A stretch of 64,000 nt of DNA, taken from assembly GCA_965228855.1 (NCBI GenBank), contig CBDDIJ010000002.1, forward strand, positions 1,696,001 through 1,760,000. Reading direction: 5' to 3'. Source of the stretch: Candidatus Obscuribacterales bacterium. GTDB taxonomy: Bacteria > Cyanobacteriota > Vampirovibrionia > Obscuribacterales > Obscuribacteraceae. Under the pieces are notes generated by a model. That model was not told the origin of the DNA, searched no databases, and saw only the letters and a list, made by a program, of their open reading frames with translations. This document shows, piece after piece, positions 1 through 64,000 of this stretch. Position 1 is the stretch's first letter. Each line of letters begins with the position of its first letter. A program made the position numbers and the translations under genes.

Positions 1-613
1 ATTTGTTATACAGCGCCAGGGCAATGGCAATATTCGTGCCCAGGCCAACTACAAATAATGCTCCTAAAGCCACCAGAGACAACTCGCTTAATGACTCTCC
101 TGCATCTTGCTCCAGTTGCTCGTACATCACAACTATTTTGTCCGCATGCTCGAAGAGTCCATCCCACTCTCGCTCTATTTGCATCAGGTCGGAAGCACGA
201 TCTCTTAAACTGATAAGCCCTTTGGATATCGCGGGGATGTTACCGTACACATAACCGTGCAATTGTCGAACCTGTTCGCGCGCAGGACCATCCCCTACAA
301 GTTTTTCCAGGGTCTTCATGCTTTTCGGAAGCTCGGTCCAGTCCTTCTCTGATTGCAGCTTATCCCACTGGTGTCGTCCGTGGTGTATTGCATTTATGAA
401 GTGTCTGTAGACAAGGTGCATAGAGAGCAGAGACTGCATCTCTGTCGCACAGACAGCGCGAATCACTTTGGTGGCTTCGCGCTGTCTGTCTACACGCCAG
501 GCTATTTGCTCGATGTAAATCCACAATATGCCGATGAAAATTGCTTGCACGATGAAGATCGAGCCGAATACGAGAAGCGCATTTTTAGTCAGCTGGGATT
601 TGATTGAGATCAT
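1..613 (-). CDS. Membrane sensor protein, probably a histidine kinase; N-terminal part only (runs off the window edge; absent from the ORF track)
   Basis: My translation from ATG at 613 is open to the edge: [36 protein letters not shown]...[25 protein letters not shown]. It has TM1, a periplasmic helical region and TM2, like the neighbouring kinase. Its ATG overlaps the TGA of 610..2793 (ATGA coupling). Confidence 0.8.
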
Positions 614-2793
614 ACGTTTCCGCTCTTCGCGTTTTCTTTAAACTTGGGCAAACGGAGCCAGAAGCAGCTTCCTTTTCCTTCTTCGCTGATTACGCCTATA
701 CAGCCACCGTGCTTTTCGACTATCTGTTTGCAAATCGCCAGACCCAAACCGGTTCCCGTGCCTCGCTTCGCATCGGATTTTTGAACTTGAACGTAAGACT
801 CGAAAATCTTTTCGTGCATATCTGCTGGTAAACCGCGTCCCTGATCCACGACTCTTATTTCGATTTGGTCGCCGAGGTCGGCTTGCTCCACGGCTATGGT
901 CGTGTTTGCCGGGGAATATTTGATTGCATTGGTTAGCAGATTGACAATAACTTGAATCAATCGTTGTTCGTCTGCTAGCACTGTGACGTCGGAGGCTTGT
1001 GACGTCACAGTCAACTTTTGCAGCTCGGCATGATCACGCACGGCGTTGACGGCGCCGGTAACGATATCGTTCACCGCGCATGGTGTCAGCTCATCGACAA
1101 GCTTTCCTGACGCGAGCTTCTCTATGTCGAGAAGTTCATCGATTAACTTGAGCAAGCGATCGATGTTGGCTAATGTTCTCATAATTCGCTGTTGCTGTTT
1201 TTGCTGCGCAGGTGAAGCTTCACTCTCTGGTTTTGGAGCTTTTCCGTAGCTCGATATAATTCCGCGTACTCTAGCCAGTGGATCGCGCAGGCGCTGTCCA
1301 AGCAGGTTTACGTAGTCGCTTTTCATTCTCTGAAGTCTTACGCGTTCTGTCGCGTCCTCGAAAAGAACAACAACGCGTTCGTCCTTATCTCTTTTCTCCT
1401 GACCTACCGTTACATCTAAGAAACGTCTCTCGCCTGTCTCTAAAGTAGTACAGCGTATCGACGATGTATCTTTGCCAGCCCTCAATAATGCCGAAAGAGG
1501 CTCACCGTCGGACATGGGCGTCATGAGATTGTCGAGGCTCTGTCCGCGAAGTTCGCTACCTCCGAAAAATTGTAGAGCTGTTTTATTTGCGGTTTGAATT
1601 CGGGTATCATCTCCGAAAGTAATTATCCCGACCGGCATGTTATCTATCGATTCGCGAATTTGTTTTTCCTGTTCAATCAATAGGTTTTCAAACCGTTTGT
1701 TTTCGCTTGCATCACGAACGAAGCAGAAGAACGATCCGTTAGACGCAGACCACTGCGCCGACCAGAGCGTTTGAATCAAGTTCCCATTCTTCATTGTCAC
1801 AGTATCTTCCGCTTCGTAACGTGCGTCTTGTGACGCGTCTGACATCTTGTCGATGAAAACCGACGGAATCAGCTCTGTTTTCAGAATCGTTGAAACGGTC
1901 GCACCGATGAGCTCATCAGGTGTGAAGCCCCACTGCTCGATGCACGCTGGACTGACGTCGATGAATACCCCCCTGCTATCCAGTGAGCAAATTACATCGA
2001 TTGAATGTTGAAAGAACGAACGCTCCTGCTCCGCCGCGATCGCAAGTTCTGAACTCAGTCTTCGGAAAAGGGCATCAACAGCATCGATCTCATCGTTGCC
2101 ACTCTCGATTTCAATCAACGGTTCGCCTTCGCCGAAGCGCGCTACGTTTTCCGTAACTTGATCGATTCGTCTTGCTATCTGTTTCCAGAAATACAGACCC
2201 GCAACAATCACAGTAACGAGGTTTCCGAAGAATCCCAGTGCCAACAGTTGTCTGATGTGGTCTAGATTTGCTCTAGTTTTTTCAGCGGACTCATCGTTGA
2301 GTCCGTAGTGCGACATAAACTTACGGGTGCGCTCCGATATGCCCATGCGCAAATCTTGAGAGCGTTCTGCTTGTTCTCTTGAAACATTGAGCCCAAGCGC
2401 ATATTGTTTTTCGGCATCAGCAATGTATTCACGTTTGGCTTCTTGGATCGAATTCCAATCTCGTAATTCTCTGGGTGAGTCCTTTACGAGCTCGTAAAGC
2501 GCATCTAGTTGCTTGTCGAGCTGCTCTATGTAACGCGGATAGGTCGACGATTTCACGTTGTCGCTTTGTAGCGTCAAAAACTGTTCGCGTACCAGACCAA
2601 AATTCATCCGCACATTCTGTCGAATCAGGCGAGCAATATGGGCTACTATCGTGCGTTCTTTATTTTGCTGTTTTAAACTTGCCTGAAGCGAAAATATTTG
2701 ACTCGACAAAATGCCCACAAACAGAACTTCCGTCGCCACCAGAAAGCTGACTACTAGAAGTCCTCGTTGAGAGATTGTGAGTGAGCGCTGCAT
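610..2793 (-). CDS. Membrane PAS-domain sensor histidine kinase-like protein (2 TM, HAMP, 2 PAS, HisKA-like, HATPase_c); phospho-acceptor His apparently absent
   Basis: N box [11 protein letters not shown]1 VVDQGRG, G2 [12 protein letters not shown] motif [10 protein letters not shown]...[10 protein letters not shown]; the H-box region reads [10 protein letters not shown]. Confidence 0.9.
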
Positions 2794-3144
2794 ACCTTAC
2801 TGACATTAGGTTTCACCAGGACATTGTGCCCAATAAAGGCAACCGCGATTGTTTTCGTCCGATATTGGAGCTTTTGCGGTTGTGACAAGGGCTCTCATCT
2901 CAAAGGTGCGGCAAGGGGTTTCATCACGGAGAGGCGTCGAACGTTCCAACGCGAAGTGTGGACTGGCGTATGGGGTTTTCCGCTAAGTCGCTAAATTTTG
3001 GATGTAAAACGGCATGATCGCTGGAATTAACGAGCCTCGGCGTGGTATCTTCTGACCTTGTCTCTGAGTGCGCTCTACCTGGCACGCGCATTTTGTCGGA
3101 GCAGGCACCCTTGGGCAGTTTAGCGAGTTGGTAAGGGGGATGAT

Positions 3145-6100
3145 ATGAGAAGGATCGAGCTTGCGTTGACAAGTCACCTTGCGAATCTGAAGGTGTTCGC
3201 GATTGCCGGGACTTTGCTCCTTGCTGCGACGCAACCGGCGTCGGCGCGCAATGATTTCTCTTTTCGCGATTTCCGGGAGCAGAATCCCGAGTTGGGACGG
3301 CATGAGGCGCGCCAGGCGTTTAAGTCCGAAGTTCGCGACTTGCGTCAGAACAGTCGTGTGTTCCAAGCCCCTGTAATCAACAATGTCCCATCCACCGACA
3401 CTGTTCAAGTTCAAATCGAAACTCGCGGCAACCATGCTGGCCGCGTGAACAACACGCTGCGCAATCGCTCCGCTCAGATAGGCGATTCCGGTCAATTGAT
3501 CCGCCTGAAAAGCGGCCTCGATCTCGATTTGACCTCGACTCAGCGCAATATCTCCTTAGGCAAAGGTCTGTTCGCTGATGTCGACGCTGTTCAGATAACC
3601 TTTGGCGGCGAAACCAAAACCGTCCACGCCGGCAGTCTGGTCTCCGCTGCGGAATATGTTGCTGTAAAACAGGTGCTGGATGGCGGTTCCCAGAAGGTTG
3701 TTATCGACCGCAGCGGTCGGGCTAGTGGCGGCGAGGTAAACCTTGAAGCTGTCGCATCGGATAGAACAGCTCTTCGTGCATCGTCGCTCGTGATCGCCGA
3801 AGGTGTCACCACATCCGGTGACTTCGGTCGCAACTCAGAATTTAAACTGCTTGGCGATCTGAGCAACTATGGAACATTGTATGCCTTCTCCAGTGACAGC
3901 GGTACAAAGTCTGGAGCGATTCGTGCTCACGACATCAATAATTACAAGGGTGCCACTATCGATTCCAATGTTGATTTGACGCTCGATGCTTCCGGCAATC
4001 TCAATAACTTTGGAACGATTTCGTCCACTGGCAGTCTCACGCTGACCGCTGCAGGTGCGGTCAATAATAGTCGAGGTGGTTCGGTCAAAGCGTCCGGCGA
4101 CATCAATTTGCAGGCTGATGCGGTCAACAATCAAGGCACGATAGAGTCCACCGGTAGCAATATCAATCTGCAAGGTTCGACCCTGGCGTTGATGAACGTC
4201 GATAACAACAAAGGAACCCTGAAAGCGCTAAATGGCGCCATTAACGTTCGCGATGCTTCATATTCGGGAGCCTTCGATTCATACGTAGATGGCGGCGACT
4301 TGCTCAGCAAGGAAGTGAATGTTCACACCGGATACGGTGTCGCTAATGTGTACGTCAACGAATTGACCGGCGTGCTGAATCAATACGGTTCTGCCGCGCA
4401 TATCAAGGCAGATACTGACACTCTCACCTTGGGTACAACCTGTCTGACCGGCGATCCCACGATCTACAACACATCTGGCGATATCAACATTACCGCGGAT
4501 ATCAGCGTGGCAGAGAACCTCGTTTTCGTTGCCTCCGGCGACATCATCGTAGCTGATAACGTCAATATTTTCGCAGGCGATGCTTCTCGCGGTTACGAGA
4601 TGAATTTTATCGCTGGTGCGAGCTTTGTCCCCACGGGCGGTGGTACTGACTCTCCGACGGTCCCTCCTCTAACTGGTGCTGGTGGAGTTGACTTGAACGG
4701 TAAAGCCTCGAAGACTGGAGGCGGCATCATCATGGGCACTAATGTCACAGTGACATCGAGAGCTTCAAACACATCTGGTGACTCCAACGGTGACGGCATC
4801 TTAATGGTGGCATTCAAGGGCAAAACTACGAATGCCGGTAAAGTCGACATCTCAGGCGCGACTATCAAGACGGGTGGAAGTGGGACAGGAACGAACGGTT
4901 CTTTTTTCGTGCTCGCTGCCGGCACCAAAGGCGATGTCATTAAAACGGGCGTAATCGACACCACTGGTGGTTCAGACGATAGTAATTTCGAGGGACTAAT
5001 CGGTTTATATACAGTAGACATTATTACCGAGAAGCGGACCTTCGATCCGAACATTCCGGACACTGGGCACGTTATCTACGATGCGAACGGCGTAAACATC
5101 TCGGACTATCGATTGACCGGAAATAACTTCAGTAAAGGCGGTAACCTGATTATCAACGATGTTATTCCTGGTGACGATATTAAAGGTCGGTCAATGGACC
5201 TTTACGGTGGAGGCGGAGTCAGTATTCTTGGACAGGTAAATTCTTTCTCGCTTGATCCAGGTTCCTTCGGTACCAGCATCGATATGGTGACTAACGACGC
5301 AATAACATCCGGACCAAACGGTTCGCTTAAATCGGAATCCGTAATTTTCCTGATCGCTACCAATGTAATAGGTTCATCTACAGCTCGCATCGTCACTGAC
5401 GCACCTGACGTTGAATTCTTCAACCAGAAAGGCAAGGATGTCTGGGTCACGATTCAGGGCACCGGAGAAGTGGCTATAACCGGACTGGCAAGCAGCAAAG
5501 GGATTATAGATGTCGATGCGTCGGGCAGGCAGGTCAGTTCGCCATTTAACTTGCTCTCCGCAGGTACCGTGAACATAGTTGCTGATAGTCTGGGTGGGAC
5601 CAATCCTTTTCCCGGTCCTCCGCGGAAGCTCAACAACGTTGATGCAGGCGTTCTTAACTTGCATGTTTTGAACGGAGATATAGACAACACGAATTTTGGT
5701 CCGGTCAGCGCACAGTTTGTGACTCTTACCGCCGACAACGGCTCCATTGGCACGAGCAGCAGCTTGCTCGCGGCTCCCACGGGTGTCAAACAGATGGTGC
5801 TCACTGCAGGTAATGGCGGTGTGTTTGTGAACAGCGCGAGTTCGAACTCAATCTCTGTAAGCTCTTCAGCAACCGGCGCGACGACAATTTTCGCGAACGG
5901 CAGTCTGGAGCTTTTAAATGTCTCTTCTCAAGCTGGGGATACGACGATTCAGACCTCCAATGGTACATTGACGGTTGCCGGCAATGTGACAGCGAAGGAT
6001 TCTTTGAGCATCGTCAACACTAACACTAAAGGCAAGTTTGCAATCGACAAGAACATCGTCATCGCCACAGATGGAACCGCCGGCGGTGACGGAAACATTC

Positions 6101-6336
6101 TTCTTTCCGTCGGACCGACTAATATTACTCCGGTGAGTTCGTTGCCGGCCAACGTGACGACTGACATTACCGGAACCGGAACTGTCACGATCACCGGCGG
6201 CGGTATCAAAGCAAAGTCGCCAGACAATGTGTTAATCATTCCGGCTGAAGCAGGAATCACTGTTAATAACGGTTTGAAGAGCTCAAACTTCACCATGGGC
6301 GGTGGTGTTCAGATAACCGCGACTAACAATAACTAG
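3145..6336 (+). CDS. Large secreted filamentous-haemagglutinin-like (beta-helix) adhesin-type protein, 1063 aa
   Basis: Signal peptide ending QPASA; Gly/Asn/Thr/Ser-rich FHA-like repeats (LTLDASGNLNNFGTISSTGSLTLTAAGAVNN); N-terminal region homologous to 54493..63207. Confidence 0.75.
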   Translation: MRRIELALTSHLANLKVFAIAGTLLLAATQPASARNDFSFRDFREQNPELGRHEARQAFKSEVRDLRQNSRVFQAPVINNVPSTDTVQVQIETRGNHAGRVNNTLRNRSAQIGDSGQLIRLKSGLDLDLTSTQRNISLGKGLFADVDAVQITFGGETKTVHAGSLVSAAEYVAVKQVLDGGSQKVVIDRSGRASGGEVNLEAVASDRTALRASSLVIAEGVTTSGDFGRNSEFKLLGDLSNYGTLYAFSSDSGTKSGAIRAHDINNYKGATIDSNVDLTLDASGNLNNFGTISSTGSLTLTAAGAVNNSRGGSVKASGDINLQADAVNNQGTIESTGSNINLQGSTLALMNVDNNKGTLKALNGAINVRDASYSGAFDSYVDGGDLLSKEVNVHTGYGVANVYVNELTGVLNQYGSAAHIKADTDTLTLGTTCLTGDPTIYNTSGDINITADISVAENLVFVASGDIIVADNVNIFAGDASRGYEMNFIAGASFVPTGGGTDSPTVPPLTGAGGVDLNGKASKTGGGIIMGTNVTVTSRASNTSGDSNGDGILMVAFKGKTTNAGKVDISGATIKTGGSGTGTNGSFFVLAAGTKGDVIKTGVIDTTGGSDDSNFEGLIGLYTVDIITEKRTFDPNIPDTGHVIYDANGVNISDYRLTGNNFSKGGNLIINDVIPGDDIKGRSMDLYGGGGVSILGQVNSFSLDPGSFGTSIDMVTNDAITSGPNGSLKSESVIFLIATNVIGSSTARIVTDAPDVEFFNQKGKDVWVTIQGTGEVAITGLASSKGIIDVDASGRQVSSPFNLLSAGTVNIVADSLGGTNPFPGPPRKLNNVDAGVLNLHVLNGDIDNTNFGPVSAQFVTLTADNGSIGTSSSLLAAPTGVKQMVLTAGNGGVFVNSASSNSISVSSSATGATTIFANGSLELLNVSSQAGDTTIQTSNGTLTVAGNVTAKDSLSIVNTNTKGKFAIDKNIVIATDGTAGGDGNILLSVGPTNITPVSSLPANVTTDITGTGTVTITGGGIKAKSPDNVLIIPAEAGITVNNGLKSSNFTMGGGVQITATNNN

Positions 6337-6355
6337 ACGGTCGCTCGTATATAAA

Positions 6356-6394
6356 CAGAAGAGACCGGCGTTATCTCGATGCCGGTCTCTTCTG
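6356..6394. terminator. Hairpin between convergent genes, probable bidirectional intrinsic terminator
   Basis: Perfect 14-bp inverted repeat cagaagagaccggc / gccggtctcttctg with an 11-nt loop, between stops at 6336 (+) and 6421 (-). Confidence 0.75.
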
Positions 6395-6420
6395 GTAAGT
6401 AGTCGCTTGCGTTTAATGAA

Positions 6421-6654
6421 CTATGAGCCGGTTGGACTGAACGTTCCTTCGTTGCCTAGTTCCTTGGACGCGTCGCACGCGAAGTGTCCGCATCCACAGA
6501 GTTGCATATCGTCGGATGTCTCGACCTTCTCACAAAACTCATTGCAGAATTCGCCTTCCGTCGTCTGGCAATTGCAGCCCACGTGAGAGCACGTTGCGAC
6601 TGCAGTTGCGCTTGAGCTATTGCTCTTTGCTTCACCTTTATCGTTAGTAGCCAT
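6421..6654 (-). CDS. Bacterial metallothionein-like Cys/His-rich protein
   Basis: CSHVGCNC-x7-CNEFC-x11-CGCGHFAC resembles prokaryotic metallothioneins; AGGAG RBS upstream. Confidence 0.7.
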   Translation of the reverse strand: MATNDKGEAKSNSSSATAVATCSHVGCNCQTTEGEFCNEFCEKVETSDDMQLCGCGHFACDASKELGNEGTFSPTGS

Positions 6655-6665
6655 TCTCGAATCTC

Positions 6666-6947
6666 CTATTTTGTTTTCTTTTTACCGCCATGTCCAAATC
6701 CACCACCCCAGCTCTTGCCTCGGTAGCTGCTATTGATGCTGACTCCTGTGCTACCGCCGATAGTGCCGGCGTTGAATGACGAGCGTCCAAAAGAAGCGCC
6801 GCCGAATCCGCCAGTGTTACCCGTGTGACCGCCTATGGCAATGCCACCTCCGCCAGCTGAGACAGCTGCCGGACCTGCGATAGCTTGGGTGTTTTAAGCC
6901 GCTAGAAACATTATTACAGCTGCAGAAACCGTTACTCTAGCTTTCAT
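6666..6947 (-). pseudogene. Gly-rich secreted peptide gene interrupted by an in-frame TAA (codon 18, 6894-6896)
   Basis: My translation: MKARVTVSAAVIMFLAA*NTQAIAGPAAVSAGGGGIAIGGHTGNTGGFGGASFGRSSFNAGTIGGSTGVSINSSYRGKSWGGGFGHGGKKKTK*. AGAGG RBS upstream. Its TAG overlaps the RBS of the metallothionein-like gene. Confidence 0.65.
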
Positions 6948-7091
6948 AATTTGCCTCTAAATTTCCGATATTTACGAGGCGTAATTGAGTATCAGTTGTT
7001 CCCCGTCTGTGAATCTAGGTGAACTAAGCTTTTATATTCGACTTGCAGTAAGATTAAGCTGAAAGCGAAACGAATCGAAAGGAGAGTCGCC

Positions 7092-8063
7092 TTGAAGAAT
7101 CGAAACAGCGGAAGGCGCGGGGCGAAGGCGCTTGCAGCACTACTTTTCGCCGGTGGACTCATTGTGTCCTCTCAGCCAGCTTTCTCTGAGAGCAAGGTCG
7201 CCGTCGACGACTCAACGATTCGGAAGATCGCTGAAACGCAGATAACGCCGGAAGGACGCGCATACCATTTGCTTAGATACTGTCGCTCCGTTCTTCAAAG
7301 CGGGAATGCTCAGGTTTTAGAAGAAAACTTCCACTATCTCAATGAGCCGAGATATTTTTTTCGAGAGTCAAACATTTTGGCAAACTGGGCTGATGAGCTC
7401 GCCACTAAAAAACTGGACAGTGGAAAACAGTCGAAAGCGTCGAAGAACGCAGTTGTCGCTGAGCACGCTCTGAAAGAGGCCGTCTCGCAGCTAAATAAAT
7501 CGACCAAGAGTTCTATAAAGCTGCATTTATTTTTCATTGCGTCACTTCTGGCTAAACAATCCGGTCATAACGATGTCGCGAAAGAGTGCGATAGCTATGT
7601 TTCGAAAAACATCGATGCCTGTGAAGCGAGTTCGAATGTTGATCTTGAATTGGTTACGGCTGCCGTTTCAGCTTTAAACTCGATGGCGTATGCTATCGTA
7701 CCGATCCGAATTGCAGAACACGAGCAGCCGCCTGGGAAGAACCCGCAGGTCGTTGCCGGAGACCAATCACCGAACGCCGAGGAATTTAAACAGGCGGAGA
7801 AACTAAAACTACGAGCCGCTTCGATCGCTGACCGGCTACCCGCGGACGAGCACGTGCGCCGAAAGGTTCACCGCGATCTATCGCTCTGGTATAAGCAACT
7901 CGGCAAGCCTGAGTTGGCTGATAAGCAAAAGAAAATCGTTTTTCAACTCGTTGGCGTAAACGATGACCGAATACTTTTTCCATCGTCAGGAGTTTGTGGA
8001 CATTTGCTGTGGTGGAAATTGACTTCCGCTAACGCTGCTCGGGTCAAATGCGGCATGGGTTAA
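7092..8063 (+). CDS. Secreted helical protein with C-terminal CGMG motif; putative MNIO substrate (protein-sized RiPP precursor)
   Basis: GGAGAG RBS then TTG; signal peptide (…GRRGAKALAALLFAGGLIVSSQPAFS); ends GVCGHLLWWKLTSANAARVKCGMG*; lies directly upstream of a DUF692 gene. Confidence 0.75.
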   Translation: MKNRNSGRRGAKALAALLFAGGLIVSSQPAFSESKVAVDDSTIRKIAETQITPEGRAYHLLRYCRSVLQSGNAQVLEENFHYLNEPRYFFRESNILANWADELATKKLDSGKQSKASKNAVVAEHALKEAVSQLNKSTKSSIKLHLFFIASLLAKQSGHNDVAKECDSYVSKNIDACEASSNVDLELVTAAVSALNSMAYAIVPIRIAEHEQPPGKNPQVVAGDQSPNAEEFKQAEKLKLRAASIADRLPADEHVRRKVHRDLSLWYKQLGKPELADKQKKIVFQLVGVNDDRILFPSSGVCGHLLWWKLTSANAARVKCGMG

Positions 8064-8111
8064 TGATGTATTTGCGAAGGACGGCGACGGCGTTTAGGAA
8101 GCGATCAGAAG

Positions 8112-8999
8112 ATGCAGATGCTCAGTCAGAAACCGAAGCTAGGACTTTCCTTAATGCCTTCTGAGGATTTTCAGCAGGCGACCCTTGAGTTGTTTGAACA
8201 AGATCGAGTTGAGGTGGTTGAGTGGAGTTTCGATTTCGCGTTGACCGGTGCCGAGATCGATGTTTGGTCTGCGCAAATTCTTGATCGGTTCAGTAACAAA
8301 AATGCTTTGCTTGGTCACGGTGTGAATCTATCACCGCTATCGGCGAGCTTTTCCGAGCGGCAGGAAAAGTGGTTGGCGCATGCGCGCAGTGAGTTTGAAT
8401 TTAGAAAGTACGTGCATGCTTCGGAACATTTTGGATTCTCGGAGGCGGGACCGATTGCTCACGGCGCACCGTTGGCGGTGCCAATGACTCCTGAATCGCT
8501 CCGTCGCGGCAAGGAGATGCTTAAGCGATACGCTGATGCCGTCCAGTGTCCGGTTGGATTAGAGAATCTGGCGTTTGCCTTTTGCATGGAGGACGTTAAA
8601 CGGCAAGGCGAGTTTATCGATCAATTAATTTCCTCTGTCGATGGATTTTTGCTTTTAGATGCCCATAACATTTATTGCCAGGTTGAAAACTTCGGAGTGC
8701 CTGAACGCGAACTATTGGATTCTTACCCGCTCTCAAAAGTCCGTGAGATACACCTGTCGGGCGGTTCGTGGAGTTTCTCCGAGTCCGGAGCACGACTCGC
8801 TGTGAGGAGAGATACTCATGACGATGTGGTCCCGCAGGAGGTCTTCAATATTGCCACTTTGGCTTTGAAGCTTTGTCCAAGCATTCAGTATGTTATCCTT
8901 GAGCGACTCGCGTACACCATGATGGAACCAGAGCAGCAGCAAGGTTTTCGCGAAGATTTTGAAACCATTGAGGAGATTCTGGAGCTTTGCTATGTCTGA
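8112..8999 (+). CDS. DUF692 family multinuclear non-heme iron oxidative enzyme (MNIO), ChrH-like
   Basis: Family motifs GHGVNLS, SEHFGF, VGLENLAF, LLLDAHNIYCQ, VREIHLSGG, RRDTHDD, VILER. The N-terminus KPKLGLSLMP...VEWSFD matches my recollection of the ChrH subgroup. Confidence 0.92.
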   Translation: MQMLSQKPKLGLSLMPSEDFQQATLELFEQDRVEVVEWSFDFALTGAEIDVWSAQILDRFSNKNALLGHGVNLSPLSASFSERQEKWLAHARSEFEFRKYVHASEHFGFSEAGPIAHGAPLAVPMTPESLRRGKEMLKRYADAVQCPVGLENLAFAFCMEDVKRQGEFIDQLISSVDGFLLLDAHNIYCQVENFGVPERELLDSYPLSKVREIHLSGGSWSFSESGARLAVRRDTHDDVVPQEVFNIATLALKLCPSIQYVILERLAYTMMEPEQQQGFREDFETIEEILELCYV

Positions 9000-9195
9000 A
9001 GAGTCTGATTTTAAACGGTTTCAAGACGCGCTTGCGGAGCTGCTTGCGAGCGGTTTAACGCAATCGGAAATTCTTGATACGCTGAAAGCCGATTCGCGCT
9101 TTGATTGCTATCGCGAATACGTTGATAGCTTTGAACCGGATATGGTGGCAGTCGCTTGTGAGCTTATGGGGCGATGGGCGAAGCGCAAAGAATGA
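8992..9195 (+). CDS. Small helical protein (67 aa), putative MNIO partner / substrate-recognition subunit
   Basis: GGAG RBS at 8981 and ATG at 8992, overlapping the DUF692 stop by 8 nt; MSEESDFKRFQDALAELL...VACELMGRWAKRKE. Confidence 0.7.
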   Translation: MSEESDFKRFQDALAELLASGLTQSEILDTLKADSRFDCYREYVDSFEPDMVAVACELMGRWAKRKE

Positions 9196-9216
9196 CCGTT
9201 TGAAGTTTCAAGTGGC

Positions 9217-9486
9217 TCAAGCTAGTTCGGGCGGAGGTCCCATCAATGGTCCAGTGTAGCTGCACGAGTTGCATCGGACCATTTGGCCTTCAGTCACCCA
9301 GTCACACGCCGATATGCAAGTTCTGGACGATTTGCGCTTTGGCTCGCCCTTGACTTTTGGCGTGCGAAAAATTTGATCGCAAAACGAACATCGCATGACG
9401 ACCCAATCGCCTTCTTCGTGAAGGACCGGTCCGTAGTGCTTATAGTGGCAGAGATCTTCGTCTAAATCGTCAAACATGGTTTTCAA
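9217..9486 (-). CDS. Small Cys-rich protein with two zinc-ribbon-like units
   Basis: Internal repeat DWVVMRCSFC / DWVTEGQMVRCNSC, plus CHYKH and CISAC. Confidence 0.55.
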   Translation of the reverse strand: MKTMFDDLDEDLCHYKHYGPVLHEEGDWVVMRCSFCDQIFRTPKVKGEPKRKSSRTCISACDWVTEGQMVRCNSCSYTGPLMGPPPELA

Positions 9487-9537
9487 CTCGCCATAGAATT
9501 TTAAGGCGCCCGGCGACCATGTTCCAGCAAAGTTGTC

Positions 9538-11343
9538 TTAGAAGCAAGAGCGAACCGGTTTACTTGTTGAGCGGGCTGAGTTTTTGTATTTCGGAACAAT
9601 GTTAAAAGTGTTGAAGTATCGTCTCTCTGGATCCAAACATTTATAGACCGCATTTTCAGTGAACCAGCCATTGTCTGGACCCATTCTGGAACCACCTTTT
9701 CGTTCTCGCCAACCTGTCACTTTGTCGGTAAGTCTGTCAAGCCGGAATTCTATAGAACGGCTCGCATTGCCACACCAGTTTCCACTATTTAAGCGAAAGT
9801 AGATGATCTCATCTTTGTCATTTGTGCTGCTCCTGCTGAGTAAGCGATAAATTTCACTTCGGTCCATGCCGATTACATCGTAGTCATCTAAAAATTTTCG
9901 CCATAAGTCTACTCTGTTCATGGACTGTTCCTGGTCCAAGCGTTTCCACTCGTCCGGATCAAAGCCGCCCGGTCTTTTATTGCGGACAATGAAAGTGTCA
10001 CCATCCTTTTGGATTTCGCTGAAGCTGCAAGGGACCACAATTTTGCCAAGTTTATTTGATACGCCCCAGCGTAGTTCGTGCTTTTGGTTCTTGGCCTCAG
10101 CTAAGCGAGCAAAGCCTTCACCTATATTCTCTATTTCATAAAATTGAGCATTCAGTACAATCCGTCCCAATGAGTTCATTAGTCCGAGCTTCTTTCTTGC
10201 GACTTCATTGTTGTCTTCGTCGAGTATATCGATATCATCTGAAGCGCTTCCACCCTCGCCGAAGATCCATAAACCGTCTTTCGAGCGAGCGTCAAGAAAG
10301 GTAACTCTGGGTGGGAGTTTAAGCATCAATTCTCCAGCACGCGAGAGCAGCATCCATCGCCCATCTTTGACGCCGGCGAGTTTGTCTCCCTGAAGTTCAA
10401 GCACTGTATATAGTGGCTCAATCACAAATTTTCCGGATCTATCGATGATGCCTGAATGTGTTTCGTCAACACTGACAAATGCAAATGTTTTATTCAAAAA
10501 ATCGCCTGCACTGAAGAATGGTCCGGCTACAATCTCTCCTGAAGTGTCAATGAAGGCAGCCTTTTTAGAGCCTCCATGGAGCATCTCCACAACTGCTCGA
10601 CCGTTGTGAAAGTCTCGCCCGCTTGCGAATCTACCTGGTTCAACTGCCAGGGTTCCGCTTTCGTCAAAGTAGCAGATCGAAACTGCGTCTGGGCCGTAAG
10701 TTCTTGCCCGAAGCAAACCGTCGCAATATCGATGCGACTCTAAGTGAATTGTTTGTGAGAAAGTTAATAGGACTTTGCCGCCACTAGCAATCAGCTCAGT
10801 TCTTTTGAACCCATCATCTTGGTAGGACTCACGGATAAATCGATCTGACCCAAGGTATTGCAGACTGGAGCACTTTGATAGTGGGACAAGAATATTGCCG
10901 TCTCTGTCACAGAAACCGCGCTCACCAGCAGAATTCTCGATCTCAAACATCTCATCGCCCCGGAAGAAATATCTGGTGATCGACGTCGGAAGATTGGGAG
11001 GTCGTTCTTGACTCTGCTTCTTAGTGCCGTTACTTTCTGAGCCGGACTTCGATTCTTCGCCAGCTGGCTTCTTTTGTCCCTTGGCGTTTACCAAGAACGC
11101 GTCATGATTCTTGTCCAAGTAGTGAGGTTCTACCAAAAACCATCCGTCAGCTCTTTTTGTAATACGTCCATAAATTGGCTTCGCCAAAATGTTTCCGTCT
11201 TTATCGATCAAACCAAAATCGTCAGCTCCGGCCGAAGTGTGGAAACCTAAGACGACGAAGGCTGAGACCGCATACAGTATCACTTTTGGCAAGTGATTCA
11301 AGCCGACTGTAATTAAGCTCTTCCTGATAGACGCTCGCTTCAT
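9538..11343 (-). CDS. Secreted WG-repeat (KWG-type) protein
   Basis: Signal-like N-terminus; repeated FGLIDKDGNILAKPIY, RGFCDRDGNILVP, GIIDRSGKFVIEPLY, WGVSNKLGKIVVPCSF. Confidence 0.85.
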   Translation of the reverse strand: MKRASIRKSLITVGLNHLPKVILYAVSAFVVLGFHTSAGADDFGLIDKDGNILAKPIYGRITKRADGWFLVEPHYLDKNHDAFLVNAKGQKKPAGEESKSGSESNGTKKQSQERPPNLPTSITRYFFRGDEMFEIENSAGERGFCDRDGNILVPLSKCSSLQYLGSDRFIRESYQDDGFKRTELIASGGKVLLTFSQTIHLESHRYCDGLLRARTYGPDAVSICYFDESGTLAVEPGRFASGRDFHNGRAVVEMLHGGSKKAAFIDTSGEIVAGPFFSAGDFLNKTFAFVSVDETHSGIIDRSGKFVIEPLYTVLELQGDKLAGVKDGRWMLLSRAGELMLKLPPRVTFLDARSKDGLWIFGEGGSASDDIDILDEDNNEVARKKLGLMNSLGRIVLNAQFYEIENIGEGFARLAEAKNQKHELRWGVSNKLGKIVVPCSFSEIQKDGDTFIVRNKRPGGFDPDEWKRLDQEQSMNRVDLWRKFLDDYDVIGMDRSEIYRLLSRSSTNDKDEIIYFRLNSGNWCGNASRSIEFRLDRLTDKVTGWRERKGGSRMGPDNGWFTENAVYKCLDPERRYFNTFNIVPKYKNSARSTSKPVRSCF

Positions 11344-11566
11344 AAACTTCTCGAATCATGCACGAAACTCACCTAATTCTAAATCAATCGTCAAATCTTG
11401 GCTTAGGTTGCGAGGTTGATGTGAATGGCGGCCGCCGTACGAACTCATCCTTCACCCGGGTGATTTTGCTCGTCGCGTTGCACAACTGCAGTATGCGCAG
11501 ACCGCTGCTGCCGGACAGGTTGCTGCTTTATGTGGGATGGGTTAACGACGAAGGCGGTCGGGATAG

Positions 11567-11596
11567 AAAAAGGGCTCGCGAGTTTTCGCGAACCCC
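11567..11596 (-). terminator. Intrinsic terminator downstream of the hemerythrin-domain gene
   Basis: Minus strand ggggttcgcgaaaactcgcgagccc followed by TTTTT. Confidence 0.7.
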
Positions 11597-11618
11597 AGGA
11601 GCTTGTATTTACCTCCGC

Positions 11619-12500
11619 TTAGCGACTTTTCTTGCGCTTAGATTGAGTGGAAGAAGCTTTCTTTCTGCCCGCCGCAGAGGCTGGTTTCGACTTCGCTCCA
11701 GCTTTCTTCGCGGTGCTCTTCTTTGTCGACGAGGCGCGAGTTTTTGAACTACTCATTTTACTTTTCGCCTTTGAGCTTGTTTTTGTTCCAGTCCTGGACG
11801 CTGTTTTTCCAGAGGCTTTTGAGCTTGTTTTCTTCGCGCCAGCTTTTGCCTTTGTCTTAGTGGCAGTGCGGCCCTTCTGTTTAGGCTTCGCGGTTTTCTT
11901 TGCTGCAGTCGTTTTCGCTTTTGATTTCGATGCCGGTTTTTTCTTCGTTGCTTTCTGCATGGCAGGAGATTGCAGCGGTTCTACGGCGTCCAGATCGCTG
12001 TAGGTTTCCTGTAACTCCATTTTGAGGTCCAGCATTTTTTCTTTCAGTTCGTCGAAATCGATGTCCAGCTCTCTGAGCGCGGGGAACATCTCTTCCTCTT
12101 CTTCCTTGATATGGTGCTTCACAAGTTCGGATAGCACCTTAAACTTGGCATCGAACTTCTCATCGCTTTCGTCCATTCCTTTCATCTCTGTAATGACGAA
12201 ATCAACGACGCGGTGCTCTTCTTCTGCTTCGAGTTTCAGGTCTTCGTCTTCTTCATCGTCGCTTTCTTCAAGCAAAGGATAAACAAGCTCCTCTTCCAAT
12301 TTCGTATGCACGACTAGTGAAAGAACAGTGTCAACAAAGATTGAATATTTTTCGCCATCGCCCGATGCGCTTTCAAATTTTTCAAAGTTTTCTTTCACAT
12401 GGGCGTGGTCCATTTTTAACATCTCCAGCGGGTCGCTTACCGCTCTCAATGTTTCAAAATCTTCCTTCTCGTGTGAAACCACTTTCAATTTTGCATTCAT
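11619..12500 (-). CDS. Hemerythrin-like (HHE) domain protein with histone-H1-like Lys/Ala/Ser/Thr-rich C-terminal tail
   Basis: LKMDH, HTKLEEELVYP, EEEHRVV, HHIKEEEEEMFP, then about 110 aa of KKTAKPKQK/KAKAGAKK-type sequence. Confidence 0.88.
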   Translation of the reverse strand: MNAKLKVVSHEKEDFETLRAVSDPLEMLKMDHAHVKENFEKFESASGDGEKYSIFVDTVLSLVVHTKLEEELVYPLLEESDDEEDEDLKLEAEEEHRVVDFVITEMKGMDESDEKFDAKFKVLSELVKHHIKEEEEEMFPALRELDIDFDELKEKMLDLKMELQETYSDLDAVEPLQSPAMQKATKKKPASKSKAKTTAAKKTAKPKQKGRTATKTKAKAGAKKTSSKASGKTASRTGTKTSSKAKSKMSSSKTRASSTKKSTAKKAGAKSKPASAAGRKKASSTQSKRKKSR

Positions 12501-12727
12501 GCGTTTTCTCCTCGACCATCTATTTTGATTGCGTTCTATTGTCTAAGTAGCAAGAAATAAACAGCTAATGCTGCGGTAATGGGCATCAGTACTGGTGTCG
12601 CGGAAACTCACTTGGGTGGCAAACGTCAAGTTACCCATAGGTTAGAAAAGGAAGGCACTGTGGATGGTGTCATTGTTTTCTTCTTGCCGGATGGTCGGCA
12701 CTTCGGGCTCAGGCTTTTTTACATGAA

Positions 12728-12757
12728 AGAAGAGCAGCTCGTACGAGCTGCTCTTCT
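12728..12757 (-). terminator. Perfect 30-bp palindrome, probable terminator of the BON/general-stress operon
   Basis: agaagagcagctcgt|acgagctgctcttct, 26 nt past the stop at 12784. Confidence 0.7.
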
Positions 12758-12783
12758 GAAGGTCCGGTTGGTTCGAGGCGGAT

Positions 12784-13323
12784 TTAGTTTTTCTTCACAG
12801 CTGCTTCGCCGACACGGTGAATGTCAGTTGCGTTATTTGCTTTGAAGATTTCCTCAGCTTTTTTGAGCTGCTCTTTGTCGTCGCTATGTGCAGCGATCAA
12901 GATGTTGCCGTCGCGAATTTTGCCTTCGTACATTTTGGCTTCGTACTCAGGAATTCCCATTCCGATAAGGGCTCCGGCGACTCCAGCGACGGTAGCTCCG
13001 ACTGCAGCGCCGCTGAGTGCTGCCATAATCGGTCCTGCTGCGATCAGTGGACCGACACCAGGGATGGCGAGAGCGCCAATGCCGGCTAAGAGTCCGAGCG
13101 CGCCGCCAATTATACCGCCTGTAGTGGCGCCTGTTACTGCGCCTTCCGGTGCTTTACTTGCAGCGTCGTGAGCGAAATCTTTAGCGCCTTCTTTATCTGG
13201 AAACAGAATCGAGATGTTGCTGTCGATAAATCCGAAGGACTTGAGTTCGGAAACGAGTTGCTCTGCCTGCGGGGTGGATTGAACTATTCCAACAATTGCG
13301 TGGTTTTTCATTTTGTACTCCAT
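12784..13323 (-). CDS. General stress protein (YflT/17M-like, glycine-zipper membrane protein)
   Basis: GAVTGATTGGIIGGALGLLAGIGALAIPGVGPLIAAGP...GIPEYEAKMYEGKIRDGNILI. Confidence 0.85.
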   Translation of the reverse strand: MEYKMKNHAIVGIVQSTPQAEQLVSELKSFGFIDSNISILFPDKEGAKDFAHDAASKAPEGAVTGATTGGIIGGALGLLAGIGALAIPGVGPLIAAGPIMAALSGAAVGATVAGVAGALIGMGIPEYEAKMYEGKIRDGNILIAAHSDDKEQLKKAEEIFKANNATDIHRVGEAAVKKN

Positions 13324-13353
13324 TTAGTTTGAATCTGACGGGTGGGTTTGTTT

Positions 13354-13731
13354 CTAATGAGGTTTTTTCGCAACGGTCAAAAGATTTTTCACTGACGTTA
13401 CGCAGCTACATCCTTTAGCTACTGACTCGACCTTCGCTTTTTCTTCTTCGCTATCGACGGCTCCGCGCAGAGTTACAACACCTTTTGAGAAAAGGATTTT
13501 GCAGTTCTTTGCGTCCATCGATAGGTCGCTGTCCATAACAGCTTTCCTGATCGCAGCAAGCGACTCGACGTCATCTTTTTTGTTGCTTTGTTTGTCGGCG
13601 GTTACGGCTTCTTCTTGAGTCGCTCCGCGGTTTTGAGCAGTGTTATCTGCTTTCGGCGCTTCCTTTGCGAAAGACGCGCTTCCGATGCTGAGCATGGCTA
13701 CAACCAGAGCCAATGATTTAATTGTTCGCAT
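13354..13731 (-). CDS. Periplasmic BON-domain (OsmY-like) protein
   Basis: AGGAG RBS before ATG at 13731 (MRTIKSLAL); ADNTAQN...TADKQSN; GVVTLRGAVDSEEEK. Confidence 0.88.
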   Translation of the reverse strand: MRTIKSLALVVAMLSIGSASFAKEAPKADNTAQNRGATQEEAVTADKQSNKKDDVESLAAIRKAVMDSDLSMDAKNCKILFSKGVVTLRGAVDSEEEKAKVESVAKGCSCVTSVKNLLTVAKKPH

Positions 13732-14262
13732 AAAACTCCTTTGAATTTTGTTGAACATGGACTTCTATCTGCGAGTGGTCGAGGTCGTTCTTCCTGAGTT
13801 CCTTTGTCTTAAACTTCAAGCGGCTATCTCTCAAGCAGCGAGCGGCTGATGAGGTGTTCCACTTGTAATACAGGCGCAAGAAAATCGAACTTCAAGAGAC
13901 AACGAAATCGAACTCGAAGCATTGAGTGGTTAGTAGCAAAACGCAACCGTGTCGATGTCACCTAATTTTCATAGTGAGATAAAATCTCGCACAGCCAGCC
14001 CTGTCTCGTGTTCCACGCACTGTCCGGCAGGGGGGATTGCTGACAACCGGGGAATATTGCTTGCAGTTTGCAAGAGTCGAACATTCAGGTGAGGCCGCAA
14101 TGCTGATGAGTGTTATGAAGATTTGCGCAAGCTTCTTCAGTTTGACATGATGGTGCTTGTAAGTGCGCAAGGCTATTCAAAATTTTCGTGACAAAACCGC
14201 TATACGAAATAAACCTGGCTTTCCGCTTCGCTAGTTCTTTGGGCTAGTGTCGACGGCTCCGC

Positions 14263-15003
14263 TCAAGAATTTGCCTGGGTGGTCATATAGGCGCCTAATA
14301 TCAGAATCAACGAAAAAACTATCAGGCGAAATTGTTTATCCGATATGCAGGAGAGAAGTTTTTTTCCTGCCATGGTGCCTACAACGCATCCTGCTGTTGC
14401 GATTGCAACTAGCGGCCAAATGTTGAGCAGATCCTTTCCTTCGGTGACAAAGTAAACAGGCATGCGAGCTAGGTCGACGATGACACCTATCGCTGTCGCG
14501 GTAGATACGAGTTCCTCCTTCGACAAGTTCAAACCGAGAAGAGCGGCCGAGCGAATCCCGCCTTGATTCCCAACGAGTCCCCCGAGTCCGCCCGAACATA
14601 GCCCTGCTAACCAGGACCATGAGTGATTTATGCGGAACTTCTGAAACCAGCCTGACAAGCCGGTTAAGCCAACATAGATCAGTAAAAATGCGAAGAGATA
14701 TATTAGTAGTGGTGAATTGACCTTTGCATGAAAGACCGCGCCTAATAATCCGCCAAGCGCGCTGAAACTGCCGAACTTGATAAATACTTGACGATTGATA
14801 TTCTTGCGCAACATCCAAAATCGCAATGAAGTTGCAACAAGATGAGGCACCGATATTGCAGCCACTGCAAGTTTTAAGTCTATTTGCGTGGACAACAGTG
14901 GTGTCAGCAGACTGCCGATGCCAAAGCCGGAAAGCGCCGCAACGCCAGCTGCAAATGCACTTACCGTAAACAAAATAATTTGAAAACTATCCGGTGTAAC
15001 CAT
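14263..15003 (-). CDS. Sulfite exporter TauE/SafE family membrane protein
   Basis: SGFGIGSLLTP, GGLGGLVGNQGGIRSA, about 8 hydrophobic segments. Confidence 0.88.
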   Translation of the reverse strand: MVTPDSFQIILFTVSAFAAGVAALSGFGIGSLLTPLLSTQIDLKLAVAAISVPHLVATSLRFWMLRKNINRQVFIKFGSFSALGGLLGAVFHAKVNSPLLIYLFAFLLIYVGLTGLSGWFQKFRINHSWSWLAGLCSGGLGGLVGNQGGIRSAALLGLNLSKEELVSTATAIGVIVDLARMPVYFVTEGKDLLNIWPLVAIATAGCVVGTMAGKKLLSCISDKQFRLIVFSLILILGAYMTTQANS

Positions 15004-15170
15004 GTCTCTTTATGCGATCGGTTTCAACTTTGTTCGATTCTTATGGCTGAGTGCCACGCAAAATGCGTTGTCCTAAAGTCTGACACATGTGTCAGCAGAA
15101 CATGCAGTTTCTGACGTCGTGTCAATTCGATAATGACGATATAGACGAAGGAACGCAATAGCAAAGGACG

Positions 15171-15644
15171 GTGAACCGAATGCAAGCAACGCTGACAATC
15201 CTGTTGCTCGTTATCTCGAACGTGTTTATGACAATGGCTTGGTATGGGCATCTCCGCTTCAGATCCGCTCCACTCTGGGAGGTGATCGTAATTAGCTGGC
15301 TAATTGCATTTCTGGAATACTGCTTTCAAGTGCCGGCTAATCGAATGGGCAGCTACGAATTCACTGCTGCTCAGTTGAAAATTATTCAAGAGGTGATCAC
15401 TCTGATTGTGTTCGGCGCATTTTCGGTTCTTTATCTGAAACAACAGTTCCATTGGAATTACGCAGTTGCATTTGCGCTAATTGTCGGTGCCGTCTTTTTC
15501 GTATTCACGGGGGATGGTGACGTCGCGCAGGAGCAGAACAAATGCACAGCGCCAGAGAAATTAGATGTCAAAAAGGTTTCTGTTTCCGATCTTCACGCGG
15601 CGTGTGTGGAAATCGAATTTCCTGATCGAATATCGCCATCTTAG
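15171..15644 (+). CDS. DMT-superfamily small membrane protein (DUF486-like)
   Basis: SNVFMTMAWYGHL...SWLIAFLEYCFQVPANRMG...QLKIIQEVITL; carries a short extra C-terminal tail. Confidence 0.88.
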   Translation: MNRMQATLTILLLVISNVFMTMAWYGHLRFRSAPLWEVIVISWLIAFLEYCFQVPANRMGSYEFTAAQLKIIQEVITLIVFGAFSVLYLKQQFHWNYAVAFALIVGAVFFVFTGDGDVAQEQNKCTAPEKLDVKKVSVSDLHAACVEIEFPDRISPS

Positions 15645-15691
15645 AGAATCTAAGAGCACTTGTCGCGCTAATTTTAGTTAGAGAGGAGCTG

Positions 15692-16951
15692 ATGACAAGC
15701 GAGCTGAACACCGATAAGAGCAGGACAATTGTGAGCAATCAAAGTCTGCGCGCTCTCGACTGTTTGAACATAATGATAGGGGATGTTCTTGGCGGCTTGG
15801 GACCATATCTGGCTGCCTATCTGAGGACCGCTCAGCAATGGGATCAAGCCAGTATTGGTGCGGCGCTGTCTGCGATGGGCATTGCTACGATTCTTTCCCA
15901 AACACCTGCCGGTGCGCTGGTCGATCGTTTGAAACAGAAGCGCATTCTTCTTTGCGGCGCGGCAGGTGTCATGAGTCTGACCTGCGTCGTCATCACCGTT
16001 TTCAGTCAGTTCTACGCGGTCATGACAGCGCAGATAATTTACGGAATCGGTGCTGCCGTTGCCGGTCCTTGCATCGTGGCGATCAGTTTGGGGTTAGTTG
16101 GACACAAGAGATTCGCATCGCGAATCGCCCGAAATGAGGCTTACAATCACGTCGGAAACGTCGCGGCGGCCGTGCTGGTTGGTCTGGCGGGCTTTCTAAT
16201 ATCGCCAATCTGTGTCTTTTACCTAATCGCGCTTTTCAGCGTGGGGAGCATAGTTGCTACCTCTTATATACGTGAAGACGAGATAGATCACGATGTTGCT
16301 TCAGGCGCAGTCGAAAGTACGTCGAGTAAGCCTGAGATCAACATTGCCGCTCTTTTGAGCAATAAACATATTGCTGCTTTCGGAATTGCTGTGTTTCTGT
16401 TTCACCTTTCTAATGCCGCCATGCTACCTCTTGCGGGTCAATACCTTTCAGAAGGTCGACCCAGGGAAGCGCCTCTATGGATTTCCGCCTGTGTCGTCTC
16501 GGCTCAATTTGTGATGGTGCCCGTGAGCCTCTGGGCTGGACGGGCTGCACAAACATGGGGACGCAAACCTGTATTCTTGATTGGATTTTCTGTGTTGCCA
16601 ATTAGGGGTTTTCTTTACACGCTGAACAGCAGCCCGTTCTGGGTAGTTCCTGTACAACTTTTGGACGGCATCGGTGCCGGTATTTTTGGTGTTCTTGCCT
16701 CCGTAATCGTCGCCGATCTCACAAAAGGTACCAGGCACTACAATGTTACTCGCGGCGCGATAATTACAGCACAGGGATTTGGAGCCGTGCTGAGTAATCT
16801 TCTGGCTGGATTTCTTGTTGCGAGATTCGGATATGTCAGCGGTTTTCTCTTTCTCGCCCTCACCGGACTAGCAGGCCTGGTAATCTGTTGTCTTGGACTA
16901 CCGGAAACTCGTAACCTCGAGCCCGAATTGGGAAGTTTCAAAGATGGCTAG
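15692..16951 (+). CDS. MFS transporter
   Basis: About 12 TM segments; motif-A-like GALVDRLKQKR and GRAAQTWGRK; GAGGAG RBS. Confidence 0.9.
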   Translation: MTSELNTDKSRTIVSNQSLRALDCLNIMIGDVLGGLGPYLAAYLRTAQQWDQASIGAALSAMGIATILSQTPAGALVDRLKQKRILLCGAAGVMSLTCVVITVFSQFYAVMTAQIIYGIGAAVAGPCIVAISLGLVGHKRFASRIARNEAYNHVGNVAAAVLVGLAGFLISPICVFYLIALFSVGSIVATSYIREDEIDHDVASGAVESTSSKPEINIAALLSNKHIAAFGIAVFLFHLSNAAMLPLAGQYLSEGRPREAPLWISACVVSAQFVMVPVSLWAGRAAQTWGRKPVFLIGFSVLPIRGFLYTLNSSPFWVVPVQLLDGIGAGIFGVLASVIVADLTKGTRHYNVTRGAIITAQGFGAVLSNLLAGFLVARFGYVSGFLFLALTGLAGLVICCLGLPETRNLEPELGSFKDG

Positions 16952-18209
16952 GATTCTCGTACTTCGTGACCGACGCTCAACAAGCGGTATTCTGACAGAG
17001 ATGTTGGAGAGTCTGAAGCATCGCTTAGTCGAAGCGGACTCGCTCTCAGGCGGTCTCCGCTTGCTGTTGCAGGAGCCTGCCGAGATGGTCTTCATAGATC
17101 AGCAGAGCGAAACCCACTCCGCCGCTAATCTTCTTCAAGCTATCAAACAAGAAAGCGCTCTGGCATCGTTGCCGGTGATCGTCGTTACCTCTGAGGCTAA
17201 CAGCGATCTCGTCATCGAAGTAATGCGACTCGGCGCATTCGATCATTTGAGCTTACCTTTGAGCCTGGACGAATTGAATCAGGCAATTGAAAGAGCAATT
17301 GCCGCACCTAAAAGCGAAACTGTATCAAGCATAAGTTACTCAGAAACCACGTCGGACAATACGCTTGTCGGCTTGTGCGCTGCAATGAGGCGAGTCGAGA
17401 AACAGATCGGAATTGCCGCCGCATGTGGTGCCTCTGTTTTGATCAGTGGAGAGACCGGCACAGGGAAAGATACTGTTGCAAGAGCGATTCATCGACACAG
17501 CCAACAGGGGGCTAAACCGCTAACAGTTATCGATTGTACTGCAGTCCCCGAAGACTACGAGTCTTTCGAATCATTGAGTCCCGGCGCTCAGGGGACGGTC
17601 ATCTTGGACGAGATTGGCGACCTCAACGCTCGTACACAGGCGATGCTGGTTCGAGCATTGAAGGAAGGAGTGCCGGGAACCACTGCACCGCGGGTGGTTG
17701 CAACTACCCAGCACGACTTAATTTCGATGGTGAAAGAGAAGTGCTTTAGAGAAGATCTGTTTTACCGATTGAACGTTTTACCGATTTCGCTACCGCCGCT
17801 TAGAGAGCGGGGTTCCGACATCTTGTCTCTGGCGGAACTGTTTTTATCGCAAGCTCGGCCGGAGTCCGCCAAGCGCATAAGTAGTTCTGCTGCGAAGGTT
17901 TTATTAGATTATGACTGGCCGGGGAATGTTCGAGAGTTGCAGAATCTTATGTATCATCTGACGTTTTCGGTTCGCGCTGCAAGTATTGAACCAGCTGACC
18001 TCAGCATGATTATCCGCGAGGATGCGGTCAAAAGTGAAGACAGTTTAGACGGCATGGATTATTACACTGCGATGGCAACGTTGGAGAAGCGTCTGCTGGA
18101 GCGGGCTTTAGAGCAATCGAACGGAAGTAAGTCCGAGGCTGCGCGGCTGCTTGGCATCAACAGGCAGTTGTTGTACAGCAAGCTAAAGGCGCATGGGCTA
18201 ATGACTTGA
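16944..18209 (+). CDS. NtrC-like regulator (degenerate REC, shortened AAA+, Fis HTH) lacking the GAFTGA loop
   Basis: Walker A GETGTGKD, Walker B VILDEIG, FREDLFYRLNV, WPGNVRELQN, HTH SKSEAARLLGINRQLLYSKL. ATG at 16944 overlaps the MFS stop. Confidence 0.88.
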   Translation: MARILVLRDRRSTSGILTEMLESLKHRLVEADSLSGGLRLLLQEPAEMVFIDQQSETHSAANLLQAIKQESALASLPVIVVTSEANSDLVIEVMRLGAFDHLSLPLSLDELNQAIERAIAAPKSETVSSISYSETTSDNTLVGLCAAMRRVEKQIGIAAACGASVLISGETGTGKDTVARAIHRHSQQGAKPLTVIDCTAVPEDYESFESLSPGAQGTVILDEIGDLNARTQAMLVRALKEGVPGTTAPRVVATTQHDLISMVKEKCFREDLFYRLNVLPISLPPLRERGSDILSLAELFLSQARPESAKRISSSAAKVLLDYDWPGNVRELQNLMYHLTFSVRAASIEPADLSMIIREDAVKSEDSLDGMDYYTAMATLEKRLLERALEQSNGSKSEAARLLGINRQLLYSKLKAHGLMT

Positions 18210-18219
18210 GGAGGAATTA

Positions 18220-18723
18220 ATGGCACCGCACGAACATGATCGCAAGAAAAAAACACATCATCGAGAGAGCCGTCGAGCGTTGAATACTCCGGAGAACGCC
18301 TTGAAGGCCGTCGGTGCGGCGCGAGCATGTATTGGTTCGCTCGCGGCAGGTAAAGTCTGGAAACATCGCGCTCCGCATGGAATTGAGATCAAGGGCGCTT
18401 TGACTATCGACGGCAGCGCTGTTGTGATACTGCATTTCAGTCCAGAAGATGGAAGCGTTCTGCCTAAGGGATTTCACGGCTTCAGTGAGGGAACTCCGGA
18501 ACTCATCTCCGACATCGAGAGTAGGCTCAATGATTATCCTGAAAAACTTATCGTACTAGAAGGCGCCGAGTTTAGAGAGCCTGAGTTCTGCTGGGCGGTT
18601 CCTCTTGTTTGTGACGGAAGAATCGTAGCGCATCTTAAAGTGTCGTCTGATGGAAGCGAGATTATGCCGGACAAGAAAGCGATGGAGGAAATGCAATCTC
18701 TCATCCGAAGGGATGAGAATTGA
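18220..18723 (+). CDS. Hypothetical protein with internal two-fold repeat
   Basis: GAGGAGG RBS; similar halves IKGALTIDGSAVVILHFSPEDGSVLP / WAVPLVCDGRIVAHLKVSSDGSEIMP. Confidence 0.75.
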   Translation: MAPHEHDRKKKTHHRESRRALNTPENALKAVGAARACIGSLAAGKVWKHRAPHGIEIKGALTIDGSAVVILHFSPEDGSVLPKGFHGFSEGTPELISDIESRLNDYPEKLIVLEGAEFREPEFCWAVPLVCDGRIVAHLKVSSDGSEIMPDKKAMEEMQSLIRRDEN

Positions 18724-18822
18724 GTCGTCTGCTTCTGTCAGAAATCGACAGATCGACTGATTGAATATACGCCCGTTAGGTCTAAACTTGTGAGCCTTCG
18801 AGTCACAACACGGGCATATAAT

Positions 18823-19854
18823 ATGACAAGTACAATCGCAATAAACAAAACCCTACCGTTTCTTTTCACTGGTGCGAAGGAACCATCGTTCACTTTTCTT
18901 TTTCGAATTCACTCAGGATCGGAAAAGCAATTGCATGATGTTGGACATATTCGTGGGCGTTGCCACGAGATTTTCAATGAGCTTGAATCACAAGGTTCCG
19001 ATGTTGAGGCGCTGCGCAAAAAGACAGATGCACTGATCGAAAAAATCGACTTGCATAGTGGTGCTAAGTCGATCGGCCTGTTTGTGTCTGGTGAAAACGC
19101 CCAGTGCGAGACGTTCTTCATACACATGCCTGAACGATTCTATTTCGGTGATTATTTCTCCGGTTTAGAGGCTTGCTATGCCACTGCTGAGTCCACGCCT
19201 TATGCACTGTTTGTTCTAGAACCGCAATCGCTGAAAGTATTTAAAGGTCAGGCCGATCATCTTGAGTCGATGCCTGAATCGGAAGCCGTCAGTCATCTGC
19301 AGAAAATTTTCAAGGACCGGCAGCCGGCTCATCATGATAAAGATGGAAAGACTCACAAAGTGCATGATTCCAAATGGCAGAAGAGTTTTGTCGATGCCGT
19401 GGCTGCTGTTTGCCTGGGCGTGCCTGCGATGGTCGCTGGTTTGGAATTGACAGGATTGACGGAACGCGAATTGAGAGACGCGGGTGTCGAAATTCTTGCG
19501 ACCAAGAATGAGGTTTGTCAATCGACTGGAACGGACGCGCTGGTGCAAGTGGCAGAAGATTTGCTCAAGGAGTTTCATTCGACTCGCGCTGCTAAGCTGC
19601 TTGAACAATGCAGGACTGCAATCGGTGCGCAAAAACTCGTGAGCATTCCGCAGGATATGTTGGCGTGCGCACAAGAAGGTCGAGCTGAAATGCTGCTTCT
19701 CGAAGCACCGGCTTGGGATGTTTCCGGCAAAATGGCGTTGACTGAGATTCACGAGACCATCCGGCATACTCTTGAAAATGGCGGACGAGTTGAGTTTGTT
19801 CCGACTGGTAGTTTGACCGAGTGGAACGGAGCTGCTGTTTTGCTGCGGTATTGA
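18823..19854 (+). CDS. Bacterial aeRF1-like (baeRF family) protein, possible ribosome hibernation/rescue factor
   Basis: KSIGLFVS, AQEGRAEMLLLE and C-terminal TLENGGRVEFVP...GAAVLLRY are typical of baeRF/eRF1 domain-3 proteins; no GGQ motif. Start could be GTG at 18790. Confidence 0.75.
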   Translation: MTSTIAINKTLPFLFTGAKEPSFTFLFRIHSGSEKQLHDVGHIRGRCHEIFNELESQGSDVEALRKKTDALIEKIDLHSGAKSIGLFVSGENAQCETFFIHMPERFYFGDYFSGLEACYATAESTPYALFVLEPQSLKVFKGQADHLESMPESEAVSHLQKIFKDRQPAHHDKDGKTHKVHDSKWQKSFVDAVAAVCLGVPAMVAGLELTGLTERELRDAGVEILATKNEVCQSTGTDALVQVAEDLLKEFHSTRAAKLLEQCRTAIGAQKLVSIPQDMLACAQEGRAEMLLLEAPAWDVSGKMALTEIHETIRHTLENGGRVEFVPTGSLTEWNGAAVLLRY

Positions 19855-19959
19855 AGCGCGACATTTGACTGAACTGTTTATGGCTGAATGCGAATTTCTG
19901 AGTGTTTAAGGAATATCCTGCTACGTTCAAGAAATTCGCATTCGCTCGTGCTTCAATGC

Positions 19960-21957
19960 TCAGGCACAAACAGACAATACGTCGACAGGCAGTCGTACGT
20001 CGAAAGTCGTTCCTTCTCCGAGACGGCTAGTGCAATGGATGGAACCACTGTGAGCTTCGGCGATCTTCTTGCACAGGTAGAGACCGATGCCTGTACCGGC
20101 GCCTTGTTTGTAGTATTTCGATCGGCCTTGACCAAACCTTCTAAATAAATATTCCTGATCGAGAGGCGAAATTCCTGTGCCATTATCACTGACGCTGACG
20201 AGTACTTGATCGTCACCTGCCTCCACCTGTAGTGTCACTTCTCCACTGGGCTTGCTGAACTTTATCGCGTTGTGAAGTAGGTTGGTGAGCATCCGCTGTA
20301 TGGCTATCGGATCGCCGAGCACGTTAGGCAGCCTTTCGGCAATCTTGACTTGTAACGAGATTCGATGAGAGCGCGCCATCGGAACTACTGAGGCAACTGC
20401 CTTCCCGGCAATGAGTTCGAAGTCTATAAGTTCGCGTGCCAGCTCTACGCTGTCGGTGTCAAATCGATAAACATCAAGGACGTTTCGCAACAAGGTCAGC
20501 AGACCATCGTTACTCTGGCGGATCTCATACAGGAATTCCCGGTGCGGTTCGGCCATCTCTCCGAGTGCTCCATCGATCAGATTCTCCAAGACTCTATTGG
20601 CTCCAATCAGTGGATTCTTTATATCGTGCGCCAGCTCAGCGACAAATTCTTGTCGATGTCTATCGTTGTTCAGTCGTTTTGATGCGTCCAGCGCCATGAA
20701 GATGCCACCATCAGTGCACTGATTTCGATCAAGCACAGCCCATGCGAAAACGTCGTAAGGGGCGCAGTCGCCTAGAGCGCCCCGTTGAAGAGTGAAGCCT
20801 TCGAGGGCGAATGGCGCGCCGTTCTTTATTACTTTGTCCCAAACGTCTTCGCTAATCGCTGGCAGTAGATTTTTAATTGACGTGTCTTTTTCGCTTGAAT
20901 CACCGGAGTAAAAATTGTTTTTGAATGCGGTGTTACTCGTGAAGACTCGACAATTATTGTCGAACCTCGCTATGCTCACAGGTGTTCCTTCTAATAAATT
21001 CTGCAGCAAGTCTCGCTCGGTGGCCACTTTGTGTCTGGCGATATGTTCAGTCTGAAAGCGGATGATTGCAAATCGAATCGCTCTCATCAAATTCAACTCA
21101 TTGATTTGCCCTTTGATGAGGTAGTCTTGAGCGCCTTGAGATATTGCTGCTTGTGCAACGGCTTCGTCATCGAGACCAGAGACTACGACGATCGGTACTT
21201 TGGCTGCGTATTCTCTCAATCCGTCAAGTACTTCCAGACCCCGTGCATCCGGCAAGCCAAGATCCGTCACGATCAGATCGAAAGCCGAGAGTCGCAAATG
21301 CTTTTTCGCGGCATCAAGATCTGCTGCCGTACTGACTGCATAAGCGCGGGAACCATTGATTGTTAGCAGCTCTTGAATGACAAGCACGTCGTTTGGATTG
21401 TCTTCAATTAATAAAATCGTCTTTTGTTCAGATCCAGAAGCTGAATCCGATTCTGTTGCAACCTTGTCTCCACTCAGATCTCGATGAATTACTTCTGGTG
21501 CAGAGACTTCGGAAAGTTTTTGACTAGTCGTAAGAGCGGCAATATTTAGCCAGGCGGTTTCGATTACCTCGAGAACGTGCCAGAGATTCTCAAAGGCCGG
21601 CGGTTTGGTCAAGTAACAATCTGCGCCATTGGCAAGAGCGAGGCGCTCGTCTTCCGGATTCTCAGAAGTCGTCAATATCACAACTTTTAGATCGTTCAAT
21701 TCACTGTGGCTTCGTAGCTCGACCAGCACTTCGTGTCCATTACGCCTTGGCAAATTTAGATCCAGGAACATCAAATCTGGTGCGTTCTCGGGGTGATGCA
21801 GCAACTCGCGAACGTAGTCTATCGCAGCCTCTCCGTCCTCGAGAACGTGGAGTCTGTATCCGATTCCGGAATCCTTGAGAAACTCCTTCATCAATAAGAC
21901 ATCGTGCGGATTGTCTTCCACGATTGCGATGTTCAAAGGGCGAGGCATCAAAATCAC
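19960..21957 (-). CDS. Hybrid REC-REC-PAS histidine kinase
   Basis: Rcp1-like REC (VEDNPHD, LDLNLP, LTTS, YLTKP); second REC (TDLGLPD); H box LAHDIKNPL; NLLHNAIKFS; GTGIGL. Confidence 0.92.
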   Translation of the reverse strand: MILMPRPLNIAIVEDNPHDVLLMKEFLKDSGIGYRLHVLEDGEAAIDYVRELLHHPENAPDLMFLDLNLPRRNGHEVLVELRSHSELNDLKVVILTTSENPEDERLALANGADCYLTKPPAFENLWHVLEVIETAWLNIAALTTSQKLSEVSAPEVIHRDLSGDKVATESDSASGSEQKTILLIEDNPNDVLVIQELLTINGSRAYAVSTAADLDAAKKHLRLSAFDLIVTDLGLPDARGLEVLDGLREYAAKVPIVVVSGLDDEAVAQAAISQGAQDYLIKGQINELNLMRAIRFAIIRFQTEHIARHKVATERDLLQNLLEGTPVSIARFDNNCRVFTSNTAFKNNFYSGDSSEKDTSIKNLLPAISEDVWDKVIKNGAPFALEGFTLQRGALGDCAPYDVFAWAVLDRNQCTDGGIFMALDASKRLNNDRHRQEFVAELAHDIKNPLIGANRVLENLIDGALGEMAEPHREFLYEIRQSNDGLLTLLRNVLDVYRFDTDSVELARELIDFELIAGKAVASVVPMARSHRISLQVKIAERLPNVLGDPIAIQRMLTNLLHNAIKFSKPSGEVTLQVEAGDDQVLVSVSDNGTGISPLDQEYLFRRFGQGRSKYYKQGAGTGIGLYLCKKIAEAHSGSIHCTSRLGEGTTFDVRLPVDVLSVCA

Positions 21958-22023
21958 TCCTTATTCCAGTTAATCAGGATGCCTTGACCGGTCCTTAACT
22001 TTATCATGAATAGCGCGTTGCTC

Positions 22024-23709
22024 CTACGCCGATTGGTCGACTTCTTTCCGCGCAAGCGGCAGAGTGAGCTCAAACGTTGTGCCTTCCTTGACTGGTTTGA
22101 GTGTGATGTTGCCACCATGGCGCTCGACAATTTTTCTGCAGACCGCCAGGCCGATACCGGTTCCCGGATATTTGCTCACCGAATGCAGCCGCTGAAAAAT
22201 TTCAAAGATACGCTCGGCATACTCCATGCTGATTCCTATGCCGTTGTCGGAGATGGATAACACCGCGTTATTCTTGTCTTCGAGGACGCTTATGCGAATT
22301 TCCGGCTGCTTTTCGCTGCGAAACTTAATCGAGTTACTGAGCAGATTCTGAAAGAGGCGCGTGAGTTGGTTTGCGTCACCGAGCACCTGCGGCAATTCAT
22401 CAAAGATGATCTTGGTTTCTGTCTCGTTAATAGCAGCTTCAAGACCTTTGATAGCGTCGGTGAGAGGTGCATTCAAATCGACAGGAACCAGCGGCTCGCC
22501 TTGCGTTTCGACACGCGCATACAAAAGCAAATCTCTGATTAACTGTTGCATACGCTCAACGCTCTCGACTATAACCTCGAGATATTTTTGCGTATCGGGA
22601 GTGAGAGAATTGCCTGCTTTCTTCTTTAGAAGATTGCTAAAACTAATTACGGTTCGCAGTGGTTCCTGCAAATCGTGCGAGGCGACGTAAGCAAATTGTT
22701 GAAGATCGTGATTCGAGCTGGCTAATCTCTCCGCCAGCTGTTGGAGTTTTTCCTCTTGCACTTTGCGTTCGGTTATATCGCGTCCTTCCGGAATGAGATA
22801 CTTTACTGTGCCGTCTTCTGCGAAAACAGGCTTCATGGAGAAGTCGAACAGTGCTGGACTTCCTGATGGTCGCAGATGTTTAACTTCAAACCGAACAAAA
22901 TCACCCTTCGCGACTGCGGTCACTGCATCTTGAATTTGCTTCTGTACTTCTTCGGAGTGCGCAAACCAGGGTGTCTTCCAGAATAAATGATCGGTCACCT
23001 GTTGTGCCGTCGTACTCTGATAGTCCAGGGCTGTTTGATTCACGTCAATTACACGCCCGTCAGGCTCCAGTAGACCGATAAGTTGAAACGTGTGATCGAA
23101 TATCGCTCGGAACTTTCTCTCGCTCTCCGCCAGCTCGTTAGTCCGTTTCTTCACTTCCTCTTCCAATATTTCGGCGTGTCGCTTTAGGACGTCGATGTTT
23201 GTAGATGTGCCGAACCATTTGATGATGTTTCCTTCCTGATCTCGCACTGATTCAGCTTGCGCGAGAAACCATCTGTAAATGTTATCCTTGCCTCGCCACC
23301 TGTATTCAAACTGAAATAGATCGCCCGTTTTGAGACATTCAGACCACTTCTCCAAGCAGGGGCTGAGGTCGTCAGGATGCACGACCTGCTGCCAGTTGTT
23401 GCCTGAGGTGTCTTTGAAGTTTAAGCCTGTGTATTCGTCCCAACGACGGCTGTAGAAATCGATAAAACCGTCGGCTGTTGCCGTCCATACTACCGGAGAC
23501 AGAGCATTGGTGAGGATATGGAATTCTTTGCTTTTCTGCAGGAGCGATTGATTCGTTTCTTCAAGTTCTCGCCGGCATTTCTCCAGTTCTATTTTCAGAG
23601 AGGAGGATGCTTTCTTTTCACTATTAGCAGAGGCGTTAAGCCTCCAGAAGAGAACCGCGATAGCGCATGTTGAAAGGGCGAGGGCAACTTCCACAGCATG
23701 TTGCTCCAA
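22024..23709 (-). CDS. PAS-PAS sensor histidine kinase with Cph1-type transmitter
   Basis: VHPDDL...YRWFL PAS/PAC; QFAYVASHDLQEPLR; YPGTGIGLAVC. Confidence 0.92.
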   Translation of the reverse strand: MEQHAVEVALALSTCAIAVLFWRLNASANSEKKASSSLKIELEKCRRELEETNQSLLQKSKEFHILTNALSPVVWTATADGFIDFYSRRWDEYTGLNFKDTSGNNWQQVVHPDDLSPCLEKWSECLKTGDLFQFEYRWRGKDNIYRWFLAQAESVRDQEGNIIKWFGTSTNIDVLKRHAEILEEEVKKRTNELAESERKFRAIFDHTFQLIGLLEPDGRVIDVNQTALDYQSTTAQQVTDHLFWKTPWFAHSEEVQKQIQDAVTAVAKGDFVRFEVKHLRPSGSPALFDFSMKPVFAEDGTVKYLIPEGRDITERKVQEEKLQQLAERLASSNHDLQQFAYVASHDLQEPLRTVISFSNLLKKKAGNSLTPDTQKYLEVIVESVERMQQLIRDLLLYARVETQGEPLVPVDLNAPLTDAIKGLEAAINETETKIIFDELPQVLGDANQLTRLFQNLLSNSIKFRSEKQPEIRISVLEDKNNAVLSISDNGIGISMEYAERIFEIFQRLHSVSKYPGTGIGLAVCRKIVERHGGNITLKPVKEGTTFELTLPLARKEVDQSA

Positions 23710-23828
23710 TTATCGAGCCACCAGTAAATCGCTTTTTTCACACTTACCCAGTCGGTCCCGATTTTTCTCAACAACTTTGTCCGCATGACGAATGAAGCTT
23801 TCGTGAAGGTTTCGTTGTCTGCGCTTGG

Positions 23829-24443
23829 TTAGATTTGTTTGGCTTCTTCGGGTGCGAGTGTTTGCCGAAATAGCTTTCGTTCTACTTCAATGCGAGCCAG
23901 AGTAGTCGTTGCGCGCATTTTGACGTACGGGTTATCGTCGTCTGCGAGGGCTTGAAGCGCCTCGTCTGGCACTCTGGAATTTTCAGCAATGCTAAATCTG
24001 ACGTCCGGGTTGTCATCCGTCACCATCAACATTATCGATGCCAGTGGTGTTGTTGGATTGCTCGCAGTGGCGATTCGAATTTCAGCAACTGCTTGATAGG
24101 ACAGCTGAGCTAAAGTTCCGACCCCGGTGTTGCTGTTTTCAGCTATTCGCTCAAGCATGCTGCTGTCCGCGCCGATGGACAGGTCGTCGAGCACCGAAGG
24201 CGGGGTGTTCGGATTGATTGCCAGCAACCAACAGATTTCCACCAGTTCTTCGTTGGTGGTATCCAGTTGCTCTCGAATTGCTGATGCGAGTTCCGGAACG
24301 GTGGTCGTTTTCTCAAGCCAGTGATCGACCAGATTCTTCATTGCTTGTGTAATTCGAGGATTCGGGCACTCGCAGATAAAGTTGTAGAGATACGATAGGT
24401 CATCGGCTGCTATTTTGTCTGGTTGTCCTTGTGGATTTTTCAT
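23829..24443 (-). CDS. HEAT/LRV-like helical repeat protein
   Basis: Repeats LAINPNTP, IAENSNT, ASNPTTP, DDNPDVRFSIAEN, DDNPYVK; GAGG RBS before ATG at 24443. Confidence 0.75.
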   Translation of the reverse strand: MKNPQGQPDKIAADDLSYLYNFICECPNPRITQAMKNLVDHWLEKTTTVPELASAIREQLDTTNEELVEICWLLAINPNTPPSVLDDLSIGADSSMLERIAENSNTGVGTLAQLSYQAVAEIRIATASNPTTPLASIMLMVTDDNPDVRFSIAENSRVPDEALQALADDDNPYVKMRATTTLARIEVERKLFRQTLAPEEAKQI

Positions 24444-25011
24444 CTGTTCGCCTCGTGTAATCTGGAATTGAATAATGCATCTGTTTGAGTAAACAGATGC
24501 GGCTGCCTGTAAGGCGGAAAGTTTCAATGATCTGCGGCAATGAATTGATTTCAAGCGACCTTGAGTTCGCTTCCGGTTGTTTCAACTGGCGCTTGAAGTT
24601 CCGCGTTCAGATACGAGGTGCTCATAAGCAAGAGAAAAAATTCGGGTTTCGTGTCGTGCGTGTGACCAGGGAGTTCACATTGAACCAACGCCTGATCATG
24701 ACAGGTTTAGCAGCAGACCGAGAGCAAAACAGCGGCGGTCGCAAGCTTCTCAGGCTGACCAACAGGTGCACTTTCACAATCCTTCTAACGTCATCATAGC
24801 ACAACGCGCCGTCATTAATTCTCTCGCGAAAGGGCGCTTTGGAAACCGACAATCAACTGTTGGATACTTCCAATTGTGATGTTGTTGCGGAAGTGCGCAG
24901 AGCAAGCGGGTCTTGTTCAGTGAGTCGTGCAGTCGAGATTCTTGATATAATCGATCTGGTTTCATCTGGTAACATGGAATCCTTCTATATGAGTCGGCGG
25001 AGATTACTTTC

Positions 25012-28000
25012 GTGGACATCGTCACTTGTCCGTCGACAGTCGAGATTGAGCAGCTAATCCGTGGAGAGATTGCCGATCCTTTCGCGTCAGATGTTTTGTC
25101 CGGGCATGTCAGTGACTGCTCTCGTTGCTCTCGAACTCTCAAACGATTTGGTAGCCAGCTACCAGAGTCCAACTTTCGTTTTTCAGATCAACATTCTGTG
25201 CCACCGCACGCTTCGGCAGGCGACCATCAGTCTTTGCCAAATTATGCAAAACCTCCCACGCTCAGGCAGGCGCTAACATTTCTGGCACCCGCTCAGCAAC
25301 CGGACGAAATCGGCAGACTGGCTCACTATCGAATCTTTAACGTGCTCGGTTCCGGCGGAATGGGTGTCGTATTGCATGCTGAAGACATTCATCTCAATCG
25401 CCCGGTCGCTTTGAAGGTGATAAAGACCGAGTACAGTCGAGATCCGGAAACGCGAACCCGCTTCATGCGCGAGGCTCGAGCGATGGCTCACGTAAAGAGC
25501 GATCACGTTGTAACTGTTTATCAGGTTGGAGAAGACAACGAGACGTGTTTCATCGCTATGGAAATGCTGGAGGGTGAACCTCTGGACAGCCTGATGGATA
25601 GGTCTCATATGCTGCCACTGCCCGAGGCAGTTCGAATCGGCAAGGAGATAAGTCTTGCGCTTGTTGCGGCGCATAGCAAGGGCGTGATTCATAGAGATAT
25701 CAAACCGGCTAATGTCTGGATTGAGGAGAGCGGCCGCGTTAAGCTTCTTGATTTTGGTTTGGCTCGTCCGGAGTCTACCGACATCAAACTCACGGCTACC
25801 GGATTGGTCATGGGAACCCCTGCTTACATGGCCCCTGAGCAGGCACGGGCGGCCGCGACAGACGAGCGTGCCGACCTTTTCTCGCTTGGTTCCTTGCTCT
25901 ACCGCTTAGTCTGCGGAGTACCTCCCTTCTCCGGCGACACCGCGATGGCGTTGATTGCGGCGTTGATTGAATCAACCCCTGCACCACCGAGCAAATTCAA
26001 CATCGAGATTCCACCGGTTTTGGATGATTTGATTTTGCAGCTTCTGGCAAAGTCTCCTGATGACCGTCCGAAATCGGCTGTGGAAGTTGTTTCCAGGCTG
26101 GAATACATTGAGAAAGGGCTCGTCGGAACAACTGGAAATCAAGCCATCGTACGAAGGAGTCGTGTTCCTGCCTTTGGTTCGTTCGATGGAGACTCCGGTT
26201 CCCATAATGCCATGTCAATCTTTGGTGACCTGTCTGCAGCTGGTTCTGCATTGTCTGGTCAAAGTCTGACTCGCAGAAGAGAGGCGGAGCATCGTCAGGT
26301 CACCATGCTTATGTGTAGTTGCAATTTGTTTGAGTCCGAGGATTTTATAGAACACTTTGAAGCCTCCGAACAGAATGAACTTCTCTGTCTGTTTCGCGAT
26401 ATCTGTCAGCAAGCCGTTCAAACATTTGATGGAAGCATTGTTCGATGGAATGACGATAGTTTGCTCGTTTGCTTCGGCTATCCCACAGCTTACGAAGATG
26501 CTGCAAGCCGTGCGGCAAGTGCGGCTCTCCAAATTCTCGAAGAACTGCAGGGAGTCGATCAGATTGTGCGAGAAGAGAGGAAGCTAGAGCTTGGCGCGTG
26601 GCTTGTCTTAAACACTGGGCGTGCCATTGTCGAGACAAAGGATGGAGAAATCATTGTTGTTGGTGAAGCACGCAATGTCGCGACTCGCCTTAAGGAAGTC
26701 GCTTGCTCGGGACAGATTGTCTGTAGCGATTCAACGCATCAATTGCTTAACGGAAGATTCGATTGCACCGCCATTGGTGCACACCAGTTCAAGAATCTCT
26801 CTCGTCCGGTTTCGTTGTTTCGAGTTCATTCAGTTTTGGAGAATGTTGACCCCAGTCCAATCCTCAATGATGTCGAATTAACCCCGCTCACAGGGCGCGA
26901 TCTCGAACTGAGTTTGCTACACGCCCGTTGGGAGCAGACTAAAAATGGTACGGGTCAGATAGTTCAATTAATTGGCGAATCCGGTCTTGGTAAGTCTCGG
27001 CTGGTTCGCGAATTGAAGCACCACATTTTTGACGGGCGAACAGAAAGCGGGCTGAGCAGAGATTTGGCGTCGTCGAATAGCTCATCGGTGCCACATTTCG
27101 TGTCGTGGTTTTGCTCGCCTCATTTTCAGAATAGCGGGCTATATCCGGTTAAAACATTCTTTCAGCGAATCTTGCACTTTGCCGCACATGAGGAGGCTTC
27201 GGAGAGGCTTGAACGCCTGTTGAGCCACCTGGAACGTTATAATCTCGCGCAACCGGATACGGTGGCGTTGTTTGCTTCATTATTGTGTATTCCGACTGAC
27301 GTCAGATTTCCGTCACTCGGGCTTACACCTGTGCGTGAGCGAGAGGAAACATTTCGTGTGCTTGAGGATTGGTTTTGCGCTTACTCAAGTGAACAAGCGG
27401 TTTTATTTGTAGTCGAAGATTTGCATTGGATTGATTCGTCCACTCTCGAATTTCTCTCTAAGTTTTTAACCGAAGGAATGCACGATCAAATTCTAACCGT
27501 ACTAACTTCGCGACCGGACTTTCGTCCGCCCTGGCCGGCGCTCTCAAATCAAACAATTATCTCTCTTTCTCAATTGACGAAAGAGCAGGTAGGCGACTTA
27601 TTGAAAGGAAAAACTGGAACCATGCCCTCTCGATCGGTCATCGAGCAAGTCTACGACCGGGCAGGGGGAGTGCCGCTATTCGTCGAGGAATTCTCAAAAG
27701 TAGCTGAAGAAGCCGGTGGGCTGGAAGATGCTGGTGAGGACAGATTCAAAACCATGGCGCGTGTGATACCACCCACGCTGCAGGATTTGATTATGGCCCG
27801 CCTGGAGCGAATGGACGGCGACCGTGACCTTGCTCAGCTTGCCGCGACCCTTGGCCGCGAATTTAACTATGAAGTATTTGCCATCGTCACCGGTCTGGAT
27901 TCGGCGACTTTAAACATTGAATTGACCAAGCTCGTTCAAGCCGAGATTTTGCACGAGAAGGGCCGCAGACCAAACTCTACGTTCATATTTAAAAATTCAC

Positions 28001-29442
28001 TTTTGCAAGACGCCTTATACGGCAGCTTGGTCAAGAGCAAGCGACAACAATTTCACGCGCGTATTGTCGATAGTTTGGAATCGCGCTTTCCGCAACTCGT
28101 AGAACCGGAGATGCTTGCTCATCATGCCACTGAGGCGAACCAGATTCAGAAGTCTGTTCATTACTGGGTCGCCGCAGGGTTGCGCGCACAAGAACTGTTC
28201 GCCAACGCTGATGCGATCGGACATTTCAAGAGAGGCTTGAGTACACTTTCGGAACTTCCGAATTCGCCACAACGAGATATGCTGGAGCTCTCTCTGCTAA
28301 TCCCGCTGGGATCTGCATATCAGGCTGTTCTCGGTTATGCCGCTCCTGATGTTGGACCTACTTTTGCCAGAGCGCGCGAACTCTGTCAAAAGGTTGGCAG
28401 CCCGGCTGAGCTGTTTTCGATCATGTGGGGCAATTGGACCTGGCACCTCGTGCGCAGCGAGTTGTTGCTATGTGCGGACCTCGCTGATGAAATGAGTACC
28501 TATGCGGAGTACACCACCGATAGTGGCATGCTGATGGAGGCTTGCGTAGTCCTCGCTATAACTAAATTTTTCAGTGGTGATTTTTCTGGCTGTCGGAAGT
28601 ACTGCGAGGAAGCAATTTCGCGCTATGAAAACAGTGAGCTCTGCCGTCTCTGGAGTGGACGAACGGGACAGAATGCCTCAGTAGTCGTCCGCGCCTACCT
28701 GTCACAGTCGCTCTGGCATCTGGGCTATCCGGATGAAGCGCAAAAGATCAATGAAGATATGCTCGCGCGCGCCCGCGATATCGGGCATCCTTTCAGTCTG
28801 GCGCATGGCCTCTATTTTTCCGCCTGGTTGCAGTATCGCTGTGGCGCCGGTCGCGAGCTTAGAGAAGCCGCGTCGGAGTTGGCAAAGATCGCGGTCAGTC
28901 AGGGCTTTGATATGTGGCGTGCCACTGCAACATTCCTCGAAGGCGCTGGTTTGCTGGTGGTAGGCGAACCTGAGCAGGCTCAGGAAAAATTGGAAAGGGG
29001 ACTGGAATCGTTTCAGGTGCTGTCTGCCGCTTTGACAATACCGGCGCAGCTCGCAGTTCTGGCGAGCGCGTGTATGAAGAATCAACGCATACCGGAGGCG
29101 CAAGAGGCACTCAGACTTGGCTTGATTCTGGCCGAGCGAAACCTTGACTGTTCTCAGAAGTCGGAACTTCAATGCTTAATGGGACAGGTTGCACTGTTGA
29201 GTTCAAATGACATTGTGACCGCGGAGACCAGTTTCCGAGCGGCGATGGAAACAGCCAGGCAGCAGGGAAGTCGAGCATTGGAATTGCGTTCAGCCATTTG
29301 CCTCGCCGAACTTCTAGAACGTTCGGGACGAGGCGAGGAAGCTTACTCCATATTGAGCACTATTTGCGGTGCCTGCCCTGCGTGCTGTTCAACGCCAGAT
29401 CTTGTGGCTGCCAGGATGCTTCTGCGAGACCTTACGACTTAA
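25012..29442 (+). CDS. Ser/Thr kinase - class III cyclase-like - AAA ATPase - TPR fusion with N-terminal zinc-finger-like motif
   Basis: LGSGGMG, VALK, HRDIKPAN, DFG, YMAPE; cyclase-like RQVTML...FGYPTAYED; Walker A GESGLGKS, Walker B VVEDLHW; TPR-like C-terminus; N-terminal HVSDCSRC. Confidence 0.92.
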   Translation: MDIVTCPSTVEIEQLIRGEIADPFASDVLSGHVSDCSRCSRTLKRFGSQLPESNFRFSDQHSVPPHASAGDHQSLPNYAKPPTLRQALTFLAPAQQPDEIGRLAHYRIFNVLGSGGMGVVLHAEDIHLNRPVALKVIKTEYSRDPETRTRFMREARAMAHVKSDHVVTVYQVGEDNETCFIAMEMLEGEPLDSLMDRSHMLPLPEAVRIGKEISLALVAAHSKGVIHRDIKPANVWIEESGRVKLLDFGLARPESTDIKLTATGLVMGTPAYMAPEQARAAATDERADLFSLGSLLYRLVCGVPPFSGDTAMALIAALIESTPAPPSKFNIEIPPVLDDLILQLLAKSPDDRPKSAVEVVSRLEYIEKGLVGTTGNQAIVRRSRVPAFGSFDGDSGSHNAMSIFGDLSAAGSALSGQSLTRRREAEHRQVTMLMCSCNLFESEDFIEHFEASEQNELLCLFRDICQQAVQTFDGSIVRWNDDSLLVCFGYPTAYEDAASRAASAALQILEELQGVDQIVREERKLELGAWLVLNTGRAIVETKDGEIIVVGEARNVATRLKEVACSGQIVCSDSTHQLLNGRFDCTAIGAHQFKNLSRPVSLFRVHSVLENVDPSPILNDVELTPLTGRDLELSLLHARWEQTKNGTGQIVQLIGESGLGKSRLVRELKHHIFDGRTESGLSRDLASSNSSSVPHFVSWFCSPHFQNSGLYPVKTFFQRILHFAAHEEASERLERLLSHLERYNLAQPDTVALFASLLCIPTDVRFPSLGLTPVREREETFRVLEDWFCAYSSEQAVLFVVEDLHWIDSSTLEFLSKFLTEGMHDQILTVLTSRPDFRPPWPALSNQTIISLSQLTKEQVGDLLKGKTGTMPSRSVIEQVYDRAGGVPLFVEEFSKVAEEAGGLEDAGEDRFKTMARVIPPTLQDLIMARLERMDGDRDLAQLAATLGREFNYEVFAIVTGLDSATLNIELTKLVQAEILHEKGRRPNSTFIFKNSLLQDALYGSLVKSKRQQFHARIVDSLESRFPQLVEPEMLAHHATEANQIQKSVHYWVAAGLRAQELFANADAIGHFKRGLSTLSELPNSPQRDMLELSLLIPLGSAYQAVLGYAAPDVGPTFARARELCQKVGSPAELFSIMWGNWTWHLVRSELLLCADLADEMSTYAEYTTDSGMLMEACVVLAITKFFSGDFSGCRKYCEEAISRYENSELCRLWSGRTGQNASVVVRAYLSQSLWHLGYPDEAQKINEDMLARARDIGHPFSLAHGLYFSAWLQYRCGAGRELREAASELAKIAVSQGFDMWRATATFLEGAGLLVVGEPEQAQEKLERGLESFQVLSAALTIPAQLAVLASACMKNQRIPEAQEALRLGLILAERNLDCSQKSELQCLMGQVALLSSNDIVTAETSFRAAMETARQQGSRALELRSAICLAELLERSGRGEEAYSILSTICGACPACCSTPDLVAARMLLRDLTT

Positions 29443-29468
29443 AGGCGCACTTCAAGATCTCCAGAAGT

Positions 29469-32400
29469 TCAGTATCCTCCAAGGATTGCCGCTGACGATG
29501 CTTTTCCGGTCCAGACTTCATTCAGGCGAACCGGTTTGAGCATTGTAGCCTCAGGTGTAGGTCTTACAAATTCGTATTTGTGAACGCTCGCTTGTTTGTC
29601 ACCGTCCTCGCAACCACTCACCAGAAGGTTTGCGCCAGTCGTCGTGCTTGTCGTGGCTACCCGCACGCCACCGGATTTGGTGAACGGTTTAAAGCTCGAT
29701 GTCTCGCGGAAAGGTGCGTCTTTGCCGCATCTGCACGAGCCTAGATAGAGCGCCGGTCCGCCATCCAGCGCGGAGCCGTTGGAAAAAACTTTCACTGTCC
29801 CGTCGCCTGTGAGCTGGCTAGCGATGATTGACTTCGCGCCACCAAGCGAGCCTGCTATCCAACCCGTGGTCAGCGAAACTCCACTCGAATAGTCTTTGCC
29901 AAACGGAAAGAAGCTGCTGTAACTAACTAGACTGTCGGCGGGATTCGCTAAACCTTGCCTGTCTTTCTCTATGGGCTTGAACAAGGTGTAGGCGAATGTC
30001 TTTATTTCTGTCGGGCTGCCTGGGCCGGGCGCAGTTACTATGCTCTCGCGACCGGTGGTTAAATCCACCATCCCCGCCGCGATGCTGACGCCGGAACGAT
30101 CTTCTCCATATGGTTTAAAGCTGGCGAACAGTGAAGGACCTTTGTCTGATCCTGCCAGCGGAATGCTGTAAACCTTCACTTCATCAGTGATGCCGGCTGG
30201 TGAACCGACGATGAGATTGTCGGACTGTGTGCCGTCAATTTGTGCAGAAGCCACGCTGACACCGTCGCGTGATTCAGAACCGAAGGGCTGAAAACGCGCA
30301 AGCTCTGTTCCAAATATACCTTTGCCCAGGATTGAAGCTCCTGCGTATGCCACCACTTCCGGTGCATGCTCTTTACCGGAACCGACTAGCAGGTCGAGTA
30401 TGCCATCGCCGTCGACATCTCCCATCGCGACATTGACGTTGCCTTCATAGAATGGAAATGGAATGACAGTTCCTATGAGTCTGTCGCCTTCGCCATCATA
30501 AATATGAACCTCCGCTGCTCGTCCGGGAGCGCCCGGAATTGCTACAGCGTATGAGGAAACTTGTGGTATCACGTTGATTATGGACATCAAGCCATTGTCC
30601 TCATGGTTGAGGCGGTGGCAGTGCGTAACATATGTGCCCGTGTATTCATCGAACCTGGAGCGGAATGTAAGAATGCCCGGGTCGGTTACATCTTCGCTGC
30701 TGTTCATCTTTGGCGCAGGTGCGTTGGCGTTATCGACGGAGAAATTGTCGGGGCCTGTTCGCACATTATTTGCAGGGTCAAAGTACTCGGTTACTTGAAA
30801 GTCATTGACGTGTACGTGAATTGGATGTTCGTCGTTATTGTTGTTGATGAACTTCCACTCCTCGATTGAATTGAGCCGAGGTTGGATCAATGGAGTGTTG
30901 GGAAAGGCTTGACCATTGAAAGCGTAAACGAATGCCTTTGAATCGCTCAAGCTTGCCATGTTATTGAGAAATCCGCCGGACATGACTAGCTCTCGTTTCA
31001 CATCCGGAATCGCTTTGGATAGTTCAACAAACGAAGAGTAAGCTCCGAGTTTTTGTCCTTCCACGAATGGTGTCGTAATGCCACCACTTTCCACTGCTTT
31101 GGCGCGCGCTAAAACCTGAGTTGGAAATACGAAGAAGCCATCGAAGTAGCTGATGTACTGCGGCAGCACGCTTAAATTGCCTAAAATAGCGGGAGGATTC
31201 TCGGTTCCATTGTTGGTGTAGAGCACACCGGGCGACGTAATCGTTTTGCTAGGATCGAACTGCCCATTGGGAGCGCTCTTGCCGATGGGAGGCATCTCCA
31301 GAAGTAGTTCGCCTTCGGCAGGTATCGTGACGGCAATCGCAAAGCGAGTTGCCGGAGGAATGATCAGCCGAGTGCCGTCGCCTATCAGCGGACGACGTAC
31401 CGCTGAATAAGGGTTTCCATCCTGTCCTACTATTGCGATTTTCGGATGACGACCAGTTGCTGTTTCAGTAAGTTGGACGTTCATGTAGGCGAAGTCGCTC
31501 ACATTTGCGAGCACCCAGATTTCGGTTTGACCAGCCTTACTTTTGATGTTCGGTTGGAACTGTCCATTAACCGTGAATTGAACGTCTCGAAGATAATCCG
31601 GAAGCGCGGGATCTGCCGGCAGATCTCCCTTATGGTCTGCCGTGGCAAAATTCTGAAGGTTGCTCGGAATCAGTGCCAATTGACCCCTGTGGTTGCGAAT
31701 CGAAAGCGGTCCTTCGTACCAGATGGTGGCGTATTTGGTGCCTTTCTTGGCTTGGTTGAAGTTTACCGGCGCAAAGGAAGGGCGATAAGTGCCTTTCTTC
31801 AGTTCTCCCTTTTGGGGCGGTTTAATTGAGCTTACCCACATTGGCCACATCAAATTGTTTAGATCTGCAGAACCTCCTGCGCGATCGAAAACGTAGTTAT
31901 ATTGAAGTGCCATCTTTCGGATGGGGATGTTGTTATCTGTGACCAGCGGAATGTTGCCGTCCGTTCTGCCTACCGCGAGCAAGCCTGCGAGGCCGGCATA
32001 GGTCTGAGGGGAGGTTAAACCGTGAAGATGACAGTGATACCAGTAGAGGCCTTGCGGCATGTTCCTTGGAATGTCGTAGCTGTAGGAGTTAGACATGCCC
32101 GGCGGAATGTCCAACATGACATTGTCGGAGTTTCCTTTGGGACTGATGTGCGCTCCGTGCGTGTGTAGATTGATCGGTGATGAGGTCATCTGCTCCGGAT
32201 ACAACGCAACCGGTTGACCCTTGGCCGTATATGAGGGAACGAAATAATCTCTGATAGTTAGGTTATTGAGTTCGTTTTCAAAATGGACGATCAACTTCTC
32301 GCCTGGATAAACTTGCAGCGTTGGACCGGGATACAAATTGCGCCCTGTGTTTTGTCCGTTCGATGCGGTGCCACGAATTATTTCGTAGCTAAACAACAAA

Positions 32401-32657
32401 AAGTTTTTGGCCGGTTTCGCTACCGTGTCGAGTGATGCTTCACCTTGTCTTGCCGTAAGCCTGACTTCGAGAACGCCGTCTTTGCTCATTAACGCGACTG
32501 GTTCTTTAAAGTCCGGTCGTGCAGCCAGGTTTGGCTTGGTTTCAGCGGCTTTTTTCGCGACTGTTTTTCCCCATGCCGCCCCGCCCAACGTCGAAACTGA
32601 CGTAGACAAAAGGATTGAACTTAGAATGAGTGAGTTGCATACTCGAGCGTTAAACAT
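29469..32657 (-). CDS. Secreted multicopper oxidase with C-terminal FG-GAP-like repeats
   Basis: Cu ligands HTHG, WYHCH, HPIHVH, HCHRLNHEDNGLM; VAMGDVDGDGILDLLVG repeat region; signal peptide. Confidence 0.92.
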   Translation of the reverse strand: MFNARVCNSLILSSILLSTSVSTLGGAAWGKTVAKKAAETKPNLAARPDFKEPVALMSKDGVLEVRLTARQGEASLDTVAKPAKNFLLFSYEIIRGTASNGQNTGRNLYPGPTLQVYPGEKLIVHFENELNNLTIRDYFVPSYTAKGQPVALYPEQMTSSPINLHTHGAHISPKGNSDNVMLDIPPGMSNSYSYDIPRNMPQGLYWYHCHLHGLTSPQTYAGLAGLLAVGRTDGNIPLVTDNNIPIRKMALQYNYVFDRAGGSADLNNLMWPMWVSSIKPPQKGELKKGTYRPSFAPVNFNQAKKGTKYATIWYEGPLSIRNHRGQLALIPSNLQNFATADHKGDLPADPALPDYLRDVQFTVNGQFQPNIKSKAGQTEIWVLANVSDFAYMNVQLTETATGRHPKIAIVGQDGNPYSAVRRPLIGDGTRLIIPPATRFAIAVTIPAEGELLLEMPPIGKSAPNGQFDPSKTITSPGVLYTNNGTENPPAILGNLSVLPQYISYFDGFFVFPTQVLARAKAVESGGITTPFVEGQKLGAYSSFVELSKAIPDVKRELVMSGGFLNNMASLSDSKAFVYAFNGQAFPNTPLIQPRLNSIEEWKFINNNNDEHPIHVHVNDFQVTEYFDPANNVRTGPDNFSVDNANAPAPKMNSSEDVTDPGILTFRSRFDEYTGTYVTHCHRLNHEDNGLMSIINVIPQVSSYAVAIPGAPGRAAEVHIYDGEGDRLIGTVIPFPFYEGNVNVAMGDVDGDGILDLLVGSGKEHAPEVVAYAGASILGKGIFGTELARFQPFGSESRDGVSVASAQIDGTQSDNLIVGSPAGITDEVKVYSIPLAGSDKGPSLFASFKPYGEDRSGVSIAAGMVDLTTGRESIVTAPGPGSPTEIKTFAYTLFKPIEKDRQGLANPADSLVSYSSFFPFGKDYSSGVSLTTGWIAGSLGGAKSIIASQLTGDGTVKVFSNGSALDGGPALYLGSCRCGKDAPFRETSSFKPFTKSGGVRVATTSTTTGANLLVSGCEDGDKQASVHKYEFVRPTPEATMLKPVRLNEVWTGKASSAAILGGY

Positions 32658-32780
32658 CAGTGGCGGTCCTTTGTGGCTGTGGCTAGAGCAAGTTGTAAAA
32701 CATTTGCTCTAAGTCTGCGGTAATGTCGGAGAAAATTCGAACGAGTTGAGCCAGCCGCTTCGTTGGCTCGGCTCCTTGGC

Positions 32781-33410
32781 TCAGCGTCCCTTGCCGTCTA
32801 CAAATCTGCTGATTGAAATGATCTCGCCGGTCTTAGAATTTACGGTCACGACTTTCTTTCCGTCCTTGCCTGTGACGCGGAAGTCGTGGACAAGTTTGCC
32901 TTCTTTGCCGGATTCCCAGATAAGAATTTCCCAGGCTTCAACGGAGCCAGGATAAGCTTTGAGTGCTTTCTCTTGTGTTTGTTCGATTGTTAGTTTTGCT
33001 TCTTTCAGTCTGGCGCGATCTGCGGCATTCGTGGTTTTGATCTTGCGTCCATCGCTGCTTTGAGAGTCAATTAGAATGCCGATGTTTGTCTTCTTGCCTG
33101 TGTTTCCGTCCAACTCTACTTCACTAATTCGACCGTCTTTACCTTTAATATAGAACGCATACTCCGGTATGCCGTCTTCGACCTGCAGATCCCAGCAGAG
33201 GAGTTCGCCTGGTACCAGTTTCAGTGCCGCATCCTGACCCTTCTCTTTTGAAACCTTTGCTGGTGAAACCTTTGCTTCTGAAACCTTCGCTTCTGCTTTG
33301 GTTGAGCCTTTTGCTTCAGCGGACTTTGCGGTCTTGACCTGATCGGCGGCAAAAGCAGGACCTGAACCGATTACAACGGCCAAGCTCAAGAGAGAAAGCA
33401 AAGTTTTCAT
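32781..33410 (-). CDS. Secreted PepSY-domain protein (two PepSY-like units)
   Basis: GGAGG RBS before MKTLLS; AALKLVPG...EVELDGNTG and KALKAYPG...VTVNSKTGEII. Confidence 0.7.
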   Translation of the reverse strand: MKTLLSLLSLAVVIGSGPAFAADQVKTAKSAEAKGSTKAEAKVSEAKVSPAKVSKEKGQDAALKLVPGELLCWDLQVEDGIPEYAFYIKGKDGRISEVELDGNTGKKTNIGILIDSQSSDGRKIKTTNAADRARLKEAKLTIEQTQEKALKAYPGSVEAWEILIWESGKEGKLVHDFRVTGKDGKKVVTVNSKTGEIISISRFVDGKGR

Positions 33411-33555
33411 ACGAACCTCCACGAAAGTCTATTGCCACCGCTACCGACGGAGCGAACCTATTCTATATCACCGGGAGGGCCAACTGGCGATTTATCCTGG
33501 TGGATTGATCGGCTGTTTGCGATAATAACGTGGATCTAAACGCGAGGAGCGAACG

Positions 33556-34572
33556 GTGAATCGAAGCTTTCTAATATTGGCCGGGTTTGGCGCGATCGCG
33601 CTTACTGTTTTACCCGCGAGTGCCGACAAGCCGTCTGGAAAATTTACGAGCTTTCCAGTAGCTAAAGCATCACCTCACGGCATCGTTTATCATGGCGCCG
33701 GACCATTGAAGGGCATCTGGTTCACTAACTCTACGCTGGATTCCAAGTCCGGCGCGGTGGAATTTTCACATAAGACCGGAAAGACCGTTACGCACGCCAC
33801 ACCAACTGTGGCTGCGAAAGCTGGATCGATCAACTTCTTCCCAGGCAAAGACGATCTCTGGTTTACCGAGACGAGTGCTAATAAAATCGCACGCATTGAT
33901 GGATCTCGAAAGATCAAAGAATTCGCGATTCCGACTGCCGGTAGCAAACCGTTTGATATCCAGCATGGACCGAACGACTCGATGTGGTTTACTGAATCTG
34001 GCGTTGGCAAGATTGGGAGAATCGACTCGAACGGCAAGATTACTGAGTTCAAAGTTGGAGCCGCGAATGACAAGCCGACTTCTCTAATGGAGCAATCGGG
34101 AGCAATATGGTTCACCGAAGTCGGGACCGGCCGCATTGGCCGTTTGACGACGTCCGGAGAAGTCAGCCACACTGCTACCGGATCTGGGGTCCTGACCGGC
34201 GACATCACCAATAGCAGTGATGGCGCGTTGTGGGCTCCGAAGAAGTCATCTGTGGTGCGCTTGAATACCGACGGCAGCTTGAACGAATTTCCGCTCCCAA
34301 ACGTAGTGAATACGGGAGCGATATTTGGACATGGTGAAGGCGTTTACATCGGGGCTATGAAAAAGGACGGGCAGGGAGCGATTCTCTCGGTTAGTGCTAC
34401 TGGTAAGGTAGAAGAATACGATCTTCCTCGCAAGAATTTGATGCCGGCCGCGATGGCTATAGATCCGGATGGTGGCTTCTTCATGACAGTGACCAGTCAT
34501 CCGTCTGGAGAGTCCGTTCCCGCAATCTGGAGATTGCAATTGGCATCGGAGAAATCAGCTTCAAGTCCTTAG
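33556..34572 (+). CDS. Secreted Vgb (virginiamycin B lyase)-like beta-propeller protein
   Basis: Repeated LWFTE...KIARI / MWFTESGVGKIGRI / IWFTEVGTGRIGRL; signal peptide; GAGGAG RBS. Confidence 0.85.
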   Translation: MNRSFLILAGFGAIALTVLPASADKPSGKFTSFPVAKASPHGIVYHGAGPLKGIWFTNSTLDSKSGAVEFSHKTGKTVTHATPTVAAKAGSINFFPGKDDLWFTETSANKIARIDGSRKIKEFAIPTAGSKPFDIQHGPNDSMWFTESGVGKIGRIDSNGKITEFKVGAANDKPTSLMEQSGAIWFTEVGTGRIGRLTTSGEVSHTATGSGVLTGDITNSSDGALWAPKKSSVVRLNTDGSLNEFPLPNVVNTGAIFGHGEGVYIGAMKKDGQGAILSVSATGKVEEYDLPRKNLMPAAMAIDPDGGFFMTVTSHPSGESVPAIWRLQLASEKSASSP

Positions 34573-34615
34573 GCACCACTTTTGGTGTCAGTATAAATTT
34601 TGTTCGCAATCAGTT

Positions 34616-37162
34616 TCAGTTACGATATGACATATGTGGTGTCACGCTGTCTGGTGTCGCTTGTGGTGATGTCCCTGACTCGTCAACCGCCCTGAGAAGC
34701 TCATCGAAACCTACATTGCAACTTCGCATCACTGCCCGTAAATCGATAAGCATGGTCAGGCGATTGTTTATCAAATTGATGGTTTCGGACCAGCGATGAT
34801 GCGCCTTCCCTTCTGCCGAAAGTTTTTGAACTGTTGAGTCTTTGTTGAGGTTGACGTTTAAAACCTTTGACTCTTTCCAGTACTTGATCAAAACTTCTCG
34901 TCTCGACAGATTCACTGACGAATCGGGTTCTGCTGTATTGAGAAATCGAGTTGTAATCGGTGTCAAACTGACTTGATCTGAATTTTTCCCGAACGCGGAG
35001 ACCAGAGCATTCGGATTGGCTTTGCCGGGGCGCCAGCCGCCATGCTGTTCTACCAACGTAACTGCTCCGAGACCGACGCCGATTGCTGAAGTGATGATGG
35101 CAAGGTAGTTTGTTGCCAAAACATTTTCCGGTCTACCAGTTAATCCAAGTGAAGTGGCAACTTGACCGAGAACGCCACCCTGAAGGAAGTTGACGTTGTT
35201 CGTGAATTGAATGACTTTGTCTCTGCGCCTTTCCATGCGGTCTAGAACTTTGAACTCCACATCGATTTCATGCCCGACGAGATCAGCATCGGTGATCATC
35301 GAAAGGAAGCCCTCATACACCCGTCTTGTAATCAGTAGCTTGGCACTCTCGTCGGAGTTCTCTCTTGCGGCTGTGACTCCATGAACTCCGAGCAAAGCCG
35401 CTGCAGCGGTTGCAGAGTGACTGAGTTTTGCATCAGCGTTTGGAGAACTTGTAGCAGTGGTAACCGGCCAGACCTTCTGCAATAGATCGAGCACTTCAAC
35501 ATCAAACTCATTGTACTGCTGGCGCAGCGAACTCAAAAGAGCAATTCGATTGAGGACCAGTTTGATCGAATCCCGTTTGCAGGACGGCATGCCTCCCAGC
35601 TGTTCGAGGACGCGCCGATCCTTTAAGTTCATGGTGACGACAGAATTTTTCGTCCAGGACTCGATCAAGCATTGGCGCCTTGTTTTGCCGTCTGTTCTGG
35701 AGGGCGAGGATGAGCTCAGATATGCGTAAGTGAGGGGAGAAAAACCTTTCTCGGCGGCAGGTCTCAGATTGAAGAAATCTGCCAACGAGTTTGGTCCGGA
35801 CTCATTTTTGCGCGTTCCACCTTTTAGAGCAAAAAACGATAGACCGGTCAAACCGAGACCGATTCCGCCGGATACGAGCAGTACAATACTGGCTTGATTT
35901 ATTTTGTGTTTCAGAAACAAACCGCTAGCTATCGAGCCAAACGTACCGCCCTGTACGAAGTTGACCTCGTACAGCTTTTGCATCAGATCGCCCTGTCTGG
36001 CGGTCAAGTCTGCAAGGACGGTGTCGACCTGGTAGTTGATCTCTTTCTGGCATCGGTCGCCGGCGACAGCCATATCCAGCCCGCCCGCAACCAATGTCTC
36101 GAGGAGTGTAATTTGTAAATCTCGCTTTTCTTCACTGTCACCGCCCGCGGTATTGAGCGCATTCAGATCTGCAACGACCTCTTCCAGGTGGAGAAGACGC
36201 ACTGCATCGTCGGCACCGCCTCCAAGCGCTGTCGTGGAGATCCGAGTATTTGATTTCGAATAATCGGCAAAGTCACCGCCCCTGACCTGATTCAGCAGGG
36301 CGAGAAGATCCGAGTTAAAACCTTCGATCGAGGTGTAGAGTGACCAGAGTAATACCAGGCGATTGTTGAGATAGTTCTGGCTTCTGGCTTTACCATCGGC
36401 GATGCCAAGCAGAGTCTCCCTTTTCGACATGTCCGCTTTGTAGTTCTGTTTCCAGGCATCATTCAGAAGTTCTTTGCGCGTTTTGGTTTCGCCGGGGGCG
36501 GGTGTGTTTAAATACCGCACTATGAGTGGTGGCAAGTTGGACCCATCAACAGGTTTGCCATTCACGTAAGGGGACATAAATGCCGGCGGCGAGAGGTGAT
36601 GCGCTTTTGCTCGTTTGTTGTAGATAATGCCCAGTATGGGCAGAGACGTTCCGACTCCTGCACTGACGAGCCCTAAGGTAGATTCCCAGACAAATTTTTC
36701 GTTGATGTCGCAGACACCGCCGAGCACTCCAAGAACGCCAAACTGAGTGAAGTTGGCAATATTGAAAAGTTGATTTACCGTGTTTTCCTTGCGCTGCTCT
36801 CGCATGATGGCATCATAGGCATACGCAATTTCGAATTCTAGCCGGCTTTCTGCGACCTGATTCTGTAGATCGGCCTCAAAAACTTTTCGCAGCACCAGGG
36901 CTCTGTAGTCGTTGAGTCGGTGCCGGTCGACGCCGACGCTCGTTCCGCCTCTCCGCATCGAAATAATTTGCTCTGCTTCCTCTCGAATGCCGAGGATATC
37001 GGCTGCCTGAGCTGCATTCGGAGTTAGTGCATTTTGCGAAACATCCGCTAATGCCGCAGAGGTAAGGTACCAGGGCTGAATCGCAATGCTTGTGAGAACG
37101 CAAAGTGCTTTGCGAGCAAATCGGGAGGCGGGCTGTTGGAATTCGTCAAACACCTTCTTCAT
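34616..37162 (-). CDS. Hypothetical exported/membrane protein with three tandem ~270-aa repeats
   Basis: Recurrent NF(T/V/L)Q(F/G)G(V/T), hydrophobic hairpin, (T/S)R(K/R)xxLxxxW, NR(L/I)xxL motifs; paralogue of 37333..39825. Confidence 0.85.
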   Translation of the reverse strand: MKKVFDEFQQPASRFARKALCVLTSIAIQPWYLTSAALADVSQNALTPNAAQAADILGIREEAEQIISMRRGGTSVGVDRHRLNDYRALVLRKVFEADLQNQVAESRLEFEIAYAYDAIMREQRKENTVNQLFNIANFTQFGVLGVLGGVCDINEKFVWESTLGLVSAGVGTSLPILGIIYNKRAKAHHLSPPAFMSPYVNGKPVDGSNLPPLIVRYLNTPAPGETKTRKELLNDAWKQNYKADMSKRETLLGIADGKARSQNYLNNRLVLLWSLYTSIEGFNSDLLALLNQVRGGDFADYSKSNTRISTTALGGGADDAVRLLHLEEVVADLNALNTAGGDSEEKRDLQITLLETLVAGGLDMAVAGDRCQKEINYQVDTVLADLTARQGDLMQKLYEVNFVQGGTFGSIASGLFLKHKINQASIVLLVSGGIGLGLTGLSFFALKGGTRKNESGPNSLADFFNLRPAAEKGFSPLTYAYLSSSSPSRTDGKTRRQCLIESWTKNSVVTMNLKDRRVLEQLGGMPSCKRDSIKLVLNRIALLSSLRQQYNEFDVEVLDLLQKVWPVTTATSSPNADAKLSHSATAAAALLGVHGVTAARENSDESAKLLITRRVYEGFLSMITDADLVGHEIDVEFKVLDRMERRRDKVIQFTNNVNFLQGGVLGQVATSLGLTGRPENVLATNYLAIITSAIGVGLGAVTLVEQHGGWRPGKANPNALVSAFGKNSDQVSLTPITTRFLNTAEPDSSVNLSRREVLIKYWKESKVLNVNLNKDSTVQKLSAEGKAHHRWSETINLINNRLTMLIDLRAVMRSCNVGFDELLRAVDESGTSPQATPDSVTPHMSYRN

Positions 37163-37332
37163 CCCGGCTGTGCTGAGCAGATTCTAGAAAGTTCAATTGA
37201 ATCATCTTGACTGGTTAATATGAGCGGTTTCAGCCTTGTCGAATCTGAGGTTTGTAAAATTAATAACATTGGTCGATTATTTCGCTAATCGCCCCGTTAA
37301 CTTAAGGGAGCGCTTTTGCCAAGAGCATAAAC

Positions 37333-39825
37333 TTGAGGTCTATGTTTCCATTGGCGCGCTCCAACTACCGCTTAGAGTCAACGAATCCGATAACGAGAGT
37401 TTTCGGTTCAGCTCGCCTCATTGCTGCGATGCTTGGATGCTTATTGGTCTGGCAATCTGTATTGCCCCTGGCTGCTTTGGCTGCGATGGAAGCGCGTGAT
37501 TCTTCCGGGTTGAGGGGGCCGCATGATCTTTCCGGCGCGGTGAACGCTCGTGACCTTTCCAGAGCAAACGAAGCGGCTGAAATTCTTGGAGTGCGCAAGA
37601 ATGTCGATCGCATTCTTGCTTTGCAAGCAGCTGGTGGAGGACCCGGTGAAGAGCTGCTATGGAACAAAGCAGTTGTTCTGAAGCAAATTTTGTTGGGTTA
37701 CCTGGAAGTTCGTCAAACTTCCGACCTGCTCGATGAGTCAATCGATGAAACATACGATGCAATCGATAAGCATGTGCGGCGAGTCAACCGTCGTGTCAAC
37801 CTTGCGAACACCGTCAACTTCACCACATTTGGTGTCCTCTTCAACATCGCTGCTGTCGATCGCCTTGAGAATTCATTCAAGGGTTCGAACGAGCTTACAT
37901 TTATCAGTGCCTCTCTGACTGCCGGCTTGGGTGCATTGGCAGTGGGTCTTTCTTATACGGGAGCCGCCGTCGATCGAGGTCGACCCAATCCGCTCGCGAA
38001 TATATTTGGACTGGATAACGTATCGGTTCCCTTGCCGGAGTTGGTTGCTAAATATATAGATGGAACTCCGAAGGACAGCACGCAGTCTCGCAAAGCCGCA
38101 ATGCTTGCGCTGTGGAAAACCAAATTCGGTGTGAATGAATCGAGCGAGTCGCGAAAAATACTTGCGGCTGAATCGACCAGGCGTCATTATGCAACGTTAA
38201 AGCTGCTCAATCAGCGTCTTGCGCTTTTGTTTTCCCTTAACGCTCTTGCGGAGCAATTCGATTCTGAGTTGCTTGCTCTTTTGCGAGTTATCGAAACCAC
38301 TTCGGTTCCGATAGGTACATCGACAGCCTCGAGTGAGGCGACTCTCACTGGTTACGTTGGTGCATCCGGCGCCGAAGCCGCAAAGTTGCTTAAGGTCGAG
38401 CAGTGTACAGCGGATATCATAAACGCGAACAAAGCAGGGGCGCGAAACGGCGATGATTTGCAGATATTAGCCCGGGATCTCTATGTGCTTGAAAAAATTC
38501 TTGGCGCCGCTTTGGAAATTCGTCAAGTTGTGGATCGTATCGATCAGGAAAAGCATTATCAGTTCGATATTCTGCTGCCGCAGCTGACGCGCGTTCGTGA
38601 CCGGGTGAACTTGCTCACCAACACGGCCACATTTACCGAGATTGGCGTTTTGAAAAACATAGCGGGCGGCGCCTTCGCTCGCGGAAGAAACCAGGCTGGT
38701 ACTGAGACTATTCTTACTATGGATGCGATCGCTGTTTTGCTTTCGACGGCTAACCTCGCGTATTTGAAGCTGTATCGCCACAAGCAGGACTCTCAAGTCA
38801 ACGCGCTGGCAAATGTTTATAAACTCGATACGCCGAGTGAATATCACTTCACTTCATTGATTTCGTCGTATCTGGAAGGTGTCCCTCCGGATTCTTCGAA
38901 TGGCGTTAATAGAAAACAGCAGCTATTGGCTCACTGGAAACAGACAGGCGTTTTGTCAAATAAAGAGCGAACCAAGGAAGCGCTTGCGTCCATGCCATCC
39001 ATGCATGACAAGCGAGTCGAGACTATTGAATTGGTCAACAAGCGCATTCGCATGCTATTCGATCTGAAAGGAACAGTTGAAACTCTGGATTCAGGGCTTT
39101 TACAGTTGCTTACCGCTATAATTTTGCCAGCACCTTCGACTCCTGCCGAAAACAGGGTTGATGGGCAATTGGCGCTGATAAAAAGAACCATGCAGAATGC
39201 CCTGGAAATTCGCAGCTCGTGCGACCAAATCGACAATCAACTTTCGCACGAGTACACCGCGAAAGAGGCGATCCTTGCGGCGCGAAGCCGCGGCATTCAG
39301 TACAACAACATTCTCAATTTCACGCAATCGGGCACGCTGGGAGTTGTGGCTTGCGGTTTGGCTTTAAACAATCGTGAGAATCAAGCCAACATATTAGATC
39401 TGGTCTCCGGCTCAGCGGTTCTACTCTTGTCGACGGCAGCGCTGCTACAGCAGCGGATGGGTAGCAGACCGACGAAGCCGGAGTTGAATATGCTTGCTCA
39501 GGTCCTGGTTCCAGGAACGACTCCGCGGGAGTACATTCCGGCATCAGTTTTGCAGTACTTGAATTCGCCGGTGGCGCCAACCGGTTTAACAAGAAGGGAA
39601 ACGTTGATCGAACGATGGAAACGTTCCGGAGTAATTACCACCAACTTGAAGAGTGCGCGCAATCTGAGTAAGTTGGCCGCCTGCGATGAAACTAGCAGAA
39701 AGGAAAGTGTTCAACTTATCACCGATCGAATTGTGATGTTGCATGACGTGCAAACGACTATCGAATCTATGGATAAGCAGTTGGTAACAGCACTTAAAGA
39801 GGCACCAGTTTCCATGGAAAATTGA
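37333..39825 (+). CDS. Hypothetical exported/membrane protein with three tandem repeats, divergent paralogue
   Basis: NFTTFGVL / TFTEIGVL / NFTQSGTL; PNPLAN / VNALAN / LNMLAQ; start codon uncertain. Confidence 0.85.
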   Translation: MRSMFPLARSNYRLESTNPITRVFGSARLIAAMLGCLLVWQSVLPLAALAAMEARDSSGLRGPHDLSGAVNARDLSRANEAAEILGVRKNVDRILALQAAGGGPGEELLWNKAVVLKQILLGYLEVRQTSDLLDESIDETYDAIDKHVRRVNRRVNLANTVNFTTFGVLFNIAAVDRLENSFKGSNELTFISASLTAGLGALAVGLSYTGAAVDRGRPNPLANIFGLDNVSVPLPELVAKYIDGTPKDSTQSRKAAMLALWKTKFGVNESSESRKILAAESTRRHYATLKLLNQRLALLFSLNALAEQFDSELLALLRVIETTSVPIGTSTASSEATLTGYVGASGAEAAKLLKVEQCTADIINANKAGARNGDDLQILARDLYVLEKILGAALEIRQVVDRIDQEKHYQFDILLPQLTRVRDRVNLLTNTATFTEIGVLKNIAGGAFARGRNQAGTETILTMDAIAVLLSTANLAYLKLYRHKQDSQVNALANVYKLDTPSEYHFTSLISSYLEGVPPDSSNGVNRKQQLLAHWKQTGVLSNKERTKEALASMPSMHDKRVETIELVNKRIRMLFDLKGTVETLDSGLLQLLTAIILPAPSTPAENRVDGQLALIKRTMQNALEIRSSCDQIDNQLSHEYTAKEAILAARSRGIQYNNILNFTQSGTLGVVACGLALNNRENQANILDLVSGSAVLLLSTAALLQQRMGSRPTKPELNMLAQVLVPGTTPREYIPASVLQYLNSPVAPTGLTRRETLIERWKRSGVITTNLKSARNLSKLAACDETSRKESVQLITDRIVMLHDVQTTIESMDKQLVTALKEAPVSMEN

Positions 39826-39873
39826 TAAACCTGTGACTCGTTTTGTCGCTCCGAATGTTTTCTTCTAATCAAT

Positions 39874-40845
39874 ATGACTCAAAATTCAACACGTTCAACA
39901 CCACCACCACCATCAGCCGAAACCGTTCATTTGACAAAGTTGTCGGTAAACGGCGGAGATGTCGGCGAGCATGTTAACTGGCTCGCGCGTCTGATGATGG
40001 TTGGTGTGGGAAGCGGAACCGTTTTGTCCGCGGAAATTATTCCGTCTAACTCACCTGATGAGAACGTCTGGACGCTTGTTCAGCGGTTTCACGAGCAGCA
40101 GTTGATAGCTGAGTGGCACGCGAATTCGGATCGTTTGAAACTGTTGGAAGAAGTGGCGCAGAAAATCGAACGCAACGAGATCGCCCTGACTGACGAAGTT
40201 AGTTCAACCTATGGCACCGTGGGTAGTGTCGCGGTTGCGATTGTTACTCAAGTGAAATCAGGTTTGGAAGCAACCTATCTCGAGTTCGAGAAACAGTTTC
40301 AGTCGGCTCAAGCGAAGCAGCGAGGGTATCGCGGTGTCTATCTGCAACCGCCGACCAAGAAGACTCCAGGCATTTGGACGACGTTGATTCGGTTCGATTC
40401 ACCGGATGCCCTGGACGAATGGTTTGTGTCCGAGGAGCGGAAGAAGCTGCTCGCGCTTTCCGATCCGGTAGTGAGTTCCACCGACTACCAGACGGTGAAT
40501 GGATCGTTTCCGGGCTGGTTCCCCGCGCAAGAAACCGGCGGGAAAGGACCGCCCAATTGGAAAACAGCTCTGCTGATTCTTCTCGGTTTGTATCCTATCG
40601 TGATGCTGGAAATTCGTTTTCTTAACCCGGCGTTGCACGATTTGAATTCGGCAATTGCCAACTTCATCGGCAACAGCATAAGTGTGGCATTGACGACATG
40701 GCTTACCATGCCGCTTGCCATCAAGTTCTTCACGCCGTGGCTGTTTCCCAAAAAAGACACGCCTGCATGGGTGGGTCCAGCCGGTGTTGCTCTGATCGTT
40801 GTGATTTTCGCGGTGGAAATAGCGCTTTTATGGAGGTTGCTCTAA
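39874..40845 (+). CDS. Antibiotic-biosynthesis-monooxygenase (ABM)-like two-domain protein with C-terminal TM helices
   Basis: RGYRG...WTTLIRFDSPDALDEWFVSEER, FPGWF, PPNWKTALLILLGLYP; TAATG coupling to the next gene. Confidence 0.8.
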   Translation: MTQNSTRSTPPPPSAETVHLTKLSVNGGDVGEHVNWLARLMMVGVGSGTVLSAEIIPSNSPDENVWTLVQRFHEQQLIAEWHANSDRLKLLEEVAQKIERNEIALTDEVSSTYGTVGSVAVAIVTQVKSGLEATYLEFEKQFQSAQAKQRGYRGVYLQPPTKKTPGIWTTLIRFDSPDALDEWFVSEERKKLLALSDPVVSSTDYQTVNGSFPGWFPAQETGGKGPPNWKTALLILLGLYPIVMLEIRFLNPALHDLNSAIANFIGNSISVALTTWLTMPLAIKFFTPWLFPKKDTPAWVGPAGVALIVVIFAVEIALLWRLL

Positions 40846-43800
40846 TGTCCGAATCAACAATCAATGCGGAGGAGCGCTGCCACGATGAGGAAGTTGCGTA
40901 TTCCGACCAGCTGGTTTTCTGGTTGAATGGAACTCGCGTGCAGGTCAGCAATCCGGACCCGTCGGTGATGCTCACTGAATATTTGCGTAAGGCTGGATAT
41001 ACGGGTACGAAAGTTGTTTGCGAGCAAGGTGGTTGTGGTGCCTGCACCGTGATGGTCTCGCACAAAAATCCGGTCGACGGATCGCCTGTCCATCGCCCTG
41101 TTAACGCTTGTTTGAAACCGCTTTGCTCTGTCGATGGCACGGTCGTCACGACAACTGAAGGGATTGGAAACGTTCACGATGGACTCGATCCGACGCAGTA
41201 CTGTATCGCTAAATTTAACGGCAGTCAGTGCGGTTTTTGCACGCCTGGATTCGTGATGAATACGCATGCGCTTTTGCAGAAAAATCCGGACGCGACGCAA
41301 CAGGATATTGAAGATAGTTTCGGTGGCAATCTGTGTCGTTGTACCGGCTATCGTCCAATCCTGCACGGCATGCGCACTCTCGCCAGTGATTACGATCAGT
41401 CCTGCGACCAATCGCAGAATTGTTTGGTCGACCCTTCTTTTAAAGTTCATTGCAAACCGGAGCTTACACAAGTAAACCTCGACGAACTGCCGTCGCACGA
41501 ATTGCCAGTGCGGGAGCTGCATTTTACGGGATTCGGTGCGGAGTGGTTTCGCCCATCGAGTTTGAAGCAAGTGCAAACGCTGAAGAAAAAATTCAGCAAA
41601 GAGCATGGCAAAGCGAACGTTAAACTGGTCGTCGGCAACACTGCTTCTGGGATCTACCAAGATGAGAAACCCCGGATCTTCATCGATTTGACTGCTGTGC
41701 GTGAATTGGCTGAAATTCGCGAGGCAAAAGATGGAATTGTTGTGGGCGCGAATGTTCCGATTCAAGAGTTACTTGATTTTGTCGGGCCGGTTATCGATAA
41801 ACGTAGTTCTGAGGAAACAAAAGGGCTGCAAGAGTTGAAACGTCATGGCGCGTTCGTCGCTGGTCTGCAAGTGCGGAGTGCAGGCAGCATTGCCGGCAAT
41901 ATTTTCATGACGCGCGATCATGCCGAACATGGCGGACCTTTCCCATCGGACATCTTCACCGTATTCGGTGCTCTCGGTACATCGTTAACCATTGCATCTT
42001 CGGAGTTTGATGGTGGTTCGAAGACTTGGCTTTTGACCGATATGCCGGCCGTTTCCTCATTGCCGGACGATGCTGTAATTTTGTCTTTCCACATTCCATT
42101 CACTCGTGAACGCGAGTACGTTCAAACATACAGAATTGCGCGGCGAGTGCAGATGGCTCACCCGGTTGTAAACGCGGGGTTGCGCGTCCGTCTGGATGAG
42201 AAAAACGCAGTGCTGCCCGGGGAAATTTGCATCGTATTTGGTGGCTTGGCGTCTATCAACGGCCGCATGCCGAAGACAGAGAAATTTCTTGAAGGCAAGG
42301 TCTGGAGCAACGATACTCTCAAGTCCGCGGTTGAAACCCTTTGCGCCGAGGTTGAAGAAATCACGATACCGATGGACGAGGAAGGTTTCACCAACGAGTA
42401 CCGGATGCAACTGGCGCTCAACTTCTTCTACAAATTTTTCTTGCATGTGGCGATGACTGTGGACCCGTCGATGGTATCACCGGAAAATCAATCAGGGGCA
42501 TTCCACGACGAGCGCCCGCTGTCGCAGGGGACGCAAGAGTACCAGGAGTATCCGGAACTTTATCCGCTCACCAAGCCAATCGTTAAGCGAGCGGCATTCG
42601 TTCAAGCATCCGGCGAAATCAAATACAGTTTGGATATGACTCTGCCGGTTGGTGGCTTGCATGGTGCCATGGTGAAGAGTGGTCGTGCTCATGCGAAATT
42701 CTCATTCACGAAGAACGTTCCGGGGCTTGAGGCGCTGAAGGACCTGCTGGCAAAACAGTTTCCAGGGTTCAAGGATCTGGTTACCTGCGAGGATGTTCCC
42801 GAAGGTGGGGAACGCTACATTGGCTTGAACAACGATGATCCGATTTTTTCGGACGGGGTCGTCACTTCTGTTGGTGCACCAATCGGCATGGTTCTGGCTG
42901 AGAGTATCGAGATTGCGCGCGAAGCGAGTCGGTTTATCGAAAAGGAATGTATTCAGTACGAGGACCTTCCTGCTGTAATTACGCTTGAGGACGCGATAAA
43001 GCAAAATACGGCGATGCCGATGGTTCGTACGGCCAAGGATCTGGATGAGGACATTCAACAGCGCATTCCTACCATTACGCGGGACGGAAGCGATATGGCG
43101 TGGTTGGAGAATCCGAAGGAGGCGATGCCTGGTACAGAAGTTGTTCATGGCACCTTCCGCACATCGTCTCAGGCGCACTTCTATTTGGAAAACATGTGCG
43201 CGTTGGCTGTTCCTGGACCATACGATCAGACGACTGTTTATTGCTCGACGCAAAATCCGAATGGAACCCAAGCGGCAATTGCGCGGGCTCTAGGTGTGAA
43301 GAACAATCAAATCTCTGTAGTCATCGAGCAAGTTGGTGGCGGATTTGGTGGCAAGCAGCACCGCGCGAATATCGTCGGTGCGCAGGCTGCGGTGGCAGCA
43401 CGCAAAGTGAAGAAGGGCGTGCGGCTCATGTACGACCGCTCGACCGATATGCAGGCAGTTGGAAAACGGCATCCGTACGCCGGCGAGTATCACGTCGCGT
43501 ACACGCGCGATGGCATCATAAAGGGAATGCGTATCGACCTGAATTCGGACGGCGGAGATACATATGATTGTACATTTGCTGTAATGGATTCGAGCTTGCT
43601 TAACGCCGATCAGGCGTACATGATTGAAACCTTGCAAGCCAATGGGACCGCTTATCGCACCAACAAGGCTAGCAATACCGCGTTCCGTTCCTTCGGTGTC
43701 GTGCAGGCCTGGGCGATTACTGAGAACGCAATCGAACACGTCGCCTGGAAATTGTCGCAGGACCTTGGACGCAAGGTCACTGCCGAAGAAATTCGATATA

Positions 43801-45020
43801 AGAACATGTATCGCAATGGAACAAAAGATTCCTGGGACGTGACGCACTTTGGACAGGAACTTGACTTCTGCAACATTCGCGATATCTGGGATGACCTTCA
43901 CAAGTCATCCGATTTCGATGCGCGTCAGAAGGAAGTCGAAGAGTTTAATAGTAAAAATCGCTGGCGCAAGCGGGCGATTGTAATGGTGCCGCAGAAGCAT
44001 GGAATTGGTTTCACAGAACCGCGTGGCTCTCTCAACTCGTCGAGTGCACTTGTGACGGTCAACATGGCAGATGCGTCCGTGCTCGTTTACCACGGCGGTG
44101 TCGAGATGGGTCAAGGTGTTAACACCAAGATTGCTCAGCTAGCAGCGAACACTCTTGGGATACCACTATCCATGGTGCGCATTGGTGGTAACAACACTGA
44201 TGCCATTCCGAATGCTCCTGCAACAGCGGCATCAACCGGTTTCGACTTGAACGGTGGTGCAGTCGAGCAAGCTTGCCGTGTTTTGCGGAAACGCTTAGAA
44301 GGCCTTTGCCGAGATCTGGAGCAGTTTACGCCTCACAATCGCATTGAAGATTGGCGTACCAATTGGGCCGAAAAGTGGCCTGAGATTGTTTTCAAAGCCT
44401 GGTTCGAGCGAGTGAATCTAAGCGTGGCGGAACTCTACAAGACTCCGCATTATAAGGGACCGACCGACCGCAACCCGCGTGGCAAGCCGTTCCTCTACTT
44501 CGCTTACGGTGCCGCCGTAAATGAAGTTGAAATCGATGTGCTCACGGGTGAGTTTAAAATTCTTCGAGCTGATGTTGTCTGCGACGTCAATAAATCGCCA
44601 AATCCGGCGATTGATATCGGGCAGTTGGAAGGCGGATTCGTACAGGGCATCGGCTTCGCGACCACCGAGGAATTGATATACGACCACAACGGCAAATTAG
44701 TCACGGATAATATCTGGAGCTACAAGCCACCATGCACGAAAACAATTCCGATTGATTTCAGAGTGCGCTTGCATCCCGTCGATGAAGAACGAAACCAGCG
44801 CGAAGCGCTCGCTGAGAAGCATGCGGTTAAGATGTCGAAGTCGTTTACCGAATCGTCTTACACGCTGGGAGCATCGACGTACATTGCGATCAAGCAAGCC
44901 ATCAAAGAAGCGCGCCAGCAGCTCACAGGGAAAAACGAATGGCTCGACATGGATCTGCCCATGACTTGCCAGCGCATCAGCGACCTCTGTGCAGTTTCGA
45001 AGGAGCATTTGACGCTTTAA
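40845..45020 (+). CDS. Single-chain xanthine dehydrogenase/aldehyde oxidase-family molybdo-flavoenzyme (2Fe-2S, FAD, Moco), 1391 aa
   Basis: GTKVVCEQGGCGAC, QCGFCTPG, GNLCRCTGY; LVVGNT and AGSIAGN (FAD); QAHFYLE, GGGFGGK, TAFRSFG, GGVEMGQG, DIGQLEGGFVQG; GGAGG RBS before ATG at 40845. Confidence 0.93.
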   Translation: MSESTINAEERCHDEEVAYSDQLVFWLNGTRVQVSNPDPSVMLTEYLRKAGYTGTKVVCEQGGCGACTVMVSHKNPVDGSPVHRPVNACLKPLCSVDGTVVTTTEGIGNVHDGLDPTQYCIAKFNGSQCGFCTPGFVMNTHALLQKNPDATQQDIEDSFGGNLCRCTGYRPILHGMRTLASDYDQSCDQSQNCLVDPSFKVHCKPELTQVNLDELPSHELPVRELHFTGFGAEWFRPSSLKQVQTLKKKFSKEHGKANVKLVVGNTASGIYQDEKPRIFIDLTAVRELAEIREAKDGIVVGANVPIQELLDFVGPVIDKRSSEETKGLQELKRHGAFVAGLQVRSAGSIAGNIFMTRDHAEHGGPFPSDIFTVFGALGTSLTIASSEFDGGSKTWLLTDMPAVSSLPDDAVILSFHIPFTREREYVQTYRIARRVQMAHPVVNAGLRVRLDEKNAVLPGEICIVFGGLASINGRMPKTEKFLEGKVWSNDTLKSAVETLCAEVEEITIPMDEEGFTNEYRMQLALNFFYKFFLHVAMTVDPSMVSPENQSGAFHDERPLSQGTQEYQEYPELYPLTKPIVKRAAFVQASGEIKYSLDMTLPVGGLHGAMVKSGRAHAKFSFTKNVPGLEALKDLLAKQFPGFKDLVTCEDVPEGGERYIGLNNDDPIFSDGVVTSVGAPIGMVLAESIEIAREASRFIEKECIQYEDLPAVITLEDAIKQNTAMPMVRTAKDLDEDIQQRIPTITRDGSDMAWLENPKEAMPGTEVVHGTFRTSSQAHFYLENMCALAVPGPYDQTTVYCSTQNPNGTQAAIARALGVKNNQISVVIEQVGGGFGGKQHRANIVGAQAAVAARKVKKGVRLMYDRSTDMQAVGKRHPYAGEYHVAYTRDGIIKGMRIDLNSDGGDTYDCTFAVMDSSLLNADQAYMIETLQANGTAYRTNKASNTAFRSFGVVQAWAITENAIEHVAWKLSQDLGRKVTAEEIRYKNMYRNGTKDSWDVTHFGQELDFCNIRDIWDDLHKSSDFDARQKEVEEFNSKNRWRKRAIVMVPQKHGIGFTEPRGSLNSSSALVTVNMADASVLVYHGGVEMGQGVNTKIAQLAANTLGIPLSMVRIGGNNTDAIPNAPATAASTGFDLNGGAVEQACRVLRKRLEGLCRDLEQFTPHNRIEDWRTNWAEKWPEIVFKAWFERVNLSVAELYKTPHYKGPTDRNPRGKPFLYFAYGAAVNEVEIDVLTGEFKILRADVVCDVNKSPNPAIDIGQLEGGFVQGIGFATTEELIYDHNGKLVTDNIWSYKPPCTKTIPIDFRVRLHPVDEERNQREALAEKHAVKMSKSFTESSYTLGASTYIAIKQAIKEARQQLTGKNEWLDMDLPMTCQRISDLCAVSKEHLTL

Positions 45021-45144
45021 CTCCTCGGGCGATCTGTAAGCGTTTTCTTCGAGCGAGATCGTTCTTCGATTATCCGTTCGAGCTAGACCCAATCGTGAGC
45101 TAATTGTTGAGCATTCAGATTGCTCTGACTGCGTGTGTGAACGG

Positions 45145-45801
45145 TCAATCGTTCGAGAAAAACAGCGTGGTGACTTGCGCGCTTTTGTCCATTGATTTCG
45201 CGTTGACGGTAAGACCCGGACGTTTAAGCGAACTCTCTTTTGTGCATCCTTCTACCACGTCGACTTGCTTGAGTGGACCGAACATTGTCTGAGCGTCCTG
45301 AACTGTGCCAGGAGTTTCAGAAAGAAGTTGTTCGGAAACATAAACTTCGATCGCATTAATCACATGCGTACTATCCGAAATCCACATCCGAACCGGCGCT
45401 TTGAAAACCCATTGCGTGCCACCGGGACCACCGGTGTGCGATTTTTCCGCCTTGCCGAATTTCTTTTCGGCGTCGGGCAGGGTGCTCTTCCCGACGACCA
45501 AACCATTCCAGCCAATCTCAGGTTTCCAATTCAATTTGCGTACTCCTTTCTTGTATTTTGGTCCGGAATAGGCTGCCTTGATTGCGGTATCATCGACGGT
45601 GCGCAGTGGTATCGGTGGCGGTAAAGTTTCGTCTGCTGTTGCGATGTTCGTCTCTGATCGCACGTTTCCTTCGGAGTCTGGCATCTGCGCCTTGGGCGAT
45701 AAGACATCCTCTGCGTCTGCCGCCTGCACCTGTGGAGAGTGCCATGAGAACTGGCAAATGAGGAGCGAAGCCATCAACAATTTTCTAGTGCGGCTTCGCA
45801 T
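45145..45801 (-). CDS. Hypothetical secreted protein
   Basis: Signal peptide ending VQA; start overlaps the upstream gene end by 17 nt. Confidence 0.75.
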   Translation of the reverse strand: MRSRTRKLLMASLLICQFSWHSPQVQAADAEDVLSPKAQMPDSEGNVRSETNIATADETLPPPIPLRTVDDTAIKAAYSGPKYKKGVRKLNWKPEIGWNGLVVGKSTLPDAEKKFGKAEKSHTGGPGGTQWVFKAPVRMWISDSTHVINAIEVYVSEQLLSETPGTVQDAQTMFGPLKQVDVVEGCTKESSLKRPGLTVNAKSMDKSAQVTTLFFSND

Positions 45802-47557
45802 GCTGTTTCCCTTTTGACTCGTCGATAAACGAAGGATTCTTCACCAGGCTTCCGTTCTCCGCCCGCAAATATTGGAAATTGCCCTTACTATCAGGTGGAT
45901 AACCTTTATTGATGTCAGCCTGGTCGATTCGACGAATCATATCATAAAGGTTTTGGAACGGCTTGATTGCGTGTCTGTAGTGACCACCAAGACGGTACGC
46001 CGTCAGGCACTCGGACATCTCTTCTTTTGGATTTTGCATGTAGTCTGTCGGAGGTGTGATCAAAGCATCCGCTCGTACTTGCGCTGATGTTGCCGCGCCG
46101 AGTTTAATCGCGTTGTCGTTCTTGTCCAGTCGATATCTTGTCCACTTCGTGGAATCAAGCAAGTCACATTTGTAGAGATCGCCGTTCTTCCCTTTCAGAT
46201 AAAACTGTTTATCCTTGCCTCGAACCCAACCGGCTTCATGAGCAAACATTTCTTCGATCGACTCATGCGTGGGAGTAGTTTTTGTTTTAAAACCAATGCG
46301 CTCCTGTGCACCATGCGTCAATTCGTGAACCACTTGATACTCTGTAGAGCGTCCCCAGTTGCCGACCTTATCGAGTTCCGTCGGAACGTTTGTATCTGTT
46401 GTCGGGTCCATGAAAACCTTCGGAGGTTCACCGTATTCATAGTTCGCTCCAATCGGTCTACCGCTTATATGGTGCTGTCCTGCGCGGATGAATACAAACT
46501 CCAGCGCCTTGCCGGTTGCCGAATATTGTGATGGTGCGCTGTGGCTCAATCCCGCCTCAATGCCAATCAACTCATCAAGTCGGGGCGCGCGACAATGCGC
46601 TATTTCGCTGGTTGGTTGAAGATTTGCGTCTAAAACAAAGCCGGCCGTTTCGGTGTCAGTACTGAAGGTCACTCCATACATCGCAGTCAATCTGCTTTCC
46701 TGAGCTTTCACCATTTCGTGCAATCTCTTTTCTGCGCCTGCAATGTCGTCCGACTTTGACGAGAGCAATAGATTATCTCGTCCGTATGCTCGCATGTGGT
46801 ACTCCGCTTGATCGCCGTTCATAACGATCTTGACACCGAATTGCTTTTCGATGGCTATTTGCGATGGTGTCAAATGCGGTGCCCTGTCGGATGGAGCGGC
46901 TGCGTCTCTTCTGAATTCTCTGACTGTCGGCGGTTCCGCATTCAGTTCTTGTTGCTTGGAACTAATAGGTGCCGTATTCATTTCTTGTTGCGCGGAAGCA
47001 ATCGATGCCGTACGCAGTTCTTGTGGCGTGGACCGATTCGATGCCAGATTCAAGTCTGCCGCAGCAGTTTCACTCGTTGCAGAAATTGTCGGGTAGATCT
47101 TCGTCGCTTTGGCGAGAACCTTTTTAATTTCCAGTTCTTCCGATTCGTTCGGAAGCTTTTCATTTCTGATTTCACCGAGCTCTTTCAATAACAATTCAGC
47201 CGTTTGGTCTCCTCCAGTTGCTCGGGAACGCAGATCTTGTTCGGTTATAATTTCCGAGGAGTGTCGAACTTGCCCGCTGCCGGGTGCGCGTTCTGCGATC
47301 ACAGTTGTTTTACCCTCTGTGATTGCAACAAGCGTAAAGCTGCCATCGTCAGGATTCCCGCCTGCTGAGCCGCTGTGTCGGTCCGGATTTGCATCGCGAG
47401 CTTGAGCGAGAGCATCACCAGTCGCGTTGCGCACTACGGTCGCATCGGGGGCTTGTTCCAGCCTTGCGGCCGACTCCTGTTGATTCTCGCCGATCTTTTC
47501 AGAACTGCTTTTGGCGCACTCGCCTTGTTGATGCTCGCCCGGTTGATGCTGAGTCAT
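45785..47557 (-). CDS. Hypothetical protein with C-terminal zincin-like HEXXH domain
   Basis: VVHELTHGAQ and downstream NPKEEMSE; low-complexity N-terminal half; no signal peptide; GAGG RBS. Confidence 0.7.
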   Translation of the reverse strand: MTQHQPGEHQQGECAKSSSEKIGENQQESAARLEQAPDATVVRNATGDALAQARDANPDRHSGSAGGNPDDGSFTLVAITEGKTTVIAERAPGSGQVRHSSEIITEQDLRSRATGGDQTAELLLKELGEIRNEKLPNESEELEIKKVLAKATKIYPTISATSETAAADLNLASNRSTPQELRTASIASAQQEMNTAPISSKQQELNAEPPTVREFRRDAAAPSDRAPHLTPSQIAIEKQFGVKIVMNGDQAEYHMRAYGRDNLLLSSKSDDIAGAEKRLHEMVKAQESRLTAMYGVTFSTDTETAGFVLDANLQPTSEIAHCRAPRLDELIGIEAGLSHSAPSQYSATGKALEFVFIRAGQHHISGRPIGANYEYGEPPKVFMDPTTDTNVPTELDKVGNWGRSTEYQVVHELTHGAQERIGFKTKTTPTHESIEEMFAHEAGWVRGKDKQFYLKGKNGDLYKCDLLDSTKWTRYRLDKNDNAIKLGAATSAQVRADALITPPTDYMQNPKEEMSECLTAYRLGGHYRHAIKPFQNLYDMIRRIDQADINKGYPPDSKGNFQYLRAENGSLVKNPSFIDESKGKQHAKPH

Positions 47558-47656
47558 CTGCTGACCTCAAACGCGTACCTGATTTTTTATACCCGAAGTT
47601 CCGCGAGAGTCAGGTTATGCGAGTCTCCGCCGCGAGAGTCTCGGAACGTGTAATAA

Positions 47657-47726
47657 TTGTCAAGCAAGCTGTTAACTGGTAGAATTTTACGTATTAGTGA
47701 CGATTTGTTGGTTTAATACGTAAAAT
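47657..47726 (+). promoter_or_regulatory. sigma70-type promoter and inverted-repeat operator of hipBA
   Basis: TTGTCA (47657)-17 nt-TAGAAT (47680); perfect 13-bp inverted repeat attttacgtatta (47684-47696) / taatacgtaaaat (47714-47726). Confidence 0.75.
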
Positions 47727-47727
47727 A

Positions 47728-48048
47728 ATGCAGTTTGATTTGTCCACTGCTGACGAAATAGCCGAGCAGTTTGGAGAACGACTTCGTGCTCACAGACTTG
47801 CTCAGAATCTCCAGCAGAGTGAGCTGGCCGCCCGCGCCGGAATTTCAGAGCGCTGCTTGAGCAATTTTGAGCGTTCTGGTCGTGGAACGTTTGACGTTTT
47901 CTTGCGAATAGTAATGGCTCTGGGCTTAGTGGGTGCCATGGAGACTCTATTCGAGGTGCGACCGCGATCCATAAGGGCAATGGAGGAGGCTAGTATTCGA
48001 AGGAAGAGAGCTTCGAAAAGAACGAGGCGGCAAGATGAAAAAGCTTAG
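47728..48048 (+). CDS. hipB: XRE-family HTH antitoxin (HipB-like)
   Basis: RLRAHRLAQNLQQSELAARAGISERCLSNFE; overlaps the hipA start. Confidence 0.85.
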   Translation: MQFDLSTADEIAEQFGERLRAHRLAQNLQQSELAARAGISERCLSNFERSGRGTFDVFLRIVMALGLVGAMETLFEVRPRSIRAMEEASIRRKRASKRTRRQDEKA

Positions 48049-49258
48049 TGTTGTCTATGTGGGGTGGGGAGAGCGCTTTGTTCTGGGAACTCTTGCTGAC
48101 GACGGTCGAGACCTTCTTTTTGAATACACTTCCGAAGCAATAAAAAGGGGTCTTGAACTTTCTCCTCACAAACTACCATTGGTCGAGAAAACATACGGCG
48201 ACTTTCCAGCCCATCAACTTAGATTGCCGGGAATCGTAAGTGACGCTTTGCCTGATGGTTGGGGGATGCTGCTGATGGATCGTCTCTTCCGAAAACAGGG
48301 ACGACGTTTGAATGATGTATCTCCATTAGACAGACTCGCTTTCATTGGAGATAGGGCTATGGGCGCTCTCGTATTCGAGCCGCCAGAGAAAGAAGCGCTG
48401 AAGCATGAGGACATTCAGCTCCTTGACCTGGCGCATGAAACCAGAGAGGTTCTTTCCGCAGACAGCGAAGATTTGCTGCGGAAGCTTGTCCTCATGGGCG
48501 GTTCTCCTCACGGAGCACGTCCAAAAGTTTTAGTATCTTTTGATCGCGCAAATAATCGAATGACCAATTGGGAAGGCCGCAGCGGAACGCCGATGTTGGT
48601 CAAATTTCCTGCGCAAAATGAGCACAAGGAAGTTTGTGCAATTGAAGTAATGTATGCTCGCATTGCCGATGCTTGTGGGCTAGAAGTGCCGCCAACCGAA
48701 TATTTTGATCTAGACAAAGACCTGTCTGCCTTCGGTATTGAGCGCTTCGATCGCGCTGATGGTTTGAGAGTACCCGTGCATACAGCCGCTGGTGCGGCGC
48801 ATGCCGACTTTCGAATACCGCAACTGGATTACGTAAACCTATTGAGACTGACTCGGCGCATGACAGGCGACGAGCGGGAAGTTGTCCGCGCCTACGAACG
48901 ATGTGTTTTTAATGTGATCTTCAATAACCGAGACGATCACTCAAAGAACTTTTCGTTTTTATTAGGTCGCGACGATCGATGGCGGTTGTCGCCTTCATAT
49001 GATTTGTCGTTTTGCGAGGGACCAAGCGGTGAACATCAAATGGACATATGCGGAGAGGCTCGTGAACCAGGTATTAATCAAATGATGGAACTGGCTAAGC
49101 AAGGCGGTATCACAACCAGATGCGCAAAGGAGGTAATTGAACGCATTGCGACTGTGGCGGAGCGATTTGAAGAGTTTGAGAATAGTTTGCCGATTCGTAA
49201 GCGGACGCTAAAGCAAATGGTGGCAGCTGTTAATGCGAATAGAAACCGGCTGGTATGA
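48035..49258 (+). CDS. hipA: HipA-family toxin kinase
   Basis: DALPDGWG, GSPHGARPK, LVKFP, NRDDHSKNFSF, LSPSYDL. Confidence 0.93.
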   Translation: MKKLSVVYVGWGERFVLGTLADDGRDLLFEYTSEAIKRGLELSPHKLPLVEKTYGDFPAHQLRLPGIVSDALPDGWGMLLMDRLFRKQGRRLNDVSPLDRLAFIGDRAMGALVFEPPEKEALKHEDIQLLDLAHETREVLSADSEDLLRKLVLMGGSPHGARPKVLVSFDRANNRMTNWEGRSGTPMLVKFPAQNEHKEVCAIEVMYARIADACGLEVPPTEYFDLDKDLSAFGIERFDRADGLRVPVHTAAGAAHADFRIPQLDYVNLLRLTRRMTGDEREVVRAYERCVFNVIFNNRDDHSKNFSFLLGRDDRWRLSPSYDLSFCEGPSGEHQMDICGEAREPGINQMMELAKQGGITTRCAKEVIERIATVAERFEEFENSLPIRKRTLKQMVAAVNANRNRLV

Positions 49259-49308
49259 ATTGATATTTTGGTTGTGAATCAATGCTTTGGTTTTGAATTG
49301 ATGCCTTG

Positions 49309-50310
49309 CTAACGTTTAAGTATCTCCAATCTCTTCTCCGAAAAAGTGACTGGCGTCGCTTCGGAGATGCCTCCAACAAAGTCAGTCTCGCCGCCCTGGT
49401 AGTCGAATCCGATGAGTGAGGGAATGCCGTCTATGTCTATGATTTTTCCTGCGTAAATATCTGGAGCCAAAAGTCTTGGTGTTTCGTCGAAGGACGGAAA
49501 TATAGATGAGTCGTGCGGGTAGAGTTCCGATGCGAAATAATAAGTGCCCGTCGCGCAGTCCTCCGGGTAGTTGCTTTTCCGATCGGCTGTGCAATCGGCA
49601 GCTTGGGCGCAGAACAAGAGGAAGAATCTAACGCCTTCATCTTCTACGTGGCGATAGAGTTGTGGGACCTCCAATTGATAAAACTCAGGTGACAACACCA
49701 GTACTCTCTGGCTTGCCTGGCTCCAGTCGGTCAAACTCTCTGACTCAAAGAAAACAATGGCACCACCTGCATTCTCTGATATTCCGTCTTTGGGATTGGC
49801 ATGTGCAGAGAGAAGGCAAATGTACTTGCCACCATATTCGATGACATATGGATCGCGCCAGTTCACACCGTCCAATCCCATCGCGGCGCTGCAGTTCGGT
49901 AGTATTGCGTCAATGCGTTCCCAGGTAATCAAATCCCGGGAGGTTGCAACGCCGATTTGCTGAGGAACAAACTCGCCGCGCGGTGTCCATCTTTTGTCGG
50001 AGTTTCCATCGCGCGATGTATAGAACATGTAAAACAAATTGTTCTGCCGATGGTACATCACGCTCCCTGTCCAGATCGAGATGTTGTCCCACGAACCAGC
50101 TCGAGCCGCCAGACATGGTTTGCCGTCGATATACTTCCATGCATCTGCGGTTAAAACCGCATGCCCAACCTCAGCCATATCATGGCGATTGAATGGTATG
50201 AAATTGCAAGCAGCCTTGTCGGCTTGCAGGAAAAATGCATGCAGCACACCATCCTGGTCATGGGCGAACCATGTGTCCCAGAGATATTTGCCGTTCGGTG
50301 CCCATCCCAT
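49309..50310 (-). CDS. GH32/GH68-like five-bladed propeller glycoside hydrolase (beta-fructofuranosidase-like)
   Basis: Clan GH-J motifs LWDTW, WTGS, WRDP, LEVP; GGAGG RBS; no signal peptide. Confidence 0.8.
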   Translation of the reverse strand: MGWAPNGKYLWDTWFAHDQDGVLHAFFLQADKAACNFIPFNRHDMAEVGHAVLTADAWKYIDGKPCLAARAGSWDNISIWTGSVMYHRQNNLFYMFYTSRDGNSDKRWTPRGEFVPQQIGVATSRDLITWERIDAILPNCSAAMGLDGVNWRDPYVIEYGGKYICLLSAHANPKDGISENAGGAIVFFESESLTDWSQASQRVLVLSPEFYQLEVPQLYRHVEDEGVRFFLLFCAQAADCTADRKSNYPEDCATGTYYFASELYPHDSSIFPSFDETPRLLAPDIYAGKIIDIDGIPSLIGFDYQGGETDFVGGISEATPVTFSEKRLEILKR

Positions 50311-50380
50311 GCGTTGCCTCCCGAGTCAATGTGACGCGCTTCTAAACAATAGAAAGAATATCAGCGAAAACATCGCTTCG

Positions 50381-50848
50381 TCATTTGCATTCCTTTTTGC
50401 CTATTGTGACTTGAACAACATTAGGCATGGGTGCGCAGCAGGCGGAGTTTGTCTGTGTTTCGAACATCGCGTCTTCACCGTATGTGGTGGCGGCGCCTGT
50501 GGTGTAAAAACTTTCCCAGGCAATTCCTTGAGGATCGTGAACCCAGGTTTTGTCTCCCTGTGCATAGCAGCACGTGGTTTGTTCCTGTTCTAGAATGGGC
50601 TGTTGGGCTGCTTTTAGCCGTGCTGAGATGTCGGTCAAATCATCGGAATTCTCAACTTGTATCCCAAGATGATCAAGACCAGGTTCTCGACCTCTGGTTG
50701 AAATGGCGAAATTTATCCGGGGATCGTCCAGCATCCATTTCGCGTAGTCCTCCTTCTGGACCGAAGGAGGCGTGTTGAAAAACGTTGAGTAAAACCGAAT
50801 CGACTCGGACAAATCGGACACCGCAACATGAACATGGAATCTCTTCAT
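50381..50848 (-). CDS. arsI: ArsI/CadI-family VOC (glyoxalase-fold) metalloenzyme
   Basis: MKRFHVHVAV...YAKWMLDDPRINFAIS...LDHLGIQV...TTCCYAQGDKTWVHDPQGIAWE; TAATG coupling to arsR. Confidence 0.88.
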   Translation of the reverse strand: MKRFHVHVAVSDLSESIRFYSTFFNTPPSVQKEDYAKWMLDDPRINFAISTRGREPGLDHLGIQVENSDDLTDISARLKAAQQPILEQEQTTCCYAQGDKTWVHDPQGIAWESFYTTGAATTYGEDAMFETQTNSACCAPMPNVVQVTIGKKECK

Positions 50849-51147
50849 TAGCACTTGCCTCCGTTATCAGCGCAACAGTTTTCCATCAAGAAGCTGAGCA
50901 ATTCTTGCATCCGGTCGTAGTTTGCTGAATAGATGATTGATCTACTCTCGCGTCGCGATACTATCAACTCAGCGTTTGATAGTTCCTTTAAATGGAATGA
51001 CATCGTTGCTGGTGGCATTCCGAAATGCGAACTGAGATCGCCGGCTGCCATTCCGGCGGCCCCTTTCCTTACGAGGAGTCGGAAGATTTCCAGACGTGTT
51101 TCTTGTGCCAATGCCGACAGGGCGTTGGCGGCGCGTTTTGTTTTCAT
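50848..51147 (-). CDS. arsR: ArsR/SmtB-family repressor with C-terminal Cys pair
   Basis: ALAQETRLEIFRLLV...MSFHLKEL...RESRSIIYSANY...FLMENCC. Confidence 0.9.
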   Translation of the reverse strand: MKTKRAANALSALAQETRLEIFRLLVRKGAAGMAAGDLSSHFGMPPATMSFHLKELSNAELIVSRRESRSIIYSANYDRMQELLSFLMENCCADNGGKC

Positions 51148-51183
51148 ATTTCCAATATTATCGAAAGAATCGCTGCACGTCAA
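51148..51183 (-). promoter_or_regulatory. sigma70-type promoter of arsR-arsI, probably giving a leaderless mRNA
   Basis: Minus strand TTGACG-17 nt-TAATAT-7 nt-ATG; no strong SD; imperfect palindrome tttcgataatattggaaa over the -10. Confidence 0.65.
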
Positions 51184-51610
51184 CCTTGTTTGCCATGGAG
51201 GCTTAACACTGGTCGCAAATGCAACAAGCGCACGTAAAATAAATTCATTCAGACGGCATCAATCGTCAGTGCAAATGACTTTGGTTTTCATTCTGGATTT
51301 GAGTCGCTGTGTCGTGGTCTTTTGTTGTAAGAACCAAAAGTGTGGAAACGACTCTCATTCCAAAAAATGCCTGTAATCGCGTAAGAGCTGGAAGGTGCCT
51401 GTCGGAAAACAATTATAGGCACCGCTTACGGTATTAGTTTCTTGCTAAGTAGCAGTCTCGAACTTTGCTTCCATAGTGTCTCGGAAATCGGCATTGCGAC
51501 GCGGTCTTACTTGGAATGGTTTTCATTCCTTTGAAAATTTTATTCATGTCGCGCGTGGTATAACGGAAAAGGACTACAATTTTGCGGCTTGCTCCACGAA
51601 GATCTCTCGC

Positions 51611-51991
51611 ATGCAAAAACTTTTGAGAATCCTACTGCTATGTATCGTCGCCATGAGTGCGCTTCTTCCGCGCCTCTGTGAATGTGCGTCTGCGGAAGTA
51701 GCTATTAAGCAGCAAGATTCATTTCGATCCAGTTTGGAGTTGAAAGAGCTGTGTGATGATTGTGGACATACGAAGAATTGTTGTTTCTCTAAACCTGAGA
51801 TTCCAGGCGGTCTAGTAAGTAACGCGGAAAACGCTCTGTCGGTCTTTACTCTCGGTCTGTTTTCTGTGTGGGTTTCGACAGTCGACTTTTCTCGTTCTTT
51901 ACAGCCAGCGTTGCGTCGAAATATGCTTTCCGCAATAGCGAAGTGGCCTTGCTCCAAGACTTATCTCGCCAAACAATCCCTTTTAATTTAA
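51611..51991 (+). CDS. Small Cys-rich membrane/exported protein
   Basis: MQKLLRILLLCIVAMSALLPRLCEC...CDDCGHTKNCC...TYLAKQSLLI. Confidence 0.55.
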   Translation: MQKLLRILLLCIVAMSALLPRLCECASAEVAIKQQDSFRSSLELKELCDDCGHTKNCCFSKPEIPGGLVSNAENALSVFTLGLFSVWVSTVDFSRSLQPALRRNMLSAIAKWPCSKTYLAKQSLLI

Positions 51992-52104
51992 ATCGCTGTT
52001 TCTAAAAGCAGAATTGTCATTAATCGGTGTTGATGACAAAGCTGTTCGGTCGCTTCTACTAGGTACCTTCGACTTGTTAGCGCTTAAGCGGTGACGGTTA
52101 GCGG

Positions 52105-52839
52105 TTGCACAAGTTTGCTCGGATTGAAATGGTAAACCAGATATATCATCCTTATTGGGAAGTATATTCACGCCTTGTCGCGCTTGAAAGAGAATATTCA
52201 AGTCTTGCGGGAAGGGTTGAAGTTCTTAAGCTTGCCCTGGAAACCAAATTTCCCATAGCGTGCCTTTTGAAGGTAGCCGCTTTGCTTGCATGTCCGTTCC
52301 CGAATTTTACGTTCGTCTGTGGTCTTTTCTTCTGTGTTTTGAGACAGAGATATGCATACTCGGCACTATCGCCGGTGGCACTCAATATGCTTGTAGCGCT
52401 TTCTCCTCTCGTTGAATTAGGCGCCGGTAATGGCTATGTTGCCTGGCTCTTACGGCAGCACGGAGCGGATGTAGTTGCCCTTGATGCGTTTCCAGTCGAA
52501 GAAGGAAGGAATTGGTTTTTTTACACTAAATTTGGATTGCCTACCAGAAGCGGTAAAAGTTGGACTACTGTTGATAAGGGTGATGCACGCACATTGGTGC
52601 GGTTCATCGGGAGAACTCTTCTGCTCTGTTGGCCACCAAAGAATTCGATGGCATTTGACTCTCTGCGCTACTTTGACGGACCTGATCTCGTATTGATTTT
52701 GGACCGGTCTTGTTGTGCGAGCAAGGCGTTTTTTCTTGAGCTTAAACGGAATTGGATTCTAGTGCGCTCTGTCGAAACAGGTAGCTGGTCTGAATGTCAT
52801 GTCGAGACGCTGGAAATTTATACGCGTAGAGAGAGATAA
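52105..52839 (+). CDS. Class I SAM-dependent methyltransferase-like protein
   Basis: LVELGAGNGYVAWLL...VVALD, LLLCWPP; start uncertain. Confidence 0.7.
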   Translation: MHKFARIEMVNQIYHPYWEVYSRLVALEREYSSLAGRVEVLKLALETKFPIACLLKVAALLACPFPNFTFVCGLFFCVLRQRYAYSALSPVALNMLVALSPLVELGAGNGYVAWLLRQHGADVVALDAFPVEEGRNWFFYTKFGLPTRSGKSWTTVDKGDARTLVRFIGRTLLLCWPPKNSMAFDSLRYFDGPDLVLILDRSCCASKAFFLELKRNWILVRSVETGSWSECHVETLEIYTRRER

Positions 52840-52847
52840 CACATGGG

Positions 52848-53291
52848 GTGTGCTTGAGGTTTGAAATGGAAACTAGGTCGAAATTGCCGAGGAGCTGCAA
52901 AATAATTCTGAAGGTCATGAAATCTCAGGAGTTGTTGACCGCCCATGACATATTTTCAAGAATGCGTGCTGGCAGTCCTAAGTCTCCCGGACTGTCCACA
53001 ACCTACAGATCTATGGAGATTCTGTTGAAAGAGGGGTTTGTTCAGTCAGTCGATTTAGGGGATACCCAGAAACTTTATGAGTTGGTTTGTCAGGGCGAGC
53101 ATCACCACCACTTAGTTTGTGATGGCTGCGGATTACAAATTCACATGGAAGAATGTGCTCTCGACGATTTTCGTGAAACTTTAGTTGAGACTTACGGTTT
53201 CTGCGTCTCGCTCCACAGGCTAGAGATTTTCGGAACGTGTGAGAACTGTACCCGATTTACAGATTCAGACTTTCCCGATAGCGACGTCTGA
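52848..53291 (+). CDS. Fur/Zur-family transcriptional regulator
   Basis: GLSTTYRSM, HHHHLVCDGCG, GTCENC; the start may be ATG at 52866. Confidence 0.9.
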   Translation: MCLRFEMETRSKLPRSCKIILKVMKSQELLTAHDIFSRMRAGSPKSPGLSTTYRSMEILLKEGFVQSVDLGDTQKLYELVCQGEHHHHLVCDGCGLQIHMEECALDDFRETLVETYGFCVSLHRLEIFGTCENCTRFTDSDFPDSDV

Positions 53292-53307
53292 CGATGCCAA
53301 AAATAAG

Positions 53308-53772
53308 CTACCGAGCTAAAGATTTCGTTCCTTCAAGAGCAGCTTGTGATGCGACTGCATAATTTTTTGCCAGTTCCGTACCGGTCGAATTGAGAGCTCC
53401 CGTGATAAACGAACCTAATGCTTGAAAAAACGAAGTAAGAAGACCAAGACCTCCTGGCATGGCCGATACAGGTCCTGCCATTGCGCCCATATCTACTCCA
53501 GGCATAAGAGAACTCTCCACACCAGGTATGACGTTCATTCCGATGTCACCGCCAGCAGGAGGAGTGAAGTTTATTCCATCAGGCACAATGGAAGCCTGGT
53601 TGAATTGATTCATGGTAGAAGCTATGTCGGAAGCGTTGATCTGCCCGTTGAGACTGGACCAGTCTTCCAGTCCAATCGATTCGCTGAGACGAAGAGAGTT
53701 GTCTGTTACTTGAAAGGCACCCTCGGCACCGCCTTCGGAGCTACAAAATAGCATAGTGGTAATGGTTCTCAT
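53308..53772 (-). CDS. Hypothetical protein
   Basis: 154-aa ORF filling the gap, plausible composition, no recognisable motif. Confidence 0.5.
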   Translation of the reverse strand: MRTITTMLFCSSEGGAEGAFQVTDNSLRLSESIGLEDWSSLNGQINASDIASTMNQFNQASIVPDGINFTPPAGGDIGMNVIPGVESSLMPGVDMGAMAGPVSAMPGGLGLLTSFFQALGSFITGALNSTGTELAKNYAVASQAALEGTKSLAR

Positions 53773-54492
53773 TCTGAAAGGAAACTTACGTATAGCCTCA
53801 TGCTAAGCGGGTTTACAGTGATTGTCAATGGGCGGATTTAGCAACAGGCTGACGTCGGACAGTCGTTCGTTCTCGGGTGAAATTTAGAATGATAACGAAA
53901 CCAATTCCAGGGTGAATCAGGGTATCGGTAGTGTTTTTGCGTTCAGTTTTAAGCTGCCTGTGAAAGCCTTGGCACCGGATATGGTATCTCACCGGATTTT
54001 ATGTGATCAATCATGGACTCGCTTCATTTCCGCAACAGACTTTTTCAAGACAGGGCAGGCGCAAAGATAAAGATGGTGGCAATAACCGCACAGCCAGACA
54101 TCGAATTTCATTTCGTGCTACGGTGTGCGGTTGGTTTGCGCAAGAGGAGCCCAATCGCGGTCATCTTGCAACATCTTCGCTTAAACTTGCCGGTCGCCTG
54201 GGCAGGTCGGACGGAAGTCTGTGGGCGCCTGTAAAACAATGAGCGATTTAATGCCGTATTTTGCCAATTTGTTGAAAGGAAGTAAGCGTTTCTGTTACTA
54301 TTTTCCGGTTGCTGGTACTTCCTGGCGTATCCATGCACAGCTGGTTTTTTTTGCGACTTTCGAGTCGACTTTAGGCGACAATACTACACCTTTCATTCGG
54401 CCTTGCGTCCGCATTGGTCGTGTTCGCTGGCGGCCAGTTTGTTTGTTTTGTGTTTAATTCAGTGCGGCTGCAGACCGCAAAAGGAGTCGTGT

Positions 54493-57400
54493 ATGAAATC
54501 TCCAGCCGCTGGTGTTCAAGGTCAAGCGACGCTCGGCGCCTCGCTTCTGGCTTTCACTTTGTCATTGACCGGCTCCGCACCAGCGCAAGCAAACCGGACG
54601 GATGACCATCTGAGCGCTTTGTTTGCAAGGGACGCGATGAGAGCCGATCGTCGCGAGGCTCGGCTGGAACGTCGCGAGTTACGAATTCAGCAAAGTGTTG
54701 TTTCGGCTCCGCACTCCGCCGAGCAGTTGCAATCATTTAATAGTGCGACTAATACACAATCGGCGAGACACAATAACGCGCGCCACATCAATCTGTTTAG
54801 TCAAATGGATGGCACAAAAGCCGGAAGTCGAGCGTCCGCGAGCACTGCGCAGTTGCCCGGGCAGGTTTCGACGTTCAGAACTTCAAGACCGAATCTGGGT
54901 AGAAGCACGTTCGAAACAGATCGCGGCAATTCAAAGCTCATCAACGCCGGGATCGCGCTCGATCTGTCATCTACTAAAGCGAACATTACTATAGGCGAGA
55001 ATGTTTTAGATAGAACAGTCACGCTAATTATCGGTGGCGAGGAGAAGCAGTATTCGGCCGGAAGTAAGGTGACTGCCGCTGAGTATGCGGCATTGACAGG
55101 GAAGCTCGCAACCGGCACTCAGACTTTGACGTTGAGCCATGGCGGTGCGGCAGAGGGCGGCAACCTCAATCTCAATTTAGTTAGCGATAACGGTTTAAAC
55201 ATCCGGGCTTCGGAGCTCGTGGTTCCGCAAAATGTAACCATCGAAGGCGATTTTGGCAAAACCGCTGACGGTGTGCGCGTCACGAAAGATCTTGTGAACT
55301 ATGGTTCGATTGTCGCGACGTCGGCCAATAGCACTAAGAACACAGCAGTGATTGGTGCCAGAGATATCGAAAACGCTGAAGGTGGATCGATAGTTTCGAT
55401 TTCATCCGCATCGAATCCGAATTTAAATCTCGCTCTTCGCGCTAATCGCGATTTGGACAATGCTGGTTCAATCCAAAGTGCAGGAGATCTTGAGTTAACG
55501 GCTGGGCGTTCGATCACAAACTCAAGCGGTGCCGTAGTTGGAGCCACCGGTAATGTTGTTCTCAATTCATCCGTTATTAACAACCAGGGAGCAGTTAACG
55601 CACAAGGCGATATCACTCTTATGGGCGCCGCGGACGCTACTCTTGGAGTAAACAATTTCGGCGGAACTTTAAGTGCTCTGAACGGCAGCATCAATCTTCG
55701 CGAGAATGGTTTTGAGGGAACCGGCAATAGCATCATATATGGTGGCGACTTGTTGTCAAAACAGCTGAACATCAATGCAGGTCAAGCGACTGGTGATGTT
55801 ATTGCGCGAAATGTGACCGGCGTGATCAACTCATCAGGTCTTGCAGCTCATGTTAGCGCGAACACCGACACGCTTGTTCTAGGTACGCAATGTTTGACTG
55901 GAGACCCAACCTACTTCAACACTGGCGACATAATCATTGGCGGTGACATAACAGTTGCCGAAGATCTCACGATCATTGCCGGCGGTAACATCAGTGATAT
56001 TAGTGGTACTCCGATCACACTCACCGCCCGCAGTGGCAGTATAGGGCAGGACATAACCATCATCGCCGGTGCCAATATAACAAGTGGAACAGGAGAGCTA
56101 ACTCCTCCGGGAGGACCGGCAACTCTGACGACAGGTGCACAACAAGCTCTATCGGCAGTGACTGTGTCCGGTCCTGCGACCTTCGGTGGCAGCATTACAT
56201 TTAGCAACGCAAATCAAATCGATGCGAGCAGCACAGGCGGCAATGCGTCCGGTGGCAATATAACATTGATTGCATACGCTAACGGGTATGCCGGGACACC
56301 AGGGAAAATCAACGCAGGTGCAACCACCCTTATTACAAGCGGCAACGGTTCCGGCAATAACGGAAACGTAACTGTAATTGGCGAGCAGACAATTTCTCTG
56401 GGTCAGATTACAGCCAATGGTGGCACCGGTACCGCGCCTGGTACCGGAGTCGTTGCAATCGCCAGCAAGCAGCCCACCACAAGCGATGGTTTACCAATCA
56501 CTTTTGGTACCAATGGTAGTATCACGAGTGGTAACACATTTGTCCCCGGTGGAGATTTCGAATATTTCAATCTTGACACTACAATTACGGTCAATAGTAT
56601 AAATGCCGCGACCAACGTTAATGTACTGGGAGCATTCGACGTCCATCTAGGCAACGTCGTTGTCTCGGCCGGTGACATTAATATCACCACCACCAGATAT
56701 GGAGGCGCGATTTTCAGCGACGGTGGAACTTACAGTGCTGACACTATCAATATCTTCTCCAGCGGTTATTCGGATATCAGGGGAAACGTTACCGCTGATT
56801 TCGTTCAGGTTAAAACCTCGAACAGCATGATATTGCAAAACCTGACACTCAATGCACCATCCGTAGTTCTGCTGTCCGAGCACGAAACCGCCTTCGTCAA
56901 CTCTACTGTCAACGTTACGCAAGGCTTTCTATCGGTTTCCGGGCAGCAGGTTAATGGAAATGCTACTCCCGGCACGATTAATGGAAGCACGTCGGGGGAC
57001 GGCGCAAATATTGTGGTGATAGCCGGTGCGAGCTGGACTGACAACGGAAACAACGTGACCATAAACGGACCTTCCGGGATGGCAGGCTCTATCTTCGAAA
57101 ACTCGATCGGGGCGTTGAGTACTAGCAGCACCGGCACTGGCAGTGCAGGTGACATCACACTAGCTGCCTACGGAAGTGGCACGTTGGGCATAGTTCGCCT
57201 CTATCTCGCGTCTGAAATCACTGCCAAAGGTGCAGGCGGGGCGAATGGGAACGTGACGATTGTAGCCGACGGTGCCTCACTCGGAAACGCGATTGAGATC
57301 AATGGTATCGACGCGACCGGTGGCACCTCCGGCGGTACCATTACGCTCTCCAGTACGACACCGAATGCAGCGGCGATTGGACCGATAAGCAAAGCTGATG

Positions 57401-60400
57401 CGAGTTACTCGGGTTCGCTGGTTGGAACGACGCAGGGCGCTGGTGGCATAAGAGTCTATGACCCGCTCAAGGCGGGGCAGTCTGTTACAGTCGATGCGGG
57501 AACGCAAGGTGTCAACCTCAACTCAATAAGCGTAAACGGCTTGTCCGGCAATCAGGCGGGTGGGAGTATCGCGATCACCGGAAGTGGTGTGACACTTGGA
57601 ACGGTTCAGGCAAACGGCATTGGTAGCGGGATTGGCGGGACTATAGAAATTCAGGCGAACAGTCTGAACGCTTCCGCAATTTCGGCTAATGGTGGTTCTG
57701 CTGGCGCCGGAGGAGCAGGCGGTAATGTGATGGTCGGCGTTAACACCGCGTCGTTGTATTCCGTAGGAACCATCTCAGCGAACGGTGGAGGCACCGCAGG
57801 TAGTGCTGGCTCAATCTCTGTGTTTAACAATGGCGCAGGCGGTATCAGTTTCAATCCCGCGAACATCTCTCTTGCCACAAATGGCGGGGGCGGTAATTTG
57901 ACGCTCGATGCAACAGCCGGAGCCATTGACGGACCAGTAGTTATAACGGGGAGCGTGGTAAGCGTCAACGGAAACGCTGGTTTCGATAATGGTCAGCTTC
58001 AAATTAGAGGATCGGCAATTACGAGAAACGGTGCGTTGTCGATAAGCTCAAGCAATGGTGTCGATCATTCCGGTTCGATTGAACTCAGCACGACATCCGG
58101 CGACATCTCTGTTTCCGGCAACTTTTCCGTGATGACAGGCGGGTCGCTCGACATTGACCTGAGCTCCTCGCGGGTTATCACAACCGCGAATACCGGAGGG
58201 ACTGTGTTGCTGCAAGCGGTCGATAATTTGATTGCTTCTGGCGTAAATATTGTCACGACTGGAGCAGCTGGCATCCCCGCAGGTAGTATCACTATAAATG
58301 GTGGCGGCGGTCTCGTCGTGCTTGGAAGCCTGACCAGCGTCGGCAGTGGGGCCCTGAGCGGGGGCACCGTCAATGTCACGAGTGTAGGCGGTCTTGTCTA
58401 CCTCGGCGACATAAATGTGAATGGTGGCATATCCGGTGCCGGGGGCACTGTAACATTGAATGTGAGCGGGGCGGGTGCGGGCGTCGCATCAATTTTGGCC
58501 GCTGGTTTTGGTGGCGCGGCTGGTGGCACTATAAGTCTATCGACAGCTGGACATGACATCAATGTTGCGCCCGATTCCAGCTTCATTGTGGATTCTGGCA
58601 CCGGTGCTGCTGGTAGCATTCAGATTTCAACCAACGGCGGAGATGTGATCCTTCAAGCTGGTTCAAATTTCTTCTCCGCTAGAGGCGAAACCTCCAATGG
58701 CACAATTTCATTAAACCAGTTGGGCAGTTTGTCTCTGGGACCCGCAAGTTTGACACTTGATACCAATGGAGCAGGGTCAGGCAGCAACATTTCTGTTTCG
58801 TTCAATACATCGGGACCAATAACAGCATCCAACGGCGATCTAAACATATCCGCGTCCGGTGACGTTTCCTTCACTGGCATTGTTGATATAAAGACAAATG
58901 GTGGCGACGTCTCGATCACGGCGAATTCTATTTCATCTAATGGAGCACCGCAAACTGTTCCCGATATTGATACAGATCGGTTAGCTGGTGCGGCGGGCGA
59001 TGTCTCGGTTTCAGTCAACACTAGCCTGACGCTCAATAGCATTCTCGCCAACAATATAACGATATCGACTCCGACGTTAACGCAGGTGACGATGAATTCA
59101 CCTATCACCGCGGACGGGACAACAATAATTTCAACGGGTCGGCTAGTGCAATCTGGTTCTGCGACGATCAATTCAGATGCCTTGGAGCTGAATTTCCGGA
59201 CAAGCGCAGTAATGAGTACAATCAGCACTAACGTGAATTCGCTGACCGTAACAGGCGTGAACAACAGCATCACGGTTAATGAAGCTAATGCCTTGAATCT
59301 GCTCGGCGTCAGCAACATCTTAAACGTAAATCTATCTGCTGGCGGCAACGTGTTTGTTAATGCGGCACAGAGCACGATAAATGACTACGCAATCACCGCG
59401 GTCGGCGCGATTGCAGTCAATGCACCAATAACCGCCGTCAATAGCCTGGCTCTCACTTCGAGTTCGGATAGTATCCAGATTAACAATGCGCTCACCATCA
59501 GTGGTGCATCGGGTTCCATTTTACTCGAAACTACTAATGGTGGTCTCATTAGTGAACTTGCAAACGGAGCGATTGATACCGGTGCTGGTGGCACGCTCAA
59601 TATCACGCTAGCTGCATCTCCGGCAGAAGCGAATCTTACTGCTGGAACCAATAACATTGCCATCTTAAATGGATCAGGTGGCGGCGCTATTAACGTAGAT
59701 AACGGAGCAAACGCTCTGAGCGTAATGAGTCTTGGTTCCACTCAGAGCTTGAACGCAACGACAACTAGTGCCACTGGCATAAGTCTCACTGGTTCAATCG
59801 CCACGAGCGGTGACGTTGCCCTTAATACGACGCGCTTTTCAGCAGGTGCGAATAGCCTGACAGCGGCGCGCATCACCGTCCAAAGTGCAACAGATCTTAC
59901 CCTTGATGCTAACGGTGCTGTTCTCACAGCTACAACTCCGGCTGCTGGAGCTCCCGGAAGCCCGAGCACTCCGACCGCGATTAACTTCATCACCGGCGCC
60001 GGCGAAGACTTGACGCTAAATGGAACCATGACGATGAACGGTGACGTCACGTTCAGCAACGTTGGTGGAACGACAACGTCTCAAAACAACTCTCTGTACG
60101 CTGGCAGCAACAACGTTGTTTTAAAAACAGCCGATTGGATTCAGCTAGGAAATGGCAACATCACCGGGAACCTCTTTTTTGCCGGTGGCGTTTCAATTGT
60201 CAATCCGGACGGAGATCTAGTGTTGTCCGGCAACATTACTTTTGTGGGTCAGGACTTGGTTCTGGCTGCTAGGAACAATGTGGTACTCGGAAACTCCAAT
60301 ATCGATCTGAGTAACACAACCGAAAGTGGCAACAATCTCACTATCGTTGCCGGCTACACTCTCACGCCCACGGGTGGCGGTCAACAGCAGAGTAGTCTTC

Positions 60401-63207
60401 CGTTCACCGTCGGAGCTCCCACCACTGGCGGTGGCAGCGTCACGGGCACCGGCTCTATAACTACCGGCAGTACCGCAATTGGTGGCAACGGCGGAAATGT
60501 CACGGTCGTCACTACTGGAGATGGAACAATCTCGCTCAATAACATCAACACATCAGCAACTGATGGCAATGGTGGCGAGGTTCTCCTTATCGGTGCTGGT
60601 GTTACGGTAAACAACATTACCACCACAGGCAGTGCCGGTGGCGGGGGCGTTGAGATACGCGGTTTTGGCTCTGAAGTTCAGTTAAGCAGCCCGCCAACTC
60701 CTATGGTAATTCAAAACGGAAAGATTACAGGCGGTACGTTCATTCCTGCGGCTACGGCAGCAGGTGCGATTGCGGTCAATAATGTTGATGCTGGTGATGC
60801 GTCCGTCACTCTAGTGAACCTGGTGTCAACGGTGACAGTAAACAATGTCATTCAGGCAAACAGCGTTGAAATCAATACTGATACGCTTACGTTCACTAAT
60901 GCGAATGGCTTCAGCGTGAATCCTGATGCCTCCGGAAATGGTGGCAAGATCAATTGGTTTGTAAACACTCTCGACACCCCCGCCGGCATTCCTTTTGCTC
61001 TTAATGCGGATGGAACCGGAATGGGTAATGGCGGCGATATACAGGTTTATATGGTTGGAGGTGCTCCAGTATTTGTCGGCACACCGACTAAACCGCCGAA
61101 AGGCGCCGCGAACCTCCTGACTCTCAGTGCTGAAAGCGGTGCACTCGGAGGAAACGGAGGCTCTCTGCTGCTGTTTGTCCAGGGCAATCTCACCGTGGAC
61201 ACTGGTTTCTTAACAGCCGCCCCACAGTCCAACAGCGGCAATTGGAACGGTGCTTCGTATCAACTCGCAAGCGCCAATGCGAGTGGAAAGACTACGCTTC
61301 AAGTGACCGGTGATCTGAGCGCCGAAGCTGTCGGCACTGGAAGCGGAGGATTGATAGCTTTTCAATCAAGAAACAAGAAAGCATTCACCGTCAACGCGAC
61401 CAAGGCACCGAAGAACGGAAACTTCGGAGAGTTGAGCACCGGTACTAATGGCGGTATCGCCATCATCAACACGGGCGGCGGGGTAAACGTCGCAAGCGAA
61501 TTTGCATCGATTCCTGGAGTTTTGACTCTGAGTGCCGCGATGAAAGGCGCGATCACCACTGGCAAAGGCGTGTCTCTTATCACAGGAGGAGCTCTGGTGC
61601 TCGCTTCTGATACCGGTGCTATAGGCAAGAAACCGCTCACTATATCGGCGCCGATTTTAGCCGTGCAAAGTCAAGGTTTAGTGAATCTAAACAGCATCTA
61701 CGCCGGAACCGTCACCACCGCCTTACCTGTATCGGCTGGCAAAGCGTTCAATCTGACGGCGATTGGCGATGTGAATGTGTCCACTTCGATGGATGTTGTT
61801 GGAGACGTAAATATCTCTTCGACTGGGGCGATATCAGTAAACGACATTATCACTACTCAATCGGGTTCTATCGCCCTCACCGCAGGTACTGGCACACTGG
61901 CTATTTATAATGACCTCACGGCGAACAATGGCGGTATTGTGCTTTCGAACCTGGATACCACCAATGGTGCCATCGCGGTAGGTGCTGTGACCATCGCGAC
62001 TGCTGGAAAAGGTGATGATGTCGTCATCGCGATTGGCGCTCCGCCCAAAAAGCCAACTAACACGCAAGCCGAACCTGGCTTCATTGTAGACAACCACGGC
62101 ACCAAAGGTGTCGCATATTTCGGACCTGCAGGCGGTGTCGTGCGCAACGGGGTCACCGATGTTAGCGTCAACGTGATCAATAAAGATGTGATCTTCAATA
62201 ATTTGTCGACGGGTGGTCAATTGATCACAGTGGAGGGAGGCGCGGTTATAACTGCCGATCCGCCGTCGAGGACAGGTGCCGGTCAGCGCCTTAGTGGACT
62301 CAATCTAAACAGTTTAGAGGTTGCGACTCCGGCGATGGTTGACGCGCCAACCAATCTGGCGTCCTTAAGTCTGTCGAACGCTGTCGATACGAGTTCGCTG
62401 TCGAACACTTCGGTTACCCTGGTCGATGAGATGCAATTGATGAGCTCTTCGGTCACCTCAGTCGACACGATGCCTTCGATGATCGCTTCAACGACCCTGG
62501 TGGGTGCGAAGTCATCGATGAACGCGTCTGCGACCATTAATACGGTAGGTCTCATGAACGCAGCAACCACGACTCCGTCGGGTATTAGTACCGACGTATC
62601 TTCACACCGCACAACAAAGACGGTAAGTTGGAGCGATGCCCCCGATGCAGATCTGTTTATCGATGCTGATTTCAACCATGGTTCTTCAGTCAGAGACCAG
62701 GAATTCGGCAATGTCATTTTCGCACCGCGTAGTGACATGACCTTTCAAACAAAACACGGCACTGTAAGTCTCAAGGCTGGTTCCGTTGCGCTCGTTATGC
62801 AATCTGAACGCAGCTTGTCGGTATACGATCTGCACGATCAGTGCAAGAATGCGGTCACCGTTCGTAGTGGCACTATGCAAATGAGCCTGACGCCCGGCCG
62901 GCACGCGACTATCAGCAGTCAATCTCAGGCTGAGTTTGTTGACGTAAACCCAATCGAATTGGTTCAACACCGAGGGCTAAATCAGAACAAACTCAATAAC
63001 GGTTACGCCGCATTCACATCGGAGTTCTCGATCCCCTCAGCATGTTATGCGGTCAAACCGCTCGCGAAGTTGATGAATTCAAAACAACCAGATGCGCGTA
63101 AGCTCGCACAACAACTGATCAAAACCACTTCTGTGATTCTTACACTCAACCCTGACCGCGGCGACTACGTTCAGTTTTTCAAACCTCGCGTTGCCGCGAT
63201 GAGGTAA
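54493..63207 (+). CDS. Giant secreted FHA-like beta-helical adhesin-type protein (~2904 aa) with a distinct C-terminal globular domain
   Basis: AAGGAG RBS before ATG at 54493; signal peptide ending APAQA; GGNGGNVT-type repeats; Ser/Thr linker, then a non-repetitive domain (GNVIFAP...VYDLHD...FTSEFSIP). Confidence 0.8.
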   Translation: MKSPAAGVQGQATLGASLLAFTLSLTGSAPAQANRTDDHLSALFARDAMRADRREARLERRELRIQQSVVSAPHSAEQLQSFNSATNTQSARHNNARHINLFSQMDGTKAGSRASASTAQLPGQVSTFRTSRPNLGRSTFETDRGNSKLINAGIALDLSSTKANITIGENVLDRTVTLIIGGEEKQYSAGSKVTAAEYAALTGKLATGTQTLTLSHGGAAEGGNLNLNLVSDNGLNIRASELVVPQNVTIEGDFGKTADGVRVTKDLVNYGSIVATSANSTKNTAVIGARDIENAEGGSIVSISSASNPNLNLALRANRDLDNAGSIQSAGDLELTAGRSITNSSGAVVGATGNVVLNSSVINNQGAVNAQGDITLMGAADATLGVNNFGGTLSALNGSINLRENGFEGTGNSIIYGGDLLSKQLNINAGQATGDVIARNVTGVINSSGLAAHVSANTDTLVLGTQCLTGDPTYFNTGDIIIGGDITVAEDLTIIAGGNISDISGTPITLTARSGSIGQDITIIAGANITSGTGELTPPGGPATLTTGAQQALSAVTVSGPATFGGSITFSNANQIDASSTGGNASGGNITLIAYANGYAGTPGKINAGATTLITSGNGSGNNGNVTVIGEQTISLGQITANGGTGTAPGTGVVAIASKQPTTSDGLPITFGTNGSITSGNTFVPGGDFEYFNLDTTITVNSINAATNVNVLGAFDVHLGNVVVSAGDINITTTRYGGAIFSDGGTYSADTINIFSSGYSDIRGNVTADFVQVKTSNSMILQNLTLNAPSVVLLSEHETAFVNSTVNVTQGFLSVSGQQVNGNATPGTINGSTSGDGANIVVIAGASWTDNGNNVTINGPSGMAGSIFENSIGALSTSSTGTGSAGDITLAAYGSGTLGIVRLYLASEITAKGAGGANGNVTIVADGASLGNAIEINGIDATGGTSGGTITLSSTTPNAAAIGPISKADASYSGSLVGTTQGAGGIRVYDPLKAGQSVTVDAGTQGVNLNSISVNGLSGNQAGGSIAITGSGVTLGTVQANGIGSGIGGTIEIQANSLNASAISANGGSAGAGGAGGNVMVGVNTASLYSVGTISANGGGTAGSAGSISVFNNGAGGISFNPANISLATNGGGGNLTLDATAGAIDGPVVITGSVVSVNGNAGFDNGQLQIRGSAITRNGALSISSSNGVDHSGSIELSTTSGDISVSGNFSVMTGGSLDIDLSSSRVITTANTGGTVLLQAVDNLIASGVNIVTTGAAGIPAGSITINGGGGLVVLGSLTSVGSGALSGGTVNVTSVGGLVYLGDINVNGGISGAGGTVTLNVSGAGAGVASILAAGFGGAAGGTISLSTAGHDINVAPDSSFIVDSGTGAAGSIQISTNGGDVILQAGSNFFSARGETSNGTISLNQLGSLSLGPASLTLDTNGAGSGSNISVSFNTSGPITASNGDLNISASGDVSFTGIVDIKTNGGDVSITANSISSNGAPQTVPDIDTDRLAGAAGDVSVSVNTSLTLNSILANNITISTPTLTQVTMNSPITADGTTIISTGRLVQSGSATINSDALELNFRTSAVMSTISTNVNSLTVTGVNNSITVNEANALNLLGVSNILNVNLSAGGNVFVNAAQSTINDYAITAVGAIAVNAPITAVNSLALTSSSDSIQINNALTISGASGSILLETTNGGLISELANGAIDTGAGGTLNITLAASPAEANLTAGTNNIAILNGSGGGAINVDNGANALSVMSLGSTQSLNATTTSATGISLTGSIATSGDVALNTTRFSAGANSLTAARITVQSATDLTLDANGAVLTATTPAAGAPGSPSTPTAINFITGAGEDLTLNGTMTMNGDVTFSNVGGTTTSQNNSLYAGSNNVVLKTADWIQLGNGNITGNLFFAGGVSIVNPDGDLVLSGNITFVGQDLVLAARNNVVLGNSNIDLSNTTESGNNLTIVAGYTLTPTGGGQQQSSLPFTVGAPTTGGGSVTGTGSITTGSTAIGGNGGNVTVVTTGDGTISLNNINTSATDGNGGEVLLIGAGVTVNNITTTGSAGGGGVEIRGFGSEVQLSSPPTPMVIQNGKITGGTFIPAATAAGAIAVNNVDAGDASVTLVNLVSTVTVNNVIQANSVEINTDTLTFTNANGFSVNPDASGNGGKINWFVNTLDTPAGIPFALNADGTGMGNGGDIQVYMVGGAPVFVGTPTKPPKGAANLLTLSAESGALGGNGGSLLLFVQGNLTVDTGFLTAAPQSNSGNWNGASYQLASANASGKTTLQVTGDLSAEAVGTGSGGLIAFQSRNKKAFTVNATKAPKNGNFGELSTGTNGGIAIINTGGGVNVASEFASIPGVLTLSAAMKGAITTGKGVSLITGGALVLASDTGAIGKKPLTISAPILAVQSQGLVNLNSIYAGTVTTALPVSAGKAFNLTAIGDVNVSTSMDVVGDVNISSTGAISVNDIITTQSGSIALTAGTGTLAIYNDLTANNGGIVLSNLDTTNGAIAVGAVTIATAGKGDDVVIAIGAPPKKPTNTQAEPGFIVDNHGTKGVAYFGPAGGVVRNGVTDVSVNVINKDVIFNNLSTGGQLITVEGGAVITADPPSRTGAGQRLSGLNLNSLEVATPAMVDAPTNLASLSLSNAVDTSSLSNTSVTLVDEMQLMSSSVTSVDTMPSMIASTTLVGAKSSMNASATINTVGLMNAATTTPSGISTDVSSHRTTKTVSWSDAPDADLFIDADFNHGSSVRDQEFGNVIFAPRSDMTFQTKHGTVSLKAGSVALVMQSERSLSVYDLHDQCKNAVTVRSGTMQMSLTPGRHATISSQSQAEFVDVNPIELVQHRGLNQNKLNNGYAAFTSEFSIPSACYAVKPLAKLMNSKQPDARKLAQQLIKTTSVILTLNPDRGDYVQFFKPRVAAMR

Positions 63208-63287
63208 CGGTCATCGGTTTGTTCGCTATTGAAGAAGTTTGGTCAGTCTCAATATATCTTGAAGCAAGCTAACCTCGCGGACAATAT

Positions 63288-63375
63288 GGAACCTGGGTGA
63301 AGAATTCTGAGGGTTTTGGAACCTTTATGGGTAAAATGCACATTTCCGGAACCTGAAGTGAACGATTTGGAACCT
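63288..63375 (+). repeat. Four direct copies of GGAACCT
   Basis: Copies start at 63288, 63318, 63348 and 63369 (spacing 30, 30, 21). Confidence 0.7.
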
Positions 63376-63532
63376 AAAAGTGGATTTGCCCATCCAAAAA
63401 CTTTGCATCTCCTATGAATTCTTACTCAAATCAAACGGTCCTCGAAGAAAATACGAGTGTCCTCTTTCGGGTTCAAATGACTCAGCATCCGGGTTTTGCA
63501 ATTCCCTGACGCAGAACATGTGTGAGAACGCT

Positions 63533-64000
63533 TCAATACGACTGATTGATTCTGGCAATCTGGAAATTCGTTGGAAAGTTATTCACCTCAAACCTAGGTG
63601 GATACGATGTTACTTCACATGGCTGCAAAAGATCGGGACAAATTTTCTCGATGGTGTCCCACGCTCCCACGGCTTGAAGTTCTGCCTCGCCATTGCGAAT
63701 CCTTACGAACGCAATCCGATCGGTTTTTGGCAACCACGTTGGAACGCCCTCGGTGATCGTGGACTCACTGCTAAGGTTGCCGTGGTCATCTTGGAACGCC
63801 ATGAAGCTCGAAACATATCTTTCGTCGCTTTGGACCTCAGGAAATTGTTTTAGCAGCTCCTTCTGGGCAGCATAAATTCGATCAAAGTACTGCAGTTTCA
63901 GCTGGGCGAACTGCTTCTGTGCCGGTTCATTCGGTGGAATGATCGCTTCCATGAAGCCTCTCTCTTCGTCTAGCATTAATGGTATCGGTGGTAGTGGCTT
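63533..64000 (-). CDS. Hypothetical protein, C-terminal part (frame is open to the window end)
   Basis: The frame continues upstream of the M at 63976 (KPLPPIPL) with no stop; ...EGVPTWLPKTDRIAF...YPPRFEVNNFP. Confidence 0.7.
   Translation of the reverse strand, partial: KPLPPIPLMLDEERGFMEAIIPPNEPAQKQFAQLKLQYFDRIYAAQKELLKQFPEVQSDERYVSSFMAFQDDHGNLSSESTITEGVPTWLPKTDRIAFVRIRNGEAELQAVGAWDTIEKICPDLLQPCEVTSYPPRFEVNNFPTNFQIARINQSY

What the first reader, a model, noticed from the sequence alone, without database searches (positions are those of the whole stretch)
7092..9195. ChrH-like MNIO operon whose apparent substrate is a full-size exported protein ending in -CGMG
Seen: a tight operon of (i) a 323-aa signal-peptide-bearing helical protein ending ...GVCGHLLWWKLTSANAARVKCGMG*, (ii) a DUF692/MNIO with the full set of metal-ligand motifs, and (iii) a translationally coupled 67-aa protein. 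Established: the MNIO ChrH, with partner ChrI, rearranges the C-terminal CPACGMG motif of the short precursor ChrA into a macrocycle with an imidazolidinedione and a thiomethyl group; MNIOs generally need a partner protein. Inference: the CGMG tag is grafted onto a folded secreted protein, so this would be RiPP chemistry used as a protein post-translational modification. The first Cys of CPAC is missing. The nearest other Cys is 18 residues upstream (C302 vs C320), predicting a larger ring or different chemistry. No protease, transporter or short precursor is evident in the operon. The 67-aa partner looks much smaller than typical MNIO partners.
Basis: partly seen in the sequence, partly recalled or inferred. 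Interest (0 to 1): 0.9.

Follow-up and report, generated by a model that had tools for sequence, protein, structure and literature searches.

The report
Long-loop variant of MelA/MelH system
This is a known kind of operon in which an iron enzyme rewires the two-cysteine tail of a large exported protein, but here and in many relatives the two cysteines are about 16 residues apart instead of 2, which suggests a much larger ring that has not been tested.

Summary
All three genes are real. The operon is an orthologue of the published mel cluster (PMC13056109). The MNIO is 70.9% identical to MelH and the 67-aa protein 52% to MelHc, the split-off ChrH C-terminal domain. 'RiPP chemistry on a secreted protein' is therefore already shown for MelA1 (-4 Da, unmethylated). 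The first Cys is not missing: C302 sits in the same LFP-x4-C register as the first Cys of CPACGMG, with 17 residues between the cysteines instead of 2. This long-loop tail (C-G-x3-WW-variable-CGMG) has a 15-19 spacer in 156 of 180 homologues. It is the only precursor type at 19 of 27 melH loci, and 24 of 25 genomes that carry it have melH. Most likely MelH/MelHc oxidises C320 to the hydantoin and C302 closes a ring of about 58 atoms; this is inferred, not shown. I found no description of the long form in the main texts read; supplements were closed and may show it. The scan noted related MNIO/protein-substrate loci on other DNA, none of this family by sequence. New variant of a known kind.

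The parts
7092..8063 (+). MelA-family precursor protein, long-loop type (323 aa, TPR-like helical body)
   Evidence: 25.5% identical to MelA1 over 321 columns, E 3e-17, and 36.9% to the second MelA-like gene at the published locus; weak TPR_12 hit, E 0.012; all-helical AF2 model, mean pLDDT 86
7092..7187 (+). Probable Sec/SPI signal peptide (residues 1-32; cleavage site inferred by eye)
   Evidence: Basic N-region, hydrophobic core, no lipobox in 121 of 121 aligned homologues; twin-Arg in only 8 of the 51 with a usable N-region; MelA1 is SPI by SignalP in PMC13056109
7980..8015 (+). Conserved P-x4-C302-G-x3-W307-W308 motif; C302 is the homologue of the first Cys of CPACGMG
   Evidence: C302 98%, G303 94%, W307 99%, W308 98% in 121 sequences; same LFP-x4-C register as MelA1
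8016..8048 (+). Variable loop, residues 309-319
   Evidence: Mean entropy 3.5 bits against 1.6 for residues 231-300; pLDDT about 70 for 311-320
8049..8060 (+). C-terminal C320-G-M-G, the predicted site of oxidation and hydantoin formation
   Evidence: C320, G321, G323 invariant and M322 88% in 121 sequences; chemistry inferred from PMC13056109 and PMC13733907
8112..8999 (+). MelH orthologue (ChrH-subfamily MNIO, core barrel only)
   Evidence: 70.9% identical to MelH over 292 aa; H69, E105, H106, E151, D183, H185, H214, D234, H236, E264 invariant in 28 of 28
8992..9195 (+). MelHc orthologue (separately encoded ChrH C-terminal helical bundle, 67 aa)
   Evidence: 52% identical to MelHc over 65 aa, E 3e-25; also matches residues 331-383 of a fused MNIO in L016, E 1e-6; fused to MelH in L073

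Best explanation
The operon is a mel-type system. MelH and MelHc form a cytoplasmic heterodimeric iron oxidase that recognises the C-terminal CGMG of the 323-aa protein. Steps shown for relatives (DybH, MelH/MelA1) and transferred here by homology: oxidation of the last Cys (C320) to a thioaldehyde, backbone rearrangement with Gly-Met to a hydantoin, and a reactive -4 Da (proposed episulfide) intermediate. Inferred step: C302, the displaced first Cys, opens that intermediate and closes a thioether ring around 17 residues (about 58 ring atoms by my count, against 13 for CPAC), leaving a free thiol. The CG-x3-WW segment packs on the helical body and may hold C302 near the tail. The protein is then exported through Sec and signal peptidase I. 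Paralogues present different loops on the same scaffold, which fits a binding role outside the cell; the ligand is not known. My odds: orthology about 0.95, substrate of MelH about 0.8, ring closed by C302 of the same chain about 0.55.
For: Orthology: L007 is the published locus, since its precursor gives a LysC fragment of calculated mass 1388.62, the value in the paper; identities 70.9% (MelH) and 52% (MelHc). Register: LFP-x4-C is shared with MelA1, and 14 of 24 short-tag proteins have LFP at exactly that distance. Among 159 homologues with a 10-22 spacer, L(-7) is in 149, P(-5) in 141, G(+1) in 150 and W(+5/+6) in 150/154. Natural intermediates with spacers 3, 3 and 5 branch between the short and long forms in a tree built without the tails. 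Linkage: of 301 genomes, 25 carry the long form and 24 of these have a close MelH; none of the 34 genomes with only a distant ChrH-like MNIO does. At 26 other melH loci, 18 are long-only, 5 mixed and 3 short-only, and these classes are interspersed on the MelH tree. Eight of the 19 long-only genomes have no in-frame CxxCG[MILRS]G-stop gene. Chemistry: DybH still acts on APACGMG, so the first Cys acts last (PMC13733907); DybH accepts a 3-residue spacer and a GFP-borne tag (PMC12636315 section 10).
Against: No experiment exists for any spacer above 3 in the texts read. This genome also holds a canonical short-tag TPR gene elsewhere (C2:2531568-2532302, ends CLACGRG), and in-frame short-tag genes lie away from the melH locus in G193, G084, G096, G212, G252, G140, G224 and G228 (G140 and G228 beside a second, distant MNIO), so MelH could be kept for those. 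The pattern covers only spacer 2 and some middle residues. G104 has a long-type match without MelH (truncated ORF at a contig end). Two loci keep melH with only a precursor remnant (L099, L100), and the precursor is split in G228. A second conserved Cys pair (C166 89%, C177 71%) shows these proteins probably form ordinary disulfides too. Without a nearby first Cys, glutathione intercepts the intermediate in E. coli, so slow ring closure could lose out. Related genomes are not independent samples.
Confidence: 0.55

Rival explanations
1. MelH/MelHc modifies CGMG to the hydantoin/episulfide, but C302 of the same chain is not the nucleophile. The intermediate is opened by C302 of the partner subunit (covalent dimer), by a small thiol, or by a target protein.
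For: MelA1 is a dimer by SEC (PMC13056109). The DybA C44A intermediate is released and captured by glutathione at either carbon (PMC13733907). In the AF2 model residues 291-310 are ordered (pLDDT 90-94) while the tail is not (58-70), so the last 15 residues could reach elsewhere.
Against: C302 keeps the exact register of the intramolecular nucleophile, and spacers of 2, 3, 5 and 15-19 form a graded series. Spacer length is narrow (16 in 101 of 167), which suits a fixed intramolecular geometry. Dimerisation of the long form was not tested.
Confidence: 0.22
2. The long-loop proteins are no longer MNIO substrates. C302 and C320 form a plain periplasmic disulfide, and MelH is kept for short-tag genes elsewhere in the genome.
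For: Short-tag genes exist in trans in this genome and in several others. Two long-loop paralogues here lie far from melH. The family has another conserved Cys pair.
Against: A disulfide would not need an invariant terminal C-G-x-G-stop. The long form is almost confined to genomes with a close MelH (24 of 25) and usually lies directly upstream in tandem. Eight long-only genomes show no short-tag gene by the pattern used.
Confidence: 0.15
3. MelH makes a different product on the long form, for example a formylglycine, a thioaldehyde-derived group or a metal site built from C302, nearby residues and the modified C320.
For: Stalled DybH gives -18 Da formylglycine and -2 Da products; ChrA C63S gives -36 Da (PMC10214503 passages). 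Other MNIO products bind copper (PMC13056109 introduction).
Against: All Fe ligands, including the Fe3 pair needed for the full reaction (D234/H236, matching DybH D228/H230), are invariant. H304 is only 44% conserved. No conserved metal-homeostasis neighbour was seen among the loci listed.
Confidence: 0.08

Closest known systems
mel cluster: MelA1 / MelH / MelHc of a Melainabacteria MAG (PMC13056109; locus L007)
   Same: Same three-gene layout; MNIO 70.9% and small protein 52% identical; homologous 30-40 kDa secreted TPR-like precursor with terminal CGMG and the same LFP-x4-C register.
   Different: 17 residues between the cysteines instead of 2, with a conserved G-x3-WW and a variable loop; an extra conserved Cys pair in the body; long forms are one side of a well-supported branch (SH-aLRT 99). 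MelA1-like proteins at E <= 1e-18 were found in 9 of 9 genomes of one genus and 0 of 17 others, though a more distant short-tag TPR exists in G224. The published locus itself carries an untested long-type gene (L007:5380-6366).
DybA/DybH (DAG-RiPP, Dyadobacter; PMC13056109, PMC13733907)
   Same: Same enzyme subfamily and Fe ligands; tag-only recognition; tolerance of a one-residue ring expansion (PMC12636315).
   Different: DybA is a short lipoprotein with a lipobox and DybH is a fused enzyme; here there is no lipobox, the enzyme is split and the substrate is about 32 kDa.
ChrA/ChrH (chryseobasin; PMC10214503)
   Same: Best NCBIfam model is MNIO_ChrH; terminal CGMG; SPI export.
   Different: ChrA is a short peptide with CPACGMG; no ChrI here; methylation is not expected.

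Membership tests
mel-type ChrH subfamily (MelA/MelH/MelHc) | MNIO of the ChrH subfamily, orthologous to MelH | tested here: met
   MNIO_ChrH 326 bits (MelH itself 325; both under the 600 cut-off), BufB 83 bits; 70.9% identity; one 27-row clade with support 99
mel-type ChrH subfamily (MelA/MelH/MelHc) | Complete set of iron ligands | tested here: met
   H69/H106, D183/H214, D234/H236 correspond by motif and offset to DybH H65/H102, D179/H210, D228/H230 (DybH itself was not aligned) and are invariant in 28 of 28
mel-type ChrH subfamily (MelA/MelH/MelHc) | C-terminal helical bundle encoded as a separate small gene | tested here: met
   52% to MelHc; matches the C-terminal domain of a fused MNIO
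mel-type ChrH subfamily (MelA/MelH/MelHc) | 30-40 kDa secreted TPR-like precursor homologous to MelA1 | tested here: met
   BLASTP E 3e-17; helical model; signal peptide judged from sequence only
mel-type ChrH subfamily (MelA/MelH/MelHc) | C-terminal CPxCGxG motif (two-residue spacer) | tested here: not met
   Spacer is 17 here and 15-19 in 156 of 180 homologues; both Cys and the GxG end are kept
mel-type ChrH subfamily (MelA/MelH/MelHc) | -4 Da macrocycle plus hydantoin product | not testable with these tools
   Needs co-expression and mass spectrometry
mel-type ChrH subfamily (MelA/MelH/MelHc) | Precursor homodimer | not tested
   Shown for MelA1 by SEC in PMC13056109; no job run on the dimer
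DAG-RiPP (DybA type) | Lipobox Cys and short precursor | tested here: not met
   0 of 121 with a lipobox-like motif in the first 45 aa
Chryseobasin (ChrA/ChrH/ChrI) | Short CPACGMG precursor near a fused ChrH | tested here: not met
   No ORF of 25 aa or more ends in CPxCGxG in the genome; no NCBIfam precursor hit
Bufferin / oxazolin MNIO systems | BufB/HvfB-type enzyme | tested here: not met
   83 and 64 bits against cut-offs 310 and 360; the genome's three other MNIOs are of that type

The most novel reading that the evidence does not exclude
In this bacterial family the common MelH substrate is not a CPAC tag but a secreted TPR-like scaffold whose last 22 residues are enzymatically closed into a thioether/hydantoin ring of about 55-58 atoms (or cross-linked between subunits). 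Tandem paralogues with exchanged tails would then form a small natural library of macrocyclic loops displayed on proteins, and MelH/MelHc would be a tool for cyclising arbitrary loops of 15-19 residues.
Probability: 0.5. Interest if true: 0.7.

Novelty: new variant of a known kind. Interest (0 to 1): 0.5.

Why it matters
The published rule for this enzyme subfamily is a CPxCGxG tag and a small ring, stretched by one residue in the laboratory. The genomes suggest nature stretched the spacer to 15-19 residues and made this the more widespread form. If the ring forms, it widens the known scope of MNIO chemistry several-fold, gives a genetically encoded way to close large variable loops on a protein, and points to loop display rather than a fixed small ring as the purpose of the modification, whose function the authors call unknown. 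One co-expression experiment decides it, and an untested long-type gene sits at the very locus already cloned.

Tried and rejected
Co-folding MelH + MelHc + precursor (residues 40-323) with three Fe gave no verdict (median 0.02, mark 0.32); it is not used either way. Foldseek against the PDB found no match at E <= 0.001, only weak helical-repeat and 14-3-3 hits. The ESM Atlas gave generic TPR clusters with weak recognition. Diversifying selection on the loop was not found: dN/dS 0.28 in the loop against 0.20 in the body, on 6 independent equal-length pairs out of 8 close pairs, 61 loop codons; two pairs have identical loops. Tat export was considered and set aside (twin-Arg in 8 of 51). The promoter and terminator scan was at or below chance. 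A metagenome scan with the precursor alignment could not run; the MNIO was used instead. 'First Cys missing' was rejected on register and conservation. 'The genome has no short-tag substrate' was rejected on finding C2:2531568-2532302. The precursor tree is the quick tree, unrooted, with 69 rows, so the direction short-to-long is not shown. Literature searches gave no paper on the long-spacer form; the library lacks most subscription papers.

Full report
Observation. The 295-aa protein is an MNIO (PF05114) whose best NCBIfam model is ChrH, covering positions 1-283 of 363. Three ORFs in the 8.2-Mb genome end in CGMG against 0.008 expected among 5696 long ORFs, and all three are paralogues with the same tail pattern. 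The closest named MNIO (95% identical, L001) is from a Candidatus Obscuribacterales genome, which places the organism by inference.

The system is published. PMC13056109 (parts 1-5 of 7 of the main text read, plus passages; supplements not seen) describes the mel cluster: a 34-kDa SPI-signal TPR protein MelA1 ending in CPACGMG, the MNIO MelH, and MelHc, the ChrH C-terminal bundle as a separate gene. MelH alone did nothing; MelH with MelHc gave an unmethylated -4 Da product. ChrI was found dispensable. Locus L007 is that cluster: its upstream gene gives a LysC fragment of calculated mass 1388.62, the value printed in the paper, and a 34.2-kDa protein. The window's MNIO is 70.9% identical to MelH, its 67-aa protein 52% to MelHc, and its precursor 25.5% to MelA1. 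The small protein also matches the C-terminal domain of a fused MNIO, and the two are fused in L073.

What differs is the tail. Aligned with MelA1, LFP-x4-C302 falls on LFP-x4-C of CPAC, and 15 extra residues lie between the cysteines. Among 180 proteins from two searches with the window's precursor (the query favours long forms), 167 end in CGxG and 156 have a spacer of 15-19, with 16 in 101. The other 13 are mostly fragments or lack the end. In an alignment of 121 near-full-length members that I picked from the 180, C302 is 98% conserved, G303 94%, W307 99%, W308 98%, and C320, G321 and G323 are invariant, while residues 309-319 are the most variable segment. The AF2 model is all-helical, ordered through about residue 310 and uncertain in the last 13 residues. 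Spacers of 3, 3 and 5 occur naturally and branch between the short and long groups in an unrooted quick tree built without the tails; the 53 long forms are one side of a branch with support 99.

The long form travels with MelH. Of 301 genomes of the class, 61 have a ChrH-like MNIO, all in the window's family, and 27 of these are 64% or more identical. The long form was found in 25 genomes, 24 of them among the 27, none among the other 34, and one (G104, a truncated ORF at a contig end) among the 240 without; only 7 candidates per genome were scored and kin are not independent. At the 26 other close melH loci, 18 have only long-type genes, 5 both types and 3 only short types, often in tandem arrays of up to six. 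The three classes are interspersed on the MelH tree, with mixed and short-only loci as sisters, and all iron ligands are invariant. MelA1-like proteins at E <= 1e-18 were found in 9 of 9 genomes of one genus and in 0 of 17 others. Of 13 metagenome loci, 7 have a long-type gene beside melH (one of them with short types too), 1 has a short type only, 1 has a family member cut by the contig end, 2 have only a remnant and 2 lack the upstream DNA. The published locus itself holds a long-type gene downstream of melHc (L007:5380-6366, 36.9% identical to the window's). 'MelA2' does not occur in the preprint's main text or in the passages of the paper shown, but the name MelA1 suggests that the supplement may list it.

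Against the reading. This genome has a separate secreted TPR gene ending in CLACGRG (C2:2531568-2532302), related to a precursor beside a distant MNIO in G178 (E 4e-21), so MelH may have a canonical substrate in trans. A pattern search for CxxCG[MILRS]G followed by a stop or Trp codon hit 23 of 27 genomes; 30 hit loci were checked for frame. In-frame short-tag genes lie elsewhere in G193, G084, G096, G212, G252, G140, G224 and G228. Eight of the 19 long-only genomes have none: four had no hit and four had only Trp-codon hits (65-95% complete). G181 and G216 each have one unchecked hit, and G216 has a MelA1-like gene elsewhere. The loop shows no excess of amino-acid change, although tails are mosaic between paralogues: two genes 92% identical in the body have tails that match other paralogues better. 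A second Cys pair (C166, C177) is conserved in the long form.

Mechanism. PMC13733907 (parts 1-2 of 3 read, the whole main text) shows that DybH first oxidises the last Cys, forms the hydantoin, and only then uses the first Cys; without it a -4 Da intermediate forms and glutathione adds (+303 Da). PMC12636315 (section 10 and passages) shows tag-only recognition and tolerance of CPAACGMG. PMC10214503 and PMC12452194 were seen as passages only; the latter has no mention of CGMG, CPAC or Melainabacteria. These results make modification at C320 likely whatever the spacer. Whether C302 closes the ring within the chain, across a dimer, or not at all is open. I favour the intramolecular ring because of the kept register, the graded spacers and the narrow spacer length. 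Ring sizes (13 and 58 atoms) are my count from the published structure. The biological role is not shown; tandem paralogues with differing loops on a secreted scaffold suggest binding of varied extracellular partners, which is inference.

Verdict. A member of the mel-type system in enzyme and layout, but not in the defining CPxCGxG motif: a new variant of a known kind. Interest 0.5. Earlier notes of this scan describe other ChrH/MelH-type loci with protein substrates; none matched this protein by sequence.

Noticed in passing
G000 C2:2531568-2532302 (+), outside the window: Orphan 244-aa secreted TPR protein ending in CLACGRG, related to the precursor beside the MNIO in L082; a possible canonical MelH substrate in trans.
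   Followed up: partly
G000 C3:2874982-2876025 (-) and C5:931562-932614 (-): Two more long-loop paralogues (347 and 350 aa) with no MNIO nearby.
   Followed up: partly
window 6421-6654 (-): 77-aa ORF with 8 Cys and 2 His that resembles a bacterial metallothionein (resemblance recalled; no family hit). Among the fetched loci it was found only in this genome and in L055, so it is not a conserved part of the system.
   Followed up: partly
window about 6660-6950 (-): Broken gene for a Gly-rich secreted protein: an in-frame stop and a deletion of about 315 bp relative to the intact copy in L055.
   Followed up: partly
L055 compared with window 4243-12990: The close relative (MNIO 95% identical) has four long-type paralogues at this locus against one here; the extra three lie in stretches absent from the window, showing fast gene turnover.
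   Followed up: partly
G000 C2:1433107-1434003, C5:55417-56466, C5:1042088-1042984: Three further MNIOs of BufB/HvfB type; the last lies beside a 299-aa ORF ending in repeated CGGG.
   Followed up: no
L082, L083, L085-L088, L113, L139: More distant ChrH-like MNIOs of the same bacterial family pair with other short-tag precursors of 82-539 aa (CPACGRG, CLGCGMG, CRACGMG, CPTCGKG).
   Followed up: no
L079, L080, L067, L068, L070: Tails of tandem paralogues look exchanged independently of their bodies.
   Followed up: partly
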